NCBI GenBank assembly: GCA_965242925.1
Contig: CBDEUM010000038.1
Span: forward strand, 128,001-192,000
Length of the DNA: 64,000 bases
Reading direction: 5' to 3'
From: Roseibacillus sp.
GTDB taxonomy: Bacteria > Verrucomicrobiota > Verrucomicrobiia > Verrucomicrobiales > Akkermansiaceae
The position numbers and the translations under genes are program-made. Within the stretch, counting starts at the first letter, position 1. Every line of letters starts with the position of its first letter. This document shows positions 1-64,000 of the stretch, piece after piece. Under the pieces are notes generated by a model. It had not been told where the DNA came from, did no database searches, and worked only from the letters and a program-made list of their open reading frames with translations.

Positions 1-704
1 ATCTGAAAGGTGATGCGCCCCTGCAGCCCCAGTTCCTCTGCCAGTCCCTGTCCGGTGGGTCCGAGCACACCCACCGCATGCGCTTCGTCAAGGAGGAGAA
101 GGGCCCCGTGGCGCTCCGTCAATTCTACGATCTCCACGAGGGGAGCACGGTCACCATCCATGCTGAAGACCGACTCGGTGACGACCAGGAGGCGGGCCTC
201 GGCAGGGAGTTTCGCCCGGTTATCGGCGAGGAGACGCTCGAGTTTCTGGAGGTTGTTGTGGGGGTAGACCCGCAGGCAGGCGCCGGACTGTCGGGCTCCA
301 TCGATCAGGCTGGCGTGACAGAGTTTGTCGAGGATGATGACATCGCCCTTGCCCAGGAGCGCGCCGAGGCTCCCCACCGCGGTGGCGTAGCCGCTGCTGA
401 AGCTGAGGGCTGCCTCTACGCCCTTCCACTCCGCAATGTGTTCCTCCAGGTCGAGATGGGGAGATAACGAGCCGGAGATGAGGCGCGAGGAGCCTGCGCC
501 TGTTCCGTAGCGCGTGGTGGCCTCCCGGGCAGCTTCCATCAATTCCTCGTCGCAGGCGAGTCCGAGGTAGTCGTTGGAGGCAAAGTTGACGACTGGTCGA
601 CCATTGATACGGAGGAGGGGAGGGCGGTCTTCTTCGACCGGCTGCAATTGTCGGAGAAGTCCAGCTTCCCGCAGAGCTGCCAGTTCGTCCTCCGCCTGGC
701 GCAT
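1..704 (-). CDS. bioF: 8-amino-7-oxononanoate synthase (partial, runs off the left edge; absent from the ORF track)
   Basis: Manual translation from ATG 704: MRQAEDELAALREAGLLRQL...VNFASNDYLGLA...GTGAGSSRLISG...FSSGYA...DKLCHASLIDG...TESVFSMDGD...LDEAHAVGVLG. These are typical AONS/class II aminotransferase motifs. Confidence 0.9.
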   Translation of the reverse strand, partial: MRQAEDELAALREAGLLRQLQPVEEDRPPLLRINGRPVVNFASNDYLGLACDEELMEAAREATTRYGTGAGSSRLISGSLSPHLDLEEHIAEWKGVEAALSFSSGYATAVGSLGALLGKGDVIILDKLCHASLIDGARQSGACLRVYPHNNLQKLERLLADNRAKLPAEARLLVVTESVFSMDGDRAPLVEIVELTERHGALLLLDEAHAVGVLGPTGQGLAEELGLQGRITFQ

Positions 705-714
705 GCCGTTTTGT

Positions 715-1635
715 TCAGTTGGTCACTGTAAACGCCATCACCGGGCGCACCAGCTGCGGCGACTCGAGCGCCCAGCGCAGCAGGGCCTCCGAGTCATTCC
801 AGATCGACCTGGACGTGCTGCCCAGCACCACCGCGATCACTGTGCGACCATGCAGGCTGCCGCTTGCGACAAGGCATCTTCCCGAAGCTCTCGTGGTTCC
901 CGTCTTCATGCCGGTGGCATAGGGCAGGCGTTTGAGCAGTCTGTTGGTGTTTGTGAGTTTGCTGACCTTCCCGTCGTTGTGCACGAAGTTGTACTCACGG
1001 ATGGTCATCGGTCTTCGGATGGACGCATGCTGGTAGACGTGGCGCGCAAGTTTTGCGATGTCACGGGCGGTGGAGAACTGACCCTCTCTGGTGAGGCCGT
1101 GGGGGTTCAGGAAGTTACTGTTGGACATTCCGAGTGATCGGGCCCGGAGATTCATCTGCTGTGCAAACCCCGCGACACTTCCGGCCACGTCCCGTGCAAG
1201 CGCAATGGAGGCGTCGTTGGCGCTACGCACGAGGATGGCCTTGAGCAATTGTCCGCGCGTGTAGGTGTGTCCCGTTTTGAGATAGAGTTTGCTCGGTTCC
1301 ACCGTGGTGTCAGTTGACTGGATCACGATGCGGTCGTTCAGGGAGCCCGCTTCCGTCACCACCAGGGCGGTCATGAGTTTTTGAGTGCTGGCCACTGCGC
1401 ACCGCTCGTCCGCATTCTTGGCCATCAGAACCCGTCCGGTAGCGACGTCGAGCACGATCGACCGCTTGGCGACGACCGAGGGCGGCGAGCCCTGGGGCGT
1501 GACCACGGACGGGGGAGGCGACGCCAGGGGCTTCTGCTGGACAGTCGGTTTCCCGGGAGGGGCCACGCAGGCAACCAGGGCCGCGGATAACACCAGACAG
1601 GCCAATGGAGGCCCAGAAGCGATAGACATCAACAT
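715..1635 (-). CDS. D-alanyl-D-alanine carboxypeptidase (peptidase S11, low-MW PBP), probable lipoprotein
   Basis: SxxK (ASTQK), SxN (SAN), NPHGL and KTG motifs; LVAC lipobox-like segment. Start uncertain (1629/1635/1665). Confidence 0.88.
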   Translation of the reverse strand: MLMSIASGPPLACLVLSAALVACVAPPGKPTVQQKPLASPPPSVVTPQGSPPSVVAKRSIVLDVATGRVLMAKNADERCAVASTQKLMTALVVTEAGSLNDRIVIQSTDTTVEPSKLYLKTGHTYTRGQLLKAILVRSANDASIALARDVAGSVAGFAQQMNLRARSLGMSNSNFLNPHGLTREGQFSTARDIAKLARHVYQHASIRRPMTIREYNFVHNDGKVSKLTNTNRLLKRLPYATGMKTGTTRASGRCLVASGSLHGRTVIAVVLGSTSRSIWNDSEALLRWALESPQLVRPVMAFTVTN

Positions 1636-1738
1636 TGATAATCTCACTGGCTGAAGTATTCTCAAGAGCCAAATTCCCTTCTTTTGCAGGTAATCCTTTA
1701 AAGAAATACTTGCGTTTCACCTTCCTAGATCATAATAC

Positions 1739-1752
1739 TGTTCATGCAAACA
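1739..1752. promoter_or_regulatory. Putative LexA operator (SOS box) upstream of lexA
   Basis: TGTTC-ATGC-AAACA, one mismatch to the Verrucomicrobia-type palindrome TGTTC-N4-GAACA. It lies just downstream of a -10-like CATAAT (1731-1736); a second TGTTC half-site is at 1758-1762. Confidence 0.65.
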
Positions 1753-1764
1753 GGAACTGTTCAA

Positions 1765-2379
1765 ATGACTCATAAACTCACTGACAGGCAACAGGAGCTC
1801 CTCGATTTTCTCCGGCAATCTCACCGCGAAATGGGAGTCATGCCCTCCACTCGGGAGATTCAGGCCCATTTTGGATTCGCCAGTCAGACCGCGGCCATGA
1901 GCCATCTGCGCGCCCTCGAGCGGAAGGGAGTGATCAATCGTCTGCCGGGGAAGGCCCGTGCGGTGGTCCTGCCGGAGGATCTTGAGCGGGAAGAAATCAT
2001 GGATATTCCTGTTTATGGGGAAATTGCCGCGGGCATGGCACAGGATGTCGAACCCGAAAGGGACGGCTGTGTCTCCATCGATGTGACAAGCATCGGGCTT
2101 TCGAATTCAACCAAGGCCTTCGCCTTGAAGGTCCGCGGGGATTCGATGATCGATGCCCATATCTGTGATGGTGACACCGTGGTCCTGGAGATGCGTGAAC
2201 CGCGCAATGGCGATGTGGTGGCAGCCCTCATCGACGGTGAAACCACCCTCAAGCGCTACGTAGTCAATCGCGGCAGACCCTACCTGCAGGCCGAGAACGA
2301 GATGTATCCGGATCTCATTCCCCTCAGCGAACTGGTCATCCAGGGGGTGATGGTGGCCCTGCTGCGGAAAGCGGCCTGA
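1765..2379 (+). CDS. lexA: SOS repressor LexA
   Basis: N-terminal winged HTH (LTDRQQELL...PSTREI...HLRALERKG), Ala-Gly cleavage site (IAAG), catalytic Ser (GDSM) and Lys (TLKR). Confidence 0.96.
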   Translation: MTHKLTDRQQELLDFLRQSHREMGVMPSTREIQAHFGFASQTAAMSHLRALERKGVINRLPGKARAVVLPEDLEREEIMDIPVYGEIAAGMAQDVEPERDGCVSIDVTSIGLSNSTKAFALKVRGDSMIDAHICDGDTVVLEMREPRNGDVVAALIDGETTLKRYVVNRGRPYLQAENEMYPDLIPLSELVIQGVMVALLRKAA

Positions 2380-2532
2380 AGCGGCTGGATTTCCCGGGAT
2401 ATCATCCCGGAGTAAGCAGATCTGCCCTGAGGGTGATACCGGGGGATCAGAAAGAGGGTTGTGTGAGGACGTGTAACTTGCAAGCTCCCATCGCCTGCCC
2501 TCAACAGGTGAAACCTTGGGAAATCCCTGACA

Positions 2533-4113
2533 ATGAAAAAGTATCAAGCCCGTTCTTTGTTCAGCATGGCGACGCCCCTCGCATCCCTCCTGACGTTCGC
2601 TTTGTTTGTGTCCAATGCTTCTGCCTTGCCCGGATCCCCCAATGTCATCCTCATCCTCGGTGATGACATGGGCATTGACTCGGTATCCGCATTCAACGCC
2701 AGGATGGGTTTGAAGACACCCTCCATCGATCAATTGGCCAGCGAGGGAATATCCTTCATGGATGCCCATTCCACCTCCGGTGTCTGCTCGCCGACACGCT
2801 ACAGTGTGCTCACCGGACGCTACAACTGGCGCAGTCGCCTCAAGCGCGGCATCGTCGGGCAGTGGGAACGACCGCTGATTGCCGATGCCCGCCAGACCCT
2901 GCCGGAAATGTTCCGCGCAAAGGGCTATGCGACCTGCATGATCGGCAAATGGCACCTCGGGTGGAATTGGCCCAAGAAGGGAGGTGGATTCACCGAGAAA
3001 TTGGCCGAAATCGACTTCACCAAGGCCATCAAGGGCGGGCCGAACAGTCATGGCTTTGATTACTACTTTGGCGATGATGTGCCCAACTGGCCTCCTTATG
3101 CCTGGCGTGAAAATGAACACCTGATTGGCAAGCTCACTTCCCGGATGAAACGGGGCACAATGGTTGGCGTATCCGCCGGGCCCGCTGTCGCCGACTGGGA
3201 CTTCTCCAAGGTCCTGCTGGAGTATGGCCGCCGCTGTGCCGAATACGTTCGCGAACGCAAGGGAAAGCAACAGCCCTTCTTCCTCTACTTCCCCATGCCC
3301 TCTCCGCATACACCCATTGCGCCGGGCGGAAAATTCAAGGGAATCAGCAAGATTACCCCATACGCGGATTTCATCGTGGAAACCGACTGGGCAGTCGGTG
3401 AAATCCTTAAGGCTCTGGAGGACACGGGGCAGGCTGAAAACACCATGGTTTTATTTACCTGTGACAACGGCACCTCACCCAGGGCGGAGTTTGCCCAACT
3501 GGAGGCCCGCAATGTGCGACTTAATGAAAACTGGCGCGGCTGGAAAGCCGACGCTTATGAAGGTGGTCATCGCGTGCCGTTCATCGTGCGCTTGCCCGGG
3601 CGCATCAGGAAAGGCACGCGCAGTGAACAGACAATCTCCCTTGCTGATATCATGGCGACCTGCGCCGATGTCATTGACGCCAAGCTCCCCCCCAACGCGG
3701 CCGAGGACAGCGTGAGTCTGATGCCCGTCCTTACCGGAAAAAAAGTGGACGGATCCCTGCATGACCTGGTCATCCATCATTCCGTCAGTGGCCATTTTGC
3801 CGTTCGCATGGGCAAGTGGAAACTGCTCCTCTGTCGCGGATCCGGCGGCTGGAGTCCCCCGCGCGAAAACGAGGCTGCCAGGAAAAATCTGCCGATGCTG
3901 CAACTCTACAATCTTGAAAACGATCCCCGGGAAACTGAAAACCTGTGTGATGAATACCCCGACAGGGTGGAAAAACTCGTTAATGCCCTGGCAAAAGCCA
4001 TTGATGAAGGGCGCACCACCCCCGGGCCGCGGCAGGCCAACCAAGGCTGGCCCAATACCATCCCCCAGCCGCTGCTGAAGAAATTTCCGCAACTCGCCGC
4101 CCGGGAAAAGTGA
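2533..4113 (+). CDS. Arylsulfatase-family sulfatase, secreted
   Basis: Signal peptide; PNVILILGDDMG; CSPTR formylglycine motif; GKWHLG; YEGGHRVP. Confidence 0.92.
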   Translation: MKKYQARSLFSMATPLASLLTFALFVSNASALPGSPNVILILGDDMGIDSVSAFNARMGLKTPSIDQLASEGISFMDAHSTSGVCSPTRYSVLTGRYNWRSRLKRGIVGQWERPLIADARQTLPEMFRAKGYATCMIGKWHLGWNWPKKGGGFTEKLAEIDFTKAIKGGPNSHGFDYYFGDDVPNWPPYAWRENEHLIGKLTSRMKRGTMVGVSAGPAVADWDFSKVLLEYGRRCAEYVRERKGKQQPFFLYFPMPSPHTPIAPGGKFKGISKITPYADFIVETDWAVGEILKALEDTGQAENTMVLFTCDNGTSPRAEFAQLEARNVRLNENWRGWKADAYEGGHRVPFIVRLPGRIRKGTRSEQTISLADIMATCADVIDAKLPPNAAEDSVSLMPVLTGKKVDGSLHDLVIHHSVSGHFAVRMGKWKLLLCRGSGGWSPPRENEAARKNLPMLQLYNLENDPRETENLCDEYPDRVEKLVNALAKAIDEGRTTPGPRQANQGWPNTIPQPLLKKFPQLAAREK

Positions 4114-4135
4114 TGCAAACCGGGGAGATCAGGAA

Positions 4136-6085
4136 TTGAAGATACCCAGAACATTCCTGTGGTGTGCCGCCTTGGCTTGCGCCATGGCGGAGTCGGTCAA
4201 CGGGGAGCTTGTCGTCGCCGAGAGTTTGGCCGTTACACCGTTTGCGACCGAGGATCAATTGTCCAATCCCGCCAGTATTGATGTTGATGATCGCGGACGG
4301 GTCTGGGTGGGTGAAGCGGTCAACTACCGCAAGAAGGACCGCAAGGAAGGTGACCGGATATTGATCCTGGAGGATAGCAACGGTGATGGTCGGGCGGACA
4401 AGACCAAGGTGTTTTACCAGGACCCCGACATCGACGGCGTCCATGGGGTCTGTGTGCTGGGCAACAAGGTGATTGTCTCGGCCCCGGACAGAATTCTTTT
4501 GCTCACTGACGCGGATGGTGATGACAGGGCGGAGGCAAAAAAATTATTATTCAGGGGCAAGGTCTTGAATCCGGTCCAGGGTCAGCACGACCATGCGATC
4601 CATGCCGTCATGTTCGGGCCGGACGGGCGGCTTTACTTTAACTTCGGCAACTTCAACGCCGGCCTGTGGCGGGCGGACGGCACCCTGGTGAAGGACGTTT
4701 TCGGCAATCCCGTGGATAACAGCCGCAAGCCTTATCAGGAAGGCATGGTCATTCGCTGCGAGATGGATGGCAGCCAGGTAGAGGTGCTCGGCTACAACTT
4801 TCGCAACAACTGGGAGGTGACGGTCGATTCCTTCGGCTCCATGTGGCAGTCCGACAACGACAATGGATCCAGTTCCTGCCGCGTGAACTTCGTCATGGAA
4901 TATGGCAATTACGGATACCGGGAGGAAATGACAGGCCGGGGATACCAGAGCAAGCGCACCAACATGGAAGCCACCATGCAGCGCCGCATGTGGCACCAGA
5001 ACGATCCCGGGGTGGTGCCAAACCTGCTCATCACTGGCTCGGGCGCACCCACCGGTATCCTCGTTTATGAGGGCGACCTGCTGCCTGAACCCTTTCGCGG
5101 GCAAATGATTCACGCTGAGCCCGGGCGCAACGTGGTGTGGGCATTTCCCACCAAGCAGGTCGGGGCCGGCTACAAGGCGCGCATCACCAACCTGGTTCAC
5201 AGCCAAGGAGATCGCAACTATCGGCCCTCGGACGTCTCGGTGGCGCCGGATGGTTCGCTCATCATTGCCGACTGGTTCGATCCGGTGGATTGCTGCCACC
5301 GCACCGTCAACGATGCGGGCCGGATCTTCCGGGTGGCACCTCCGGGCCATGCCCATGTGGTGCCTGACTTTGATTTCAAGACGCCTGCAGGTGCCACCAA
5401 GGCACTGCGGAACTCCAACCTGTCCGTCCGCTACAAGGCATGGACCGCCTTGCACGCCATGCAGGAAAAGGCCCGTCCCGCCCTGGGGAAGATGGCGACC
5501 AATGAAAACCCGCGTTTCCGGGCCCGCGCCTTGTGGGTTTTGGCCGCGATCAAGGACGGTGCCCAGAAGGCCATTGAGATGACATTGCAGGACGAGGACG
5601 CCAACCTGCGGGCCCTCGCTCTCCGCATCGCCCGGCGACATGGTCTGCCTATCGAACCTTTGGTGAGTCGCATGGTTCGCGACGAGTCCGCCCTGGTACG
5701 ACGGGAATGCGCCGTGTCCCTGCATCGCGTAGCCACCCCGGGTGCCGCCCGGTTGTGGGCCGAGCTCGCCCTCCAGCACGATGGCAGGGACCGATGGTAC
5801 CTGGAGGCTCTCGGCATCGGAGAAAAAGGGAATGAAACGGCCTGCCTCAACGCATGGCTCAAGAAAATTGGCGAGGCCTGGAAGGCCCCACCGGGCCGCG
5901 ACATTGTGTGGAGATCGCGGGCCCCGGAAGCGGCCGGTTTGCTGGCCCAGTTGGTTCTGGATCCCAAGGTGCCGGAGTCCGAGCATCCCCGTCTCATGCG
6001 GGCTTTTGACTTTCATTCCGGCAAAGCCAAAGAAGATGCCCTCGCCACCCTGTTGCTGAACTTGGACGCGCCAGCCAAACCTTGA
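4136..6085 (+). CDS. PVC-type putative membrane-bound dehydrogenase-domain protein (beta-propeller + HEAT-like repeats), no heme-binding C-terminus
   Basis: DRILILEDSNGDGRAD, FGPDGRLYFN, NFRNNWE, RPSDVSVAPDGS, then HEAT-like helices; no CxxCH. TTG start. Confidence 0.75.
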   Translation: MKIPRTFLWCAALACAMAESVNGELVVAESLAVTPFATEDQLSNPASIDVDDRGRVWVGEAVNYRKKDRKEGDRILILEDSNGDGRADKTKVFYQDPDIDGVHGVCVLGNKVIVSAPDRILLLTDADGDDRAEAKKLLFRGKVLNPVQGQHDHAIHAVMFGPDGRLYFNFGNFNAGLWRADGTLVKDVFGNPVDNSRKPYQEGMVIRCEMDGSQVEVLGYNFRNNWEVTVDSFGSMWQSDNDNGSSSCRVNFVMEYGNYGYREEMTGRGYQSKRTNMEATMQRRMWHQNDPGVVPNLLITGSGAPTGILVYEGDLLPEPFRGQMIHAEPGRNVVWAFPTKQVGAGYKARITNLVHSQGDRNYRPSDVSVAPDGSLIIADWFDPVDCCHRTVNDAGRIFRVAPPGHAHVVPDFDFKTPAGATKALRNSNLSVRYKAWTALHAMQEKARPALGKMATNENPRFRARALWVLAAIKDGAQKAIEMTLQDEDANLRALALRIARRHGLPIEPLVSRMVRDESALVRRECAVSLHRVATPGAARLWAELALQHDGRDRWYLEALGIGEKGNETACLNAWLKKIGEAWKAPPGRDIVWRSRAPEAAGLLAQLVLDPKVPESEHPRLMRAFDFHSGKAKEDALATLLLNLDAPAKP

Positions 6086-6230
6086 AAGGAGCCCGGGTTT
6101 GGACTCCTTCGGAATTTCCCAGGTTGCTTCATGGTGTCCGTGACGGACACGGGCCATGAGGATTTCCGTGCGCTCCACTCGGAGCTGGACCGAAAGTGGT
6201 GTGAAATGAAATAGTCAGCCAGTCAGGCTC

Positions 6231-7907
6231 ATGAATAATTTTTCCCGACAGTTTCTTGTCTTCTTGGTTCTTTTTTCCTGTCCACTCAAGGCAGCGCCTG
6301 GAGGCGCGGTGGCCACGGTCGATCCGATCGCGACTGATGCGGCTGTTAAGGCCCTGAAAAACGGAGGCAATGCCTTTGATGCAGCGGTAGCCGCCGGTCT
6401 GACATTGGGTGTTGTCAATGGATACAATTCAGGGATTGGCGGTGGTTGCTTCGTGGTGGCGCGATCAGCTAATGGGAAGGTGATGACACTCAATGGTCGG
6501 GAACGGGCTCCGGCCAAGGCTCACCGGGACATGTATCTGCGCAATGGCAAGGCGGATACAAATCTAAGCCAAACCGGAGCTTTGGCCATCGGGGTTCCCG
6601 GGGCACTGAAGGCCTACTCTGAACTGAGTGAGAAACATGGCAAACTCCCCTTCAGTGAACATCTGAGGAATGCAGCTGCAATTGCCGAAAGGGGGTTTCC
6701 GATCCCCAGTGCCTACGCTGGGCGAATCCGGGCAAAGGTGAGCGATATAAAGAGGTTTCCCGCTGCTTCCAAAATACTAATGGATCAAACCGGGAGTCCC
6801 ATGGGGGTAGGACAAACTCTAAAGCAGCCGGATCTGGCCAATACCTATCGACAGGTGGCCAGACACGGGACTGATTGGTTTTACAAGGGGCCTTTTGCAG
6901 AGAAGACAGCCGCCTGGATGAAGAGTAATGGTGGCATTATAACCGCTGCCGATTTTGCCAGGTATCATACGACCGATTTGGATCCGGTGCGCACGGCTTA
7001 TCGGGGTTATACAATTCTGGGAATGCCCCCACCCAGTTCAGGCGGGATTCATGTGGCCCAGATCCTTAATATGCTGGAGGGATATGATCTGCAGAAAATC
7101 GGTCCCAATTCGGTAGACTTTTATCATATCATTGCCGAATCCATGAAACTGGCTTTTGCGGACCGGGCCCATTGGTTGGGCGATCCCGCCTTTGTCAGAG
7201 TGCCCAAGGGACTGGTGGATAAGGGATACGCCAGGGAGTTGGCTGGGAGGATTGATCTCAGGAAGGCTTCGGTCGTGAAAACCCATGGAACCCCGCTCCG
7301 AGCCAATGAGGATGTGTTCAACAAACACACCACCCACTTTTCCTGTGCCGACAGTGAAGGCAACTGGGTGGCAATTACCGCCACCATTAATACTTCCTTC
7401 GGGTCCAAGGTTGTTATTCCCGGCACCGGGGTGATCATGAATAATGAAATGGATGATTTTGCCGCGGCTCCCGGGGTGCCCAATGCCTTCGGGTTATTGG
7501 GGGCCGAGGCTAACTCGGTAGCCCCGGGTAAACGTCCTTTGTCGAGCATGAGCCCGACAATCGTAATGAAGAACAATAAACCCATTCTGGCAGTGGGTGC
7601 AGCGGGTGGGCCGACAATTATTACCCAGACTCTCCTGACCCTCATTCACACCCTGGACTATGGTTTGCCTGTCAAGGAGGCACTGGGGCAACCGCACTTC
7701 CACCATCAATGGAAGCCCGATTCAATTCGGATTGAAAGAAAAGCGGGCGAAGCTGTCTTGAAAGGCCTGAGGGAGCGGGGCCACCAGCTAAAGGTGTACA
7801 GCAGCATGGGAGCGACTCAGGCAGTGGGCTTTTTTGACGGTCAATTTCAGGCGGCTCATGATCCCCGGCTTAAAGGTAAGGCTGTCGTTCTCAGGCCCTC
7901 CAAATAG
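6231..7907 (+). CDS. ggt: Gamma-glutamyltransferase
   Basis: GGNAFDAAVA, SGIGGG, HTTHFS (catalytic Thr), NNEMDDF, KRPLSSMSPT, GAAGGPTI. Confidence 0.95.
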   Translation: MNNFSRQFLVFLVLFSCPLKAAPGGAVATVDPIATDAAVKALKNGGNAFDAAVAAGLTLGVVNGYNSGIGGGCFVVARSANGKVMTLNGRERAPAKAHRDMYLRNGKADTNLSQTGALAIGVPGALKAYSELSEKHGKLPFSEHLRNAAAIAERGFPIPSAYAGRIRAKVSDIKRFPAASKILMDQTGSPMGVGQTLKQPDLANTYRQVARHGTDWFYKGPFAEKTAAWMKSNGGIITAADFARYHTTDLDPVRTAYRGYTILGMPPPSSGGIHVAQILNMLEGYDLQKIGPNSVDFYHIIAESMKLAFADRAHWLGDPAFVRVPKGLVDKGYARELAGRIDLRKASVVKTHGTPLRANEDVFNKHTTHFSCADSEGNWVAITATINTSFGSKVVIPGTGVIMNNEMDDFAAAPGVPNAFGLLGAEANSVAPGKRPLSSMSPTIVMKNNKPILAVGAAGGPTIITQTLLTLIHTLDYGLPVKEALGQPHFHHQWKPDSIRIERKAGEAVLKGLRERGHQLKVYSSMGATQAVGFFDGQFQAAHDPRLKGKAVVLRPSK

Positions 7908-7926
7908 GGTTGGTTTCACTGATTTT

Positions 7927-9117
7927 ATGAGGCGAAACACTACCCTGATCACAAGTTTCTGCGCGGGCGCCCTGCTTTTCACTGCTTTCCATGTGAGTGC
8001 GGCAGAGCACGGGTTGGATGAGAAGGTGCTATCTCAGATCCCCGAAAACCTTCAGGCCATCGTCGACCGCGCCCAGAGCACCGGCATGGTCACTTTGGTG
8101 GCCCGCAATGGGAAGATCGCGTCCATCGATGCGGTGGGCTGGCGGATCATGGACAAGGAGCCGCTGGAGACCACGGACGTTTTTTGGGCCGCCTCGATCA
8201 CCAAACCCTTCGTTGCGGTCGCCATCATGATGATGGTCGATGAAGGACATCTGCAGCTCGACGACCTGGTGGAGAAACACATTCCGGAATTCAAGGGGCA
8301 GAAAGTGAAGACTGGAAAGAGGAGTTCGGAAACGGCTGAACATCCATTGACCGTTCGTAATTTGCTCAATCACCTGGATGGTCTCCCGAAGAACTCGACC
8401 AGAAATCGGGCCACGAAATCCATCAAGGAGCGTGTGCTCAAATCCGCAAAGGATACGCTGATGTGGGAACCCGGAACGAAATGGATGTACGGGGGCGAGG
8501 GCCTTTACGTCGCAGCCTATCTCGTGGAAAAGTATTCCGACATGCCATACGCCGAGTTTCTGAAGACCCGAATGCTCGATCCTCTCGGCATGAAGAACAC
8601 CTACTTCAGCATCAAGAACGTGCCCGAGAACCGGGCGGCCCGGAAACATAGCAAGACAAAGAAAGGCAAATGGGAAGCGGAGAAAATGCGCGACTTCAAT
8701 TGGAGCACCGGCGGCAGCTATTTCGCGGTGGATGGCGGATTCTTCTCCACCGCCGAGGACCTGTTTCCCTGGTGCCAGATGCTTCTCAACGGCGGTGAAT
8801 ACGGCGGTGTCCGCTACCTCTCGGAGAAATCCGTTCGCGAGCTGACGCGCAAGCAAACCGGCGACGTGAAGCCTGCCGGGCACGGTCCCGGAAACTTTCA
8901 TGCCCTTGCCTTTCAGGAGGCCGTGGAACCGCAGGGCGTTACGGCGGCCCTGACCAAGGGGAGCTTCGGGAAAGGCGGATCCGGTGGATCGATGACCTGG
9001 GTCGATCCCAGCACCAAGACCATCTATATCATGCTGCAGAACGCAGGGGGTGGGGATAGAAATCTCACCCACTCCACCTTTCTTGATACGGCCGCCAAGG
9101 CGATACCTTCGAAATGA
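7927..9117 (+). CDS. Serine hydrolase, beta-lactamase class C/esterase family, secreted
   Basis: Signal peptide; SxxK (ASITK); LLNH; WEPGTKWMYG; PLGM. Start placed at MRRNTT. Confidence 0.85.
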   Translation: MRRNTTLITSFCAGALLFTAFHVSAAEHGLDEKVLSQIPENLQAIVDRAQSTGMVTLVARNGKIASIDAVGWRIMDKEPLETTDVFWAASITKPFVAVAIMMMVDEGHLQLDDLVEKHIPEFKGQKVKTGKRSSETAEHPLTVRNLLNHLDGLPKNSTRNRATKSIKERVLKSAKDTLMWEPGTKWMYGGEGLYVAAYLVEKYSDMPYAEFLKTRMLDPLGMKNTYFSIKNVPENRAARKHSKTKKGKWEAEKMRDFNWSTGGSYFAVDGGFFSTAEDLFPWCQMLLNGGEYGGVRYLSEKSVRELTRKQTGDVKPAGHGPGNFHALAFQEAVEPQGVTAALTKGSFGKGGSGGSMTWVDPSTKTIYIMLQNAGGGDRNLTHSTFLDTAAKAIPSK

Positions 9118-9174
9118 AGTTTTTCCCCCCAAGGCCCAAAGGGAGAAGTTCCCAGAGGAAAGGATAAACCCACG

Positions 9175-10614
9175 ATGAAAATACGAATGCCCGTTGACCT
9201 CGGCCTGTTCGCCGCGCTGTTGTCCCTGGTGGGGGCGGGGGCGGCGGAGGCGGAGGCAAAAAATCTCAACGTCCTTTTCATCATCTCGGACGACCTCACC
9301 GCGACGGCCCTGGGCTGTTACGGCAATAGGATCTGCAGGACTCCCAATATCGACACGCTGGCCACCCAAGGCACCCGTTTCACCAGGGCCTATTGCCAGG
9401 CCACTTTCTGCGGGCCCTCGCGGGCTTCTCTCCTGTTCGGGTATTATCCCTATGCCACCAAGGCAAACGGCTATACCAGCGGGCGTGAGAAGGTTGGCCC
9501 CGACAAGGACAGTTGGCCGCAGTACTTCCGCAGGAACGGTTATCACAGTGCCCGGGTCTCGAAGGTGTTTCACATGGGGGTGCCGCCCGATATTGTCAAG
9601 GGAGGCGACGGTGCCGACGACCCCGCGTCCTGGGACGAGAAATTCAACAGCCGCGGACCCGAGACCTGGGCTCCGGGCAAAGGGGAAACCTTGCAGGACA
9701 ATCCCGACGGCACGAAGAAGCTGGCCGGGGGCAACCGCTTCGTGGTGGTGGAGGCGGAGGGTGACGACTTGGTCCACTCCGACGGCAAGACCGCCCAGAA
9801 GACGATCGAGTTGATTCACCGCTACAAGGACCTGGACAAACCGTTCTTTCTGGCCGTTGGGTTCGTGCGTCCGCACGTCCCCTTCGTGGCCCCGAAGAAG
9901 TACTTCGACCTCTACGACCCCGAGGACATGGTCCTCCCCCCGAAAATTCCCGGTGACCGGGACGACATACCACTCAACTCTGCAAATCGCAGGACCACCG
10001 CCAACTACAGGATGAACGTGCTCCAGCAAAAGAAACTGGTGGCCGGGTATTACGCATCGGTAACCTACATGGACGCGATGGTGGGCAAGGTGCTCGAGGC
10101 CTTGGACAAAAGTGGCCAACGTGACGACACCATCGTGATCTTTACCAGCGACCACGGCTATCACCTCGGCGAACACGACATGTGGTCCAAGGTGAGCGTG
10201 CACAGGGAGTCGGCCCAGGTGCCCTTGATCATTTGTGTGCCGGGCAAGAAACCGGCGGTCTGCCATTCCTTCGCCGAGTTGCTCGATCTCTACCCCACGG
10301 TGTCGAAGTTGTGCGGCTTGAAAATACCCGGCAACCTACAGGGCAAGGACATATCGTTCATGCTCGACGACCCGGCCGTCAAGGTGCGCGACGCCGTCCT
10401 CTGCAGTGGCAAAGGCAGACTGCTCCGCACAGAAAAATGGGCTTTGCTCGACTACGGAAAGGACGGGGAACTCTATGACATGGAGAAAGATCCCAGACAA
10501 TACGACAACCTCATCGACGACCCGGCATACGCCAAGACCCTCGCCGAGCTGCGGCAAAAACTGAAAGCCAAGCTAAGCGAAATAGGCAAGAACGACCTGA
10601 GCCCAGACCAGTAG
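9175..10614 (+). CDS. Sulfatase (iduronate-2-sulfatase/choline-sulfatase-like)
   Basis: NVLFIISDDL, CGPSRAS, KVFH, GFVRPHVPF, SDHGYHLGEH. Confidence 0.92.
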   Translation: MKIRMPVDLGLFAALLSLVGAGAAEAEAKNLNVLFIISDDLTATALGCYGNRICRTPNIDTLATQGTRFTRAYCQATFCGPSRASLLFGYYPYATKANGYTSGREKVGPDKDSWPQYFRRNGYHSARVSKVFHMGVPPDIVKGGDGADDPASWDEKFNSRGPETWAPGKGETLQDNPDGTKKLAGGNRFVVVEAEGDDLVHSDGKTAQKTIELIHRYKDLDKPFFLAVGFVRPHVPFVAPKKYFDLYDPEDMVLPPKIPGDRDDIPLNSANRRTTANYRMNVLQQKKLVAGYYASVTYMDAMVGKVLEALDKSGQRDDTIVIFTSDHGYHLGEHDMWSKVSVHRESAQVPLIICVPGKKPAVCHSFAELLDLYPTVSKLCGLKIPGNLQGKDISFMLDDPAVKVRDAVLCSGKGRLLRTEKWALLDYGKDGELYDMEKDPRQYDNLIDDPAYAKTLAELRQKLKAKLSEIGKNDLSPDQ

Positions 10615-10623
10615 AAAAAAGAG

Positions 10624-13023
10624 ATGAGCACACCTCACCTATTCCTACTTGCCTTCCTGCTCCCTCTTGCAGTTTGGGCCGAGCCAGAAAAGCCGAACAT
10701 TGTTTTGATCATGGCGGATGACCTCGGAGTGGAGGGGTTGGGGTGTTATGGCGGCACGAGTTATTCCACACCGCGACTGGATCGGATGGCGGCCGAGGGA
10801 ATCCGGTTCCGGCACGCGTATTCGCAGCCGCTTTGTACGAACACGCGCATCCAGCTCATGACCGGCCGGTACAATAACCGCAACTGGACATACTTTGGCA
10901 CGCTTGATCCCAAGGCAAAGACGATCGGCCACTACATGCAGGAGGCGGGCTATCACACCTGCATTGCGGGCAAGTGGCAGCTGCAGAGTTACGATCCGCC
11001 CAGCTATCCCGGCGCGCACCTGCGCCGCGGCAAGGGCATGAAGGTGACCGAAGCGGGTTTTGACGAGTACAGCCTGTTTCATTCCTGGCACACCGAGGAC
11101 AAGGGCCTGCGCTTTGCCCAGCCGACCACATTCGAGAACGGCAAGCTGCTGAAGGAGCTGAAGGGCAAGTATGGGCCGGATCATTGGGTGGATTTCATCA
11201 ACGACTTCATCAAACGCAGGAAGGGCAGCGACAAGCCGTTCTTTGTTTATTACGCGATGGCTCTGCCACATCGTCCGTTCGAGCCCACGCCGGACAGCGC
11301 TGACTGGAACGACGGCATCCCGTCGGCCACCGAAGACACCAAATATTTTTCGGGCATGGTCGAGTACATGGACAAATGCGTCGGCCGCGTGGTGCAGCAA
11401 ATCGATGATCTCGGTTTGAGCAAAAACACGCTCGTCATTTTTTACGGCGACAACGGCACCCACCGGAAGATCACCTCGCAAACCCGGCGCGGCCCCGTGG
11501 TTGGCGGAAAGGGACGCGCCACTGATGCAGGCACACACGTGCCCTTGATCGTATGCTGGCCCGGGCGGATTCAACCGGGCATCAATGACAACCTTGTGGA
11601 CTCCACTGATTTCCTGCCCACAATTATGGAGACCGCCCAGCGCCCCATTCCCGCCCGGGCCAAGCTCGACGGCATCAGCTTTTATCCGCAACTGCTTGGC
11701 CAACCCGTCCAGCCGCGCCCGTGGGTGTTTTGCCATTACGATCCGCGGCCGGGTTGGGATAAGGATCAGTTCCGCAAAATTCGCTTTGCCCGCGACAAAC
11801 GCTTCAAGCTCTACGGCAACGGCAAACTCTACGACGTGCCCAACGATAAACTCGAGCAGAGGCCGATCACCAGGGACACTCCAGAATCCAGCGCCGCCCG
11901 CCAACACCTCGCTGCCGTGTTGAAAGCACAACCCAATCCCGACCCCGCCCAGCGCGATGGTGATCCGCGCGACACCGAGCAGCGCCTGTACCTCGCCGCC
12001 GGCGGCCAGCTCAGTGTGTATGCCCTCAACAAGGGCACCGGCCGGCTGTCGCCCCTGCAGCAGCTCCCACTTCCCGGCGCCGGCCCGTTCACCTTTGCAC
12101 CCAACCGCAAGCTGATGTACGCCACTGCCACGGTGAACGCACAAAAGAAAGATCCTGCAATCACCACGTTGGCCATCGACAAGATCGGCAAACTCAAACT
12201 CCTCAACCGCGCCGCCGTCAACCTGCGTCCCGGATATTTGATGACCGATAACAACGGAGAATTTCTCGCCGGCAACCATTACGGCCCGGGCAAGGCGACC
12301 GTATGGGAAATCGACCCGATCTATCGCGGCACCACCATCAGCGAGCTCACGCTCGAACAACGAGCGCATAGTGCCGTGTTTTCGCCGGACAACCATTGGC
12401 TGCTCGTTCCCGCCACCGGCCCGAACAAGGTGTTCATCAACCAATTCACCGCGCAGGTCGGCACCACCCAGCCACACGTCCCTCCCTTTGCCATGGGGCC
12501 CGACGGCGAATACGAGGCGCGTCAACCCCGGCATCTCATTTTTCATCCAAACCTGTCCATCGCCTACACCACCAACGAGCGTGAGCAGCCTGGTGTCGGC
12601 GCGTGGCAATGGGACACCGAGAAAGGCCGACTGACACCCATGCAAAATATCGTTACGCAACCGAAAGGGTTCACCGGTAAAATCACGACTGCCGACCTGC
12701 ACCTGACGCCAGATGCAAAGTTTCTCTACCTATCCAACCGGGACATCACCGCTCGTCACGCGCCCACCGGAAAGGACAGCATCGTCGCCTTCAGTGTCGA
12801 CCCGCAAAACGGTCGTCTAAAAAAGATCGGCTACTATCCGTGCGAACGTGTGCCGCGATCGTTCACCATTGATAAGCTCGGCAAGTTCCTTTACGTCGCA
12901 GGCCAAACCGACGCGCGACTGGGCGCGTATCGGATTGAAAACACCGGCGCACTAAAAAAAATCACGCAATACAAAGTGGGCAAAGGCCCGATCTGGGTGG
13001 AAACACTTTCTCTCCCCGAATAA
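10624..13023 (+). CDS. Sulfatase domain fused to a lactonase (6-phosphogluconolactonase/YbhE-like) beta-propeller
   Basis: N-terminal PNIVLIMADDLG...CTNTR...GKWQL. C-terminal RAHSAVFSPDN, PRHLIFHP, ADLHLTPDAKFLYLSNR, PRSFTID. Confidence 0.85.
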   Translation: MSTPHLFLLAFLLPLAVWAEPEKPNIVLIMADDLGVEGLGCYGGTSYSTPRLDRMAAEGIRFRHAYSQPLCTNTRIQLMTGRYNNRNWTYFGTLDPKAKTIGHYMQEAGYHTCIAGKWQLQSYDPPSYPGAHLRRGKGMKVTEAGFDEYSLFHSWHTEDKGLRFAQPTTFENGKLLKELKGKYGPDHWVDFINDFIKRRKGSDKPFFVYYAMALPHRPFEPTPDSADWNDGIPSATEDTKYFSGMVEYMDKCVGRVVQQIDDLGLSKNTLVIFYGDNGTHRKITSQTRRGPVVGGKGRATDAGTHVPLIVCWPGRIQPGINDNLVDSTDFLPTIMETAQRPIPARAKLDGISFYPQLLGQPVQPRPWVFCHYDPRPGWDKDQFRKIRFARDKRFKLYGNGKLYDVPNDKLEQRPITRDTPESSAARQHLAAVLKAQPNPDPAQRDGDPRDTEQRLYLAAGGQLSVYALNKGTGRLSPLQQLPLPGAGPFTFAPNRKLMYATATVNAQKKDPAITTLAIDKIGKLKLLNRAAVNLRPGYLMTDNNGEFLAGNHYGPGKATVWEIDPIYRGTTISELTLEQRAHSAVFSPDNHWLLVPATGPNKVFINQFTAQVGTTQPHVPPFAMGPDGEYEARQPRHLIFHPNLSIAYTTNEREQPGVGAWQWDTEKGRLTPMQNIVTQPKGFTGKITTADLHLTPDAKFLYLSNRDITARHAPTGKDSIVAFSVDPQNGRLKKIGYYPCERVPRSFTIDKLGKFLYVAGQTDARLGAYRIENTGALKKITQYKVGKGPIWVETLSLPE

Positions 13024-13060
13024 TCAGAACGTCATGATTCATTAGGATAAGAACACCTTT

Positions 13061-16000
13061 ATGAGTGCATCGCGGTCGTTCCTTGTTCCCGCCGTCGTAG
13101 TTATTACCGCGGCCTGCCCCCTTGTCCATGGGGAGAAGGAAGCTCCCTCCGCGGAACTTCATGAGGACTACGGTAAGGTGAAGGAGCTCCTCGCCGCGAA
13201 ATGCCATTCCTGTCACGGCGCGCTCAAGCAGAAGGCGAAGTTGCGACTGGAGACGCGCGACCTCATGCTGAAGGGCGAAGTCATCGTTCCCGGGCAGGCG
13301 GCGAAAAGCCTGCTCATTGAGCGCGTGGAGGACATGGGCGAAGACCGCATGCCACCTCCCGAGGAAGGAGCGGCCTTGAAATCCGGGGAAATCGCCCTCC
13401 TGCGCCGCTGGATTGACGGTGGGGCCAAGGCGCCAGCAGGGGAACCCGTTCCACAAGGCCCGGGCGAGCACTGGGCTTTCCAGGTGCCACGCCGCACGGC
13501 CTTGCCGGACGATGCGGGCAACCCCATCGACGCCCTGCTGCAAAAACGCCAGACAGCACTCGGGCTGAAGGCACAACCGGCGGCACAACGTACGATTCTC
13601 ATTCGTCGCCTCTACCTCGACCTTATCGGCCTGCCGCCTACGCGCGAGCAGTTACTCCGTGATGCCCGCCCATTGGAATCCATCGTGGACGAACTCCTCG
13701 CCAGTCCCCAGTACGGTGAGCGCTGGGCCCGGCACTGGATGGACGTTTGGCGCTACAGCGACTGGTACGGCCTCGGCAAGGAGATCCGCGACAGCCAGAA
13801 GCACATCTGGCGTTGGCGCGACTGGATCGTCAATTCACTCAACGAGAACAAAGGCTACGACCAGATGGTCCGCGAAATGCTCGCGGGCGATGAAATCGCG
13901 CCGAACGATCCGAAAGCACTTGCAGCCACCGGATTTCTCGCCAGGAGCTGGTTCAAATTCAACCGCACGAGCTGGCTTGACAACACGATTGAACACACGG
14001 GCAAAGCCTTCATGGGATTGACCATGAATTGCGCCAAATGCCACGATCACAAGTACGACCCCATCACTCATCTCGATTACTATAAGTTCCGGGCTATTTT
14101 TGAGCCTCACCAGGTCCGTGTTGATGCTGCCCCAGGGCAATTGGACCTGGCCGCGAACGGATTGACCCGGGTTTACGATGGCAATCCGGGGGCCGCGACC
14201 TACCTGCACAGGCGGGGAGAGGAAAGTAAGGAGGACAAGAGCAAAAAAATCAGTGCGGGCTCTCCTGCCTTCCTTGCAAGGGATGCGTGGCGAGCGCCGA
14301 AGTCGATCGAGCTTCCGATCGAAGCCCGGCGTCCCGACCTGCAAGGGTTTGTGCAGGAAGGTCTCCTTGCCCAGGCCCAGGCAAAGGTCACTCAGGCCGA
14401 AGCCCACCTGGAGAAGATGAAACTCCGGAGGGCGGCTGCAGACCGGAAAAAAGAGTTGGTGAAAAGCGAGGATGAAAAGCCTGTGCCGAAAACCGAAGAA
14501 AAAAAGCCAGCTGACGAACCTGCCGTGGGCGGACCAGTTCTCGTCGATGACTTCCGCAAAGCCCGGCCGGATCTATGGGAGCTCGTCGGCAATGACTGGC
14601 GCTACCAGGGTGGTCTGCTTTCCCTGACCAAACCATCCCTGGACACACACTGGTTACGTTCAAAAGCAACACACCCCCGGGACTTTGAAGTCAGCCTGAG
14701 GGCTCAAGCAACCGGTGGCCAGAGATGGAAATCGGTGGGCATCCGCTTTGACGTCGATCAGAGCGGGAACAATTCTCACTTTGTCTATACAAGCGTTGGT
14801 GGGACCAAGGTGCACCTGGCCCACACGATTGAAGGGAGAGATGTTTACACCAAGGCCGTCGCCAAGCGTCCGATCAAGTTGAATCAGGAGTACACGCTGA
14901 ACCTGAAAGTTCGCGGTCCGCTGATCAACGTCGCGCTGGATGGGGAATTCCTCTATGCCTACAACCTGCCGAGACGCCAGCCCGGCGCCGTTCAACTCCT
15001 CGCATATGACGCCACTGCTGACTTTTACAGTGTCGAGGTCCGGCATTTGCCTGCCGAGACGACCCTTGAGGAAGCCAGTGAAAAGGCGAAGCCGATCGTC
15101 GCCAGCGCGCCGGTGATCACGGAAAGTGTCGTCGAACTGGCAGAAGCCAAGCTGAAGCTGGCCGAGGCGGAATATGCTTTTACCAAAGCGCGAATCGATG
15201 CGGACAACGTCAATTACCGGAAAACGGGGAATGGGACGGTGGAGAATGCCCGACGCATGCTGCTTGAAATGAATCTGGCCAGTGCAAGAGTCGACTCGCT
15301 CGACTCGAAAAAAACGGCCAAAGCTTCGGAGACGATCAAGAACCTGGAAGCAGATCTCAAGGCTGGGAAATTCCCGGGCTACGAACCCCTGACCGTCAGC
15401 AAGGTGTCTCTTCTCAAGACGTCGAACAAGGACGCCCTGCCTGCGGGCGATGGTTATCCAAAGACCAGCAGCGGTCGAAGAACGGCGCTGGCGAACTGGT
15501 TGACGCACCGTGATCACCCCCTGACCGCCCGGGTGGCAGTCAACCACATCTGGCTGCGGCACTTTGGTTCTCCACTGGTCGAGTCCGTTGCTGACTTTGG
15601 CTTGAGGGCGCCGAAGCCAGTGCACCAGGACCTGTTGGATTGCCTGGCCGTCGAGTTGATCGAGTCGGGGTGGGACATGAAACGTCTTCATCGTTTGATG
15701 CTCTCATCTAGAACCTGGCAGCGTAGTTCCTCCAATCTGGCGGCGGACAAGAAGACTCTCGCCGGCGACAATAACAATCGCCACTACTGGCGCATGAACA
15801 GCCGGCGGATGGAGGCCCAGGTTCTTCGAGACAGCCTGTTGCACCTGGCCGACACGCTTGATCTAACCCGCGGCGGTCCCCCGGTCACGCCCTCACCCAA
15901 TGTGCGACGACGCAGTCTCTACTTCTTTCATTCACGAGACGGGCGTTCAAAGTTCTTGTCGGCCTTCGATGACGCCGATGTGTTTGCCTGCTACCGACGC

Positions 16001-16261
16001 AGTGAAAGCATTGTTCCGCAGCAGGCGTTGGCGATGATGAACAGTCAAACGGCGACCGCGTCAGCAAAACAGATCGCGGCAACATTCAATCCGGACATGA
16101 ATTCCGAGGATTTCGCCCGGGCTGCATTCATGAAGATTCTGGCCAGAGAACCGGCAGAGACCGAGTTGGCTGAAAGCCTGTCATATCTGCGGGATCAACC
16201 CCGGCGAGAGCATTTCATTCACGCTTTAATCAACCTCAATGACTTCCTGGTGATTCGATGA
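13061..16261 (+). CDS. Planctomycete cytochrome c + DUF1549 + inserted beta-sandwich + DUF1553 protein
   Basis: CHSCH; HWAF; RRLYLDLIGLPP; YGERWARHWMD; CAKCHDH; LTARVAVNHIW; RRSLY; PQQAL. Confidence 0.88.
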   Translation: MSASRSFLVPAVVVITAACPLVHGEKEAPSAELHEDYGKVKELLAAKCHSCHGALKQKAKLRLETRDLMLKGEVIVPGQAAKSLLIERVEDMGEDRMPPPEEGAALKSGEIALLRRWIDGGAKAPAGEPVPQGPGEHWAFQVPRRTALPDDAGNPIDALLQKRQTALGLKAQPAAQRTILIRRLYLDLIGLPPTREQLLRDARPLESIVDELLASPQYGERWARHWMDVWRYSDWYGLGKEIRDSQKHIWRWRDWIVNSLNENKGYDQMVREMLAGDEIAPNDPKALAATGFLARSWFKFNRTSWLDNTIEHTGKAFMGLTMNCAKCHDHKYDPITHLDYYKFRAIFEPHQVRVDAAPGQLDLAANGLTRVYDGNPGAATYLHRRGEESKEDKSKKISAGSPAFLARDAWRAPKSIELPIEARRPDLQGFVQEGLLAQAQAKVTQAEAHLEKMKLRRAAADRKKELVKSEDEKPVPKTEEKKPADEPAVGGPVLVDDFRKARPDLWELVGNDWRYQGGLLSLTKPSLDTHWLRSKATHPRDFEVSLRAQATGGQRWKSVGIRFDVDQSGNNSHFVYTSVGGTKVHLAHTIEGRDVYTKAVAKRPIKLNQEYTLNLKVRGPLINVALDGEFLYAYNLPRRQPGAVQLLAYDATADFYSVEVRHLPAETTLEEASEKAKPIVASAPVITESVVELAEAKLKLAEAEYAFTKARIDADNVNYRKTGNGTVENARRMLLEMNLASARVDSLDSKKTAKASETIKNLEADLKAGKFPGYEPLTVSKVSLLKTSNKDALPAGDGYPKTSSGRRTALANWLTHRDHPLTARVAVNHIWLRHFGSPLVESVADFGLRAPKPVHQDLLDCLAVELIESGWDMKRLHRLMLSSRTWQRSSSNLAADKKTLAGDNNNRHYWRMNSRRMEAQVLRDSLLHLADTLDLTRGGPPVTPSPNVRRRSLYFFHSRDGRSKFLSAFDDADVFACYRRSESIVPQQALAMMNSQTATASAKQIAATFNPDMNSEDFARAAFMKILAREPAETELAESLSYLRDQPRREHFIHALINLNDFLVIR

Positions 16262-17685
16262 ACCTCGACAGCTCATATTCTGTTTCAAGAAGGAGTGTCC
16301 TGCGGTCAGGGCTTGGCTTTGGTGCGCTGGCACTCAACGGCATCATGGCTGCAGAACAACATGTCCTGCCGGACGGAAAGCCTCGTTTCAAGCCCAGGGC
16401 AAAACGGGTGATCTGGTTGTTCATGCGAGGCGGAGTGAGTCACATGGAGAGCTTTGATCCGAAGCCCGAGCTCAACAAATATGCCGGAAAAACAATTGGC
16501 GAAACTCCTTACAAGGCCGTCCTCGATCCGCATAAAATAAGAAAGCTGCGTATACCGATCAAAGGTGATGCCAACGGCCATACCCGCACCAAGATCTTTC
16601 CCCTGCAGACTGGCTTCAGGAAATACGGGCAGTCGGGAGTTGAAGTCAGTGACTGGTTTCCGCACATCGGATCCTGCGTCGACGATATCGCGTTCATCCG
16701 CTCCATGTGGACGAGCGACAACAATCATGGCGCGCAGGTTCAGTTCCATTCCGGGCGCCACTTTCTGGATCCGCGTGTCCCGACCATTGGGGCATGGATC
16801 AACTATGGCCTTGGTTCGCTCAGTGACGACCTGCCCCAGTTCATCAACATAGGCCCGCGTTTCTTCGACAAGAAGGATGCCCATTACCTGGGTCCGGCCT
16901 ACGAGGCGGTAAACATCAAGATCGATCCCGGTAATCCTCTCGACTATGCCAGGCCAAGCGGAGGCATGACTGCTGAAACCCAGTTGAAGAACCTCAGGTT
17001 GACCAACAAGCTCAACCGACTTGCGGCGGAACAATATCCGCTTGATCCGGTCATCGAAGCCCGGATGAAGTCCTATGAGCTGGCCTATCGCATGCAGACG
17101 GCTGTTCCGGACGCAATGAACTTCAAGGAGGAATCCGCTGAAACTCGGAAGCTCTATGGGATCGACCAACAGGAAACCAAGGCCTTTGGTCAGCAGTTGC
17201 TGGCAGCCCGGCGTTTTTCCGAGCGTGGGGTGCGGTTTATCCAGATCATGCACGGTGATGGTGCCGCAGGCGCGTGGGACAATCATTCGGGATTGAAGAA
17301 GGGCCACACAAAGCTCTCCAGGCAGGTTGACCTGCCTGCCGCGGGTCTGTTGAAGGACCTGAAGCAGCGGGGACTTCTCAAGGACACCATCGTGGTGTTC
17401 GCGACCGAGTTCGGTCGCACTCCGGGTTCCCAGGGCGCAGATGGTCGCGATCATCATTCGTTCGGGTTCAGTGTCTGGATGGCAGGCGGCGGCATCAAGG
17501 GTGGTGTGATCAACGGAGCAACTGATGAGCTGGGCTACCATGCCGTCGAAGACCCTCATTACGTGACCGATGTGCACGCCACGATCAATCAGCTCATGGG
17601 CATTGATCCCCACAAGCTGGAAGTCCCCGGCCATAAGCGCCTCGAAAAGGACTTTGGCCATCCTATCCAGGACATTATATCCTGA
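16258..17685 (+). CDS. DUF1501 family protein (Tat-like signal)
   Basis: SRRSVL; AKRVIWLFMRGGVSHMESFDPKP; TEFGRTP; GRDHH; WMAGGG. ATGA overlap with the upstream gene. Confidence 0.9.
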   Translation: MNLDSSYSVSRRSVLRSGLGFGALALNGIMAAEQHVLPDGKPRFKPRAKRVIWLFMRGGVSHMESFDPKPELNKYAGKTIGETPYKAVLDPHKIRKLRIPIKGDANGHTRTKIFPLQTGFRKYGQSGVEVSDWFPHIGSCVDDIAFIRSMWTSDNNHGAQVQFHSGRHFLDPRVPTIGAWINYGLGSLSDDLPQFINIGPRFFDKKDAHYLGPAYEAVNIKIDPGNPLDYARPSGGMTAETQLKNLRLTNKLNRLAAEQYPLDPVIEARMKSYELAYRMQTAVPDAMNFKEESAETRKLYGIDQQETKAFGQQLLAARRFSERGVRFIQIMHGDGAAGAWDNHSGLKKGHTKLSRQVDLPAAGLLKDLKQRGLLKDTIVVFATEFGRTPGSQGADGRDHHSFGFSVWMAGGGIKGGVINGATDELGYHAVEDPHYVTDVHATINQLMGIDPHKLEVPGHKRLEKDFGHPIQDIIS

Positions 17686-17714
17686 GTCCGAAAGACAATG
17701 AACCCTTCGATCCA

Positions 17715-20700
17715 GTGAGAAGATACTTGCACCTCCCTTGTTGCCTGCTGTGCGTCTGCTTGTGCATTCCGTCCTCATCGGATGCCCGGATCCAGCCCGC
17801 CGAAGATGCACCGCAGCCGCTTTCTCCCGGGGAGAGCGCCAAACGGATTCGACTACCGGAGGGTTTTCAGATTGATCTGGTTGCGAGCGAACCGGTGGTC
17901 AAGGAACCGTCCGGGATCGCCTTCGACGAAGACGGCCGGGTTTTTGTGTGTGAGCTTCATGGTTACAACGTCGAGGGGCACATCGACACGCAGGAACTCA
18001 ACAAGACTGGAGAACTCGATAAGACGGTGCGACGCATCCGATGGGAGTTCAAGGGAGGGAAAATCGCGGAGGAGGCAGCCAGACAGCAATATGGAGTGGT
18101 CAAGTTGCTGACGGATACGGACGGAGACGGCGTGATGGACAAGGCGGAGGTGTGGGCCGATGACCTCCCGCCATGTTATGGGATTGTCGCTGCGCGGGGC
18201 GGGGTCATTGTGGCCTGTGCCCCCCATATCATGTTCTTTGCCGACCGGGACGGCGATGGGAAGCCGGATGTCCGTGAAACCCTCTTCACGGGATTCAAGG
18301 TCAACACCATTGAGCGGGGAATCAACAACCCGATCTGGGGACTCGACGACTGGATTTACGTCGGAAGCGGATCGGGAGGCGGAACAATCACCGGGCCAAA
18401 ACTCAAGGGACCCTTCGGACTTGGTGGTTCGGACTTCCGGATCAAGGCGGACGGTTCGGCGATCGAGCATGTGAACGGGAGTGTCGGGACGTTTGGCCTG
18501 ACGATGAACGATATCGGGGATCGCTTTCCATCCTCCGGTGGCACACCCGCCCGGTATGCACTCCCGCTGCCACGCCACTATCTTGCCCGCAATCCGCACG
18601 TGGCAACTCCGGGCTCAACCCAGGCCGCTGCGAACTACGGTAATGGTTTTCGGCTCAGTGATCCGCACCCCTGGCGCGTTAAGCGGGGCAGGGATCCAGC
18701 CTGGGTGAAGTTCTATGGAAAGCGCGAAACCAACAGCAATTACTTTTCCGGGGGATGCAGCACGACGTTCTACGGAGGGACGGCTCTTCCCCGAGCAATA
18801 TCACGGCAATCTGTTTTACTGTGAGCCTTCGCTCAACATCGTGCATCGCACGGTTCTGACGCGGGATGGTGCCGGCTACCGGGCCCGGCGGGCACCGGGT
18901 GAGCAGGAATCCGAATTCCTTGCCTCAACCGATCAATGGTTCCGCCCAATGAATCTGAGGGTCGGTCCGGATGGAGCGCTCTACATCGTCGATATGTACC
19001 GTGAAATCATCGAGGACTATTCGGCGGTTCCCCGGTTTCTCCAGCAGCAATATGGGTTGAATAAGGGGAAGGAGCACGGTCGCATCTGGAGACTTAGCCC
19101 CAAGGGAAAAACCCCCGCTGCCAAGAACGACCTTGCCAAGGCCACTACCAGGGAACTGGCACAGGCCCTTGCGGATGACAATCCATGGCGGCGGTCCACT
19201 GCACAACGGATGCTCATTGAACGGGGGGGCCGTGGTGCACGTGATTCGCTTGTCAGGCTGATCCGGGTAGAGGGAACTGCCCCATCAGGCGTCATTCGTG
19301 CGCTGCAAACCCTGAAGACGTTGAAATCGCTGGAGTCCTCGGATGTCCTGGTTGCCCTCGCTCATGAAGACCATGGAGTGAGGGTGCATGGATTGCGCTT
19401 GGCTGGACCGTGGCTCGATTCGGACGAGGCCCTTCGTTCCCAGTTGATCAGGATGAACCAGGATCCGGATCCCCGGGTCCGTCTGCAACTCGCCATGACG
19501 CTTGGTGAATCCAAGGACACCTGGCCGGTCGAACCCTTGATGGACCTGGCGGGAAGTTATGGAGGCGATAGCTGGATGGCTACTGCCATCCTCAGTTCCG
19601 CGAACAACCGGAACGGGGGGCGCCTGCTCCTCGGCCTGCTGGGCAGCATTGAACTGGGCCCTGGTGCCCGGGCCTTGCTCGAGCCACTGGCAAAAACCGT
19701 GGGTGGACGAAGGGACGGGGAGCAAATGGCGGCCGCCCTGCGGTTGGTGTCATCGCTGGACACCGACCTCCAGAAAGCATGCCTGGCTGGTTTTGCAGGG
19801 AGTGTTTCACGCGGTGGGGCACCGGTTCCGGAGTCCGTCGATGGATGGGCCTCCCTGACACGTTTTCTCAGCAGCAGTGATGCACAGGTCAGGGAACTGG
19901 CAGCCAAGCTTTCAGCTGAACTCCCGGTCGCGGAAGGCGATCGTCTGGCCGCAATGTTTGCAGAGGCAGCGGAGAGTGCCCTGGAACCAGGGGGTGAGCT
20001 GGCAAAACGAAGGCAGGCCCTGCAAATCCTCGCCAGTGCGCCTTTTGAGGCCTTGTCACCAGTGGCCTCCAAGCTACTGGATTCAAGACAGCCGCCTTCT
20101 ATTCAGGTTTCAGCGATAGCAGCCCTTGGGACTTCGGGCGATGAGCGTGCCGCCGGGCTTCTGCTCAAGGGCTGGCCGGGATTCTCGCCAACATCCCGCA
20201 GTGCGGTCCTCCGCACGATCTTCTCCCGCAGAAACCGGCTTCCTGCATTAATTGAGGCCATCGAAAAGGGTGTCGTTCACCCCGGCGACATCTCCGGGGT
20301 GCAGAGGGAGCAATTGAAATCCATTCCAGACGCCAATCTGGCAACACGTGCAGGCAATAGGCTGTTCAAGGAATCCTCCACGGAAGCCGAACTGACGGCC
20401 CGCATTGCACGCTATCGTGGAGCGCTCAACAACAAGGCGGATCCTGCAAAGGGGAAGGTTGTTTACCAAAAGAACTGCATCGTATGCCACAAGCTCGGGG
20501 ACCAGGGCAACGAAGTCGGCCCTTCGCTCGGTAGTATCACCGGCAAGCCCGATGAATCCGTTCTCATGGATATCCTTGATCCAAACGGAAAAATTGAGCC
20601 GGAATACAAACTCTATCTGATCTCAGCGACCGGCGGGAAAGCCCATGCAGGGGTGCTCGCTTCCGAGTCGCCCACCAGTGTGATCCTTAAACGTGTCGAT

Positions 20701-20862
20701 GGCGGAGCCGATGTCATTCTTCGTAAGGACATCATCAAGATGACGGCTTCCGAGCTTTCCCTCATGCCCGCAAATCTTCACACGCAGATCAATCCACAGG
20801 ATGCCACCGACTTGATCGCGTTCCTGCGGATGACGTTCGCAGGGAAGCCGAAAAGCCAGTGA
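17715..20862 (+). CDS. PVC-type heme-binding CxxCH dehydrogenase-domain protein, split by one apparent +1 insertion near 18780-18792
   Basis: ORF 17715-18824 (propeller: DTDGDGVMD, WGLDDWIY) continues as ORF 18715-20862 (PEQYHGNLFYCEP, WFRPMN..GPDGALY, HEAT repeats, CIVCH, GPSL, SLMP). Removing one base joins them. Confidence 0.8.
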
Positions 20863-21163
20863 GCTCTTCACCAGAGTGCATCTGGACGCAAGGCATCAAG
20901 TCAGCTCTCCACTCAACCGCCAGGGCGGAGGTCGCGCTGACAAGGGCAAGTGCGAGGATGCGCTTCATCAATCCCCATATGTCTAGGGGCAACCCGCGGA
21001 GACAATCAATTCAAAAGGTATCGAAACAAGGCTATTCCCTGCGAAGGTTCTCGCTCGCCAATCTGACCGGCAACTCACAGCATCCAGTGATTGGTCATCG
21101 TTGCCGTTTCAACTGCATATCCCATGAGGTTCTATTGTTCACTCCTTTAACCTGAAACAAATA

Positions 21164-23593
21164 ATGAAATCCATTCTCCTATCCTTCGCGTTCTTTCTGG
21201 GAGCGACTTCGTCCTGGGCCAAGGCCCCCTTCAAGTACGTCTGGGGCACCGCCCACCACGTCCTGCCGGAAACTCATTCCGATGAATCGGGGTATTTCTC
21301 GCTCTGCGAAGGTAACGACGGACGCATGTACGTCGGGACTTCAAAATACGGCCACAACGCCTACATCGTGGAATTTGATCCGGTCACTGCAAAGCAGCGC
21401 ATCGTGGTGGATGCCCATAGCGTCTGTGGGCTAACGGCCAAAGGTTATGCTGCCCAGGCGAAGTTTCATACGCGCAACTATGTCGGACCCAGTGGAGTGA
21501 TTTATGCCGGGACCAAGCAGGGCTATCGAAAGAAGGGGGATACTTCCGAATACCCCGGAGGGTATTTCATTACATATGATCCGCGTAACGACACTGCCCG
21601 TAATCTTGGCATGCCCTATAAGAAACAGGGCATTGCCGATGTCGTGGCAGACGAGTCACGTGGCTTGGCCTACATCGTCACCTGCGAGGATCAGCATTGG
21701 ATGCGCTATGACTTTGCCGCCAAGAAATTCAGTGAACTGGGCCCCATGCTTACCCCTTATGCCACTACCTTGGTGGACGGCGAAGGAAATGCCCACTCCC
21801 TGACCAAGGATTTCCAGCTGGCAACCTACAATCCGAAAACCAGGAAAGTGATCCAACGTCCGATAGAGATCGGGGGGGAACTTTTTGTGCGTGAGAATCA
21901 ATCAGCGATTCCCACCTGGAACCTGTCTGCGGATGGCCGCACGGCCTGGCTGATCCTGATGAACAATGCCGGCCTGATTTCCATCGACCTCTCTTCCAAG
22001 GGAGGGAAGGTCAGGGGCGTCAACCACGGGCTCATGCTCAAGGGAGGAAATCCTGATTCGCGCAGTGCACTGACGATCGCTCCGGATGGGAAAATCTACA
22101 CGTTGATCAGCGTAAAAAACGCCACGGGATTTGGTCAGGGAAAACTGCACCATCTTTGCCGTTATGATCCTGAGAAAAAGCGCCACGAAGACCTTGGGGT
22201 GTTGGCGGTAAAAAACCCCGGGTTCTTTGATTTTAATCCGGCCAACGGCAAGAAGCCGCCCTGGAGTCATGGTTACCACACGCTGCCGGATGGAACCATG
22301 ACTCCCCTGCATAATCACATGGCATTGATTGCAACCCGCGATAACACTCTCTACGCCACGATCATCTATCCCTTTACCCTGCTCAAGATAGATGCCTTCC
22401 GCAAAGAGCCGGCGGCTGCCGGACCCGCCGAAAAATACCTGCGCTCGATTCACCAACACCTCGACCGGATCGAGAAAAATATTCCCCAGTTCACCAAGTT
22501 GGGTGAAATAACCGCGGAACGCTACGAGCGTGGAGGTTTGGTCGGTTTCCATTGGCTGGGGGCCACCTTGGAGCAGGAGTTGATCGGGCGCAGTGGCGGT
22601 CTCATGCACATTGGTTTCGATCGGCCCTGGAAGGACAAGAAACTTCGAACCGATTCCGAGAAGGTGCAGGACTTGGCGGTGGTGGCATGGGATGCCGACC
22701 CCAAGCCCAATGACTTGAAGCGCCTGCAACAATTCAAGGCCGCGGGCCAGTTCGTCCTCGGATTCGGATCCAGGAACAATCCCCGCCTGGCTGAACATGC
22801 CAGGGCCTGTGATGCCTGGGTCGACCTGGACACCGAGCCAAAGGATCTCGATCCCGGCAAATTAAACCACGTCGTCGGGGCCGTTTCGGGTTGGATTTGG
22901 ATGGCCGAAACCATTGCCGCCCACACCCGCAAGGGACGCATGCCCACAATGTGGAAGAGTTGGGCCATGGAGGACGGACGCGACTGGTCGGACCGCTTTT
23001 TCCGGAAGGTGAAATATCACAAGAACATGTCTGTTACTCCTATTCCCAAGGGGGTCTTGAGCAAGGCCTTCCTTAATCGGATTCGCTCCCAGTTGCTGGC
23101 CCTGGAAAACACCCAGTTGTCCGCTCTCCGCGGCTTCGCCGACTCCATTGCGAAGGAAACCAAAGCCGGCAGACGCACCGTGGTGGCTTCCAGCGGGCAC
23201 ATGGTGATGCATTACGTGGGAAAGTATTCCGACGCCGCGTGGGCCGACAACATCGAGGTGCATGAAAACGTGGATTCCCAACTGAACAACTTCAGGACGA
23301 AGGCGCCCCAAGACGGCCTCGTCCTCCGCCTCGGGTATTTTGGTCTCAGCCCCAAGATCGACGATCTATTCAAGTTGAAGAAGAGCCGGGTCCTTCTCAT
23401 GACCGCGGAAAACCCGAGGGCCGATTTCGCTTCTCATCTCGACTATCCAGGCCGCCTCGATCTCGGTGTGGCCTTTGGTGATGCCTGCGTTCCGATCGAG
23501 GGCTATCCCATACCCCTGTTCCCGCCAAGCGGCATCGTCAAGGCCGCTGCCTATGAATCCCTCAATGTGGAGATCCTGCACCGCTTGAAGTGA
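21164..23593 (+). CDS. Secreted hypothetical protein: beta-propeller-like N-half + two SIS (sugar isomerase)-like domains
   Basis: Signal peptide; beta-rich repeats up to about aa 410; C-half segments resemble SIS-domain proteins (FLNRIRSQLLALENTQ...VVASSGH...GDACVPIEG...PPSG). Confidence 0.6.
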   Translation: MKSILLSFAFFLGATSSWAKAPFKYVWGTAHHVLPETHSDESGYFSLCEGNDGRMYVGTSKYGHNAYIVEFDPVTAKQRIVVDAHSVCGLTAKGYAAQAKFHTRNYVGPSGVIYAGTKQGYRKKGDTSEYPGGYFITYDPRNDTARNLGMPYKKQGIADVVADESRGLAYIVTCEDQHWMRYDFAAKKFSELGPMLTPYATTLVDGEGNAHSLTKDFQLATYNPKTRKVIQRPIEIGGELFVRENQSAIPTWNLSADGRTAWLILMNNAGLISIDLSSKGGKVRGVNHGLMLKGGNPDSRSALTIAPDGKIYTLISVKNATGFGQGKLHHLCRYDPEKKRHEDLGVLAVKNPGFFDFNPANGKKPPWSHGYHTLPDGTMTPLHNHMALIATRDNTLYATIIYPFTLLKIDAFRKEPAAAGPAEKYLRSIHQHLDRIEKNIPQFTKLGEITAERYERGGLVGFHWLGATLEQELIGRSGGLMHIGFDRPWKDKKLRTDSEKVQDLAVVAWDADPKPNDLKRLQQFKAAGQFVLGFGSRNNPRLAEHARACDAWVDLDTEPKDLDPGKLNHVVGAVSGWIWMAETIAAHTRKGRMPTMWKSWAMEDGRDWSDRFFRKVKYHKNMSVTPIPKGVLSKAFLNRIRSQLLALENTQLSALRGFADSIAKETKAGRRTVVASSGHMVMHYVGKYSDAAWADNIEVHENVDSQLNNFRTKAPQDGLVLRLGYFGLSPKIDDLFKLKKSRVLLMTAENPRADFASHLDYPGRLDLGVAFGDACVPIEGYPIPLFPPSGIVKAAAYESLNVEILHRLK

Positions 23594-23709
23594 GAGAGAA
23601 ATTTCCCTGTCTCCTCACTCTGCCGTAAATACTGATAAGGGGTAAGAGTTCATGAAACTCGCGCATTTTTTGCGCGCTACTATTGGCTGTCTTGGCGGTT
23701 CAATCCGGC

Positions 23710-24801
23710 ATGAAATCGTTCGTCCTTGTCGCAGTCATCGCTTTTCTTGCCCTTCCTGTCCACGCCGATCGTTTCAAGGAGTGGGACCGGAACAAGGATG
23801 GGAAGCTCCAGAAGGAAGAACTGCCAACCAATGCGCGACGCCATTTTGAGAGGGTTGACGCCAACGGGGACGGGGTCATTTCCCTGGAGGAGCATCTCGC
23901 GTTCCTGAATCGGCGAAGTGGAGGGGGAGGGAAACAGCAGGCTCATCCGGATTACCGTACGGTGCGGAACCAGGACTACGTGGGAGAGGGCAATCAACGG
24001 CAGATGCTCGACCTCTTTCTGCCCCGGGAAAAATCCGATAAGCCCCGTCCGCTCGTGGTCTACATTCATGGTGGGGGCTGGAGGGCCGGAAGCAAGGAGG
24101 GTGGTTTCGGCCGGTTGCGCCCGTTTCTTGAGGAGACTGGGTTTGTGGGTGCGGCAATCAATTACCGACTGACCAACGAAGCCAGTTGGCCAGCCCAGAT
24201 TCACGATTGCAAGGCGGCCATTCGCTGGCTCAAGGCCCACGCCAGGGAGTATGGCTACGATGCCAGCCGGGTCGCGGTGTGGGGGACCAGTGCGGGGGGG
24301 CATCTCGTGGGAATGCTCGGGGTGTCCGGGGATGTGCCCGGACTGGAGGGGAAGCTTGGAAAGCACCTTGAGCAGGATTCAGGAGTGACCTGCGTGGTAA
24401 ATTATTTCGGACCTTCGAACCTGCTGACCATGGACGATTATCCCAGTTCGATCAAACACAGCGCAGCGGACTCGCCGGAAGGGAAACTGGTGGGAGGAGT
24501 CCTGCAGGAGATGAAGAAGGTGACGGTCAACGCCTCCCCGGTCACTCACGTGAGCGCGGGAGATGCTCCCATGCTGCTCGCGCATGGAACGAGGGACAAA
24601 CTGGTTCCCTACCAGCAATCCGTGGAGTTCAGCGAGCGCCTCAGCAAAGAAGGGGTGGAGTTCGTATTCATCACCATGGATGGGGCGGGTCATGGCTTCC
24701 GCAGTGAGGAACTGACGAGGCGGGTGAGAGCCTTTCTCTCCATCCAGCTGATGGGGAAGCAAAGCAAGCTTTCCAGCGGGACGATTGCGGCCGGTAAGTG
24801 A
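23710..24801 (+). CDS. Alpha/beta hydrolase (HSL-like esterase) with N-terminal EF-hand pair
   Basis: DRNKDGKLQKEE and DANGDGVISLEE EF-hands; HGGGW; GTSAG nucleophile; HGTRD; GAGH. Confidence 0.88.
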   Translation: MKSFVLVAVIAFLALPVHADRFKEWDRNKDGKLQKEELPTNARRHFERVDANGDGVISLEEHLAFLNRRSGGGGKQQAHPDYRTVRNQDYVGEGNQRQMLDLFLPREKSDKPRPLVVYIHGGGWRAGSKEGGFGRLRPFLEETGFVGAAINYRLTNEASWPAQIHDCKAAIRWLKAHAREYGYDASRVAVWGTSAGGHLVGMLGVSGDVPGLEGKLGKHLEQDSGVTCVVNYFGPSNLLTMDDYPSSIKHSAADSPEGKLVGGVLQEMKKVTVNASPVTHVSAGDAPMLLAHGTRDKLVPYQQSVEFSERLSKEGVEFVFITMDGAGHGFRSEELTRRVRAFLSIQLMGKQSKLSSGTIAAGK

Positions 24802-24805
24802 AGAG

Positions 24806-24830
24806 AGGCTCACCCGGAAGCGGGGAGCCT
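24806..24830. terminator. GC-rich hairpin between convergent genes, possible terminator
   Basis: AGGCTC-A-CCCG-GAAG-CGGG-GAGCCT; no U-tract. Confidence 0.35.
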
Positions 24831-25683
24831 ACAGGTGGCCGAGCAGGGACTCGATCATGGCCTGAGCCTGGCGGGCATAACTGCCTCCGAAGAGGACGGC
24901 ATGATTGAGGACATGGTAGAGATTGTAGAGTTCCACCCGCACTTCGTGGCCGGGGGGGAGGGGCCACGCTTCCTGATAGGCCTGGTAGAACGACGGGGCA
25001 AAGCCACCGAAGAGCCTTGTCATGGCGAGATCAGCCTCCCGGTCTCCAAAGTAGACGGCGGGGTCGAAGATGACGGGATCTCCCTCCTCCAGGGTCCCGG
25101 CGTTGCCGCTCCAGAGGTCACCGTGCAGGAGGGATGGGGGAGGGGGCTCTTCGAAAAAGCGATCGAGATGATCGAGGAGGGTGTCGGCACCGTGAAAGGA
25201 GAATCCGCAGTCCCCGGCCAACCGGAGCATATGGCCGAGTCGTTGCTCCCGGAGAAAATCGACCCACGAATCCGTTGGCGCATTCGGTTGCCTGGTGGCG
25301 CCGATGAAGTTGTCCCGTTCCCAGCCGAAGTATTCTGCAGTTGTCCGGTGAAGCTCAGCCAGTTGCTGACCGAGCCTGGCCTGGGAGGAGGAGCAGGCTC
25401 TTCCGAATGGGAGGAACTCCAGGACGAGAAACGCCTGCCCCGGGGATGTCCCGGAACAGATCGGTTGCGGCACCCGGACGGTTCCAGTGGTGTGCAGGGC
25501 ATCGAGGCCGAGGCGTTCCACCTCGAACATGTCGAGGCGGTCGGGAGCATTGCTTTTGACGAAATAGTTCCCGAGTCGAAAAGTCTCGTTAATGCAACCT
25601 CCCCCGATTGCCTGTGGAGATTCCGTAGGTTCTTGTCCGGTCTCCTCCGCGATGGCCCTGCGGATTGCGTCGAGGTCGCTCAT
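24829..25683 (-). CDS. Fructosamine/ketosamine-3-kinase family protein
   Basis: GGGCIN, FVKSN, FGWERDNFIG, LLHGDLWSGN, FDPAVYFGDREADLAM, YNLYHVLNH. Start at MSDLDA. Confidence 0.92.
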   Translation of the reverse strand: MSDLDAIRRAIAEETGQEPTESPQAIGGGCINETFRLGNYFVKSNAPDRLDMFEVERLGLDALHTTGTVRVPQPICSGTSPGQAFLVLEFLPFGRACSSSQARLGQQLAELHRTTAEYFGWERDNFIGATRQPNAPTDSWVDFLREQRLGHMLRLAGDCGFSFHGADTLLDHLDRFFEEPPPPSLLHGDLWSGNAGTLEEGDPVIFDPAVYFGDREADLAMTRLFGGFAPSFYQAYQEAWPLPPGHEVRVELYNLYHVLNHAVLFGGSYARQAQAMIESLLGHL

Positions 25684-25684
25684 C

Positions 25685-26185
25685 TCAGGAGAATTGGGCC
25701 TCGATATGAGCAAGCACTCCCTGGCAACCATCCTCGATGAGATCCGCCACCAGCTCGAATCCCGAGGAGCCCCCATAGTAGGGATCAGGAACTTCGCTCG
25801 CCTCGTGGTTCTCACAGAAGTCGGTGAAAGGCTTCACCTTTGCACGGGCCGACGCATCGGGAGCGACAGAGAGGACTTCCTGCCGGTTGAAGTCGTCCAT
25901 GGTGAGGATGAGATCGAAATCCCCGAAGTCCTCCCGGGTGATCTGCCGGGCCGCCCCCCGCACGGTGAGGCCACGCCGCTCGAGGGTGTCCCGCATGCGG
26001 GTGTCGGGTGATTTGCCGGCATGGGCATCGATGGTTCCGGCCGAGTCGCATTCGATCCGGTGAGACAGAGTGCTCTCGGCCATGAGGTGACGGAAGACGT
26101 TTTCTCCGGCAGGAGAGCGGCAGATATTTCCCCAGCAGACGAAGAGGACGCGGAAGGTTCGATCATTCGGCACGCCAGGGACCAT
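25685..26185 (-). CDS. Low-molecular-weight protein-tyrosine phosphatase family
   Basis: CWGNICRS P-loop, DSAG, DPYYG. Confidence 0.93.
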   Translation of the reverse strand: MVPGVPNDRTFRVLFVCWGNICRSPAGENVFRHLMAESTLSHRIECDSAGTIDAHAGKSPDTRMRDTLERRGLTVRGAARQITREDFGDFDLILTMDDFNRQEVLSVAPDASARAKVKPFTDFCENHEASEVPDPYYGGSSGFELVADLIEDGCQGVLAHIEAQFS

Positions 26186-26333
26186 GGTGGGTGGTGGTTG
26201 AACTGACAAGAGTGGTGGGTTCTCTCCTCCGCATGGCCAGCGGGAGCCGGAATTCCATGGCAGAGACTGGTTCTCGGCACAACTTTGTAACTTTTTGTTC
26301 GTCATCGAGTTCTATTGGGCGCATTTATGGGCT

Positions 26334-27734
26334 ATGAAACCGAATATACTGATCGCGGTGGCAGCCCTTCTGATTGGTGGGGCCGGTGGATATATGATGG
26401 GAACCGGTGACGATAAGGGCAAGGGAACCGAATCCGGGCAGACCGGTGATCGCCCCTCTCGTTCCGCCGTCACGGGAAGATCCGGAGGAACCTCTGGATC
26501 GGCGGTGCCGGCGCCTTCGCGGGGTGGCAAGTCGTCGGGTGGACTGCGCGAGATTCTGGCCGAACCAGGCCAGACCAACCGCATTATGAGCCTGCTTGAG
26601 TACTACGCCGAGCTCGATCCGGATCAATTTGAGTCCGAGGTCCAGAAGTTGCAGGGGCTGCCCATGTCGCAGCGCATGCTGGCGATGAACCTGCTCTTCT
26701 CGCGCTGGGCGGAAACCGATCCCAAGGGAGCATTGGAGCAGAGCCGCCAGATGGGCTTCCCCGAAATGTTCATGGCGCGGGCCGGAGCGGTCTCCGGTTG
26801 GGCGGCTTCAAACCCGGAGGGACTGGCCCGGGAGTATACCAGTAATCCGGACGATTTCCGTATGGGCCCCGGCGGTCGCGGGAGCGGCGACACAGTGTCC
26901 ATGATTGCGGGCGAGTGGGCCAAGCAGAATCCTGAAGCCGCGCTCAAGTGGGTGCGAACCCTTGATGAGCGGGAGACTGCAGACGGTATTTCAGGAATTT
27001 TTAATGAGTTGTCACAGCAGGACCCCCAGGAAGCCCTGAGAATGGCGGCAACGCTTGGTGACAATGATAGAGGTGATGCGTATGAATCAATTGCAGAGTC
27101 GTGGGCCATTAGTGATTACGCCGCCGCAGACCGGTGGATCAATAGCTTGAGTAGCGAAGAGCAGGGGAAGGTCCGCTTCGCGGCCATTGAATCTCTGGCG
27201 AATGTCAGTCCTCCTCAGGCGGCTCGGGAAACCGCGAAACTTCCAGCGAGCGAAGAGCGTGATGAACTTGTAGCCGAAGTTAGCAGGGAGTGGGCCCGTC
27301 AGGATGCCCCGGCGGCTTTTGACTGGTTGACCGAATCAGGGAGCGACAGTGCGGTGGAAGAGGGTATTGGGCGCGTTGTTGGTGCCCTTGCCCGGGAAGA
27401 TCCCGAACGTGTCCTCGAGTATATCGATTCGCAGTCCGCCGGTGAAGTCCGGGACAATGCGGTGCAGGGATACGTCTATGGGAACCGGGATGCCCCGCCG
27501 GCGGAGACAATCAGACTGGCCGAAACCATTTCTGGAGAGGAGAGCCGACAGCGGGCGGTAACCAGGGTGGCGTATGAATGGGCCCGCGAGGATCCCCAGG
27601 CCACCCTGCAATATCTCGAGACCACCGAGGCCATCGGTGAGGAATCGCGGGAAAGAATCTCTGAAATGGCTGAACGGGCCGCGGCCGGGGAAGAGGTTGG
27701 CCGAGGCGGCTTCAGGGGTCCCGGTCGCCGGTAG
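26334..27734 (+). CDS. Membrane-anchored alpha-helical repeat protein (hypothetical)
   Basis: N-terminal hydrophobic helix, G/S-rich linker, about 10 copies of a WAxxDPxxAxxW-like repeat. Confidence 0.7.
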   Translation: MKPNILIAVAALLIGGAGGYMMGTGDDKGKGTESGQTGDRPSRSAVTGRSGGTSGSAVPAPSRGGKSSGGLREILAEPGQTNRIMSLLEYYAELDPDQFESEVQKLQGLPMSQRMLAMNLLFSRWAETDPKGALEQSRQMGFPEMFMARAGAVSGWAASNPEGLAREYTSNPDDFRMGPGGRGSGDTVSMIAGEWAKQNPEAALKWVRTLDERETADGISGIFNELSQQDPQEALRMAATLGDNDRGDAYESIAESWAISDYAAADRWINSLSSEEQGKVRFAAIESLANVSPPQAARETAKLPASEERDELVAEVSREWARQDAPAAFDWLTESGSDSAVEEGIGRVVGALAREDPERVLEYIDSQSAGEVRDNAVQGYVYGNRDAPPAETIRLAETISGEESRQRAVTRVAYEWAREDPQATLQYLETTEAIGEESRERISEMAERAAAGEEVGRGGFRGPGRR

Positions 27735-27805
27735 AATCCCCGGGAGAGAATGCGATAAAGTTTCTTCCGCTCTGGCAGGGTCTTGTTAGGATCAGCAGGT
27801 AACAG

Positions 27806-28288
27806 ATGACCAGCGCGAACAATCTTTCTGAGGAACAGATCACGGCCATCAGGCAATGGGCCGAAGAGGGTTCCGAGCTTGCCGATATCCAGAAAAGTCT
27901 CAAGGGGCAGTTCGGGGTGAACGTGACCTATATGGATACCCGGATGATCGTTCTTGATCTCGGCATCGAGCTCAAGTCTGAATCCGTTGAGGAGGAAGCG
28001 CCTTCCGAACCGGAGGGGAATGAGCCCGTTGCCGATGAGGAGGTCGAGATTATCGATCCGGGACAGGCGGAATCTCCGGCTGGTCCGGTCCAGGTGGCCA
28101 CCGATGAAATCCCGCGCCCGGGTGCAGTCATCAGCGGTAGCGTCACTTTCAGCGATGGCGAGAAGGCGAGCTGGATGATTGATGAATTAGGGCGCCCCGG
28201 GATCGAGCCTGAAACCTCCGGCTACCAGCCGACGGAAGCGGATCTCAGCGAGTTCGAGAAGCATCTCCGGGCCCTGCTGGAAGGCTAG
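27806..28288 (+). CDS. Hypothetical acidic protein
   Basis: 160-aa ORF with two compact segments separated by an acidic linker; fits between co-oriented neighbours. Confidence 0.65.
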   Translation: MTSANNLSEEQITAIRQWAEEGSELADIQKSLKGQFGVNVTYMDTRMIVLDLGIELKSESVEEEAPSEPEGNEPVADEEVEIIDPGQAESPAGPVQVATDEIPRPGAVISGSVTFSDGEKASWMIDELGRPGIEPETSGYQPTEADLSEFEKHLRALLEG

Positions 28289-28305
28289 AGTGAGAGGGTG
28301 ATCCC

Positions 28306-28849
28306 ATGGCGGCGAAGGTGCTTTGTAATCCTGGTTGACGGGGTGGAGGAGATCGAGCTGGTCACTCCGGTTGATATCCTGCGACGGGCTGGTGCAGAGG
28401 TCGTGATGGCCACTTCAGGTACCGGGGGAGAGGTAGTGGGGAAAATGGGGATCAGGATCAGAGCCGATGCGTTTCTTTCCGGTATCGATCCCTCGGCGTT
28501 TGATGCCCTCCTTCTGCCGGGTGGTCCGGCAGTGGCCGTGCTCAGGAAAGAGGAGGGGATGGTGTCCCTGGTCCGTTCCTTCGGAGACGCGGGCAAGGTG
28601 GTAGCCGGAATCTGCGCCGCTCCTCTGCTCCTGCACGATGCAGGTCTCCTGGAGGGCAGGCGTTATACCGCTCACTTCACCACTCACAAGGAACTCAAGG
28701 CCGCGGAGGGGGAGGAACGGGTCATCGTCGACGGTTCACTGGTGACTTCCCGGGGAGCGGGAACGGCCGTCGAATTTGGTCTCGCCCTGGCGGCGCTCCT
28801 GGAGGGGAAGGAGGCTGTGAAGGAAGTGGCCGAAGCCATCATGGCCTAG
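28306..28849 (+). CDS. DJ-1/PfpI (YajL/ThiJ-like) protein; apparent +1 insertion at about 28322-28324
   Basis: DGVEEIE, LPGG, GICAAP (catalytic Cys), TSRGAGTA. ATG 28306 gives MAAKVL-VILVDG if one T of CTTT is removed. Confidence 0.85.
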
Positions 28850-28891
28850 GGCTTCGGATGGATGGTGCGGCGGCCGGGGCCGGCCTGTTCC

Positions 28892-33798
<4,907 letters not shown>

Positions 33799-33799
<1 letters not shown>

Positions 33800-36625
33800 C
33801 AGTGATTGAAAATAAACTCCTTGGAATTGAGAATGGCCCAGAAGATATCCTCGAGGACTTCGAGTGGTGGGCTGTCGCCCTTGAGAGCCTCCAGGAGTTT
33901 TGTCTTTTCCGCATCAGTTGGAGCTCGGGAGAGGCAACGGAAGTAGAGGGCCTCGATCACGGCCCCGGGCTCCTCTTTTTCCTTGAGGAGCTTACTGAAC
34001 CACTCCGCCGTTGCGCACGCGATTGTGCACCGCATCGCCATTGAGGAGGTGAAGGGCCTGGGAGAGGTTGGGCTCCATCTTGACCTCGCACGAACAGACC
34101 GTCTGCCGGGTGGCACGACCGAAGGTGGTGAGGAAGTAGGTGGAGGTGTTTCCGTCCGCGATCTGGACGGCGCGAGCTCCGAGGGGAAGTCCGCGGAATT
34201 TGTTGGGAGTCTCAGTAACCTGCGCGAGGGTGTCGAGGAGGACCTCGGCCCGCAAACGCCGGATGAGCGAGTGCGAAAAATTGGTGAGGTCCTTTTCGTT
34301 GGTTTCGTTCGTGCGACTGGAAAGCTGGTAGGTGCGCGAGGTGCAGATATCGTGAACCAGCTTCTTGAAATCATAGTCGTATTCCACGAATTTGGCCGAG
34401 AGGGCCTCAAGCAGTTCCGGGTTGCTGGCGGGATTTGAAATGCGCACGTCGTCAACGGGGTCGGTGATGCCGATTCCGAAGAGGTGTGCCCATACGATGT
34501 TGACCACGTTCTTGGAGAACCACGGATTTTCCCTGGAGGTGAGCCACCCGGCGACCGCTTCACGGCGGGTCTGGTTCTTGATTTCGGCCGGTCCATCGGC
34601 GCCGAGGAACTGGGGAACAGCATTGGCCTTGGTGACCGGGTGGGCGATCTGCCCTCCGCCATCGAAGATGATCTGCTCGTGCGGATCTTCAGCCGGCTTC
34701 TTTCGGATCTGGGCAAAAAGAGCCGCAAAGCCGTAGTAGTCATTCATGGTCCAGCGATCGAAGGGATGGTTGTGACATTGAGCGCACTGGATTCTCGTCC
34801 CCATGAAGACCTGGGCCACGTTCTCGGTACGCTTCTTCACATCGTTCTCGAGTTTGAAGTAGTTGGTGGCCGGGCTCTTGAAGGTCCCGCCCCGGGCGGA
34901 AAGCAAATCGTAGATGATCCGGTTGAAGGGCTGGTTGTTCGCAACCTTGTCCCGCAGCCATTCGTACCAGAGAAGGGCTGACTTGTAACTGACCTGGTTG
35001 GCGTTGTTGCCGGTGGAGCGGATCTGGAGGAGTTCCGCCCACTTCATGACCCACATCTCGGTAAACTCCTTGCGGTCGAGTAATTGAGTGACGAGAGCCG
35101 CCCTCTTTTCGGGATCCTCGTTTTCGAGGAAGATCCTGCGTTCTTCCTCGGTGGGGAGGACGCCCGCGATATCGAGGTAGACGCGGCGCACGAAGACCTC
35201 ATCGCTGCAGAGGTCCGAGGGGTAGATGCGCAGCTTGTGGAGTTTGGCATGGACATGGGTGTCGACGTAGTTGAAGTCCTTGAGCTCGGGCTTCTCATAG
35301 GCGAGGTTGTCCGGGATCACGATGGTCTGGGTTCCCTCGGTGTAGGTATGGAAGCGCGCGAGGAGAAAAGCTTCCCCGCGGTTCTTGGTTGTGGCGACCC
35401 CGGTGGCCTCGTCAATCCCGACGCTGTTGTCGTTTGAGGAACTGAAGCTCGAGAGGTTGGTGACGTCGCGGTCCGTTCCGTCCGAGTAACGGGCGCGGAC
35501 AGTGAGGGGGACCTTTACCTTCTCTCCCTTGAGGACATATTGACTGGGTTCGACATCGATGCCGACAGGCAGGGCAATGTCGTCCTTGTCGTAGGGCACG
35601 CCCGCCTTGATCCAGGAGATGAGCGTTTTTGCATTGGCGGAGTCGAGTTCAAACAGTTTTCCTCCCGTGTGGGGTACCTGTCCGGTGGTCTTGGTCACCA
35701 TGAGGGACTCCGCGGGAAGGGCGAGATTGACACGGCGCCCAGAAAGTTGGCGTGTGATGCGCTGGTGATCGCCCTTCGGATCATAGCCGAAGAGGGAGAG
35801 CATGAACCCGTCCTGTCCCCGTGCGGACCCATGGCAGGATCCCGTGTTGCAGCCTGAAGAGGTCAGGATGGGCATGACGTCAAGCTGGAAGCTGACGGGT
35901 CGCGGCAGGGAGGCGTCTTTCACGGTGACGGGGATCTCCGCCTTCTTGCCACGGAATTCGATAGAGAGGACCGTCTCGCCGTCGGCCTTGGGCTTGAGGA
36001 GGCTGCCTTCCAGGGTGGCGAGTTCCGGATTGGTGAGGCTGAGCTTGGCCCATTCGGTGACGTTACGGGCGGTGGCGTCCTTGTAGTTCCCGATCACCAC
36101 CACGCGGTGGAAGTCGGCTGCGGTCTCAAGGGTAACGCTCCTTGGATAGACCTCCAGTTTGGCCAGGTCGGGGTCAGGTACGTTGGGGTCCTCGGTTGCA
36201 CCGGTGCGGGGCTTGGCGGCAAGAGTTACTCCCTCGGGCCAGCGGGCTCCGGATTCGATCCAGGACTTCAGGATCGCGACCTGGTCCGCGGTGAGTGGTT
36301 CACGGTCGGACTTCTCACTGAGGGGAGGCATGAGGTCATCGTCGTCGGGTGCGAGGATGACGCGCTGAAGCAATTCGGATTCGTCCGGCTTGCCAGCGAC
36401 CAGGGTCTCTCCCGATTCCCCGCCTTTCAGCGCCAGTTCATGAGTGTCGAGACGCAGCTTGCCCTTGTTCTTGGTGCCATTGTGGCATTCGAGGCAGTTT
36501 TGCTCGAGGATGGTCCGGACCTCTTCGAATTCCTTGGAGGAGGGGGGTGCTTCCTCTGCCGCCAGGGAGATGAAGCCCAGGCAGGAAATCCCGCTGGCAA
36601 AGATCGTTGTGAGGAGCAGCTTCAT
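33799..36625 (-). CDS. Cytochrome c + Ig-like (Big_2) + DUF1549 + DUF1553 protein; +1 frameshift near 33995
   Basis: CLECH; GCNTGSCHG; RRVYLDIAG; CAQCHNHPFD; LSQALHLLNG. The C-terminus EDIFWAILNSKEFIFNH is in the adjacent frame. Confidence 0.85.
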
Positions 36626-36635
36626 TCGTTCCGAA

Positions 36636-39100
36636 TCAGTTGGCGTTCTTGCTCTGGAGGCGGAGTTGCTCAAGCCGTGAGAGTCGCTTCTTGACGGGCT
36701 TGGTTTCCGCTGGCTTGGGAGGTTCCTTCTTGGCAACGACCGGTTTCTTGGGTGCCGGCGGAGGGGGGTCGATACGCAGGACTCCACCGCCCATGGCGGT
36801 GCCACGGATGGGGTGACCGTTTTCCGTGATTACGACAGTGCAGAAGATGTTGGAGGTCTTGCCCTTCTTGGATTCCTTGCTGACGGCAAGGGGAAAGGTG
36901 ATTTCCTTGGATTCCTTATTGATGGTGAGTTCCTCGGTGCTCACGCCGTGGGGGAGTCCATTGACATTGATTCTGGCCTCGCCCTCGAATTCCTTGTGGA
37001 TGGCGATCGTGCACACGAGGTCGGTGTTTTGTCCCAGTTCGGTGGCGGCCAATTCGATCTTCCCTCCAACGTAGGGATCTGCGATTTCGATGGGTTGCAG
37101 CTTGGACGAAACAAAGACCGGGCCCTTGCTGCAGGAGGTTTCCCCGGTAACGAATATGCGCCACTTGGCCACGGCGGCGCCTCCATTGGCGTTGATCCCC
37201 ATCACCACTTCGTTCTGTTCCTTGGGAATAGTCACGCTGGAAGGCGCGCTGACGCCGGGAGGGCGCCAGGGCAGGGTGATCTTGATGGCCTCCTTGAATT
37301 CCGGATGGCGCTTGGCCGTGATCTTCAGGTTCATGGTGCCGTTCTTGACGAGAGGGACGGGCGGGACTTCAAGGTTGAGTTCGAAGGGGGCTTCCTCGAT
37401 AACCGCGATGGAAATCCGCTCGTCGTGGTAGCTGTGGAAGGTGCCGGCGTTGTTGACCTCGATGTGGTGAATACTCTCGGTGAAAGGCTCCGGTGAGCCC
37501 GCTCTTGGGATCCTTCACCTGCAGATGGTTAGAGAGCTCCCGCGATTTCGGCCTCGGGAGCAGCCTCGAAGATTACCGGCATGGTGTTGATGCTGCGGGG
37601 GGCGGTGTCGCGATCGAGGGAGACCCCCTGCGGGAGGTTGGCGGCATCCAGGTCGAGATCGCATCCGATGTTGCTGCGACTCAGGTTGACGACGCGTCCC
37701 ACCCGGTTGCCGCGGGGCACACAAATCATCTTCCACTTCTGGCTGTCGTTGCGGGTGGCGTAGGGAAGAGTGGCAGAGAGGGAGGGGTTCCGCGCGGCGA
37801 TCTCGATCCGGTAGGTGTAATCCGGACCACTGTTGTAAAGCTGGTCGCGGATATTGATGTTATAGATGCCGTCCTCGGGAATCTCAAAGTCGAGTTGGCT
37901 GTCGGGGTCTCCGCTTCCTGCATCGTCGTTGTTGCCAATCTGTTTTGAGTCTCCCTCCTTGCGCACGATGATGTAGGGATCGAGTGGAGAGCGGAGTTGC
38001 CGGGCAAAGACGCGGGCGCGCAGTTTCTGTCCCTTCTTGGCGGCAAAGCGGAACCAGTCCTTGTCTTCCTTCTTGGAAACAATCCCGTGGAAGGCGACAG
38101 GGACCGGGGGCGCTTCGGGCGGGGTGGCCTCCTTGCTGCCTTCGTTCGGTTCCACTTCATTATGATAGGGCAGGGGACTGATCCGGACCGGAATGCCGGA
38201 GGGGGCGAACCACTCGCCATTTCTGATGAAAGCACGAAAGCTCTGTTTCTCCTGGGGAATCTCAAGCTTGCTCACCAGGTTGCCGGTGGGGTCGCCCACG
38301 AAGGTGAACTCCAGAGAATCTCCTGGCCGTGCCCCGGGAGGGTAGACTGCGGTGGGGCGGGGAAACTCGCCCACGTGGAGTCGATACTGGCAGGCACCCG
38401 TTCCCTGGTAGGAGGACTCGCGGACCAGCACCGTATAGGGGCCATCTTCCGGCACCACGATGGAAGCCGCACAGTCGCGGAAGAGAAGAGCGGTGTCATC
38501 ACTGGACGCCAGTTCGAAGCGATCCTTGTTGAGGATGGCGACATAAGGATCAAAGAGAATTCTTCCAAGCCGCATGCCTTCCACTTCAACCGAGAGGCGC
38601 TGTCCCTTTTGGCACTGGAGAAGGTAGTAGTCGGCATCCTCGCGGTCAGCCACGCCTTGCACAGTCTGGTTGATCGCAATCTCCTGGGGTTCGTTGAAGT
38701 TGCTGTTGAGGTCACGGCTTCCGTCCTCGCTGCGCTTTTCCATTACGGTGGGATACTGGCCCACCCAGAAACTTCTCTGGTAGGTCACCCCGCCCTTACA
38801 GCGCAGACGCAGGAGGTGTTCGCCAAGGGGCGCATCGGGAGCGATCGTGATGGTGGCCTTGACCGCCTTGTGCTGGTCTCCCGCCTTCTCAAGGTTGGTG
38901 ACCGTGATCCCGGGCTGATAGAGGAGGATTTCCTGTGGTTCGTAGAGGCGGTCGCCATCGAGGTGGAGGGTTATTTCGGTTCCCCGTTGTCCTCCCCGCG
39001 GCTGGATGGTGCCGATGGTTGGGGTGAAGGCGAGGGAAGGGAGAGCCAGAAGGACTGAAGCCAGACCCCCCATGAAGGTCCGGACAGGAAAGGTGTTCAT
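36636..39100 (-). CDS. Pre-peptidase C-terminal (PPC) domain-containing secreted protein; two apparent +1 insertions (about 37484 and 37530)
   Basis: PRGGQRG, EVEPN, DxDxY/F PPC repeats. Corrected junction reads GALYHLQVKDPKSGLTGAFTESIHHIEVNN..., joining ORFs 37529-39100 and 36636-37334. Confidence 0.78.
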
Positions 39101-39197
39101 CGGTGTGGTGTTGTTCCGACTCCCCGGGGAGTCAGGGTGGATTGACTGCGAGCGGTCTCTCAGTGCGTTGGTTCTTCAGGTTAGAGGCGGCGCCTCA

Positions 39198-40532
39198 TTA
39201 CGCTTTCTTCTCGAGAATCTCATCCAGCACGCGTCCACCGTCGACGATTTCGATCGGGCGGTCTCCAGGTGCCATCAGTTCCTTGTCCCCAGTGATGCCA
39301 AGCTGGTTGTAGATGGTCTGGGCAAGATCTTCCACGCCCACCCGGTCTTCTTCGGGTTCGCCCCCGAGGGCATCTGACGATCCGTAGATCATTCCGCGCT
39401 TCACGCCGCCGCCTGCCAGCATGACGGAAAAGACTCGGGGCCAGTGGTCACGGCCGGCATTGTTGTTGATCTTGGGGGTCCGTCCGAATTCGGAGGAGAG
39501 AAGAACCATGGTGGAATCCAGGAGGCCACGTTCATCGAGATCGCTGATGAGGGCCGCGAGGGCCTGGTCGATGGGGGGAAGGTTGCTTTCGATGGCGCCC
39601 TTGATGTTGTCATGGTGGTCCCATCCGCCAGCAGTCATGGAGACGAAACGCACCCCGGCCTCCACCAGGCGGCGGGAGAGGAGCATGCGCTGTCCGGGCG
39701 CGTTGATCCCGTAGCGTTCCTTCATCTTCTGGTCCTCGGCATTCAGGTTGAAGGCTTCACGGGCCTTCTGGGAGGAGATCATGGCGTAGGCGTGCTGGTA
39801 GAACGCGTCCATCGACGCGAGGGCATCGGATTCCTCCAAGGACTTGAAATGGTAGTCAACGGTTTCGAGGAGAGAGCGTCGGCGGTTGAAGCGCTTGTCG
39901 TCGACACCGGAGGGCAGGTTCAGGTCGCGGACCGTGAAGTCCTTGCGACTGGGATCGTTTCCAAGCGCAAACGGTCCGTAGGCGGAGGAAAGGTAGCCGG
40001 AGTTGGCAAAGCTATTAGGAACGCTGGGGATGCAGACGTAGGGAGGAAGGTTGTTGTGAGGTCCAAGTTCATGGGAGACTACCGAACCGAAGGAAGGATA
40101 TTTGAGGGCGGGGGAGGGCTTGTAACCGGTGAACATGTTGTGGGTGCCCCGCTCGTGGGCGGCTTCACCGTGAGCCATGGAGCGGATGACAGTGATCTTG
40201 TCCGCAATCTTGGCGAGATGATCGAGGTGCTGGCTGAACCGTTCGCCCTTGATGGCGGTGTTAACCGTTCCGAGCGGTCCGCGGTATTCGGTCGGAGCGA
40301 GGTATTTTGGATCGAAGGTCTCCTGGTGGGCGGCGCCCCCGGGCAGGAAGATATGGATCACGGATTTCGCCACGCCCTCCTTTGTCTCGTAGAATTTCTG
40401 GGCACCCCGGGCTTCCATTTTAAGCAGTTGGGGCAGGGTAAGGCCGAGGCTGCCGAGCATGCCCACGGAGAGAAATTCGCGGCGTGAATAGTCCTGAGCG
40501 AGCGGGTTGCCGGGACACTGTATATTTTTCAT
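39198..40532 (-). CDS. DUF1501 family protein (Tat-like signal)
   Basis: SRREFL; AKSVIHIFLPGG..HQETFDPK; GGWDHH; SEFGRTP; GRDHWP. Confidence 0.9.
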   Translation of the reverse strand: MKNIQCPGNPLAQDYSRREFLSVGMLGSLGLTLPQLLKMEARGAQKFYETKEGVAKSVIHIFLPGGAAHQETFDPKYLAPTEYRGPLGTVNTAIKGERFSQHLDHLAKIADKITVIRSMAHGEAAHERGTHNMFTGYKPSPALKYPSFGSVVSHELGPHNNLPPYVCIPSVPNSFANSGYLSSAYGPFALGNDPSRKDFTVRDLNLPSGVDDKRFNRRRSLLETVDYHFKSLEESDALASMDAFYQHAYAMISSQKAREAFNLNAEDQKMKERYGINAPGQRMLLSRRLVEAGVRFVSMTAGGWDHHDNIKGAIESNLPPIDQALAALISDLDERGLLDSTMVLLSSEFGRTPKINNNAGRDHWPRVFSVMLAGGGVKRGMIYGSSDALGGEPEEDRVGVEDLAQTIYNQLGITGDKELMAPGDRPIEIVDGGRVLDEILEKKA

Positions 40533-40679
40533 GGTGATCCTACGGTAGAGATGTTAGTCTTCTTTAAAGATTAATCCCAGAAAGTCTAGGCCCTTTCGTG
40601 GGCTACGACCTGGTCAAGGGCTTCCTTTCATGACAGATGCCCTTAGCCAGGCCAAGCCGCAGAGTAGCATTATTCCTGT

Positions 40680-43277
40680 ATGAGCCTCCCTGAAATTCCC
40701 GGCTACCGGATTGACACGTTAATCGGGAAGGGATCGTGCGGTACTGTTTATAGCGCACGGCATGATTCTGGAAGCCTCGTTGCAGTAAAAATTCTGGATC
40801 CGAAGTCGATCAATCCGGAACTGTTGGGCAACCGGGTCAACCGCCTCTATCGGGCCAGTCCACCCAAGACGACGGTCCCGCTGATAGCCCATTCCCTCGA
40901 AAAAGAGCCCTACCTGCTCATTGGCGGCTTGATGGCCGATCGCGTTATCCAGGGGGCCGGGGAGCGGTTTGTCCCCCGGACGTTACAGCTGCAGCTCGGA
41001 GACTACCTGGGCAAGCGCGGATCATGGATGCTGATTCGACGGTTAGCGCAGGTGCTGGCAGAGTTTCACCGCCGTCGGGTGGCTCACGGCAACCTCAAGC
41101 CTGGGAATATCTTTCTTGATTCTGACAACGAGATTCTCCTGTCGGATTACGCCCAGGGGCTCATGCCGGGTCTAAAGGAACTCTCCTACACGGACGCCCT
41201 GCTCTACGCCCCGCCGGAGCAGCTCATGAATCCTGACGGTTATCTGGAAGGAGCCGGCTACGGTTGGGATGTCTATGCCTTCGGGTCGCTGGCCTTCCGC
41301 CTCCTCAACGGGGTCTTTCCGCGCTGCCATGAAACCTTCGAGAAGGTGGCCCCTGCGATGGGCGAGCAGCGCCGTCGTGGCGTGGAGGCTGATTGCGAGC
41401 GTATCGCGGTTAAGCTGGAGAAGACCCAGCTTGCTGAGTGGAAGGGTGTGGCGCCCACGCGGGAGGAGGAAGAAGGTCGACTGATTGTCGAACGCTGCCT
41501 GCAACTTGATGCATGGAAGCGGTATGGGGACATGCGCGAAGTGCTGCGCGCCCTAGAGACCATTGCGAGCTCCCGCCAACAGCGCCTCGCAGTCGAAGCC
41601 GATCAGTGCCGCGTCGAAATCATCGAACGAAGGCAGAAGAAGTGGCGGAGTGCTGCTACGATGGGAATGGCGGCCTGCGTGACTCTGGGAGCGGCGTTGG
41701 CCTACAAGTTGATCAGTCAGAATAAACCCGAACCTCAGGCGGTGGAGGTGGAAGTTGTGAAGCCGGTGGAGGTGGAGCCCGAGGCGGACCCCGAGAAACT
41801 GCGTCAGCAGCACCGGAAATTCCTTGAGATGCTGGCGGATCGTAGCCAGCTCGAGAAGGTGAGCGAGGAGCAGGAGGCTGCGGTCCACGAGATGGCCAAC
41901 GACCTCATGGAGGCGCACAAGCTCAGCGATCAACTCCTGTCCTGGTCCCTTGAGCGGGGGGCAGAGCAACTTCCCACCCTGGAGGGTCGCATGGGTCGAC
42001 TTTCCATGTTGCAGGACAGGCTGGAGCGCCAGCTCGGAGTGCTTGAGCAGTTGCCGGAAGACCTCCGGAAGAACTCGTGGCGCCTGAAACTGGCTCTGGC
42101 CGAGGTGGCTCTCGCCGGTGACAGGCCACAATTGGCCCGTGAGAAGATGCTGGAGGTCCTTGGCGAGGCCGCAGTGACCGATCTTGATACCCAGAAGCGT
42201 CTGGCCCGTACTCGGGTGCTGGTGTGTCTGGTCGGATCGGAGGATCCCGACACTGAAGTGACGCCTGGGGAACTGTCGGAGACTGAAACTGCTCTTGCCT
42301 CCCTACCGGAAGGCGAGCGCGAGACGCGGCGCCTTAGATCGGCCCTGCGGATGGCGGAGGCACGCATGCAGTTCCGTAACGGCGACAACACGGCTGCACT
42401 TGAGATTTACCGCAAGGCCTTCGCGGAAATGAACCAGTTGTGTGAGGAACAGCCTTCTCTCTCAGCCCTTCGTATCTGGCGGGCCCGGGGCTATACCTCG
42501 GCGGCCCAGGCGGCTACGGGAGCCGGCGAAGTGGATGCCGCAATTCTCCTGCGCGAGCAGGCCGCGGTTGAATTGATGGAGTTGCTTGAAGTTCAGCCCA
42601 ACCGGGCCGATGTCCAGGTGGAGCTTTCCGAGGCGCTGGGTGCGATTGCCCAGTCGGCGCTGGAAGAGGGTGAACTGGACCGGGCAGACGATCTCGCAGC
42701 CCGCTCCCTGGAGTTGCTGGAGACCGCGGTGGGCAATCCCGAGGAGCGCGAAGAGGCACTCAATCAACTGGCCTCTCTCAAGAGTGTGCTGGCGGCCTGC
42801 CGGGCGGGGACCGGATATTCCAAGGATGCGCTGCGCCTCGTCCAGGAAGGCCAGGCCCATGCGGAGGCGGCGCTGCGCAGGAATGCCAAGAATCCGGCCA
42901 CGCGGTTTCGTCTGGGGATCCTGGCCTGGCAGCAATGCGGATTGCTGAGCGCCGAGGGGAAGCACGCCGAGGCTCTGCCCCTGGGAGTCAAGGCGCGCCA
43001 GACCTTCATCGATCTCATTGCTCAAAAGGTGAGTTATCCCAGTCAACGCGAAATTAAACGCTCACTGGCTTACCTCACCGGTGATCTTGGCCGGGCTGCC
43101 CATGATGCCCGCAAGGAGGATGAGGCCGTCAATTATCTCCGGGAGTCGGTGACTACCTGGGAGAGTCTCATGGAGAGTGAGGTCGATAATGATGAATTCC
43201 GCGAACAGCATAGCTGGGCCGCACAGGAACTGCGCGAGTTGGGAGTGATTTCGTCGCTGCCGCAGAAGAAGCGATAG
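40680..43277 (+). CDS. Hanks-type Ser/Thr kinase-like protein (degenerate catalytic motifs) with TM helix and TPR-like C-terminus
   Basis: GKGSCG, VAVK, HGNLKPGN, SDYAQG, YAPPEQ, DVYAFG; hydrophobic segment near aa 325-345; helical repeats. Confidence 0.8.
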   Translation: MSLPEIPGYRIDTLIGKGSCGTVYSARHDSGSLVAVKILDPKSINPELLGNRVNRLYRASPPKTTVPLIAHSLEKEPYLLIGGLMADRVIQGAGERFVPRTLQLQLGDYLGKRGSWMLIRRLAQVLAEFHRRRVAHGNLKPGNIFLDSDNEILLSDYAQGLMPGLKELSYTDALLYAPPEQLMNPDGYLEGAGYGWDVYAFGSLAFRLLNGVFPRCHETFEKVAPAMGEQRRRGVEADCERIAVKLEKTQLAEWKGVAPTREEEEGRLIVERCLQLDAWKRYGDMREVLRALETIASSRQQRLAVEADQCRVEIIERRQKKWRSAATMGMAACVTLGAALAYKLISQNKPEPQAVEVEVVKPVEVEPEADPEKLRQQHRKFLEMLADRSQLEKVSEEQEAAVHEMANDLMEAHKLSDQLLSWSLERGAEQLPTLEGRMGRLSMLQDRLERQLGVLEQLPEDLRKNSWRLKLALAEVALAGDRPQLAREKMLEVLGEAAVTDLDTQKRLARTRVLVCLVGSEDPDTEVTPGELSETETALASLPEGERETRRLRSALRMAEARMQFRNGDNTAALEIYRKAFAEMNQLCEEQPSLSALRIWRARGYTSAAQAATGAGEVDAAILLREQAAVELMELLEVQPNRADVQVELSEALGAIAQSALEEGELDRADDLAARSLELLETAVGNPEEREEALNQLASLKSVLAACRAGTGYSKDALRLVQEGQAHAEAALRRNAKNPATRFRLGILAWQQCGLLSAEGKHAEALPLGVKARQTFIDLIAQKVSYPSQREIKRSLAYLTGDLGRAAHDARKEDEAVNYLRESVTTWESLMESEVDNDEFREQHSWAAQELRELGVISSLPQKKR

Positions 43278-43503
43278 CGGAGGAGATTGCCTGCCTCTTT
43301 CGGATTGAGCGGGGAGGTTGAGCAGTCCAGTTCCGGTCGTGGGGGGAATGGACAAAGAGCATTTCCGTTGTTCCGGGAGATCAATGATGGTGTTCCCGGT
43401 CGTTTCCCAGGCCCTGATTTGAGTGGCGCGTTGGATTGCGGAAGCCGGTCTGTCGCTTTTTCGGTTGGCAAGCCCGGGCGCAGGAAGAGGATGATGGGGA
43501 GTC

Positions 43504-44619
43504 ATGAGTGAATTTGCACAACTGAGCCCCCCCGAGCGCATCCTGATGGGCCCTGGTCCGTCCTCTGTTCCGGTTCGGGTGCTGAAGGCCCTGGCGTCGC
43601 CGACGATGGGGCACCTTGATCCGGAATATATCGATGTCATGGATGAGTGCTGCGCCATGTTACGGAGGGTCTTTCGGACCGAGAACGCGCTGACCTTTCC
43701 GGTCTCTGCCACGGGCATGGCGGGAATGGAGGTGATCGCAAGTAATCTGGTGGAGCGGGGTGATGAGGTGATCGTCTGTATCAACGGGGTTTTTGGAGGA
43801 CGAATGAAGGATATCATGGAACGTTGTGGAGCAACTGTGCACACGGTGGAAGCGGAGTGGGGGGAAGTCATCACGGATGAGGCGGTGGGGGAGGCTGTGC
43901 AGGCGCATCCGAAGGCTCGTCTGGTGACCATTGTGCATGCGGAGACCTCAACGGGGGTGCATCAACCGTTGATCGAGATCTCGAAGATGGCACATGAGGC
44001 GGGCATGCTTCTGGCAGTCGATGCAGTGACGTCTCTCGGTGGTCATCCGGTGAATGTCGATGAGTGGGGAATCGATGCCATATTCTCAGGGACACAGAAG
44101 TGTCTGTCCTGTCCCCCCGGGTTGTCGCCGGTCTCGTTTTCGGAGCGTGCAATCACGGTGATGGATGCGCGTGAGAGCAAGGTGCAGAGCTGGTATTTCG
44201 ACGTCTCCATGCTGCGGGACTATTACTCCGGTACCGGCACCCGGGCTTACCATCACACCGCGCCGATCAATATGGTGTATGGTTTGCGGGAGGCTCTGGC
44301 CATCGTGCTGGAAGAGGGGTTGGAGGCGCGCTTTGAGCGGCATCGGGTTATGCACGAGCGCCTGCGGGCCGGGTTGGATCGCCTGGGCATCTCCTACATC
44401 CCGAAGAACTCACTTCACACCCTGAATTGTGTATCAATCCCGGAAGGCGTCGAGGACGGTCCGGTCCGGAGCCGTTTGCTCGACGACTACTCTATCGAGA
44501 TTGGTGCGGGGCTCGGGCCCTTCGCGGGGAAAGCCTGGCGGATTGGGTTGATGGGACATGCGGCAACCCGGCAAAATGTGGACCTGCTGCTGGCAGCGCT
44601 CGGAAAAGTGATGGGATGA
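43504..44619 (+). CDS. Alanine/serine-glyoxylate aminotransferase (class V PLP)
   Basis: [48 protein letters not shown]. Confidence 0.92.
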
Positions 44620-46049
44620 TTGAATCGCTGAAAGCGTTGCTTCCGGGTGGCCGGGTCCTTACCGGGGATGTCTACCTTGCGGCCTACGAATCAGACGGTT
44701 TGACGGCCTTCAGGACAAAGCCGCGGGCGGTGGTGCTGCCCGAGACCGGTGAGGAGGTCATCAAGGTCGTGCGCTGGTGCCATCAGCATGGTGTGCCCTT
44801 TGTGGCGAGAGGAAGCGGGACGTCTCTCTCGGGTGGATCACTGCCGGTAGAGGAGGGGATTGTCATCACCCTCAACCGCCTGAACCGCATTCTGGAGGTT
44901 GATCCGGTCAATCGGGTGGCGATCGTGGAACCGGGTGTCATCAATCTCGATGTGACCCGGGCCTCCGAATCGCATGGACTGCACTTTGCTCCTGATCCTT
45001 CAAGCCAGACGATCTGTACGATCGGAGGCAACGTGGCCTTCAATTCAGGGGGGGCGCACTGCCTCAAGTACGGCATGACAGCCAATCACGTGCTGGGGAT
45101 GAAGGCGGTGCTTGCCACCGGGGAGGTGGTAGAGTTCGGAGGGCGGAGCCGTGAGCAGGTGGGGCCGGATTTCACCGGCCTGTTCTGTGGTTCGGAGGGG
45201 CTCTTCGGAGTGGGTTTGGAATTTATCCTGCGCCTGCTCCCGAAGGCTGAGTGTTTCCACACCGTGCTGGCGGGTTACCGCTCCCTGGAGGATGCGGGTA
45301 ATGCGGTGGGTGCCGTGATCGATTCGGGGTTGTTGCCGGGTGCTCTTGAGATAATGGATGCCCTGGCGATTGAAGCGGCCGAGGCGGCGGTGTCCTGTGG
45401 TTACCCGGCGGGGGCTGAGGCGGTCCTCATCGTTGAATTGGAGGGACCGATGGAAAAGGTGGCAGTGGAGCGGGCACAGTTGGACGAAATTCTGGAAAAG
45501 ACCCGTTCCTTCGAGAAACGGGTGGCGGCAGATTCGGTGGAACGCATGACCATCTGGAAAGGGCGGAAGAGCGCCTTCTCCGCGGTGGGCAGGCTGAGCC
45601 CGGATTTCATCGTGCAGGATGGTGTGGTGCCGCGGACCCGACTGGGTGAGGCCCTACGCCGGATTGGTGAGATGTCGGAGGAAACCGGTTTTCGTGTGGC
45701 CAATGTCTTCCATGCCGGCGATGGCAACCTGCATCCGCTCATTCTCTATGATGGACGGAGGGAAGGCAGCCTGGAGGGGGCCGAAGCTCTGGCGGGGCGC
45801 ATCCTTGAGATGTGTGTGGAGATGGGTGGTTCCATTACGGGCGAGCACGGCGTCGGAATGGAAAAGCGCGACTACCTGCCGGGGATGTTTTCGGATTATG
45901 ACATCGAGGTGATGAAGCGGGTGCGAGCGGCTTTCGATCCGAAGGAAGTGGCCAATCCAGGCAAGATGTTCCCGGGACCGGAGGCACCTTCCCTGTCCCG
46001 GTCCGGACTGCATCCGCTCGAGGAGGCGGGCGTGATTTCGAGGGAATGA
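44616..46049 (+). CDS. glcD: Glycolate oxidase/dehydrogenase FAD subunit GlcD
   Basis: [47 protein letters not shown] overlap with the upstream gene. Confidence 0.92.
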
Positions 46050-47116
46050 TGACAGAAAAACCTTCCAGCGCAGAAGAGGTCGCGGAGGTGGTGAGAGCCC
46101 ATGCACGAATCAGCGCAGTGGGCGGACGCACCAAGCCGGCGCTTGTCGGGGAGGGAAAGGACCTTGGATTGAGCGGGTTGACGGGGATCACTGATTACAA
46201 GGCGTCCGAGTACACTTTTACGGCCAGGGCGGGAACGACGATAAGGGAGGTGGAGGAGGTCCTGAAGGCGAAACGGCAGTATCTACCCTTTGATCCGCTC
46301 TTTGCAGAGTCCGGAGCGACGTTGGGGGGGACGGTGGCCTCGGGAGCGTGTGGACCGGGACGCTTTCGTTTTGGCGGATTGCGCGATTTTTTCATCGGAG
46401 TGCAGTTCGTGGACGGGGCGGGTGAGCTGGTTCGCTCGGGGGGCAAGGTGGTCAAGAATGCGGCGGGCTTTGATCTCCCCAAGTTCCTGGTGGGAAGCAT
46501 GGGACGGTTCGGGGTCATGACCGAACTCAGCTTCAAGGTGTTCCCCGCACCATTTGAGACGGTTAATCTGTCGGTTATTTGTCCGGATCATGTGAGCGCG
46601 GTGGAGCGCCTGGCGGAGGTGGCTTCGTCCCGCTGGGAGGCCGATGCGCTCGAATATGACCCTTCCGAGAAGACGATTCTCCTGCGACTCGGTGGTCCCG
46701 GAGAGGCCCTCGATCAAATTTGTGAGGAAATTGAAGGTCGCTGGGCTGGTGAGGTGGAACAGTTCAGGGGGATCACGGGATGGAGGGATCTTCGGGAGGC
46801 CCGTTGGGCGCAGGGGGAGTTTCTTGTCAAGGTCCCGATTACGCTCTCCAGAGTCAGTCAGTTGGCGGGTTGGGTGGATGGCTGTGGGGGCGCGGTGCGA
46901 TGCTGGTGCTCTTCCGGGGGAAATGTTGCCTGGTTTTCGTTTGGGCGGAACGAACTTGATGCAGTTGATGAGATGTTGAAGGGGCATTCAATGGCGGGAT
47001 TGACGATCAGGGGGAGCGATTCCAACGGTCCGTGGTTGGGGGAGCGGAGAGAGAATGCAATTCTTGGAGCGGTGAAGGAGGCTCTCGATCCCGGGAATCG
47101 CTTCCCGGGGATCTGA
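46046..47116 (+). CDS. glcE: Glycolate oxidase FAD-binding subunit GlcE
   Basis: [27 protein letters not shown]; lies between glcD and glcF. Confidence 0.88.
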
Positions 47117-47144
47117 ACTGGTTGTGCAATGGAGGAGAATACCA

Positions 47145-48404
47145 ATGCTTCATAAGATCGACTCGGGGAAGGTCGGACCGTTTGGGGAACCGATGGAGGA
47201 GGCAGTGCGCAGTTGCGTTCACTGCGGATTCTGTCTGGCGGCCTGTCCGACCTATGGCGAACTGGGACAGGAACTCGATACCCCGCGAGGTCGTATCGTG
47301 CTGATGAAGGAGGTGCTTGAGGGTGGACTGGAGATTGAGGAGGCGCTTCCTCATCTCGATGCCTGTCTCGGGTGCCTGGCCTGCGAACCGGCTTGTCCGT
47401 CAGGAGTGGAGTATCGGAACCTCATCAGCCCCTTCCGTGCCCTGGCTGAAGATCAACGCTCTCGTCCGCTTGGAGAGAAAGTCCGTCGGCGTCTGGTCTC
47501 GTGGACGCTTCCTCATCCGGATCGCTTCCGGGTTGCGGCAAGAATGGCCGGGTTGGTCAAGCCGCTTGCCGGGGTTCTGCCCAGGTCGATGCGACCGATG
47601 ATGGATCTCCTGCCGTCCCCGTTGCCACCGGAGCAGAAGTTGCAGGAGCGGTATGAAGCACGGGGCGAACACCGGGCTACTGTGGCCTTGTTGGCTGGGT
47701 GTGCCCAGCAGGTGCTGGATCCTGATATCAACGCGGCCACCATAGACGTTCTTACTCGTAGCGGAGTGGAGGTGGTCGTGCCGCGGGAGCAAACTTGCTG
47801 CGGCGCTCTCTCCTGGCACGTGGGAGACCACCGGGCGGCCAAGGAGTATGCCCGTCGGAATATAGAGGCTTTTTCGAAAGTGGACGCCGTGATCACCAAT
47901 GCGGCGGGGTGTGGGTCCGGGATGCATGAGTATCCGCTGATTCTCAAGGGAACGGATGATGAGGAGCGTGCGGCAGAACTGGCTGCTCTGGTGGTGGATG
48001 TCAGCGTGTTTCTTGAGCGATTGGGTGGACCGGGAGAAATTCCGGATCGGGGAGAAGAGGTAACCATTGCCTATCACGATGCCTGCCATCTCTCCAACGG
48101 TCAGGGGGTAAGGAGTGAGCCGCGGCGACTGCTGCAAAGAATACCAGGGGTGAAGGTTGTGGAACTGTGCGATGCTCACCTTTGTTGTGGATCGGCGGGC
48201 ACCTACAATATCGACCAACCGGAGGTGGCAGCCTCGCTCGGAGAGCAGAAGGCACGGGCGGTCATGGATAGTGGTGTGATGATGGTGGCGAGCGGCAATA
48301 TCGGATGCCTGACCCAGTTGAAGATGCATCTTGGGAGACTTGATGCCTCCATCGAGGTGCGTCACACCATCCAGATCCTGCGGGACGCCCTGAGCGGAAT
48401 ATGA
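47145..48404 (+). CDS. glcF: Glycolate oxidase Fe-S subunit GlcF
   Basis: CVHCGFCLAACP and CLGCLACEPACP ferredoxin motifs; two CCG domains; YHDACH; GGAGGAG SD upstream of ATG 47145. Confidence 0.92.
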   Translation: MLHKIDSGKVGPFGEPMEEAVRSCVHCGFCLAACPTYGELGQELDTPRGRIVLMKEVLEGGLEIEEALPHLDACLGCLACEPACPSGVEYRNLISPFRALAEDQRSRPLGEKVRRRLVSWTLPHPDRFRVAARMAGLVKPLAGVLPRSMRPMMDLLPSPLPPEQKLQERYEARGEHRATVALLAGCAQQVLDPDINAATIDVLTRSGVEVVVPREQTCCGALSWHVGDHRAAKEYARRNIEAFSKVDAVITNAAGCGSGMHEYPLILKGTDDEERAAELAALVVDVSVFLERLGGPGEIPDRGEEVTIAYHDACHLSNGQGVRSEPRRLLQRIPGVKVVELCDAHLCCGSAGTYNIDQPEVAASLGEQKARAVMDSGVMMVASGNIGCLTQLKMHLGRLDASIEVRHTIQILRDALSGI

Positions 48405-48464
48405 GGAGCGAACCCTGGAATCCTGGAGGAGTGCAGGTGTGTGGCAGGGCGGCAAGGTCCCTCC

Positions 48465-49154
48465 TCACTCCTCCGTGAGATCGATCTCGCACCGGGGCAG
48501 GGCAGATCGGAGACGGCTTCTCCCCTTGGCAGTCACCCTGGTTTCGCCCAGCCAGACTTTTTGGAGGGTCTTGATTCTGACGAGGGAGGCGATGCAGTCA
48601 TCGGTTACCCGGGTATTCCGGAGATTGATTTCCTTAAGGGCCGGGAGAGCAATGAGTTTGGCCACGCCGTCATCGGTTATGGCAGTGTTACGAAGTCCAA
48701 GGTAGAGTAAACTCTGGATGCCTTTGAGGTGATTGAGGCCGGCGTCGGTGATCCTGGTGTTGCCCACCGGGAGATATTTGAGGGACTTCAAGGCAGGGAG
48801 GTGCGCCAGTCCCTTATCGCCGACGTTGGTTTGCCAGAGATTAAGCCACTCCAGTTTCCCGAGATGGGCGAGGTGGACCAGCCCGGAACCGCTCACCGTG
48901 GTGCCTTCCAGGGACAGGTCGGTCAGGGACCTGTAGCCACTGAGGTGAACGAGGTCTTCATCGCTGAGTCTGGCGGATCCGTTGAGTGTTATTTCGGTCA
49001 CCTTTCCGGTCTTGGTGCTCTTAAAGACATGCCCGCCCAGAGCTGCGATTTCACGGGCTGGATTCCCGGCGGTTACCTTTGGCTTGGGCTCGGCTGAAAA
49101 TGATGGAGTCAGCGTGAAAAGCGATGCCGCCAGAATGATGAGGAGGTGGTGCAC
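48465..49154 (-). CDS. Secreted leucine-rich repeat protein
   Basis: Signal peptide followed by 24-aa LxxLxLxxTxVTDxGLxxL repeats; GTG start inferred. Confidence 0.82.
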   Translation of the reverse strand: MHHLLIILAASLFTLTPSFSAEPKPKVTAGNPAREIAALGGHVFKSTKTGKVTEITLNGSARLSDEDLVHLSGYRSLTDLSLEGTTVSGSGLVHLAHLGKLEWLNLWQTNVGDKGLAHLPALKSLKYLPVGNTRITDAGLNHLKGIQSLLYLGLRNTAITDDGVAKLIALPALKEINLRNTRVTDDCIASLVRIKTLQKVWLGETRVTAKGRSRLRSALPRCEIDLTEE

Positions 49155-49213
49155 GTTAGTCCAAGTATTCGTCAATTGCGCGGTCAGGCAAGAGAGTTTG
49201 AGAAGAGGAGAGA

Positions 49214-50017
49214 TCACTTTTCTTTTCCTGCGTTGCCAGCGGCGTGCTTGATCACAAAGTTGACGAGTTCCTGGTTCTGGAACCATCCGGGCCACATGTT
49301 GTGGCCCTGGTTTTCAATCACCTTGAGAGTCATGGATCCTCCAAGTGTCCTGTAGCGTTCCGCGACAGTGCGGGAATTGGCATCCAGGGGGACGACACGA
49401 TCCTTGTCGCCGTGGATGTGGAAGATGGGCACTTTGGCCTTGGCCAGCGGAGCGAGGCGGTCGATGGGATTGTGCTGTCCAAGAGTGGCCTTGAGTTCGC
49501 CAGCACTCAATCCGTAGGCACCGCAGGCCCGTGGAAGTCCGGGCCAACTTGCAAGGTTGCACACGGGGTAGATCCCGGCAATGCAGGCCACCTTGTCCGG
49601 GTTCTCGGCGGCCCAGTTATAGAGCATCAGGCCTCCCCGGCTCCGGCCAAGAAGGCAGGCCCGCGGGGTGAGGTCATACTTTTTCACCAGGGTCTCATGC
49701 AGGGCGTTGTAGAGTTTGCGACCGGACGGGCTGCCATAGGATTCTCCCACGTCGATCCCGGCGATGGCTATGCCGCGAGCCAGCCAGCGTTCGAACATCC
49801 ATCTCTCTTCCCTGCCAGGAAGGTTGGGCAACGTCGGGGCATACCAGACCCATGCCGCCGGACCTGCCTTGCGCTGATCGCCGGTGGGTAGAATCAGGAA
49901 GGCGATGCGCCCCTCGATCTCGAATGATGTGCCCGGAAGGGGGAGTTTTTTTCCGGTATCCTGGGCCGACAGAACCTCAAGGAGGGCGAGTGCGAGGCAG
50001 GGGAGTAGTTTGGTCAT
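49214..50017 (-). CDS. Secreted alpha/beta hydrolase (prolyl-oligopeptidase-like)
   Basis: GRSRG nucleophile elbow, HGDKD, GH; signal peptide. Confidence 0.8.
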   Translation of the reverse strand: MTKLLPCLALALLEVLSAQDTGKKLPLPGTSFEIEGRIAFLILPTGDQRKAGPAAWVWYAPTLPNLPGREERWMFERWLARGIAIAGIDVGESYGSPSGRKLYNALHETLVKKYDLTPRACLLGRSRGGLMLYNWAAENPDKVACIAGIYPVCNLASWPGLPRACGAYGLSAGELKATLGQHNPIDRLAPLAKAKVPIFHIHGDKDRVVPLDANSRTVAERYRTLGGSMTLKVIENQGHNMWPGWFQNQELVNFVIKHAAGNAGKEK

Positions 50018-50151
50018 GAGGGAAGGATGAGGCCGATACCAAGGGAGGGTAATCCGTAGCCCGGACTGGTGTCTATCTGCAACTGGAGAGGGCTGATGCT
50101 TGCCAGTTCCGGTTCCAGGCGGCAGGTTTCCCCCCTCCAGTTACCGGTGCG

Positions 50152-51033
50152 ATGAATGAGGGTGAGATCTTTGCAGTTCTGGCCGCCCTGGTCTGGTCCT
50201 TCTGTGTGATCCTGATGAGGGTTGCGGGATTCCAGGTTCCGCCGGTGGCCCTGACGGTTTTCAAGGGTGGAACTGCCACCATCTTCTTTGTGATTGCGAT
50301 TCCGCTGGTCGGCGAATCGTTTTTTCCCTCCCTGTCTGCGTGCAATTATCTGCGCCTGACCGTGAGCGCCATTCTGGGCATCACGATTGCCGATACGCTC
50401 TATGCGGCGGCTCTCAACAGGCTGGGGGCGAGTTTGCAGGCCCTTGCCGGGGTCATGTACTCACCCTCCATGGTGGCGGTGGGGTTTCTGCTCTTTGGGG
50501 AAATGCTGGGACGGTGGGAGTTGCTCGGTGGTGTCCTGGTGGTGGCCGGGGTAGCGGTTGGAATGCATAAGACCGAGGACGTGCATAGCGATCGTGATCT
50601 GGCAGTGGGCATCATCATGGCGGTGAGTTCCCATCTTATAATGGCATTTGGAATCCTCATGGTGCGGGACGTGATCAGGGAACATTCGGTTGTCTGGATC
50701 TCAGCGTATCGTTTTCTGGCGGCTACCGTCGTGCTGGTTGCCGTCGCCTCCATCCGGCTCCCGATACGGGAAGTCTTTCTGGGGTTTCGTCGCCGTGACA
50801 TCTGGAAGATCATGATCCCGATGAGTTTTCTGGGTCCCTTCATGGGAACCATGTTCTGGACAGCAGGGTTCAAGCACACCACTGCGGGGAGGGCGGCGAT
50901 CTACAATCAGTTTTCCACGGTCTTTATCATCATCCTGGCGGTCCTCTTTCTCAGGGAGCGCCTGACGAAGCGCAAGATCCTGGGAGTTCTCCTGGCGGTG
51001 TGCGGAGCGATCCTGGTGGCCATGCAGAAATGA
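50152..51033 (+). CDS. DMT/EamA family transporter
   Basis: About 10 TM helices in two repeats (LLFGE..., LFLRERL...). Confidence 0.88.
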   Translation: MNEGEIFAVLAALVWSFCVILMRVAGFQVPPVALTVFKGGTATIFFVIAIPLVGESFFPSLSACNYLRLTVSAILGITIADTLYAAALNRLGASLQALAGVMYSPSMVAVGFLLFGEMLGRWELLGGVLVVAGVAVGMHKTEDVHSDRDLAVGIIMAVSSHLIMAFGILMVRDVIREHSVVWISAYRFLAATVVLVAVASIRLPIREVFLGFRRRDIWKIMIPMSFLGPFMGTMFWTAGFKHTTAGRAAIYNQFSTVFIIILAVLFLRERLTKRKILGVLLAVCGAILVAMQK

Positions 51034-51070
51034 ATCGCCCCCCCTTAACAGGTGAGGTTAGCTGGGATTG

Positions 51071-52180
51071 ATGAAGCGTCGGACATTCGTGATTTCTTCC
51101 TCCGCCAGCACCCTTTTTCTGGGAACTTCCGGCCGGGCGGCGCCGGTAGCCAGGATTCTGGAGACGAAAGTGGTGAGTCAGTTGCCGGATCTGTACCACG
51201 GGTGGCCTACCTTGGCCCGGCGGAAGGATGGGGAACTTCTTCTGGTGTGTTCAGGGGGACGGGAGGCGCATGTGTGCCCCTTTGGCCGCACGGACTTCAT
51301 GCGTTCGACTGACGGGGGAGAGACCTGGTGTTTTCCGCAGGTTGTGATGGACGGCCCCATTGACGATCGTGATGCGGGCGTGCTCGAGACAGCCAGGGGC
51401 AGCATCCTGATCACCAATTTTACGTCCTTGGCCTACGAACCGCAGTTGAAGAACAAGGGGAAGCGCTGGCAGGACGCCCATAACCGGACTGACGCTGAAG
51501 GGCGCAGGAAATCACTCGGGAACTGGATGATCCGCTCCACGGATGGGGGGCTGACGTTCTCGGGTCGTTACCGCGTCCCGGTCAATAGTCCCCATGGTCC
51601 GGTTCAACTCCGTGACGGGCGACTTCTCTATGCCGGTAAGGCGCTCTGGGACAACGAATCAAAAGTGGGTGTCTGCGAGTCAGGGGATGATGGTCAGACC
51701 TGGTCGTGGTTGGCGGATATCCCGGCCCGCAAGGGCGACAATCACAAGGACTATCATGAACTGCACGCAGTGGAGACCCCGGAGGGGGTGCTGGTAGCGC
51801 AGATTCGGAATCATAACAGGACCAACTCCGGCGAGACCCTGCAGTGCAAATCAACTGATGGGGGCAAGACATGGAGTGATCCACGCCCGATCGGGGTGTG
51901 GGGATTGCCCTCGCATCTGCTGCGCCTCAGGGACGGACGTCTTCTCATGAGCTACGGTTACCGCCGCAAGCCGTTCGGGAACCAGGCCCGGGTCAGCGAG
52001 AATGGGGGGAAGACCTGGTCGACTCCCATCATGGTTTCAGTCGACGGTCCGGGTCATGATCTGGGCTACCCTTCGACCGTGGAGCGGGATGACGGCAAAC
52101 TCGTGACGGTGTGGTACGAAAAGATGGCGGATTCCCCGCGGGCTGTCCTGAGACAGGCGATCTGGACGCTTGGGTCCTAG
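51071..52180 (+). CDS. Sialidase-family/BNR-repeat protein (Tat-like signal)
   Basis: KRRTF; five Asp-boxes (STDGGETW, STDGGLTF, SGDDGQTW, STDGGKTW, SENGGKTW); GYPS. Confidence 0.85.
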   Translation: MKRRTFVISSSASTLFLGTSGRAAPVARILETKVVSQLPDLYHGWPTLARRKDGELLLVCSGGREAHVCPFGRTDFMRSTDGGETWCFPQVVMDGPIDDRDAGVLETARGSILITNFTSLAYEPQLKNKGKRWQDAHNRTDAEGRRKSLGNWMIRSTDGGLTFSGRYRVPVNSPHGPVQLRDGRLLYAGKALWDNESKVGVCESGDDGQTWSWLADIPARKGDNHKDYHELHAVETPEGVLVAQIRNHNRTNSGETLQCKSTDGGKTWSDPRPIGVWGLPSHLLRLRDGRLLMSYGYRRKPFGNQARVSENGGKTWSTPIMVSVDGPGHDLGYPSTVERDDGKLVTVWYEKMADSPRAVLRQAIWTLGS

Positions 52181-52194
52181 ACGGGGGTTGCCGC

Positions 52195-55100
52195 CTATTT
52201 CAGGCTGGCGAGAAACTCCACCACATCCCGGATCTCCTCCGGCTTGAGCAGAGCAACCATGGGCGGCATGGCCGAGGTGAGGATGTGGCTGGAAATCTCA
52301 TCAGGACGGAGATTACGCTTCTTTCCATTGGCGAGGGTGACGGTCCAGAAGAGGTCGGTCTTTTTGCTGAGGATTCCGGAAACCTCCTCGCCCTCTTTCG
52401 TCCTCAGGACGACCGTTCCGTAACCATCGGAGATGTCGCTACTGGGTGTCAGAAGCGAGGCAACCAGATGCTTACGGTCCCGCTGAGCTCCAATCCTGTT
52501 CAGTTCGGGGCCGATGGTCAGTTCGGTGGATGGCTTTCCTCCCTCCTTGCCCAGTTTGTGGCAGCGAATGCACTGCGCGGCAGCGTGATTGGTTACAAGC
52601 TGTTTGCCCCGTTCCGCATCACCCCCATGCTCAAGGCGGTCGGAGGTTTCAGGAAGTTTGATCCCCTTGGCCTGGGCCGCCTGCCATAATTCCAGTTTCC
52701 ATCGGGGATCGGCTTTTCCGTTCCGGTATTGCTCAACCAGGGATGCGAATTTCTTCCGGGCCCGCGGATCCTTGTCCTCGGCCAGTTGTTTGATGGCCTT
52801 ACCCTGTCCGGCGGATCCTTTCTTTTCCAGAATGCCGAGGAGGAGATCGAGCATGGGCACCCCTGCCTGTGCCGCGTAGGTGCGGGCTTTCTCCTGAACC
52901 TTGGGATCATCAGAAGCAAGGGCGGCCTGCACGAATTCCCCGAGGTCCGGGGAGTTCGTCCTGGCGAGTCCATCGAGCACCTTTATCTGCAGGGAGGAAG
53001 ACAGTTTCCCGAAGTGTTCGCTGGTTCCTTCGAGCCAACTGGCTTCCCCGCGCACGGAAACACCGTTGAGGAGCACTTCGCGCAGTTCATTGTCTTCCAT
53101 GATGACAACCTTGAGCCTGGAGACGGCTTCATTTGCAGGCTTGGAATCCCGGGGCGCGTGTTTTCGGTAGCGTCCCTCCACGGCATCGAGGACAGGTGGC
53201 TGAGACCACCAGAGGAGGGAGGCCAGGGCGGTGCGCTTCATCCTGGAGGAACCTTCCCTGCGCTTGAGATAACCTTCGAGTTGTAACAGGGCCGGATAGG
53301 TGCCGACTCTGAAGGCTGCGTTTATGACGCGGCGCATGAGGGCTTCGTTTGTAAGGCCGGGGCGACCGAGGAGCTGGGACAGGGCGGGCAGGGCTTCCGG
53401 GATGGACTGGTCGTCGTGAATGGCACGAGCGGCTTCCAGGAGGATCAGTTCGTCCCCGTCCTCGAGAAAGGCGGTGATCTCTGGTGCCCGGAGGTTGCGG
53501 AGGGCCACGATGGCGGCGAGACGGACGGTCCTGTTGTCGTGCTCGTGGAGGCTGGCGAGTCGTGCTGGAGACAGAGCTCCTTTCAATCCCATCATGGCAG
53601 CGTGACGCAGGTAGGGATCCTTGGATCCGCCAGTTGCGAGGAGATTGATCAACCCCGGTGCGGCCTCTTCCACCTTGTGCTTGCCAAGGGAGATGGCCGC
53701 AAAGAACTGTACACGCGGTGACTTGTGCTCGAGGGCTGTCAGCAGGTGTTTGCGCAATCCGGCAATCTTCGGCAGGTGTCCCGGGATATCGCCAGCCACC
53801 TTCGCGCACTGGGCGACAACTTCAGGGTCGTCGCTCTGCCAGGCAGGTTCCAGGGAAGTGAGGGCCATGGGGGCGCGGCGGGAGATCTGTCCGATGCCCC
53901 AGATTGCGTGGAGCCGGGCCAGTCGGGTTGCCTCGGGATTCCGGAGGACTTCCGTGAGCGCCTCGGACATGTTGCGCCGCGCCAGTTCCAACTGCCCCTT
54001 CATCCGAACCCGCTGGTCGGGATGGCCAAGCCACCCGGGGAGTTTCCCCGGGGCGATCTTCTCCGCATCAAGGGCCAGGATTCTCTGGGTGTCCCTGCGG
54101 GCCGGATGCTGATGCTCTTCGGTTACATCAAAACGGAAAATCGATCCCCGGCCTCCCCCGTAACACGCAGAATAGAGCGCCCCGTCCGGTCCAACTGCGA
54201 GGCCGGTGTTACTGCGTCCTCCTTTTATGGCCGCCTGTTCCTTGAATTCGAAGTGGGCCCCCTTTTCAAGAAAACGGAAGACCCGGACCTGTCCCTGCTG
54301 GTTGGTCATGAAGAAGCAGTCACTGAGATCAGGGGAGAGTGCGGTTCCGGGATTGGCAGTGAATCCGCAGGGGCCTGGTCCAAAGTTTCCGATAGTGGGT
54401 GTGAGGTAGGCGGCGTGGTCATCGCGGTCGGGGAGGAAGAGACGCTCGTCCATCCAGGGATTGTAGGCTGCGATCCCGCTGATCCTGGTGAAATCCTGCT
54501 TTCGCAACCACTGCCAGTTGAGACGCCATCCATGTTCGCTTCCTTCGGTGATGTAGAGGGCGCGTTCCTTTTCGCCGGGGTAGTCCCCGTCGTTATCCAT
54601 GCTGAAGAGGTTGCCGTGTGCGTCGAAGGCCAGTTCCTGTGCATTACGTTCACCGGAAGAGTAGCGTTCGACTTGGGAGCCATCCAGTTCACAGCGGAAG
54701 ATCCCGCCGCTGTTGGGTTGGTGGTAGATCTTTCCTTCCCTTGTTTTGACGTAGTGCCCCTTGTCCCCGAGGGACCAGTAGACCCTGCCATCAGGTCCGA
54801 GGGCGACCCCGCTCAGGTTGTGGCCGCCCTGGCCCATGTGGACCTGGAAGCCGGTGGCCACGACTTCACGCGCATCGGGGAATCCGTCCCCATCTGAATC
54901 GTGGTAGCGGAGAAAATCTGGTTCGGCCGCTACGAATACGTCCGAATTCACGGCCAGCACCCCGGCTGCGATTCCGGTCACCTCGGTGTGAAATTCACCC
55001 AGGGTTCGAATGGTTTCACCCTTTCCGTCCCCGTCCTTGTCCGCTACCTGTATCACGCTGTCCTTCTGGACGGTGAGATCACGCCAGTCCCTGGCTCCGT

Positions 55101-55821
55101 CTCCGTTTCGATCGGGGATCCAGTTCTTCCCGGTGAGATACTCGCGATACCAGGCGCGGCGCTCCTCCACGGTGGTCAGGCTGAGATCCTTCTTTACGAG
55201 GTCCTGATGGTTGCGAATGTCGAGGCTGCTTTGCTTGCGGCGCCTGGCGGCAGTGACATAGGCCCTTCCCTGATCGTCCACGGAGATCGCCACCGTGTTC
55301 GCAATTGCAGGATCGGTAGCCCATTCGGTCACAACGAACTGCGGTTTCTTCCCGACATCCTGAACGAGGGCCACCCCGGGAGTAATGCCGGGAAGGTGAA
55401 TGGTGTGAACGTTGGCCCAGTCGTTCTCATTGCTGCCAAAAACCGTGAGGCGAAGCCAGCGGGCTTTTCGAGCGGGTAGTTTGTAGGTCACCACCCCGCT
55501 TCGGCTCTCGCTTTGCAGTTTGACCGGGTTGTTCCAGTTCTTCCCATCGTTGGAAGTCGTCATCTCGAACGAATAGTTCCGCTCTGCTGACTGGAAGCCG
55601 ATACCGACCGAGGAGAGCTCAACTTCCTGGTCGAGTTCGCACTGAATCCACGTTCCCCGGCCCTGCATGGCCCATCTGGTGCCGGCATCCTGGTCAAAGG
55701 CCTTGATGGCCTCGTTTCCTGCCTGCTCTCCGGCGGCAGTGATGGACTTGAGCTGGGCGGCAGATGCGGGGGTGAGGCCGAGGACGGCGGCGAGTAGCGC
55801 AACAGGGAAGATTCGATTCAT
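52195..55821 (-). CDS. Discoidin (F5/8, CBM32-like) + PVC-type dehydrogenase propeller + HEAT repeats + CxxCH cytochrome c protein
   Basis: AFDQDAGTRW...WIQCEL discoidin; GPDGRVYW, GERNAQE; HEAT repeats; CIRCH...GPEL...SAMP. Start at MNRIFP. Confidence 0.82.
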   Translation of the reverse strand: MNRIFPVALLAAVLGLTPASAAQLKSITAAGEQAGNEAIKAFDQDAGTRWAMQGRGTWIQCELDQEVELSSVGIGFQSAERNYSFEMTTSNDGKNWNNPVKLQSESRSGVVTYKLPARKARWLRLTVFGSNENDWANVHTIHLPGITPGVALVQDVGKKPQFVVTEWATDPAIANTVAISVDDQGRAYVTAARRRKQSSLDIRNHQDLVKKDLSLTTVEERRAWYREYLTGKNWIPDRNGDGARDWRDLTVQKDSVIQVADKDGDGKGETIRTLGEFHTEVTGIAAGVLAVNSDVFVAAEPDFLRYHDSDGDGFPDAREVVATGFQVHMGQGGHNLSGVALGPDGRVYWSLGDKGHYVKTREGKIYHQPNSGGIFRCELDGSQVERYSSGERNAQELAFDAHGNLFSMDNDGDYPGEKERALYITEGSEHGWRLNWQWLRKQDFTRISGIAAYNPWMDERLFLPDRDDHAAYLTPTIGNFGPGPCGFTANPGTALSPDLSDCFFMTNQQGQVRVFRFLEKGAHFEFKEQAAIKGGRSNTGLAVGPDGALYSACYGGGRGSIFRFDVTEEHQHPARRDTQRILALDAEKIAPGKLPGWLGHPDQRVRMKGQLELARRNMSEALTEVLRNPEATRLARLHAIWGIGQISRRAPMALTSLEPAWQSDDPEVVAQCAKVAGDIPGHLPKIAGLRKHLLTALEHKSPRVQFFAAISLGKHKVEEAAPGLINLLATGGSKDPYLRHAAMMGLKGALSPARLASLHEHDNRTVRLAAIVALRNLRAPEITAFLEDGDELILLEAARAIHDDQSIPEALPALSQLLGRPGLTNEALMRRVINAAFRVGTYPALLQLEGYLKRREGSSRMKRTALASLLWWSQPPVLDAVEGRYRKHAPRDSKPANEAVSRLKVVIMEDNELREVLLNGVSVRGEASWLEGTSEHFGKLSSSLQIKVLDGLARTNSPDLGEFVQAALASDDPKVQEKARTYAAQAGVPMLDLLLGILEKKGSAGQGKAIKQLAEDKDPRARKKFASLVEQYRNGKADPRWKLELWQAAQAKGIKLPETSDRLEHGGDAERGKQLVTNHAAAQCIRCHKLGKEGGKPSTELTIGPELNRIGAQRDRKHLVASLLTPSSDISDGYGTVVLRTKEGEEVSGILSKKTDLFWTVTLANGKKRNLRPDEISSHILTSAMPPMVALLKPEEIRDVVEFLASLK

Positions 55822-55980
55822 GCTGGGACTTAGCGAGTGTTGGCTACCAGGTCTTGAATGTCCATCTCCCACGAGAGTCCGATGAGGGGACTCCGCCGGG
55901 GCGCGGGATGTCATGGTTGCTTTGGGTGCCGGAGAAACACGGGTATTGACCCCGATTCAGCAGGAAAGTATTCGGCCTGC

Positions 55981-56337
55981 ATGTCCAAGGTCACGATCTA
56001 CCATAATCCGCACTGAGGCTCCTCCGTAAATGCCCTGGCGGTCGCCGAGGAACTGGGAGTGGAGCATGAGGTGATTCTCTACATCAAGACTCCGCCGGAC
56101 CGCGGGGTGCTGGAGTTGATCGTGGAAGGCCTCGAGGATCCGGTGGAGGACCTGGTGCGCAAGGATTCCAAGTTCAAGAAGCTGACGCTCGATCCCGCTG
56201 ACTATGTGGACAACCCGGAGGCGGTGATTGAAATTCTTCTCAAGCACAAGCAACTCCTGCAGCGGCCAGTCCTGGTGCGAGGGAGGAAGGCGATCATCGG
56301 GCGACCCAAGGGACGGATCCATGAGTTCCTTGGATAG
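55981..56337 (+). CDS. arsC: ArsC-family arsenate reductase with in-frame TGA at catalytic codon 12 (probable selenoprotein, 118 aa)
   Basis: MSKVTIYHNPH*GSSVNALAVAEELGVEHEVILYIKTPP...LVRKD...LLQRPVLV...IIGRP. TGA 56014-56016 aligns with ArsC Cys12 (YHNPxC) and is in frame with the track ORF 56059-56337. Confidence 0.85.
56018..56065 (+). promoter_or_regulatory. Candidate bacterial SECIS hairpin
   Basis: GCUCC/GGAGC lower stem; CCU-GGC[GGUC]GCC-G-AGG upper stem; GGU-containing apical loop starts 23 nt after the UGA. Folded by eye. Confidence 0.6.
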
Positions 56338-56373
56338 GGCAGACTTGCCCGCTTGTAAGGAACAGCTTGCAGC

Positions 56374-57861
56374 TCAGGTCAGCAGGCTCTTCACGACGTG
56401 GCCGTGCACGTCGGTGAGTCGGTAGTGCCGGCCCTGGAAGCGATAGGTGAGCCGTTCATGGTTGAGGCCCAGGAGGTGAAGAATGGTGGCATTGAGGTCG
56501 TGGATGTGAACTCCCTTGGAGTCCTTATCCACGATGTTGTAGCACCAATCATCGGTCTCCCCGTAGCTCATGCCGCCCTTGATGCCGCCGCCAGCCATCC
56601 AGATTGAAAAGCAGCGAGGATGGTGATCGCGGCCATAACTGTTGGCATTGCCGCCCTGGCGGTAGACAGTGCGGCCGAACTCGCCACCCCAGATCACAAG
56701 GGTGTCCTCGAGCATGCCGCGCTCCTTGAGATCGCGGATGAGGGCGGAGGAACCCTGGTCGACCTCCCTCGCGATCCTCGGATGTCGATTGGGCAGGTTG
56801 GAGTGATGATCCCAGCCACGGTGGTAGAGTTGAATGAAGCGCACATCGCGCTCGGCGAGTCGGCGTGCGAGAAGGCAGTTGGCAGCGTGAGTGCCTGGAA
56901 TGCGGGCGTCTTCCCCGTAGAGTTTGAAGGTGCTCTCCGGTTCGTCCGAGAAATTGGTAAGCTCCGGGACGGACATCTGCATGCGGTAGGACATCTCGTA
57001 TTGCGCGATGCGGGTGGTGATTTCAGGGTCGCCGACGTCCTGGAAGCGTTCCTGGTTGAGCTTGGAGAGTGTATCGAGAAGTTCGCGTCTGTCCTTGAGA
57101 GGTGCTCCTGTAGGATCCTTCAGGTAGAGAACAGGATCGCCAGCCCCACGCAACTTAACCCCCTGGTGATTGGAGGGCAGGAAGCCGCTACCCCACAGGC
57201 GTGAATAGGTTGGCTGGGCCTGGTTGTCGGAATTCTTGTCGAGGAGAACGACGAAGGCAGGGAGATTGGCATTGGTGCTCCCCAGGCCGTAGCTGGCCCA
57301 TGCTCCGAGGGATGGTCGGCCCGGTTGCTGATGCCCAGTCTGGAAAAAGGTGATGGCCGGGTCGTGATTGATGGCCTCGGTGTGCATCGATTTGATGATG
57401 CAAATGTCATCTGCAATCTGCTGGTGAAAGGGCAGGAGGTTGCTGATCCACTGGCCGGATTGACCGTGCTGGCCGAATTTGGTGAAAGACTTGGCGGCGG
57501 GGAAGGACTTTTGACCAGCCGTCATGCCGGTGAGGCGTTGCTTCCCACGCACGGAGTCGGGAAGATTCTGCCCGTTCAGTTTCTCAAGGGTGGGCTTGTA
57601 ATCGAAGGTATCGATCTGAGAAGGGGCACCGGACTGAAAGAGGTAGATCACGCGTTTGGCCCTGGGGGCGAAGTGCACGGGTCCCGGACTGCCCGGTTCG
57701 TAACCCGGGCCGTTGTTCTCCGCCCTGGGAGCCGCGTGCAGTTGGGGAAGATCGAGAAGAGACGCGAGCGCAGCGGCTCCGATTCCCGCGGTGGTGCCGC
57801 GCTGGAGGAAGTGGCGGCGGGTGAGATTGAGGCGAAACTCGGTGCAGGGGTCGTGGGACAT
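56374..57861 (-). CDS. DUF1501 family protein (Tat-like signal)
   Basis: TRRHFL; AKRVIYLFQSGAPSQIDTFDYKP; GWDHH; GEFGRT; GRDHHP. Confidence 0.9.
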   Translation of the reverse strand: MSHDPCTEFRLNLTRRHFLQRGTTAGIGAAALASLLDLPQLHAAPRAENNGPGYEPGSPGPVHFAPRAKRVIYLFQSGAPSQIDTFDYKPTLEKLNGQNLPDSVRGKQRLTGMTAGQKSFPAAKSFTKFGQHGQSGQWISNLLPFHQQIADDICIIKSMHTEAINHDPAITFFQTGHQQPGRPSLGAWASYGLGSTNANLPAFVVLLDKNSDNQAQPTYSRLWGSGFLPSNHQGVKLRGAGDPVLYLKDPTGAPLKDRRELLDTLSKLNQERFQDVGDPEITTRIAQYEMSYRMQMSVPELTNFSDEPESTFKLYGEDARIPGTHAANCLLARRLAERDVRFIQLYHRGWDHHSNLPNRHPRIAREVDQGSSALIRDLKERGMLEDTLVIWGGEFGRTVYRQGGNANSYGRDHHPRCFSIWMAGGGIKGGMSYGETDDWCYNIVDKDSKGVHIHDLNATILHLLGLNHERLTYRFQGRHYRLTDVHGHVVKSLLT

Positions 57862-57865
57862 GCTC

Positions 57866-60800
57866 TTATCCTTTGGTGATGGTTTCGCTGAGATTGAGAA
57901 GAATCCGGGCGAGGGCGGTGTAGGCGGCGTGCTCGGATGGTTTGAACTGGGGAGTGGGGGGCAGGGCGCCTACGGAGAGCAGTTTCGTGGCCGTCTCCGG
58001 CTCGGCCTTGTAGCGTGCCAGGTGCTTCTTGAGGGTCTCCTGCAGGATGGAGAGTTCCGATGGGCTGGGCTGACGCGAGGTGACAGTGCGAAATCCGAAG
58101 CGGAGGCGTGCTTTGAGAGTGGCACCACCCTCAAGTATCATGCGCTCAGCGAGAAAGCGGGCAGCCTCCACGAACTGGGGGTCGTGCATGAGAACGAAGG
58201 CCTGCAGGGGAGTGTTTGTGCGGCTCCGGCGCACCATGCAGAATTCGCGTTCGGGGGCATCGAAGGTAGCCATGGATGGAGGGGGGACGGTACGCTTCCA
58301 GTAGGTGTAGAGGCTGCGGCGGTAGAGGTTGGCGGAGTCTTTGGCGTGAGGATACGTACGCGAGTAGCCAGGGCGATTGTTGAGTTCGAGCCACAGTCCG
58401 CTCGGATGGTAGGGGTAGACCGATGGTCCGCCGATCTGTCTGCGCAGCAGGCCGCTGGTGAAAAGGGCGTTGTCCCGGATGACCTCAGCATCCAGCCGCA
58501 TCCTGGGGCCCCGGGCGAGGAGTCGGTTCTCGGGATCACGGGAGTGGGATCCGGCGGTGATGCGTGACGACTGCCGGTAGGTGGCGGAGAGGATGATGTT
58601 GCGCAGGAAACGTTTCACGTCCCAGCCGTTCTCGACGAAGTCGACCGCGAGGTAGTCGAGGAGGCGGGGGTGGCTGGGCCACTCGCCCTGCCGTCCGAAG
58701 TCCTCGCTGGATTTCACTATCCCGGTACCGAAGAGCTGTTGCCAGAAGCGATTGACCGTTACGCGGGCGGTGAGGGGATTATCTTCCCTGGTCATCCACT
58801 TTGCGAGGTCGAGACGATTCGCTGTTCGTCCCTCCGGGAGAGAACCGAAGAAGGAAGGAATGCCCGCCTCGACCACGCGTCCTTTCTTGTCGTACTCGCC
58901 ACGTTCGAGGACGTGGGTAGTGCGCATCCCGGGCTTCTCGGAGAGGACCATGGTAGCGGGGAAGGAGGTCTTCGTGGCCCCCTTCTCGCGCCGCAGGACA
59001 GCGAGTTCGCGGGCGGTCCGGGAAACTTCCGGTGAGCCGAAGCGCCCGGTGAGGTAGGCAGTGAGTTCGTCGCGCCGGGCGGGCGTGCGTTTGGCGGATG
59101 CGGTCTGGAGGATGGACTGAATGGCCAGGGGTATGGGGGGGGTCTTGCCGCGTGCCAGGGCGACTCGAAAGCGCCCGATCTGGTGGCTCTGTCCGTATCC
59201 TTGAACCATGCGCACACGCAAGGCTGCTCCCGCGGGGATGGGATTGGCGAAGGTGAAGACTGCTAATCGGTTCTCGGGCCTGGTGTTTCCGTCCACAGCC
59301 CAGCCGTGACGCCCGGCCTTGCCGTCGATGGCCGCGGCTATTCCGTAGTTCTTCTGTTCGTAGTCGGCCTCGGCGTGGTTAATCTTCACAGGGACGGGTC
59401 TGCCTCCCTTGAGTTGGTAGCTCACCTCAAACTCACTCAGGACAAAGTTGCCGTTGCTGCCCCGACTGGCTGATCCGGCGGTGAGGCTGGGATGGGTGAG
59501 GGCCTCCAGTCGGATGGCGGAGACCGGCCTTTGTAGTTCCTTGGCGAGAAGGAGGTCGTAGTTGTCCGTTCCGGGGTTTTTTCCGCTGGCCAGGATGCTC
59601 TGGTCTGCCAGTGCCTTTAGAGTTGTGCCGCCGGATGAAGTCATGCGGACCGGGACGCCTGCCTGCCAGGTGGAATTTAACTTCTCGAGGAGGTCTTTCT
59701 CCCAGTTGACGGTATCAGCGCCCGACTTCTCGAGAGCATCTTGATACGCCTTTTCCGCCCTGGTCAGGCGTTGCGGGAGATCGTTGCCCGCCCCTGCGAG
59801 AGGAGAGGGAGCGTTGACCTTGGGATTGAATCCGTTGAGTCCGCGTTCGGGGACCTGGTTGAAGAAGGCGAAGAAGCGGTAAAAGTCTTCCTGCGAGACC
59901 GGGTCATACTTGTGATCATGGCAGCGACTGCAGATCAGGGTGAGTCCAAGCCAGACCGTGCTGGTGGTAACCACCCGGTCGATGACATACTCGGTGCGGT
60001 ATTCTTCATCGACAACCCCTCCTTCGATGGTGATGGGGTGATTGCGGTGAAATCCGGTCGCAAGCCGGGTCTGGTCGGTGGCTTCTGGGAGGAGGTCACC
60101 TGCCATCTGCTCGATCGTAAACTGGTCGAACGGTTTGTTGGAATTAAAGGAGTGAATGACCCAGTCGCGCCAAACCCATTGGTCCCGGTTGCGGTCATAC
60201 TGATAACCGTTAGTGTCTGCGTAGCGTGCGGCGTCGAGCCAATAACGGCCCTGGTGTTCGCCGTAGTGGGGTGACCCAAGAAGGCGGTCGGCCGCTTTTT
60301 CCCAGGCCTGCGGTGACTTATCGGAGAGAAAAGCATCGATCCCGGCCGGGGTGGGAGGCAGTCCGTTAAGGTCCAGAGAGGCACGGCGCAACCAGGTGGC
60401 GCGGTCTGCTTCCGGAGCGGGCACGAGGGTTTCCTGTTCCAGGCGGGCAAGGACAAACCGGTCGAGTGGTTGGCGCGGCCATCCGCTGTCCCTGACCGCA
60501 GGGAGAGCGGGTTTTCGTGGGGATTCGAAGGCCCAGTGCCGGGAGAACTTGGCGCCCTGCCTGATCCATTCTTCAAGAAGATTGATCTCTGCCTTGCTCA
60601 AGGACTTGCCGCTCTTCGGTGGCGGCATGACCTCGTCCTTGTCGGCGGACTTGATGCGGTGGATGACATCGCTCTCATCCGGTTTTCCGGCGAGGATGGC
60701 GTGGAAGCCGTCGCGGTTCCGGAGGGCATCTTCGCGCACGTCGAGGCGCAGTTTGGCCTTGCGAGCCTTGGCGTCCGGTCCATGGCACTGGTAGCAGTTC

Positions 60801-60904
60801 TCGGAGAGAAGTGGCTGGATGTCGCGGGCGTAGTCGATCTCCCGACCCCACCCCAGGAACGTGATTGCGGCGAAGAAAACCGCCAGCATGGCGCGGCAAG
60901 GCAT
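57866..60904 (-). CDS. Planctomycete cytochrome c + DUF1549 + inserted galactose-binding-like domain + DUF1553 protein
   Basis: CYQCHG; HWAF; RRASLDLNGLPP; CSRCHDHKYD; LTARVTVNRFW; RRSLY; TNTPLQA. Start inferred (60904 or 60889). Confidence 0.88.
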   Translation of the reverse strand: MPCRAMLAVFFAAITFLGWGREIDYARDIQPLLSENCYQCHGPDAKARKAKLRLDVREDALRNRDGFHAILAGKPDESDVIHRIKSADKDEVMPPPKSGKSLSKAEINLLEEWIRQGAKFSRHWAFESPRKPALPAVRDSGWPRQPLDRFVLARLEQETLVPAPEADRATWLRRASLDLNGLPPTPAGIDAFLSDKSPQAWEKAADRLLGSPHYGEHQGRYWLDAARYADTNGYQYDRNRDQWVWRDWVIHSFNSNKPFDQFTIEQMAGDLLPEATDQTRLATGFHRNHPITIEGGVVDEEYRTEYVIDRVVTTSTVWLGLTLICSRCHDHKYDPVSQEDFYRFFAFFNQVPERGLNGFNPKVNAPSPLAGAGNDLPQRLTRAEKAYQDALEKSGADTVNWEKDLLEKLNSTWQAGVPVRMTSSGGTTLKALADQSILASGKNPGTDNYDLLLAKELQRPVSAIRLEALTHPSLTAGSASRGSNGNFVLSEFEVSYQLKGGRPVPVKINHAEADYEQKNYGIAAAIDGKAGRHGWAVDGNTRPENRLAVFTFANPIPAGAALRVRMVQGYGQSHQIGRFRVALARGKTPPIPLAIQSILQTASAKRTPARRDELTAYLTGRFGSPEVSRTARELAVLRREKGATKTSFPATMVLSEKPGMRTTHVLERGEYDKKGRVVEAGIPSFFGSLPEGRTANRLDLAKWMTREDNPLTARVTVNRFWQQLFGTGIVKSSEDFGRQGEWPSHPRLLDYLAVDFVENGWDVKRFLRNIILSATYRQSSRITAGSHSRDPENRLLARGPRMRLDAEVIRDNALFTSGLLRRQIGGPSVYPYHPSGLWLELNNRPGYSRTYPHAKDSANLYRRSLYTYWKRTVPPPSMATFDAPEREFCMVRRSRTNTPLQAFVLMHDPQFVEAARFLAERMILEGGATLKARLRFGFRTVTSRQPSPSELSILQETLKKHLARYKAEPETATKLLSVGALPPTPQFKPSEHAAYTALARILLNLSETITKG

Positions 60905-61047
60905 GCCGTCATTTAGCGACTTCCGGGAGGGCCCGGCTAGCACAATCGGGGCCGCCTGGTCTTCATTGGGGATGCTATCTGACCTCGCGCTTTTGCAGGG
61001 ATCCGGCTCCTGCAAGGCGGGGTTATCTTGTGACCCAGGATGGCGCC

Positions 61048-62265
61048 TCAGTCTACAAGCGCCTCGTAAACGAGCGGTTTGACGGTGGCGCCGAGGTCTC
61101 GCATGGGGAGGGCCTGGGAGAGGGTAATGACGGCCAGTTCGTCCCGCGGAGAGATCCAGAATTCGGTTCCGGCTCCCCCGAGCCATTCGTATTCACCGAT
61201 AGATGATGGTTCGGAATCGATCTTCTCCACCCGGACCGCGAATCCGAGACCGAATCCACGACCCTTGGGAGGGCGGCTGATGGGGTAGGCGGAGTCCGGG
61301 AGTTGATTACGGGTCATTTCCTTTACGGTTGCGGCCTTGAGGAGGCGCGCTCCGTCGAACTGGCCCATGCCGGCGAGCATGAGGCAGAAACGCATGTAGT
61401 CGATTCCGGTGGAAACCAGTCCACCCCCGCCGGAGAGGAACTTGGGAGGCTTCTCGAAGGTGAAGGGACCGGATGTGCCCGGTTGAGGCGCGGTAACGGG
61501 ATTGAGTTTGCGGTCATAGACGAGGGAAAAGCGTCCCCACTTCTCCTCCGGGCAGTAGAAGGAGGTGTCGACCATCCCGAGGGGCTTGAAGATCCGTTCC
61601 TTGAGGAACAGGTCAATAGTCTGCCCGGATCCCACTTCCACAAGATGGGCAAGGGCATCTGTCCCGAAGCTGTAGTGCCATTTGGTGCCTGGTTCCGAGC
61701 GCAGGGGGATGTTGTTGAGGCGTTCGGTCATCTCCCTGAGGGTGCTGTCGGCGAGAGAAGGGAATCCCGCCCTGCGGTAGAGACGGTCCACGGTGATATT
61801 GTTGGGAAAGCCCGCGGTATGGCGGAGGATGTCCCGGACAGTCATCTCATTCTCTGCGGGAGTGGTGCCAACCTTCATGGCATTGACCTTGGGAACGTAT
61901 TTCGAGATGGGTGCATCCAGTGCGAGTTTGCCTTCTTCCACGAGGATCATGGCGGCCACACTGATGACTGTCTTGGTCATGGAATACATCCGGACGATGG
62001 TGTCCCGTTCCATGGGTCTGTTACGGGCCCGGTCGTGCATTCCGTAGGTGCCGAAATGAATCACCTTGCCGTGGCGAGCGACAATTACGGAGGCGCCTGC
62101 GAGTTGGCCTCCTTCGATGAATTTCCTGGTCACGACCTCGTCGATCTTCCCGAGTTTGCCGGCGGACATGCCAACCTCGGCCGGAGAGGCAAAGGGGAGG
62201 CGGTGCTCGGCCTCGGCAGGAAGGGCATAATAGAGAAGGAGAGGGCAGAGGAAGCGACGGATCAT
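61048..62265 (-). CDS. Serine hydrolase, beta-lactamase class C/esterase family
   Basis: YSMTK (SxxK), LRHTAG, EPGTKWHYS, PLGM, SGGGGL. Start at MIRRFL. Confidence 0.87.
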   Translation of the reverse strand: MIRRFLCPLLLYYALPAEAEHRLPFASPAEVGMSAGKLGKIDEVVTRKFIEGGQLAGASVIVARHGKVIHFGTYGMHDRARNRPMERDTIVRMYSMTKTVISVAAMILVEEGKLALDAPISKYVPKVNAMKVGTTPAENEMTVRDILRHTAGFPNNITVDRLYRRAGFPSLADSTLREMTERLNNIPLRSEPGTKWHYSFGTDALAHLVEVGSGQTIDLFLKERIFKPLGMVDTSFYCPEEKWGRFSLVYDRKLNPVTAPQPGTSGPFTFEKPPKFLSGGGGLVSTGIDYMRFCLMLAGMGQFDGARLLKAATVKEMTRNQLPDSAYPISRPPKGRGFGLGFAVRVEKIDSEPSSIGEYEWLGGAGTEFWISPRDELAVITLSQALPMRDLGATVKPLVYEALVD

Positions 62266-62444
62266 GGGCAGGAGGGGCAACTGCTCCTTCTTAGACAGGA
62301 CGGGACCTCCTTTTGAAGTTCTTTGCTGAGTCCCCTTTGCCATGTCCGGGCGGTATCAGGGACAGGGAAGCTGGATCACACGATGATTTGGGACAGAGGA
62401 AGACTTTCTCTTGCACAACCGGAGCGGGGGACAATTCTCTCCTC

Positions 62445-63092
62445 ATGAATTCATTGCTTCCCCTGTTCGTCACTCTCTTACTGGTTGCGGGAGTCCTGGT
62501 TGCTGGTGCAGATGAGGGTTGTCCTCTCTTTAATGGAAAGGATCTGACCGGATGGCAGGGGATGCAGGGTCCGCCTGATAACTGGGGGGTCAAGGACGGG
62601 GTCCTGACCTGTACGGGAGGAAGGGGTGCGCAGTGGCTGGCAACCGGGGAGGAATTTTCGGATTTCGACCTGAGCCTGGACTTCAAGCTGCCGGTCAATG
62701 GTAACAGCGGGGTTTTTATCCGCGCTCCTAGGAAGGGAACACCTTATGTCGACGGGATGGAGATCCAGTTGCTCGACGATTATGGGGAGAAGTGGAAGAA
62801 CCTGAAGCCTGATCAATTCACCGGGGCAATTTATGCTGCGGTCGCGCCCTCCCGGCGCGTTACAAAGAAGGCTGGCCAATGGCAGACCATGCGAATCCTC
62901 TGTGTAGGCCGGAGTTGTTCGGTGTGGGTCAATGGTGAGCAGATCGTTGAGGCAGATCTCGACAAGGTGGCTGCAAAATACGGTCGCAAGGTGCCCGGCC
63001 TAAAGCGCAACTCCGGACTCATCGGGGTCCAGAACCATGGAGATCCGGTTTCCTTCCGTAAGATTGTCATCAAGAAAATCGCCCAGAAGTAA
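62445..63092 (+). CDS. DUF1080 / 3-keto-disaccharide hydrolase family protein
   Basis: LFNGKDLTGW, GNSGVFIR, EIQLLD, GAIY, QNHG..VSFRKI. Confidence 0.9.
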   Translation: MNSLLPLFVTLLLVAGVLVAGADEGCPLFNGKDLTGWQGMQGPPDNWGVKDGVLTCTGGRGAQWLATGEEFSDFDLSLDFKLPVNGNSGVFIRAPRKGTPYVDGMEIQLLDDYGEKWKNLKPDQFTGAIYAAVAPSRRVTKKAGQWQTMRILCVGRSCSVWVNGEQIVEADLDKVAAKYGRKVPGLKRNSGLIGVQNHGDPVSFRKIVIKKIAQK

Positions 63093-63100
63093 TCGGAGGA

Positions 63101-64000
63101 TTACCGGGTTGAGCGGGAGACACTCCACCCTCCTTCGGAACTGAGTTGGATGGTGACGGGGCCGACTGTTGCGGTTGCGGTGCCGTCTGGTGCGAGGCGG
63201 GTCTGGATTCCGGTTGCGATCTTTCGAGCATCCATCCCCTCATTGAAGGGGCGCAGGACGCTGAGCCAGAACTGTGGCTTGCCGGGTTGGAGGGTGGCCC
63301 GTGCGAAGGTGTTTCGGACATTGCCGCCTCCGATATCCTGTGAAACCCGGTGCTCAACCTGGCCGATTACGAGTTCCTCTTCCTGATGGAAGTGGAGGAC
63401 GAGGCGCTTCCGGTGGGTCTGCCACCAGGCATGATCGCGGGCGGGCGCCTCAAACCAGTTGGGGCCATTTTGGGCGTTCTCTGTCGCTGAAATTAACCAG
63501 CAGGGGGAGGCGTGGTAACCAGCGAGATCCCCGCAGGGGAGGAATTTGTCCCGAACGACGAGGTAGCCTTCAGCGGTGAGAACGCACTCCCGGGTCCATC
63601 TGCTGCGTGCCCCGTAGTAATTCCGCATGGTGAAGCGCCCGAAGGAATCGGCCCCCTTGTTCTCGGCCCGCAGGTGCTTCTGCTCGAGAATTGCACCCCG
63701 GTGCCAGAGGGGGGTGAAATAGCGTGGATTGACGCGCACGTTCGGGGTGATGGAGCCCCCCTGTGACCCCTTGAAGTCGTAGGCCATGCGGGTGTATTGG
63801 GTCTGGCCGTTGAACTTTTCTTCGAGGTTCTCGAGGGTGAGCAGAAGGGAGGCGTCCTCGCCGATATCAGCGACCTCAAGACAGGTTCCCGGGCGGCGCC
63901 CGCCTTTTACGAAGCGAAAGGCCGCCTTCCGCTGTGCGTCAGTCAGTTCCACGATGTGCTCCCCGTGGCGAAGCTCGACCTTCATGTTGTCTGGCAATTC
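63101..64000 (-). CDS. Hypothetical protein, C-terminal part (runs off the right edge)
   Basis: Open frame to the window edge; beta-rich C-terminus (YLVVRD, FWLSVLRP) loosely resembles heparinase II/III-type tails; function not assignable. Confidence 0.6.
   Translation of the reverse strand, partial: ELPDNMKVELRHGEHIVELTDAQRKAAFRFVKGGRRPGTCLEVADIGEDASLLLTLENLEEKFNGQTQYTRMAYDFKGSQGGSITPNVRVNPRYFTPLWHRGAILEQKHLRAENKGADSFGRFTMRNYYGARSRWTRECVLTAEGYLVVRDKFLPCGDLAGYHASPCWLISATENAQNGPNWFEAPARDHAWWQTHRKRLVLHFHQEEELVIGQVEHRVSQDIGGGNVRNTFARATLQPGKPQFWLSVLRPFNEGMDARKIATGIQTRLAPDGTATATVGPVTIQLSSEGGWSVSRSTR

Follow-up and report, generated by a model that had tools for sequence, protein, structure and literature searches.

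An ArsC-family gene of Roseibacillus sp. carries an in-frame TGA at the very codon where its homologs specify the catalytic cysteine, and the locus thereby raises two questions, namely whether this codon is a stop or a site of selenocysteine (Sec) insertion, and whether the product is the arsenate reductase that its family name in the literature suggests. The window, by which we mean the whole stretch of DNA analyzed (64,000 nucleotides), corresponds to C38:128001-192000 in a 4.58-Mb assembly (G000) that is 89.9% complete. The frame opens with an ATG at 55981 on the forward strand, reaches the TGA at codon 12, and then stays open to a TAG at 56335-56337, just as the first-pass annotation had described it, with MSKVTIYHNPH preceding the TGA and the ArsC body following. 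With the UGA read as U, the product (hereafter Sec-ArsC) begins MSKVTIYHNPH-U-GSSV..., displays the motif H-N-P-H-U-G-S-S, and has no cysteine in any of its 118 residues. It passes the PF03960 profile (51.2 bits; cut-off 24), and its best family match is TIGR00014, at 90.2 bits with U read as C, which is below the curated cut-off of 106.05. An AlphaFold model (pLDDT 92.5) matches 3rdw, 3f0i, and E. coli ArsC with a TM score of ~0.8, and U12, R60 (LVRKD), R95 (QRP), and R108 (GRP) align with C12, R60, R94, and R107 of the E. coli enzyme, bearing out the three arginine counterparts that had been assigned to these motifs. That standard callers shorten such genes, as was also claimed, is evident from the ORF lister, which places the start past the TGA at GTG 56059, and from the NCBI entries for relatives, which are 101-aa stubs named "hypothetical" or "ArsC/Spx/MgsR."

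The gene stands alone in its orientation: the large gene upstream is transcribed away from it, and the downstream gene, which we take to encode a sulfatase-like protein, is transcribed toward it. No Shine-Dalgarno sequence precedes the ATG. A TTGAC-like hexamer lies 34 to 36 nt upstream of the start in 27/46 verrucomicrobial versus 1/34 acidimicrobial loci (counted over the best 80 of at least 226), which suggests a leaderless mRNA; hence, the mRNA from ATG 55981 is probably leaderless, with a promoter of its own (Table 1). A consensus promoter and terminator scan of the locus called neither, the TTGACC promoter included.

Table 1. Features of the Sec-ArsC locus (window coordinates) and CRTAC1-like UGA loci elsewhere in the G000 assembly (contig:strand and position)
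Feature	Position	Strand	Details
Predicted Sec-ArsC selenoprotein gene	55981..56337	+	PF03960, TIGR00014-like, U12, 118 aa
In-frame UGA, predicted Sec; catalytic Cys12 column, UxxS (U-G-S-S)	56014..56016	+	TGA kept, Cys in homologs
Predicted bacterial SECIS: upper stem 56033-39/56044-50, GGUC apical loop 56040-43	56033..56050	+	23 nt past UGA; conservation, covariation
Probable leaderless promoter	55946..55974	+	TTGACC 35 nt upstream of ATG, 17-nt spacer, weak -10 TATTCG
Predicted oxyanion-binding Arg triad stretch	56158..56304	+	R60 56158-60, R95 56263-65, R108 56302-04
CRTAC1-like UGA loci, forward strand	C12:+51079, C12:+89967, C13:+132387, C17:+49805, C20:+16543, C28:+4493, C29:+2749, C30:+361056, C34:+106360	+	L219-L228 set
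CRTAC1-like UGA loci, reverse strand	C22:-99699, C30:-153375, C37:-896	-	L219-L228 set

The first line of evidence on decoding comes from conservation of the TGA itself. Among 60 relatives examined, the 14 genomes with the gene (13 of 19 congeners plus G029) all have TGA at codon 12, and so do 80/80 loci in a contig search (the best 80 of at least 226 relatives, a set that overlaps with the 14 related carriers). By database labels these 80 comprise 46 loci from Verrucomicrobiota and 34 from Acidimicrobiia/Actinomycetota, that is, from marine Verrucomicrobiales and Acidimicrobiia; the close homologs among the matches listed are labelled Akkermansiaceae or Roseibacillus. In an 83-row alignment the UGA column is occupied by Cys in homologs and the Arg triad is invariant, thus furnishing the TGA/Cys pairs that the first-pass annotation had looked to homologs for. 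The 79 full-length loci of the best 80 display a median pS of 0.70 and pN of 0.15, and dN/dS between the window gene and the nearest locus is ~0.15; by these measures the gene is under purifying selection. The relaxed selection of a pseudogene, named earlier as a sign against read-through, is therefore not what these loci display, with TGA always kept and dN/dS this low.

The TGA is also consistent across data sets. Half or more of the stretch is contained in 14/24 sequence runs among the matches listed, most of them recorded as metagenomes from seawater or marine sources. In four runs compared, one contig from a separate study covers all of it with the TGA unchanged, and a metatranscriptome contig covering 55994-56183 likewise has the TGA unchanged, although presence in RNA contigs does not prove transcription. 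In the one raw-read run, depth at the TGA was <1. Since independent contigs agree at this position, an assembly error is ruled out as the source of the TGA. A plasmid search recovered distant matches alone, at <60% identity.

The second line of evidence is the hairpin downstream of the UGA, whose seven-position stem contains, in this genome, a single C-A mismatch. In the published bSECIS model (PMC13188914), as far as the source was available, the loop is 3 to 9 nt with a G in its first two positions, the stem 4 to 16 bp, the spacing 16 to 37 nt, and the MFE at most -7.5 kcal/mol. The Sec-ArsC hairpin agrees with these values (a 4-nt GGUC loop, 6/7 pairs, 23 nt, and -7.8 kcal/mol over 56025-65), the energy being marginal. 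Relative to shuffled sequences, its folding energy is not above chance (z of -0.44 to +1.48 in 4/4 folds), and we dropped it as proof of a SECIS for want of this signal; an Rfam search of the region returned two chance hits and no SECIS match. Hence, the part of the earlier claim concerning a GGUC loop 23 nt downstream and bacterial SECIS geometry stands, whereas the hairpin taken alone is no more stable than shuffles.

It is across homologs that the hairpin rises above chance. The four lowest synonymous entropies among 27 four-fold codons, 0 to 0.70 bits, belong to codons 20, 21, 18, and 22, all within the SECIS, against 1.16 to 1.91 bits for the remaining 23; further, the Glu23 codon is GAG in 66/66. 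In a set of 49 sequences (the window and those 48 of the best 80 loci whose starts share one locus position), the stem positions are paired in 97.1% of cells, versus 26 to 69% for slid-stem controls. Seven two-sided changes are spread over three stem pairs, a score reached by 0/500 shuffles, though kinship inflates such counts. These frozen synonymous sites and covarying pairs argue for a selected RNA structure. A GGUC also follows the UGA in this genome's selD (~32 nt), in a formate dehydrogenase-like gene (~18 nt), and in 12 CRTAC1-like genes (~17 nt).

The third line of evidence concerns the decoding apparatus, which the first-pass annotation had expected elsewhere in the genome. In G000 there is a tRNA-Sec(UCA), the selC product, at C30:304340, and both selB and selD score over cut-off, the latter with an in-frame TGA of its own that makes it Sec-containing. 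SelA was found in G000 neither by two profile models nor by tblastn; the gene is present in 18/19 congeners, in 14/14 related carriers, and in 32/34 acidimicrobial carriers. The 13- to 20-kb surroundings of selA from three congeners, which presumably include pheS, pheT, gcvP, and gcvT, find only paralog-level matches in G000. With this region missing as a block and selA present in the related carriers, the absence fits an assembly gap. A Sec route free of SelA was considered and set aside, SepSecS giving nothing over cut-off in G000, 18/19 congeners having selA, and the gap being sufficient. Long ORFs of G000 end in TGA more often than in any other stop (985/2038); thus, the code is standard, and a UGA=Trp code is rejected. 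Taking together the invariant TGA, the conserved and covarying SECIS, purifying selection, and selB/selC/selD, the earlier proposal of Sec read-through is upheld, and these comparisons strongly support the prediction that this is a true selenoprotein gene whose UGA is read as Sec at the catalytic position. We regard it as close to certain that SelB on the GGUC hairpin would bring Sec-tRNA(Sec) to UGA-12, allowing synthesis of a 118-aa enzyme with the ArsC fold.

Selenoproteins of this kind are known from environmental surveys, as had been noted at the outset: 14 Sargasso "arsenate reductase" UxxS selenoproteins were predicted in 2005 (PMC1088965), and 77 GOS "ArsC 1" sequences were subsequently reported (PMC2398784). 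In the available portions of two further papers (PMC9312934 and PMC13188914), the UxxS ArsC family is assigned to TIGR00014/COG1393, with MBT3519430.1 as its representative and a largely uncharacterized function. Sec-ArsC belongs to this UxxS "arsenate reductase/ArsC 1" family predicted in 2005, an assignment made by domain and UxxS motif. With "ArsC 1" (COG1393/pfam03960/TIGR00014) it shares PF03960, TIGR00014 as the best match, Sec at the catalytic Cys, UxxS, a SECIS inside the ORF, and marine provenance. However, there are at least two UxxS lineages, one with U-G/N-S-S-x, to which Sec-ArsC belongs, and another with U-G/S-K-S-R and a different hairpin; the 2005 set could be either. "Verruco" is absent from the main text of the surveys PMC13188914, PMC9312934, PMC13326102, and PMC5029168, so far as that text was available, and the part of the BSepDB supplement examined has no Verrucomicrobia or arsenate rows, which cannot show absence.

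Among characterized proteins, E. coli ArsC (R773/K-12; 1i9d, 1jzw) resembles Sec-ArsC in fold (TM 0.78 to 0.82), H8, S15, the Arg triad, and a nucleophile at position 12; it differs in sequence (34% identity), in having Cys in place of Sec, in a C-terminal extension that Sec-ArsC lacks, at position 16, which is variable in the Sec proteins, and in its ars operon and glutathione supply, for neither of which were genes found with Sec-ArsC. The YfgD type (E. coli YfgD; 3rdw, 3f0i; V. cholerae VC2165) provides the best sequence and fold matches, with equal length, a stand-alone gene, and intact residues. Identity to YfgD is 38%, higher than to E. coli ArsC; unlike Sec-ArsC, the YfgD type has Cys-S-K-S-R and falls in a separate clade. 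The "Arsenate reductase 2"/UxxC form (NF041106) and the CxxC YffB/Spx/MgsR proteins belong to the same Pfam family, but Sec-ArsC lacks the second Cys and is only 16 to 27% identical to them; NF041106 gave no match to it at an E value of 0.01.

The residues expected of an arsenate reductase are all in place. H8, S15, R60, R95, R108, and P109 are kept in 79/79 full-length loci (of the best 80 of at least 226), and Asn9 in only 38/79; judged by the roles given to ArsC active-site residues in PMC5593903, as far as that source was available, the active site is intact. The first-pass annotation took Val in place of the usual Arg at position 16 as a hint of a different substrate. This is weakly founded, as position 16 varies freely among the best 80 loci (K 41, T 12, R 7, V 5, D 5, Q 5, E 4, N 1) and has no diagnostic value; the doubt about arsenate arises from genome context and not from Val16.

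That context was surveyed in 49 carriers, 15 verrucomicrobial (with G000) and 34 acidimicrobial, represented by incomplete MAGs from organisms related to one another. Of these, 6/49 score over cut-off for acr3 (2/15 verrucomicrobial and 4/34 acidimicrobial) and 0/49 for arsB, the latter with a weak control in that the model also failed on E. coli; tblastn of E. coli ArsB against G000 found nothing, and arsM was over cut-off in 0/5 carriers. This export search covered acr3 and arsB. No ars genes were recognized in the 40 commonest neighbor clusters of the best 80 of at least 226 loci, and no neighbor is conserved beyond 15/80 of the best loci except the gene's own antisense frame. In the carrier G029, an arsR-acr3-LMWP-type arsC cluster lies apart from the Sec-ArsC gene. 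The window itself also encodes, at 25718-26149 on the reverse strand, an LMWPc-family protein with CWGNICRS, which looks like a tyrosine phosphatase and not a thioredoxin-type ArsC.

The thiol context is also at variance with the classic enzyme. GshB, gshA, and GCS2 are over cut-off in 0/15 verrucomicrobial carriers, and across 61 genomes they are found in 0/61, 2/61, and 1/61, respectively, the positives all being non-carriers; this search covered the verrucomicrobial genomes. In the portion of PMC6282198 available, Verrucomicrobia are without a documented or predicted low-molecular-weight thiol. Bacillithiol was rejected as a donor, bshC not being found in G000. The "glutaredoxin-dependent" label of the first-pass annotation thus fails to carry over, because the glutathione synthesis genes were not found in the carriers. 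The sole glutaredoxin-family match in G000, at C29:415432-415599 (L208), has a CGWS motif and is a candidate donor.

A single PF03960 gene is present in 44 of the 61 genomes, and no genome has two; in 30 PF03960 loci inspected, non-carriers have the CxxC YffB/Spx type or, in G030, UxxC. The latter (L188, G030:C4:10597-10908) looks like a Sec form of the YffB/Spx-type paralog, similar to "ArsC 2," and comes from another genus of the same family. Sec-ArsC would thus seem to fill a single ArsC-family slot that the CxxC YffB/Spx type holds in other Verrucomicrobiales.

By analogy to E. coli ArsC, we propose that the Sec12 selenolate would lie where helix 13-25 begins, next to His8 and Ser15, and would attack a tetrahedral oxyanion, or an oxidized S/Se/As-oxo group, held by Arg60, Arg95, and Arg108. 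As Sec-ArsC has no second Cys, its recycling must depend on an external thiol, most likely from a thioredoxin-type system or the CGWS glutaredoxin-like protein and not glutathione. The role would most likely be housekeeping redox repair or oxyanion reduction, as opposed to ArsC-plus-efflux resistance. We accordingly lean, with something better than an even chance, toward Sec-ArsC being a housekeeping, glutathione-independent selenolate oxidoreductase that acts outside the classic arsenic-resistance route.

The strongest competitor, to which we assign roughly one chance in three, retains the same selenoprotein as a true arsenate reductase, dealing with low arsenate in phosphate-poor seawater by means of a non-glutathione donor, with arsenite leaving by another channel or pump. 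The full arsenate-binding residue set in 79/79 loci, the fold shared with E. coli ArsC at TM about 0.8, the best family match to TIGR00014, the marine holders, and the name in the literature are all in keeping with it, and arsenate may well remain a substrate, to judge from the arsenate-reduction residues kept throughout. Set against these are the lack of ars context with acr3 in so few carriers, the separate LMWP-type ArsC beside acr3 in G029, the sub-threshold TIGR00014 score, and, in the portion of PMC9601151 available, V. cholerae VC2165, which makes no arsenite despite retaining the Cys and the arginines. A redox-sensing regulator resembling Spx/MgsR, with Sec as a switch and no catalytic turnover, is improbable: Sec-ArsC does take the one PF03960 slot that in other genera belongs to CxxC proteins of the Spx/YffB type, and its fold is similar to Spx (TM 0.8), but it lacks CxxC, shares 21 to 27% identity with the verrucomicrobial CxxC paralogs, scores below the TIGR01617 and NF002459 cut-offs (TIGR01617 42.1 versus 75.05; Spx 27.7 versus 123), and possesses the R60/R108/H8/S15 sets that are missing in Spx according to the available part of PMC5593903. 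Least probable, and largely refuted, is a TGA that is a real stop (in a pseudogene or a 92- to 101-aa truncated protein), a sequencing error, or a Trp codon, for which the missing selA, the ordinary hairpin stability, the raw-read depth, and UGA=Trp in some Verrucomicrobiota (PMC13462651, as far as available) are outweighed by TGA in every one of the best 80 homologs across two phyla, residues conserved on both sides of it, the frozen SECIS, agreeing independent contigs, TGA as the commonest stop, and the absence of the selA region as a block.

The history of Sec-ArsC can be partly traced. All 81 Sec rows fall into a single clade among Cys proteins (SH-aLRT 90 in a quick 166-row tree and 98 in a 43-row tree), and one cluster of these Cys proteins is labelled Actinomycetota. 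The verrucomicrobial copies come together in a 47-row clade (SH-aLRT 86) along with a single acidimicrobial row, and among the Acidimicrobiia there is one row labelled Chthoniobacterales. With identity of at least 70% across two phyla, transfer between Verrucomicrobiota and Acidimicrobiia, in either direction, is likely to have occurred. The "Chthoniobacterales" record (L119) shares acidimicrobial neighbors and might be mis-binned; the Acidimicrobiales copy among verrucomicrobial ones (L108) might reflect a back-transfer. The second UxxS lineage (L229-L267), placed among YfgD-like proteins, comes from marine metagenomes; 80 metagenome loci include 25 with TGA, 48 with Cys, and 7 unparsed, and some gene callers have taken its UGA as Trp (P0075, P0082). 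Two independent Sec origins are not established, as trees split the lineages (SH-aLRT 99) but by the AU test a single clade is not rejected (p 0.188).

A bolder scenario, which we offer tentatively and which as a whole is more apt to be wrong than right, assigns the UxxS subfamily no role in arsenic chemistry at all. In this view, actinobacterial Cys homologs gave rise to a glutathione-independent Sec oxidoreductase, which was then exchanged between Acidimicrobiia and marine Verrucomicrobiales with the SECIS held fixed; in the latter it would have displaced the CxxC YffB/Spx paralog. It would be recycled by a novel thiol system and would stand for one of two or more separate Cys-to-Sec conversions among YfgD-like ArsC proteins.

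Several other observations bear on Sec use in this genome. Seven further loci (C22:+63568, C14:-407258, C13:-45116, C14:-245880, C22:+23539, C14:+614227, and C34:-19637) we take to be likely selenoproteins, and presumably they comprise a formate dehydrogenase alpha (U-H-A-P), a peroxiredoxin with TxxU, SelW/Rdx and AhpD-like proteins with CxxU, two exported Trx-like UxxC proteins, and one more exported UxxC protein. A genome-wide TGA/hairpin scan yielded 902 candidates, mostly false, and missed the Sec-ArsC gene, so it is no census of the selenoproteome. Adjoining selB and convergent with it (L021:5110-8151, on C34) is a gene for a ~1,000-aa protein with three near-identical 316-aa repeats, which we assume to be VCBS-like. 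Near-identical genes lie on different contigs (C27:41339 and C39:856; C12/C17; C28/C37), which suggests that the assembly holds duplicated or strain-mixed contigs.

The 12 CRTAC1-like loci, all outside the window (Table 1), encode proteins of 700 to 1,400 aa; in each, an in-frame TGA corresponds to the U of a D-L-U-S-x-x-W-R motif and is followed by GGUC 17 nt on. Pfam searches of 4 of the 12 identified FG-GAP, ASPIC-UnbV, AhpC-TSA, and TPR domains. Two of the 12 look like near-duplicates. The domain names are absent from the available part of a 2026 catalogue review of bacterial selenoproteins, and among the matches listed in a literature search on the CRTAC1-like family there was no bacterial selenoprotein paper; these genes would be more novel than the Sec-ArsC gene.

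For 20 years the UxxS ArsC family has stood as a prediction, and the available portions of the reviews PMC9312934 and PMC13188914 demonstrate no function for it. The present findings correct an annotation, as the database entries for Sec-ArsC proteins are 101-aa stubs that lack the catalytic residue, and they point to marine Akkermansiaceae as active selenocysteine users. They also counsel caution, in that Sec-ArsC genes in marine metagenomes should not be counted as arsenic resistance, and "glutaredoxin-dependent arsenate reductase" probably misdescribes the role of Sec-ArsC in these hosts. Being small and predicted to fold well, in hosts largely without glutathione genes and arsenite pumps, Sec-ArsC would offer a clean test case for the YfgD-like ArsC paralogs.
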